Source: Tubiluchus corallicola (taxonomy: Eukaryota; Animalia; Priapulida). Taken from it: a stretch of DNA of 10,980 nucleotides. Shown here piece after piece: positions 1 to 10,980 of this stretch. A program made the translations under genes and the position numbers. The first letter of the stretch is position 1. The number at the start of each line of letters is the position of its first letter. The notes under the pieces were generated by a model. That model worked only from the letters and a program-made list of their open reading frames with translations. It ran no database searches and was not told the DNA's origin. Where the stretch lies: NCBI GenBank assembly GCA_030141605.1, contig JAQGDQ010001017.1, positions 59,081 through 70,060 on the forward strand, given 5' to 3'.

Positions 1-1
1 T

Positions 2-441
2 TGTTTGTCAAATTTAGTATAGCTATAAGTTACAAGTGGCGACACCTGGCCTCAATAGTCGCTTCCTACAGAGTTTCCGGTCATTTAGGTTTCAAGGTGT
101 ACATGTGGTGACGTAGCTGTGTGAACTCATGATTAATGCCAACGATGTACGTAAATTTTATTTAGTCATTTATTTTATTTTGTTGTAAGCTTCTCATTAA
201 TTTAATCATATTCGATGTTTTGGTAAAAATGAATCAGTTTATTAAAGAAATTTATATATTATTTCAGATAAAATGTAATATTTTGGGATGAAGCAAATAT
301 GACTACGGGGCATGTGCCATGAAAATAGTACAAACAATAAACAGTTACACTGAGCGAATGATGACTTTGTTTGTTTGTCTCCGTAAAGCCCAAGCAATTT
401 TATATCGGCATTCGACAATCCAGAGTGGACATTTTTATACA
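2..441 (+). repeat. Putative 5' LTR of the outer element
   Basis: Starts TGT (2-4), has AATAAA at 336-341 followed by a GT-rich tract (~366-380), and ends ...TTTATACA at 441, 118 nt before the gag ATG. Its size is similar to the inner LTR. The second copy is not in the window, so boundaries are unverified (ACA at 431 or 448 are alternative ends). Confidence 0.5.
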
Positions 442-559
442 GTCAACATATGACCCAGATTGTGACCTACTTCCGGTTTAGCTACTGTTTCGCGTACATA
501 GATTGACTTTTGTAGACAGGAGAAGTTATTTGGTCATGTTTAAAGTTGAACACACCTAA

Positions 560-3550
560 ATGATGTCGGACCAAACAACAAGGGAGAAATTAAAAAATAC
601 TACCCGTGATCAGCTGCGAGAAATGCTGCGGGCCAAACAACTGTCAGTTTCTGGTAGTAAAGAAGAGCTAATTCACAGACTCTTAGCAAGTCAGCAGAAA
701 CCAGATCATTCATATAATGTAACGTCATGTGAAGCGTCTGGTACGTCGTCGTATGCTGACGCAGCTACAGCGACAGCGCAGCATCAAGTTGGCGAGCGCA
801 GCCCTTCCAAAGCATCTTCAGGTGCTAGTCATTTGAAATCTACGAGACGGTCGAAGAAAAGTGCCAGGGAAGTAAAGTTGCATGAGATTAAGATTCAGGA
901 ACAGGAGCTGAAATTAAAAGCAATGAAGTTAAAACAGTTAAGACTTGAGAGTGAAGTTACTTCACATAGCAGTGCAACCAGTCAGAAGTCGCGTACAACC
1001 ATCACCTCGCCTGAAATCAAGGACGAGACTTTAGCTAGGAAACCCATGTCAACCAAGGACAAGGTTACCGATTGGCTTCAAGGAGTGCGTGACGTCACCA
1101 AAGCCCAGTCATCAGACACCAAGCCTGCAGTTCATCATACGTCTATGGAGGCCTATCTCACCATGGCAATGAACGACAGTTATGCTAAGGGAGCTCTTGT
1201 CTTGGCACACAGTTTGCGTCGAACTGGTACAACTCGACATCTAGCAATTTTGGTCACCCATACTGTTTCTAGCAGAGTTATGGCAGAGCTTAGTAATGTT
1301 TTTGATTATGTACAAATGATTGATTTATTAAAGAGTAGTGATTTTGATAACTTGCATTTGCTAGGTAGGCCAGAGCTAAATGTAACATTCTCGAAATTGC
1401 ACTGCTGGGCTATGACTCAGTTTACAAAGTGCGTTTACTTAGATGCTGATACTTTAGTATTAGATAATATTGATGAGTTATTCAATTATGATGAGCTTGC
1501 GGCTGCCCCAGATGTGGGGTGGCCTGATTGTTTTAATTCTGGAATGTTTGTATTTCAGCCTAATTTGGAAACTTACAGTAGATTGTTGTCACTATCACAA
1601 ACTGAGGCCTGTTCATTCGATGGCGGTGATCAGGGTTTATTAAATTTAGCCTTTCCGAACTGGAGTTCACAGTTTGACAAGCGCCTACCTTTTGTGTATA
1701 ATGCTGCCGTCCAAGGTCGTTACGGTTACCTTCCTGCAATGAAGCAGTTCAGTAGCAAGATTAAAGTTGCGCACTTTTTAGGCCGAAAGAAGCCCTGGGA
1801 TTATACTGAATATGTAAACGTCAATTTTTCGGATGACTATGAATCAGGTTTTCTTCGTAGATGGTGGAATATCTATTTATCTGATGTACAGCCCTTCTTC
1901 GAAAATTCTTCCAGTGAAGGTTTAGAACCTAGCGTTAAACAAACTACGCCGTTCTTCCATGCCGCATTTAAATCACCCCAGGTAGAACAAACTTTAAATA
2001 TTTCTGCACGTGACTTCGTCCCAGGGAATACGCAACTTCCGCTTCCGGCTACATCGCCTCAGGCTTCTTGTGGTAACGGGATACAAAATAATTCTAGGAA
2101 TTTCTCCGGTAGGGCTAGTCAGAATGACATGAACGTTTTTATGGACCTCATGTTAGAAGGCCAAAGACAACACTTAAATATGTACAATGCTATGCAGCTT
2201 CCACACGTGCAGCTTGAAACGTTTGATGGTGACGTAATGAAGTTCTGGAGCTTTATCAAGCGTTTCGAAGCCAGCGTGGAGAACTATACCCAAGATGATG
2301 CAGCGAGGTACACTAGGTTAGCCCAACTCTGCATTGGTAAAGCTAAAAGAGTTGTTGACAGTTGTAATTATATGGACCCCCGTTTTGCATATGGGCATGC
2401 TAAACAGCTTTTAACCGAAAGATTCGGCTCGCCATTTGTTGTCACACAGGCCTGGCTTTCCAGAATTGCTGAATTTGAGCCCATAAAGATAAATGAGCCG
2501 GGAAAGTTACAGGAATTTTCTGATTTGATTGTGGCTTGTGTGGAAACTTTGAAAATAATGAACAACGTTTGCGAAATTAGTACTCAATGCAGTTTGCTAC
2601 AAATAATTAAAAAACTCCCATTCAAGTTCCAGGATAGGTGGAAGGATGTTGTAGCCAGGCTTCTGAAATATGAGCACAGGAATCCGACGATATTTGATGT
2701 AGTCGAATTCATTAAGGACGCAGCTGACAAAATTAATCATCCGGTCTTTGGCGACATTAACGTTAGCCTGTCTACTAGGAGCCCAAAAGGTAGACGCGAC
2801 ACCAAAGCCAGGAATTTCGCCAGCTCAGCGCAGGAAACTGCATCAATTACGAAATGCAACAGTGAACGACAACCCGGAAATACAACCGGAAGTGGTGGCA
2901 AAATGGCTTCTCAACGCCTAGAGATGCCTTGTTTTCTATGTAACTCTACGGAACACCGTTCACTCAGGCTATGCAATAAATTTAAGTCAATGAATGATAC
3001 TGATAGATTGAAAACCGCCAGAAGAGAAGGTCTTTGCTTCAATTGTTTGATTAAAGGAAAGCACAGGGCTGCTCGATGCTTCAAAGCAGGATGCGACGTA
3101 GAAGGATGCAGACGTAAGCATTCAAATTTACTGCATGCTGCCTTGGAGAAAATGTCACCTTCTAAAAACAATGATGGAAGCAAGAAGGAAAAAGCGCCAA
3201 CACATTGTAAACCAGAAGCTTCTAGCAGTTGTGCTAGTATTAAGGAAGGCGGCAAAGCGGCTCTCCCTGTTGTCTCAGTTTTGGTTGAAGTTGATGGGAA
3301 GATGCCCGTGCGTACTTTAGCCCTACTTGACCCTGGCTCGACTAACACTTTTTGTACAAAGGCATTGTTCGACAAACTTGGGGCTACTGGACAAAAACGA
3401 ACGCTCTCTTTAACCACTATAGAAGAGAAATATTCCAAGATAAACACTTTAATCACGAAGATGTCTGTTACTGGGGTAAACACTGGCAATAAAATAGCTT
3501 TGCCTCATGTCTTCGTTAGGCCTGCATTGTTACTGGAAAAGGACTGCTAG
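560..3550 (+). CDS. gag: Gag-protease polyprotein of the outer element: SAP - glycogenin - capsid-like (DUF1759-type) - 3 Zn knuckles - N-terminal part of aspartic protease
   Basis: 996-aa uninterrupted ORF. Knuckles CFLCNSTEHRSLRLC, CFNCLIKGKHRAARC and CDVEGCRRKHSNLLH lie at 2930-3136. Protease Asp in LLDPGS is at 3329-3331. Confidence 0.92.
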   Translation: MMSDQTTREKLKNTTRDQLREMLRAKQLSVSGSKEELIHRLLASQQKPDHSYNVTSCEASGTSSYADAATATAQHQVGERSPSKASSGASHLKSTRRSKKSAREVKLHEIKIQEQELKLKAMKLKQLRLESEVTSHSSATSQKSRTTITSPEIKDETLARKPMSTKDKVTDWLQGVRDVTKAQSSDTKPAVHHTSMEAYLTMAMNDSYAKGALVLAHSLRRTGTTRHLAILVTHTVSSRVMAELSNVFDYVQMIDLLKSSDFDNLHLLGRPELNVTFSKLHCWAMTQFTKCVYLDADTLVLDNIDELFNYDELAAAPDVGWPDCFNSGMFVFQPNLETYSRLLSLSQTEACSFDGGDQGLLNLAFPNWSSQFDKRLPFVYNAAVQGRYGYLPAMKQFSSKIKVAHFLGRKKPWDYTEYVNVNFSDDYESGFLRRWWNIYLSDVQPFFENSSSEGLEPSVKQTTPFFHAAFKSPQVEQTLNISARDFVPGNTQLPLPATSPQASCGNGIQNNSRNFSGRASQNDMNVFMDLMLEGQRQHLNMYNAMQLPHVQLETFDGDVMKFWSFIKRFEASVENYTQDDAARYTRLAQLCIGKAKRVVDSCNYMDPRFAYGHAKQLLTERFGSPFVVTQAWLSRIAEFEPIKINEPGKLQEFSDLIVACVETLKIMNNVCEISTQCSLLQIIKKLPFKFQDRWKDVVARLLKYEHRNPTIFDVVEFIKDAADKINHPVFGDINVSLSTRSPKGRRDTKARNFASSAQETASITKCNSERQPGNTTGSGGKMASQRLEMPCFLCNSTEHRSLRLCNKFKSMNDTDRLKTARREGLCFNCLIKGKHRAARCFKAGCDVEGCRRKHSNLLHAALEKMSPSKNNDGSKKEKAPTHCKPEASSSCASIKEGGKAALPVVSVLVEVDGKMPVRTLALLDPGSTNTFCTKALFDKLGATGQKRTLSLTTIEEKYSKINTLITKMSVTGVNTGNKIALPHVFVRPALLLEKDC
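587..688 (+). other. SAP DNA-binding domain at the Gag N-terminus
   Basis: KLKNTTRDQLREMLRAKQLSVSGSKEELIHRLL fits the SAP pattern L..L...L..RGL...G.K..LI.RL. Confidence 0.85.
1145..1894 (+). other. Glycogenin catalytic domain (GT8), aa 196-445 of the Gag ORF
   Basis: Glycogenin signature motifs are colinear: NDSYAKGALVL, RPELNVTFSKLHCW, YLDADTLV (DxD 1442-1450), AAPDVGWPDCFNSG, SFDGGDQGLLN, LPFVYN, YGYLPA (acceptor Tyr 1721-1723), HFLGRKKPW, WWNIY. No introns. Confidence 0.96.
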
Positions 3551-4098
3551 GCCTTTAGCAAGGATGTAGAACAATGGCCGCATTTGCAAGGACTTCCCCT
3601 ATCGTTCACAGATACAGAAGACCTAACTGAACTGGGACTTTTGATCGGCCAGGATGTTCCTGATGCGCTGATTCCTCTTGAGGTACGAACAGGTCCTAGA
3701 CTAACGCCATATGCTGTGAAGACAAAGCTAGGCTGGACCCTTAATGGACCCATAGGAGGCGGCGTTCCTAATTTAGGGCGCATTTGTAGTAATTTAACCC
3801 AAGCCAATGCATTGTCATATGGAGAAACCAATTCCTTGCAGCAGCAAATAGAACAATTCTGGAAAATTGAAACTAGCGAGTCTGACAGACAATTCTCTAG
3901 AGACGATATGCGTGCTCTCGATATATGGGAGGCTTCAGTCACAAAAACACATGGGCATTACCAGTTGGACATCCCATTTAAATCTGAGAACGATGTTTTA
4001 CCAGATACGCTACAAATGGCTTCATCTAGATTGGAAAGTCTACGTAAACGGCTGCAGAGGAACCCAGAATTGCACAACCGATACACTATAGCTATGAA
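3551..4098 (+). pseudogene. pol: In-frame continuation of the outer pol (C-terminal protease and pre-RT region), after a TAG and truncated by insertion
   Basis: Same frame as 560..3550 (DC*AFSKDVEQWPHLQGLPL...LGLLIGQDVPDALIP...TKLGWTLNGP). The last residues of ORF 3584..4132 (VLSSLSACML) come from the inserted LTR. Confidence 0.88.
4094..4098. repeat. Probable 5-bp target site duplication ATGAA (left copy)
   Basis: The 5 bp left of the LTR are ATGAA. The two visible bases right of the other LTR (10979-10980) are AT, consistent with the start of the duplicate. Confidence 0.6.
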
Positions 4099-4561
4099 TG
4101 TTTTGTCCAGTTTGTCTGCCTGCATGTTGTAACCAAATAAAAATGATGAACACTTTGATACAGGTTGATTCCTTTATTGTAAAAAAAATGAAGCAGTGAA
4201 GCTGGTGTAGAGGGGGGTAGGTTTCAACATAAATTGCAGTCTTGACAAACTACATTATGAAACTCACCAATTACACTATTCACCAGCAGACTATGAGACC
4301 TGAACTACTACTGACCAACATACAATAGCCAGGACTCCTGTTACAGCTCATTAACTTTAGTTGAAACCCAGTAAATGGTATGTAAATAGATTGTACAGTA
4401 AACAGTTTAAGAGACAGGTAAATTAATTTTACAGCCAAAGGATGGCAGCACCTCCCCAAGATACTACAAGTTTCTGTTAATTCCAAGTCTAAAAAAAGCA
4501 TTCATTATGACACAACTGTATAACAAAAAATATATTATCAAATTGTTTCCTAAACAATACA
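4099..4561 (-). repeat. 3' LTR of the inner element (463 bp)
   Basis: Direct repeat of 10515-10978 with TGT...ACA termini. AATAAA on the - strand at 4173-4178. Confidence 0.97.
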
Positions 4562-4566
4562 CCCCC
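4562..4566 (-). promoter_or_regulatory. Short polypurine tract (GGGGG) abutting the 3' LTR
   Basis: The - strand reads TTTTTTTTTCATCTTGGGGG|TGTATTG. Confidence 0.65.
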
Positions 4567-4593
4567 AAGATGAAAAAAAAACGCGGTGCTCCT

Positions 4594-7500
4594 TTAAATC
4601 TCCCAACCATCTGCAGGAACAAGAACAACCAACCGCTGAACTGGCCGTCTTACCCTTGTATATGTCGCACCACCATAGTTCCTAGCATCCTCATCTGGTT
4701 TGATGTTTTTGTATTTGACGATGCAATGACGAACATTTCCATCTGATCCAGGAAACACCTCATCCACCATTGCCAAGCGATACTCTCCTCGCAGAGTATT
4801 GGTGTCAGCAACAAACACAACATCTCCTACTTGAATGTTCCGCTCTCTATGATGCCACTTCTGACGAACTACCATGGCTGGTGCACAGTCTCTGCTCCAC
4901 CTGCGCCAAAACGTGTCGACAATTGCCTGAATTACTCTAAAGCGATCTCTGTACGATGCCTTGTAGTTCCACGGACCTGGAGGTATGTTCACAGAGCTGC
5001 GACCAAGCAACATATCATTCGGTGTCAAAGCCTTGAAATGCTTCTCCTCTGAAATATGTACATGAAGAGGTCGCTGGTTTATTAGCTGCATCACCTCGTA
5101 AAGGACAGTTTGTAACTCGGAATAGCTCATGAGTGCACATCCTACTGCCAGTGAAATCGCCCTTTTTGCCGTATGAATCAACTTCTCTGTTGTCCCCTGC
5201 CACCATGGAGCATGTGCAGGGCTAAACTCCCAAGCAAATCCATTTGAAGCACTGAATGTGGACACATCTTTTCCTGCTAGCTGAAGATGCATTTCCAACA
5301 ATTCTTTGCCTGCTGCTCTCAGCTGCGACCCACCATCACTGAACATCTTTGTTGGCCAGCCTCTGATTGCACCAAACCGACGGAGACATGAAAGAAAGCT
5401 GCCAGTGGAGTAACTGTTCGCAAGTTCTATGTGGACAGCCTTTGTTATTAAACACACGAACAGAACTCCATATGCTTTCCCAGCTGATCTCTTATTGACC
5501 TCTCCTCTTACCCTAAATGGGCCAAACAAATCAACTCCTGTATTTGTCCAAGGTGGAGCTGGCTTAAGCTTTTCTTCTGGAAGAGGGCCCATTAGCTGTT
5601 TCGCTGCTCTGACATCAACACGTCTACAAGTAGTACATCTGTGCTTGACACTTTTGGCCAATTGCGTTCCACGAGGAACCCAGTACTTCCTGCGAAACTT
5701 TTCCAGAGTTGCAGCCACCCCAAGATGCCCTTGAGAATGAGCTTCGTCCATGAAAAGTCGTGTCAATGGATGTCCATATGGCAAAATAATAGGTAGCTGG
5801 TTGTCCCACGTGAAAATGACATAACACTGCATTCTACTGCCAACCACCCAAAATCCGTCACTGTTCTTCGTTGGTGCTAACCTTGTAAATCTACCAGTGG
5901 GTTTACCATCTTTATCTGGTGCCGATTTCTCTAACTCTTCCTCAACTGTGTCCTGAGCTTCTTTGATGACACGTCTCCTGGCTGCCTCCAACATCTCAGC
6001 TGTTACCATTACTGAACCACTGGAAAAATGGCGTTTCCCATCACCACACGGTTTCACTATTTGCAACACTCTTGCGACTGAACGAAGTAGCCTATTAACT
6101 TTGCTAAACCGAGATACATCAAATACTGACTCGTTCTCCTTGACAGAAACTAGTCCAACTGCTGCGATATCTGATAGTTCATCCTCACTGACTGAAGCAG
6201 GTGATACAGGCCATTCACTCCTTGGTAAACTCAGAAAATGTGGTCCATTTACCCATTCATCACTTGCTAAATCTGATGGCTTCTTTCCACGTGTCACCCA
6301 GTCTGCAATATTATGAGATCCATCGATCCACATCCACTCATCAAGTTTCCCGTCTTCTGAAAGTTTAGATGCAGATTGTATTTCTCCAACACGCACTCCC
6401 ACATAGCGATCGAATCTACTGCTTGTTTTTTGTAGCATCCCCAAAACTGTTTTCGAGTCAATGAGATGCAAAACCTCTGTGAAATTGTACCGCATTTCAC
6501 TTTCAATGAATTTCCTTATTCGTTTGCCCACTAGCGCACCATTTAGTTCAAGTCTTGGAATCGTGATGTGCTTCAGCGGAGCAATTTTACCCTTTGCCAT
6601 TATAAGCTGACTCTTACTACCTCCATCAGTTAATTCCCAATGAGCATAGGCGACAGCACCAAATCCTGTCTCACTAGCATCTGAAAGTATGATCAGCATC
6701 GGATCACCAACAGTTTCTCTTGGCTGCAAGCATCTTGGGAATGATAAACTCTGAACATCATAGAGTTCTTGAAAAAATTCAAAAAACTTCTCCCGCAGAT
6801 CCAATGGCAATGCATCATCCCAGCCAAGTTTCTTAACCCAAGTTTCCCTTAGCAGTATCTTACTCTTCATGGTGACTGGAGTAAGAAAGCCACATGGGTC
6901 AAACAGTGACATGACTTGGCTCATGACCATCCGTCTTGTCAAAATTGGTGGCATTTCTCTGGCTAACTCCTCGCGACATATGTCTGTACCTGTTCGTACT
7001 TTCCTCCTCCGTCTTGAGAAATTGATCTTTGCATGAAATTTGAATTTGTCCACCACTGAGTCCCACACAACTCCCAACACTCGACCTTCCTCTTCTGAAT
7101 TTGCAATCACTTTAACCGGAGAATTTTCTTCTGTAGTTGCTTCACGAGAAAAACGCCAACACTTCACTTTAAAATTCCCTCTTTTCAAAATATCTTCCAC
7201 CTCCTTTGCTAGTCCGAGGCCCCTTTCTCTTCCTTCACAAGACTCTAGAATATCATCAACATATGTTGACTCTTTTATGACCTTTGCTGCCTGAGGATGT
7301 GAGCTTTGGAACATTTCAGCAGTCATATACAATGCTTCAGTGGCAATCGCTCCCGCCGGACGGTCGCCAATATTTACAACAGTAATGATGTATACATCTG
7401 GTGCCCTATTTTCATCACAATCCCGCCAAAGAAATCTGTGACAGTGCTGATCATTGACATCCATTTCAACTGAGTTGTACATCTTCCGAATGTCCCCTTG

Positions 7501-10479
7501 AATAGCAAAAGAGTGCTCTCGAAACCTGCAAAACACGCCAAGCAAATTATTAAGGTAATTGTCTGGTCCTTTAGCCAAACATGAATTAAGTGAAATGTTA
7601 CCCTTGGCTTTTCTACTGCTGTTGAAAACAATTCGCACGGGTGTTGACTGGCTCTTAGGGTTAAGCGCAGCCAAGTGGCATAAATAGAAAACTGGCCCTT
7701 TCCAGTTATCAATCTCGGCTTGACTAAGTTTGCGTGCAGCACCTCGATCGACCATGTCTTGTATCTGACCTGAATACACAGCACCCCATTCTGTATTTAT
7801 TGCCAAACTTGTCTCACACGACTGTAAAGCTGACAGAGCTTGTTGATAGTTATCAGGCAACTGTGATCTGTCCACTATCCAAGGATACTTTGAAATCCAG
7901 ACTTGGCGATCTAGATCGTAGCTGAGTCCTTCACGGATCAAGCGTAGCTCACTTTCTTCCCGGAAACTGTAGGTATGCCCGGGTATAGGGCACTTACCAC
8001 ACCGACATGCCCCACATTTCGGCACAATCTGAGTTCCGAGTGCTTCAGCTGCAAAGAAGGTGTCACAGTTATCTTCTGTACCAACTGAAAATGATGACAT
8101 AGAATCACCCGACTGCTTTATCACTAGGCACTCCTGTGGATTGAGCTGTGGATGACTTAAAACTTCAGTACTGAAATTAGAGACCTTTGCATGAAAAATA
8201 GCTTCTTTCCAGCATCCATTTGCCTTTCTGGTAGTGTCAAATAGCTCTGGATGAGATCCACCCAAACACCTACCAAACATATTTTCCATAATGAAAAGAT
8301 GAGCGCCATCTGATCTGATTGGTTGAGGTTGCCATCCAGCTTTAAAATTGCCAAGTAAAAGCTCCACTGTGCCACTCGGACGCTTAAGGTCCCCAACTGA
8401 AATCCCTGGAAAAATACGCTTCACCACTGTCATGTCAACTGGAGAAATGCTTCCAGTTATTGAATCCAGGCCGTATGCCAAAAAGGTATGACGTTGATTA
8501 TCTTTATCCACTATCGTGACGTTATACACCTGAGTTTCCAAAGTTTCGACATGTCCCTGCAAAGTTTTAACATCAATTATCTCACTTTTTCCAGGGAACT
8601 TATTCTGCTTTGCACAGTCATGTGTTATAAACATTCCAGAACTTCCTGAATCAAAGAAAGCATTGATTTTACTGCCCCGTCTTGGTCCTTGAATCTCCAT
8701 TATATGAAGTAATGTTGTTGAATCAGTACCAGCACTATCCGTCACTGTAGCTGATGTAACCTTCTTAGCATCCACACAATTTGAAATAGTTGTTGAATCA
8801 ACCACTTCAACATTTGATTTTGAAACACTACCAGGCCCAGATTGCATCTCTTTGGAGCAGAGCATTGTATGGTGACCTCCATTCTGACACTTCTTGCACT
8901 TTGCTGTGCCCTTGCATACTACTGCCACATGATTTCCAAAGCAGATATAACAAGCACCATGCCTCTTTATTACATCTCGTCTTTGATTAACAGTCATATT
9001 TTTGAACTTCTCACAATCCCTGTTTAAATGGTCATTTACTTCGCATGTGCTGCACTTGAAGTAAGGTCTTTTGTCACCCATCCTCCCGTTTGCTTTACAT
9101 TCACGAGCAAAATGTCCTTGTTTGCCACATTTGAAACAGCTTTTTAACTTAGCACCGCCACCAGTCCCAAAGGCTTCGGGTTGAATGTCCTGATAATGGC
9201 TACTGACACTGCCAAACTGCTTTCGTACACCTGCAGTTAAATACTCTACGCGCTCCTTTTCCATTAACAAAAATGGTAAAAGAAGCTTGAAAGGTTCCAG
9301 TCTCTCCTCATCACTCTTGCTGATGATGTGCCTTGCCCATTCATTACGAATATCTTCCGGTAACCTGCGTTCAATTTCAGCTAGTGCCCCCACATTGCTA
9401 ATTTCCTGCAACATACCTAGTGACTTTAGTTTTGTACTGGCTTTTTCTATCCTGTCGACAAACTTTATGAAACCAACATGGTTGCCAGAAGATAAAGGCT
9501 TGACATCTCTGATTTCTGCCATGATGCTTTCAGTGTCTTTCTTTCTATCTCCATATTTTCTTTCAAGGCGTTTAATCATTTCAGCGTAGTTGTCATTACA
9601 GGCAGCTACTAGATCCGCCGCCTCTCCACTTAGTTTCTCATTCAAGATGGCAGCTCAAAATTCACTGGAATAATGTTTTTCGACAATCCTCCTCCAATTT
9701 GTGATGAACGTCGGCCATTCACTGTAGCCACCACGAAAACCGGGAATTGGTATTGCTTCCAATTTTGCTCTACCAGATGCTTGCTCATTTCCAGTGTTGT
9801 TTGACATGCCAGATGCATGATTGTTTTGCAATGATTGAGAACCAATATAGTTCATTGCTTTGTCATTTATCTCTTTAACAATTGTCTCTACGTCATTGAA
9901 TCTTCTATCCTCTTCCTGATAGTCAGCAAGCAAGGAAGCATATTTGGTGAATGATAACCTCACTTTTTCCAACAATGTCTGAATTTCTAACCGACAACTC
10001 TCCAGAACCTGAATTGCTGTATCTCCGCTCTCAAGCCTCTTTTCCTGATTTTCAATATGTCCATGCAATAAATGAATCAGTGTATCAAAATCTATTTTGT
10101 GCCACCTGATGATTTTTTCCTCTTCCTTCGTTGCTTTAGCTTCATCATCCTTCTCTTTCTTGAGTTCTTCAACTCGCCTGATTCTCCGCTTGTAGTCCTT
10201 AACTGATGCAAAAACGTTGTCTGCTCTTGAATATTCTTGCTCCATGTATTGAGAAGCCTTGTCTTCATCCACATTCTGCTGTTCTTGTTTGCATGCATTA
10301 AAGAATTCAATGTGGCATGCTTCCAAATGATTGAGTGCAGCCTCCACAGCATCCACCAGCCGATTAATTTCTTGCACACTGTCTTCCTCTTCAATTAAAT
10401 TTTGAAGCCTTCTCAGTACCCTTGTCAAAGCTGACTTTGCAACAGTTCTCCTCGTCTTTTTCTCCGAAGCTGACATCAT
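4594..10479 (-). pseudogene. gag-pol: Single gag-pol polyprotein frame of the inner element (5886 nt) with one in-frame TGA at 9655-9657
   Basis: ORFs 9655..10479 and 4594..9645 are in the same frame: HYSSEF*AAILNEKLSGEA. Domains are coiled coil, capsid-like (KLEAIPIPGFRGGYSEWPTF), 4 Zn knuckles, protease DSG (8644-8652), RT YVDD (7252-7263), RNase H DAS (Asp 6679-6681), and integrase HHCC plus D (5530-5532), D (5335-5337), E (5185-5187). Confidence 0.93.
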
Positions 10480-10500
10480 TAATTCCTATTGAAAGTGCTG

Positions 10501-10514
10501 AATTTATGTTGAAA
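10501..10514 (-). promoter_or_regulatory. Primer-binding-site position; complementary to the element's own LTR rather than a tRNA 3' end
   Basis: The - strand reads TTTCAACATAAATT directly after the LTR end, with no TGG. It is a perfect inverted repeat of 10639-10652. Confidence 0.7.
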
Positions 10515-10978
10515 TGTTTTGTCCAGTTTGTCTGCCTGCATGTTGTAACCAAATAAAAATGATGAACACTTTGATACAGGTTGATTCCTTTATTGTCAAA
10601 AAAAATGAAGCAGTGAAGCTGGTGTAGAGGGGGGTAGGTTTCAACATAAATTGCAGTCTTGACAAACTACATTATGAAATTCACCAATTACACTATTCAC
10701 CAGCAGACTATGAGACCTGAACTACTACTGACCAACATACAATAGCCAGGACTCCTGTTACAGCTCATTAACTTTAGTTGAAACCCAGTAAATGGTATGT
10801 AAATAGATTGTACAGTAAACAGTTTAAGAGACAGGTAAATAAATTTTACAGCCAAATGATGGCAGCACCTCCCCAAGATACTACAAGTTTCTGTTAATTC
10901 CAAGTCTAAAAAAAGCATTCATTATGACACAACTGTATAACAAAAAATATATTATCAAATTGTTTCCTAAACAATACA
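10515..10978 (-). repeat. 5' LTR of the inner element (464 bp)
   Basis: Matches 4099-4561 except for 3 substitutions and 1 single-base indel by manual alignment. AATAAA on the - strand at 10589-10594. Confidence 0.97.
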
Positions 10979-10980
10979 AT

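Follow-up and report, generated by a model that had tools for sequence, protein, structure and literature searches.

Analysis of a 10,980-nucleotide stretch of genomic DNA (hereinafter, the window) indicates that a BEL/Pao retrotransposon family encodes a glycogenin domain within its Gag protein. We estimate at slightly below 60% the probability that this domain stems from an old capture of a host glycogenin mRNA and has been retained under selection, serving as a probably active module with which Gag glucosylates itself; that the Gag-glycogenin fusion as such is real and selected appears highly probable. Extra domains fixed in LTR retrotransposons are rare and are considered pointers to host-element interactions (PMC9289625, excerpt), and in the cases consulted the acquired domains target RNA, chromatin or ubiquitin or take part in apoptosis or cell entry. 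If our reading is correct, a mobile element would be tied to energy storage through a glycogen-priming enzyme in its Gag, and a cytosolic capsid protein would glycosylate itself.

Judged by its signatures, namely the DUF1759 Gag, the triple Cys-His box and the protease motifs LLDxG and LIG, the outer element of the window is a BEL/Pao retrotransposon. Its Gag-protease frame (560..3550; plus strand, as are all features of this element) is a single open frame of 996 codons stop to stop that covers Gag and the beginning of the protease and is closed by an in-frame stop inside the latter (3548..3550). The N-terminus contains a SAP domain (Pfam PF02037; aa 15-42, 602..685), detected with E 6e-5 for the N-terminal piece alone and with 22.9 bits, slightly below the cut-off of 23.9; a SAP domain is also found at aa 8-42 of P0238, a relative without glycogenin. 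The adjacent serine-rich, coiled-coil-like Gag region, read from the sequence (686..1144), matched the N-termini of 18 Gag relatives weakly (best E 3e-4 within this small set) and precedes the glycogenin domain (1145..1894). Between this domain and the capsid lies a short motif (1994..2017), common to glycogenin-free Gag relatives in which it is also located upstream of the capsid, that we take to recall PAM2; a Pfam scan gave no PAM2 match there. The pattern for this motif, drawn after viewing the proteins in which it was then counted, occurs in 9 of 19 Gags, the window's included, and twice in 245,111 glycogenin residues. The capsid region (DUF1759; aa 555-696, 2222..2647; 27 bits against a Pfam cut-off of 25.4) is followed by a nucleocapsid with a triple Cys-His box (aa 791-805, 826-840 and 845-859; 2930..3136), a hallmark of Pao/BEL elements (PMC554778, excerpt) in which boxes 1 and 2 are one spacer residue longer here than in the patterns given in that excerpt, and by the protease active-site motif LLDPGS (aa 922-927; 3323..3340). 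Past the stop, the frame continues unchanged through the LIG motif, the remainder of the protease and the start of pol (3551..4098), where it is truncated by a nested element; the RT, RNase H and integrase expected further on would lie beyond this cut and the end of the window. With the stop read as X, a stretch of 299 residues aligns to BEL/Pao polyproteins at 37-43% identity.

From capsid to protease, BEL/Pao Gags are 34-41% identical to the window sequence; all 15 scanned Gag matches carry DUF1759, and 2 of the 15 also contain the Pao peptidase domain. The nearest sequences to the outer element are P0140/P0268, P0150 from Lineus, P0171 from Patiria and the SAP-containing P0238. Sinbad and its BEL/Pao kin, as described in the excerpt of PMC554778, share the DUF1759 Gag, the triple Cys-His box, the LLDxG protease and the single Gag-Pol frame. 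A likely 5' LTR (2..407, ends approximate) is suggested by read depth, which in 4/4 runs exceeds that of the element's internal part by a factor of about 4-10 over 1-462 (a hint only, not a copy number), and by a contig start at 378 in all four runs that fits the expected branch near 407. Within the 10,980-nt window, we detected no partner LTR of this element, no tRNA genes and, by eye, no clear primer-binding site; upstream of the glycogenin domain, a simple scan turned up no splice donor.

The glycogenin catalytic domain (aa 196-445, 250 residues) was delineated by Pfam (Glyco_transf_8 at aa 200-416, E 4.5e-18), by alignment of 1145-1894 to residues 2-250 of human GYG1 (E 3e-84) and by structure modelling. 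The Pfam match and the alignment agree with a first-pass annotation that had located this domain in frame, after the SAP/coiled-coil N-terminus and ahead of the capsid, and its statement that 1145-1894 contains no stop, frameshift or intron holds for the window copy. The domain starts with a methionine that aligns with the host glycogenin start, extends to the final helix of the fold and is flanked on both sides by linkers of low complexity. The equivalents of all catalytic, metal-site and acceptor residues that the annotation had named were found in the GYG1 alignment, from which the human numbers are taken: the DxD metal-binding motif D295-A-D297 (1442..1450; human D102/D104), with both aspartates present in 355/355 host domains; the acceptor tyrosine Y388 (1721..1723; human Y195), a tyrosine in 354/355; the stretch from the metal ligand H405 to K411 (1772..1792); and K279, N326, D354, D357, Q358 and K411, corresponding to K86, N133, D160, D163, Q164 and K218. 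The dimer contacts W128, D160 and Y197 of GYG1 are kept as W321, D354 and Y390, the glycogenin-type motifs DGGDQG and HFLG are retained, 20 of the 22 functional positions are in the host-majority or human form, and 54 of 58 near-invariant columns are kept. Over conserved columns, the domain ranks among the lowest 1-4% of 355 host glycogenins. No match to a pattern for the glycogen-synthase-binding tail was found in the six frames of the window, whereas a slightly wider form of this pattern matches 291 of 364 host proteins; what the element encodes is therefore a glycogenin catalytic domain and not an entire glycogenin, and it amounts to a natural experiment on glycogenin without this tail.

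Among the contigs listed for five DNA sequencing runs, the 5' junction is bridged in four runs from three studies (X1, 1002-1314; X3, 831-1533; X4, 1113-1356; X5, 1060-1386) and the 3' junction in three runs from two studies (X2, 1811-2415; X3, 1595-1948; X4, 1840-1962), a junction being counted as bridged with at least 31 bases on each side; X1-X3 come from one sample, possibly the window's own source, and coverage of X5 ends at 1717. The X5 contig differs from the window at 38 positions and represents a lineage about 88-90% alike. No RNA run was listed as containing the sequence, and X6, a run presumed to be RNA, gave 0 contigs; neither result bears on expression. No joint skipping the glycogenin domain was found, including among the 3 joints detected in the run contigs, and no contig among those listed spans the whole element. 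Lack of support for the junctions had been named as a possible refutation by the first-pass annotation; because independent contigs bridge both junctions, the fusion is not a misassembly. An assembly chimera of a retrotransposon with a host mRNA or retrogene is largely refuted by the bridging of both junctions in independent studies and of the 5' junction also in the lineage about 88% alike. Several diverged sequence types likewise contradict a one-off copy nearly identical to host mRNA, an outcome that the annotation had considered.

These sequence types also bear on the very improbable scenario in which a single-locus gag-glycogenin fusion serves the host. A precedent is Crtg14 of fungi, in which a Bel-Pao gag joined to PEX14 has been co-opted (PMC8321522, excerpt), and pol is broken in the window copy, but the LTR-like depth, the pol frame downstream and the coexistence of several sequence types in one sample (at position 1170 in X2, the window-type letter has a depth of 81 vs 1,432) argue against it, as do breaks that look private to the window copy; contigs differ from the window at the stop codon 3548-3550 in 4/4 runs. 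Judging from the same excerpt, Crtg14 resembles the window element in that a Bel-Pao gag is joined to a host gene but is itself a domesticated host gene, whereas the host domain of the window lies inside an element with an LTR and pol.

Within the glycogenin domain, most of the differences between copies are silent (24 of 39 rows; pN/pS 0.16-0.24, P 4e-8 to 1e-5; for X5 alone, 15 of 22 rows and 0.13-0.19), with none of the 39 rows creating a stop; these counts take in 39 of 88 differences, and the rows share ancestry. The domain is as low in this respect as the capsid-protease part (7 of 13 rows silent, pN/pS 0.23-0.33) and far from the dN/dS of about 1 that had been anticipated for a passenger. 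Together with the junctions and the sequence types, this ratio supports the proposal of the first reading that a host glycogenin sequence was captured and retained as a Gag module. Given that related copies keep the domain and differ mostly silently, it likely still works. Keeping of the frame alone would also account for the lack of stops, and selection on folding alone could produce the silent excess. In X4, insertions (12 bases) and a 3-base deletion at 1818-1832 leave the frame intact. In a quick tree, the domain falls inside animal glycogenins with a branch length of 1.38 changes per column vs a median of 0.16; with so long a branch, this quick tree does not assign the domain a place among animals, and we give no weight to the clustering with a krill sequence.

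The deepest glycogenin contig of X4 (1438-1782; depth 127 vs about 25-40 over much of the element), which is the sole X4 contig over 1543-1657, lacks 2 bases at 1593 and carries a replacement at D357; this frameshifted lineage shows that loss of the domain can occur. Such a lineage, along with the absence of the domain from 18 of 18 Gag relatives that manage without it, would fit a tolerated passenger, that is, an enzyme useless to the element within an insert that selection keeps in frame and folded for the sake of Gag-Pol. We consider this improbable since the active site is kept over a long divergence and the run contigs gave no sign of the 750 bases having dropped out in frame; a simulated neutral insert at 10% divergence was stop-free in 5% of runs, although frame-keeping alone would explain this point as well.

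The predicted structure of the domain (pLDDT 87) superimposes on GYG1 with a TM score of 0.92 to 3t7m, and the domain ends at approximately the same place as the crystallised GYG1 constructs. A two-copy model scored 0.65 against 0.00 for the best of 3 controls, with runs sharing at least 97% of contacts at a pLDDT of at least 84; the pass mark is reached by 21/30 solved pairs and 0/23 single chains (17/29 and 0/30 for eukaryotes), but, with the GYG1 dimer already solved, a pass shows likeness only. The modelled interface includes W321, D354, Y388 and Y390, positions that correspond to contacts described for GYG1 (PMC12267440, excerpt), and the domain is predicted to adopt the GYG1 fold and a GYG1-type dimer. 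Overall, the domain and GYG1 (GT8; PDB 3t7m, 1ll2), at about 52% identity, are alike in fold, metal site, acceptor tyrosine and dimer contacts; in contrast to GYG1, the domain lacks the linker, the synthase-binding tail and introns, has a shorter C loop, evolves fast and is embedded in Gag.

The C loop spans 17 residues between anchors vs a median of 22, with 7% of 197 hosts equally short, and the proline associated with GYG1 activity is absent from it. This loop, the drift at conserved columns and the kept and modelled dimer surface (a pass by likeness) would be compatible with a module that serves to dimerise Gag or to pair with the host's glycogenin while glucosylating itself little or not at all. 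Precedents are human GYG2, in which the tyrosine and dimer contacts are kept and self-glucosylation is rare (PMC12267440, excerpt), and mimivirus R707, which is 26% identical to glycogenin and keeps the tyrosine without self-glucosylation (PMC9614988, excerpt). We nevertheless regard such a purely binding role as unlikely: the polar cavity residues K279, D295, D297, N326, Q358, H405 and K411, which folding and pairing should not need, survive the branch of 1.38 changes per column.

The domain is more likely than not an active self-glucosylating enzyme. Features that speak against activity are the short, proline-less C loop, the drift at conserved columns and methionines at aa 202 (Leu in hosts) and aa 204 (Thr in 352/355 host glycogenins). 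GYG2 and R707, which according to the excerpts retain the tyrosine and yet barely or never self-glucosylate, also count against activity, and given these two cases sequence does not settle self-glucosylation. An enzyme that acts off the particle, either freed by the protease or translated from Met196, and that primes host glycogen, draws on UDP-glucose pools or modifies another acceptor, is a distinctly unlikely alternative given that the acceptor tyrosine is retained together with the motifs DGGDQG and HFLG and that the cleavage site or second start is hypothetical; the match of the initial methionine to the host start, the low-complexity linkers on both sides of the domain and the ability of the glycogenin homologues R707 (PMC9614988, excerpt) and Gat1 to use other acceptors would agree with it.

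Under the preferred reading, that of a self-glucosylating Gag module, a host glycogenin mRNA would have been captured long ago into Gag, intronless and in frame. Gag would be made in the cytosol, and adjacent domains would pair, bind UDP-glucose and Mn2+ and glucosylate Y388, yielding a short alpha-1,4-glucose chain on this residue. By analogy with the outside-of-shell layout of Ty3 and retroviral Gag, a domain located N-terminal to the capsid would be exposed on the outside of the shell. Because the synthase-binding tail is missing, only a short primer is expected on Gag; a longer chain would form only if host glycogen synthase reached this primer, for example via pairing with host glycogenin. 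Primed particles might then be taken into glycogen granules and parked or carried in glycogen-rich cells such as oocytes. Such uptake is the role that we judge most likely among those suggested, although docking of Gag to granules is itself tentative and rather doubtful. More speculative is the picture in which hundreds of Gag glycogenins prime and host enzymes extend, such that the particle ends up at the centre of a granule, hidden and carried to glycogen-storing germ cells. Of the suggested roles, shielding from immunity has the least in its favour because the element has no demonstrated extracellular stage.

Searches for similar fusions retrieved no protein covering both glycogenin and Gag among 18 longer proteins, the best 120 of 910 near-length proteins, the best 120 of 2,252 shorter proteins or the best 150 of 13,256 representatives; altogether, 0/389 retrieved proteins matched both. 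Six glycogenin matches with long N-termini or several matched stretches turned out to contain GT8 only, and the high score of another candidate, P0273, was due to an internal duplication. Viral contigs gave no match, and metagenome contigs gave 3 loci, each a stand-alone glycogenin without Gag. Glycogenin inside a retrotransposon Gag was not found in the literature searched, in which this arrangement is without precedent. Compared with its BEL/Pao kin, only the window element has a 250-residue enzyme inside Gag (0/18 Gag relatives). The closest parallels, according to the available excerpts, are an AlkB demethylase acquired by an orchid Gypsy LTR retrotransposon (PMC9289625) and planarian Burro polyproteins with a host domain in frame with Gag (PMC6431247), in both of which a host domain is likewise fixed in an LTR element. 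These are, however, Gypsy elements with cargo acting on RNA, ubiquitin or apoptosis, whereas the window element belongs to BEL/Pao and carries a sugar-storage enzyme N-terminal to the capsid. GT8 or glycogenin-like enzymes are also encoded by other genetic parasites, namely R707 and baculovirus P13, a GT8 by prediction only (PMC4133818, excerpt); as far as the excerpts indicate, these are separate genes of large DNA viruses, unlike the Gag-embedded domain.

The window copy of the glycogenin-bearing element is broken by the in-frame stop and by a nested insertion. The latter (4099..10978, minus strand), identified by its LTRs and pol domains, is a BEL/Pao element without glycogenin that is unrelated to the outer one: its Gag-protease is 20% identical to that of the outer element, and Pfam detects its Pao peptidase, RT and integrase. 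Its LTRs (4099-4560 and about 10515-10978, same strand) are alike at 459 of 462 positions, and the left flank (4094-4098) and the final two bases of the window are compatible with a target-site duplication.

The window contains a Gag-protease open reading frame of 996 codons (560-3550, plus strand), in which Pfam identifies, in this order, SAP (aa 15-42), Glyco_transf_8 (aa 200-416) and DUF1759, the BEL/Pao Gag family (aa 555-696). A triple Cys-His box followed by a protease motif, described as hallmarks of Pao/BEL elements (PMC554778), is located 3' of the capsid region, and bases 1145-1894 (aa 196-445) align end to end with human glycogenin GYG1 (E 3e-84). We compared this region with contigs from four public runs of two studies, which contain 54-67% of the sampled window words, and from two further runs chosen by species label. 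Among the five DNA or unlabelled runs (X1-X3 from one sample, possibly the window's own source; X4 and X5 from other studies), the 5' junction of the glycogenin domain is bridged by listed contigs of 4/5 (X1, X3, X4 and X5; three studies) and the 3' junction by those of 3/5 (X2, X3 and X4; two studies), which argues against misassembly. The X5 pieces differ from the window at 38/328 and 28/293 bases, so the junction is common to lineages about 10-12% apart, and no joint skipping the domain was detected among the run contigs compared with the window. The first-pass annotation of an in-frame glycogenin domain inside a BEL/Pao Gag is thus borne out, and the fusion is real.

The glycogenin-bearing element looks like a multi-copy family, known here from its sequence types, depth giving no copy number. 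Long-piece depth over the N-terminus, glycogenin domain and capsid is 49, 58 and 57 in X1, 1,274, 961-1,393 and 1,327 in X2, and 23-26 throughout in X3; the first 460 bases of the window are several times deeper than the rest, as expected of an LTR. At position 1170 in X2, the window's letter has depth 81 and an alternative letter 1,432. The window copy, whose RT, integrase and 3' LTR fall beyond the window, is interrupted twice, by an in-frame stop inside the protease (3548-3550) and by an unrelated nested BEL/Pao element (4099-10978, minus strand; one in-frame stop in its gag, 9655-9657) that, judging from its sequence, is a recent insertion (LTRs 459/462 alike). Contig loose ends ahead of 4099 are discordant between contigs, as expected if this nested element has many insertion sites. 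Both interruptions look private to this copy because contigs from 4/4 runs differ from the window at the stop codon and those of X1 and X2 continue beyond 4100 into other sequence.

Selection on the domain was assessed from the 40/88 displayed differences over its region, 39 of which lie inside it. Classed singly, these comprise 24 silent and 15 replacement changes (15/22 silent in X5 by itself), with no stop created among the 39. The resulting pN/pS is 0.16 unweighted (P 4e-8 versus neutrality) and 0.24 once transitions are weighted (P 1e-5), both P values being generous given the shared ancestry of rows, as opposed to the ratio near 1 that would have marked a one-off passenger. In a wider comparison (40 of 265 rows displayed; 7 domain rows duplicating the other set, and 13 dropped as LTR, stop codon or behind the stop), pN/pS is 0.23-0.33 for the capsid-protease (13 rows) and 0.22-0.30 for the Gag N-terminus (7 rows). 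Against selection counts a frameshifted X4 lineage: the deepest domain contig of this run has lost 2 bases at 1593 and bears an amino acid replacement at D357 (human D163), and no other X4 contig covers 1543-1657. The depth of this lineage over 1327-1782 exceeds that of much of the element several-fold, and it is perhaps a separately amplified fragment or a non-autonomous derivative. X4 also displays frame-keeping length variants in the domain's C loop (1818-1832; 12 bases in, 3 out).

The closest proteins among the matches listed are animal glycogenins (50-59% identity), with molluscs and other invertebrates leading. In a rapid tree built from 88 selected rows, the domain falls among them, its position not firm, on the longest end branch of the group (1.38; median 0.16). 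Capture from an mRNA would be consistent with the missing introns and with a start that coincides with the first Met of host glycogenins. The domain retains 54/58 near-invariant columns, within the lowest 1-4% among 355 hosts, with mostly mild departures. The domain, previously considered apparently intact catalytically, retains 20/22 functional positions; Met202 and Met204 depart, and at codon 204 contigs of all five covering runs differ from the window. The glycogen-synthase-binding tail, a standard part of glycogenin (PMC12267440), is absent, and the C loop is short (equally so in 7% of hosts) and lacks the proline linked to GYG1 activity in PMC12267440. Modelling predicts the fold (AlphaFold pLDDT 87; TM 0.92 to the GYG1 structure 3t7m) and a GYG1-type dimer, the two-copy model recovering the GYG1 dimer contacts at a score of 0.65, against 0.00 for the best control, a result that shows likeness only. 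Separately, a 1,254-base X5 contig matches 38 bases alone (1502-1539, the most conserved motif) and is unlike the window on either side; it likely represents a different glycogenin gene of this species, much more distantly related and perhaps the host's own.

The retention of polar cavity residues over so long a branch suggests that sugar-nucleotide binding mattered and that the domain is likely active, and the conserved Y388, the counterpart of the GYG1 acceptor Y195, makes Gag itself the likely glucose acceptor. In a Gag arranged like those of Ty3 and retroviruses, a domain on the N-terminal side of the capsid would be exposed to the cytosol, and without the synthase-binding tail its product would be a short primer. 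Docking of the particle into glycogen granules is the favoured candidate role, ahead of a glycan shield, which presupposes a hypothetical extracellular stage. The second human glycogenin GYG2, the mimivirus enzyme R707 (PMC9614988) and Gat1 (bioRxiv 10.1101/764241) caution that homologs sharing the fold may not self-glucosylate. Taken at the sequence level, a BEL/Pao family bears a selected glycogenin catalytic domain, a putative enzyme, inside its Gag.

LTR elements that have fixed a host domain have been described before (PMC9289625; PMC6431247), as have GT8 genes of large DNA viruses (e.g., R707, PMC9614988) and one domesticated Bel-Pao gag fusion (PMC8321522). The present element likewise bears a host-type domain; what differs is the cargo, a glycogenin catalytic domain inside a BEL/Pao Gag. 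In agreement with the first-pass annotation, no glycogenin within an LTR element was found in the literature searched, mostly non-subscription, and no glycogenin-Gag fusion among the protein matches listed; 'glyco' is absent from the main text of PMC3118150 and PMC8556966, whose supplements, like the Repbase and Dfam repeat libraries, might contain a copy that passed without comment. A fish protein labelled PIF1 helicase by its source (P0346) turned out to be an ordinary glycogenin. Three lancelet proteins of >3,000 residues (P0002-P0004) each contain a glycogenin domain, in P0003 near the C-terminal end (2729-2994). A short motif that precedes the capsid region (1994-2017), reminiscent of PAM2, the docking motif for poly(A)-binding protein, and without a PAM2 call by Pfam, recurs in the BEL/Pao Gags P0140, P0144, P0179, P0191 and P0247.

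Follow-up and report, generated by a model that had tools for sequence, protein, structure and literature searches.

A BEL/Pao element of Tubiluchus corallicola whose primer binding site complements its own LTR: a candidate for self-primed reverse transcription

Two nested BEL/Pao elements

The stretch of DNA analysed here (the window, 10,980 nucleotides of the priapulid Tubiluchus corallicola) consists of two nested BEL/Pao elements, the inner one on the minus strand and the outer one on the plus strand (Table 1). The inner element is bounded by a pair of TG...CA long terminal repeats (LTRs) and a short target-site duplication, of whose right copy two of five nucleotides are visible, and its two LTRs show 4 differences in 464 nt of the LTR-LTR alignment; the insertion is therefore young. 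Downstream of an in-frame stop, the remainder of gag-pol forms one frame of 1686 amino acids. A domain search found the Pao-type domain order with Peptidase_A17 (E 6e-45), DUF5641, DUF1759 and Integrase_H2C2, and protein homologues of the element (120 among the matches listed) carry the same domains. The catalytic motifs of reverse transcriptase (RT), RNase H and integrase are present, among them four acidic RNase H motifs, and the RNase H may be able to cut an RNA duplex. On account of its Pao-type proteins, the inner element is filed as BEL/Pao despite departing from the priming described in the ICTV profile of the Belpaoviridae. The same profile gives a polypurine tract (PPT) of about 10 nt before the 3' LTR (PMC8742986); in the inner element, only five G adjoin the 3' LTR. 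The G-rich tract at 4562-4571 has internal near-copies in both LTRs, at 10868-10879 and 4451-4462 (repeat family D9).

The gag frame of the outer element (560-3550, plus strand) contains a weak SAP match and, in frame ahead of DUF1759, a glycogenin-like GT8 domain at about amino acids 200-416, which shares 41-50% identity with 13 GT8 matches, several of them named glycogenin. Contigs from three runs extend over and bridge portions of this frame, which suggests that GT8 is a family trait of the outer-element gag; among the 14 matches of the longer size class, none combines GT8 with DUF1759. The outer element is broken by a stop at 3548-3550, which follows the protease motif, and by the inner insertion at 4098/4099, and its RT lies outside the window.

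Table 1. Positions of the inner element, its predicted priming signals and associated features in the window.
Feature	Position	Strand	Remarks
5' LTR, inner element	10515..10978	-	464 nt; TG...CA on the sense strand; from two-LTR alignment and sibling-contig flanks
3' LTR, inner element	4099..4561	-	463 nt; own copy of the 14-mer at 4222-4235
Target-site duplication ATGAA	4094..4098	+	right copy: AT at 10979-10980, then end of window (2 of 5 nt visible)
gag, N-terminal part	9658..10479	-	ATG 35 nt past the 5' LTR; followed by in-frame stop 9655-9657
Rest of gag-pol	4594..9654	-	DUF1759, zf-CCHC, protease, RT, Peptidase_A17 (RNase H region), integrase, DUF5641
G-rich tract, putative PPT	4562..4570	-	short; adjoins 3' LTR
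Non-tRNA primer binding site (PBS)	10501..10514	-	adjoins LTR; without TGG
Predicted self-primer	10639..10652	-	LTR nt 327-340; predicted cut after 10639, 124 nt before LTR end
AATAAA	10589..10594	-	single occurrence in the LTR; predicted cut lies 44 nt upstream; presumed role in the repeat (R)
AG with sibling-contig breaks from both sides	10658..10659	-	likely intron site in other copies, absent here
PBS-like stretch in LTR	10773..10783	-	competes for the 14-mer in folds with longer leaders

Complementarity between the PBS and the LTR

The first 14 nt past the 5' LTR (sense 10514-10501) are exactly complementary to a 14-mer within the LTR (sense 10652-10639), and both a repeat search and the LTR comparison bear out the perfect inverted repeat described in an earlier note on this DNA. 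Pairing sets in immediately after the terminal CA of the LTR, and the first 8 nt of the PBS contain no TGG, in line with the earlier claim that a TGG-type PBS is missing. Pairing had also been said to stop at the LTR boundary; sibling contigs (7 in X1, 9 in X2 and 3 in X4) depart from the window at 10515 and continue into unrelated sequence, which together with the LTR alignment confirms the edge at 10514/10515. AATAAA starts 58 nt past the first base of the 14-mer, the distance given earlier as approximate, and a primer placed at the poly(A) site does not fit, as the match ends 44 nt before AATAAA. Neither tRNA nor Rfam matches were found within the window. A match of at least 14 nt was obtained in 1 of 20,000 dinucleotide shuffles of the LTR with offsets of 0-3 allowed. 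The duplex is A/U-rich (-12.7 kcal/mol), and the 14-nt helix is found in both the minimum-energy and the centroid fold; the stability of the 191-nt region as a whole is not unusual (z -0.72). About three further pairs behind a bulge, proposed in the earlier note, are present in the fold; in the internal contigs of X1 and X2, a variant at 10498 disrupts one of them. Within 10501-10514, the internal contigs of X1, X2 and X3 are all unchanged. In the LTR 14-mer, none of 40 variant rows (40 of 90 rows) falls inside, with about one expected, a number too small to demonstrate conservation of this arm among sibling copies.

A profile scan of metagenome contigs yielded 79 loci related to the inner element, 38 of which were excluded with a 5' end that was apparently missing or rearranged, as judged from the ORF table or by eye; no relatives were found in the viral contigs or genome contigs searched. 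The 5' end was scanned in the other 41 loci: 26 gave 20 entries having both a PBS and the upstream LTR region, nine gave the PBS only and six were unresolved (L001, L006, L048, L052, L055 and L056). RT/RNase H identity to the window element is 39-53% where measured. Each entry was scored by the longest perfect complement to its PBS from the first base onwards, either contiguous or split as exon-GT...AG-exon, with GT[AG] as the only donor requirement in the spliced search. The score was reached in at most 6 of 400 shuffles by 20 of the 21 entries (window and 20 relatives), that is, 19 of the 20 relatives pass. L021 does not pass: its perfect match of 3 nt was reached by 397 of 400 shuffles, and by eye the sequence differs inside the match from its passing sister L009; in L038, one mismatch shortens the match from 14 to 10 nt. 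The relatives are not independent entries, as sister families are among them.

Complementarity is retained while the letters change, which is the co-variation between PBS and LTR that the earlier note had proposed to look for. The PBS starts with TTTCAAC in the window and with GTAAAAC, GTACCAA, GTGACAA, TTCGAAA, TTCCAAA, TTTTCGA or GTTGATA in relatives, and TGG is missing from the first 8 nt in all 21 entries and in the nine further PBS-only loci. Compared with the best of 20 foreign LTRs, the own LTR of an entry wins in 13 cases, ties in 6 and loses in 2, with the ties partly due to the similar sites of sister families. Two-LTR repeats or homology defined the LTR ends of 8 entries, a motif judged by eye those of 6 and the score those of 7, which brings a caveat of circularity; each of the six ends placed by eye was top or tied top in a blind scan. 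Under a null model that takes the selection into account (150 shuffles), the match was reached 0 times for L041, L046, L050 and L062 and twice for L074, and the results for L051 (6/150) and L075 (9/150) are weak. Furthermore, in 14 of 21 entries the stretch from the predicted cut to the LTR end contains A(A/T)TAAA, versus 2 of 21 upstream control stretches, some of which were truncated; a signal in this position is needed to leave a terminal repeat.

Predicted LTR introns, a probable leader and the proposed primer

Six relatives resemble the window element in having a contiguous match, of 9-14 nt in these seven, and in 13 of the 20 relatives the best match (10-15 nt) runs across a predicted GT..AG intron of 77-371 nt in the LTR. 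In the latter, the match would therefore exist only in spliced RNA, something that neither a host tRNA nor a DNA hairpin readily explains. Ten of the 13 spliced matches have a strong donor (GTAAGT, GTGAGT, GTATGT or GTAAGA); in L051, L062 and L074 a weak donor adds 2-3 nt, and of the two splice sites only the acceptor, where the match starts, is convincing. In L002 (1-467 versus 7120-7791), one LTR copy is without exactly a 205-nt GTGAGT..TTTTAG piece; such a precise loss would fit splicing followed by reverse transcription, of an upstream intron and not of the primer joint. On the tree, contiguous forms are mixed with spliced ones: L009 shares a supported clade with the spliced L007 and L016, and the spliced L041 groups with the contiguous L046. 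In L046, L050, L054 and L058, an acceptor-like TTTCAG or TTTTAG lies upstream of the contiguous match in the first 40-90 nt of the short LTRs, and a strong donor inside the LTR was not seen; judged by their sequence, these sites are possibly trans-splice acceptors.

The outer element of the window may also have a splice-built primer. Its best candidate for a CA|PBS junction, at 396|397, gives an 11-nt match across a GTACGT..TTTCAG intron (147-267 and 397-407, plus strand), which is reached by 10 of 500 selection-aware shuffles, with an LTR end that is not independently fixed. As a separate observation on the relatives, 6-11 C are found in the 15 nt before the called start of the 3' LTR, in place of a polypurine tract, in 12 of 24 sequences (L002, L004, L008, L009, L024, L027-L030 and L038-L040); the start was mis-called in about five others of the 24, and the window element is G-rich at this position.

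The one RNA run compared with the window matched it with a single piece of 153 nt. The sibling contigs of the inner element also bear on the 5' end of its transcript. LTR contigs are interrupted at 10658/10659, 5 nt upstream of the 14-mer, where their end looks like a splice acceptor: the loose letters that accompany the downstream side (sense) form a pyrimidine tract ending in AG in four X2 contigs and one X3 contig, another X3 contig is without AG at this point, and one X2 contig bridges it without an insert, as the window does. The simplest reading of these sequences is an intron present in some copies and absent here, with the donor side deduced; a trans-splice acceptor or another kind of insertion is possible. 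An acceptor-like insertion at this distance makes it likely that the primer lies behind a short leader. In RNA folding, the helix has a probability of 0.78-1.0 for transcripts starting at 10652-10664 in all three 3' contexts tried, is mostly kept for starts up to 10700 and is lost for many starts at 10724-10808, the loss being partly due to the PBS-like stretch in the LTR. This loss argues against a long leader, and the folding model favours transcripts whose 5' end lies no more than about 50 nt from the 14-mer. A short leader thus fits both the sibling break and the folding.

Self-priming of the inner element, taken over all its forms, is highly probable on the DNA sequence, from which the whole argument is drawn. 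In the form that we consider rather probable, the element would prime with the RNA of its own LTR 14-mer, without a tRNA-type site and probably behind a short leader. Transcription would start in the LTR upstream of 10652, and 10652-10639 would fold onto the PBS, closing a loop of 124 nt. The RNA would be cut after 10639, presumably by the RNase H of the element as in Tf1, and the resulting 3' end would face the CA of the LTR and serve RT in copying U5 and R back to the cut. One cut would suffice even with the 5' leader kept on the primer, and the repeat for strand transfer would run from this cut as far as the poly(A) site, comprising the 44 nt up to AATAAA and whatever separates that signal from the poly(A) site. 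Plus-strand synthesis would then copy the primer and rewrite the PBS in every cycle, and perfect matches even to exon-exon joints would be accounted for in this way. Splicing of an LTR intron would assemble the primer in many relatives, and the window element would represent the contiguous form.

Among the alternatives, a strict Tf1 geometry places the transcript start at 10652-10656, so that the 14-mer would be the 5' end of the RNA and one cut would free the primer. Tf1 itself uses its own first 11 bases (PMC7175516), the match in the window is contiguous, and the helix is most robust in silico for starts at 10652-10664. The start at 10652-10656 predicted in the earlier note is nevertheless unlikely. 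YYANWYY and TCAKT are initiator patterns, and the GC|AATTT context at the 14-mer, which had been called initiator-like, matches neither of them; there is no TATA-like box near 10652-10656, and the sibling contigs break upstream of the 14-mer. In addition, 13 of the 20 relatives need the upstream exon for their best match, which makes a start at the 14-mer doubtful. The proposal of Tf1-like self-priming is supported in so far as relatives keep PBS-LTR complementarity without TGG, and its transcript start is the part in doubt.

Alternatively, the pairing might be a conserved RNA structure that acts in packaging, dimerisation or translational control, while priming would fall to a host RNA, for instance a fragment from inside a tRNA. 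Precedents for both parts have been described: Copia elements use half-tRNA and internal-tRNA primers (PMC6317226, PMC5445492), and fungal GalEa elements have a conserved hairpin replacing the PBS (PMC5445492). However, the PBS letters vary widely across families and yet track the own LTR from the first base, so that a host primer would have to co-vary with them, and the pairing with exon-exon joints would be left unexplained; this explanation is quite improbable. A self-derived primer might also come from the 3' LTR copy of the genomic RNA, where the 14-mer likewise lies upstream of AATAAA (4222-4235), or in trans from short transcripts of solo LTRs, and LTR contigs do join many different flanks. 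A cut in the 3' copy, however, would deprive strand transfer of its repeat, and a spliced 3' template would presumably erase the intron that most spliced-type relatives keep, which makes this source very unlikely. Chance, or a functionless one-off relic of a template switch, is extremely improbable: both arms are A/T-rich and the variant rows do not demonstrate conservation of the LTR arm, but the PBS arm is unchanged in internal contigs, the shuffles hardly ever give such a match, and its recurrence in 19 of 20 relatives has largely refuted this reading.

Beyond the inner element itself, a broader scenario is plausible, although it is held tentatively. An old and broad animal branch of BEL/Pao might have dropped tRNA priming in favour of a primer built by the spliceosome, with the intron spliced out of the 5' copy to create the primer but retained in the 3' copy, which it would shield from the cut. 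Lineages such as that of the window element would then have switched to a ready-made primer when the intron was lost or shifted. The very distant outer element might do the same, and many relatives would also be without a purine tract for plus-strand priming.

Relation to known priming systems

The best-described case of self-priming is Tf1, in which the RNA's first 11 bases pair with the PBS and the cut made by RNase H falls between bases 11 and 12 (PMC7175516); Tj1 of S. japonicus and Tf2 behave like Tf1 (PMC4600332, PMC5341516). The window element shares with Tf1/Tf2 of S. pombe and Tj1, all Ty3/gypsy elements, a PBS that adjoins the LTR, complements RNA of the own LTR and is no tRNA site. 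In its way of working the feature is like Tf1 self-priming, but the element is not a Tf1/sushi element: Tf1/sushi belongs to Ty3/gypsy, whereas the window element has Peptidase_A17, DUF1759 and DUF5641 and no chromodomain match. The pairing comprises 11 nt in Tf1 and 14 nt here, and the Tf1 primer consists of the first bases of the RNA, whereas that of the window element probably lies behind a leader and that of many relatives spans a predicted intron. Furthermore, self-priming of Tf1 has been proven by experiment, whereas that of the window element is read from its letters. Self-priming outside Tf1 proper has likewise been predicted from sequence for the plant elements Tcn1 (gypsy) and TAR/Houba/Osr-1 (copia); these belong to other superfamilies and hosts, and a splice-built primer is not mentioned in the available part of the source (PMC6317226). 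The GalEa copia elements of fungi, with their Conserved Hairpin Site, also have conserved pairing in place of a tRNA PBS, but their hairpin is local and no complement was found in U5 (PMC5445492), whereas the partner lies 51-333 nt inside the LTR in the elements described here.

In animals, BEL/Pao ranks second in abundance among LTR groups (PMC3118150), and its replication is poorly understood (PMC8742986). The window element agrees with the ICTV profile of the Belpaoviridae in its LTRs, the order gag-PR-RT-RH-IN, its size and its organisation as a single ORF. The profile, however, describes tRNA priming from an 18-nt PBS complementary to tRNA-Arg or tRNA-Gly (PMC8742986), whereas the window element and 29 related entries are without a TGG site. 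A literature search found neither self-priming nor a splice-built primer for BEL/Pao; most subscription papers, supplements, Repbase and GyDB lay outside its scope, and an older mention is possible. In the main text of two BEL/Pao surveys (PMC3118150, PMC6238403) neither 'PBS' nor 'primer' occurs, and the available portions of PMC3601003, PMC5445492, PMC3286476 and PMC8220671 contain no case of self-priming in BEL/Pao.

The proposed mechanism makes exact predictions, namely the sequence of the primer, the cut after 10639 and the splice joints. If true, self-priming would be found in a third superfamily, and it would explain why PBS finders miss such elements. It would presumably also free the element from silencing by tRNA fragments, and a primer that lies inside the RNA, splice-built in relatives, would couple the initiation of reverse transcription with RNA processing.
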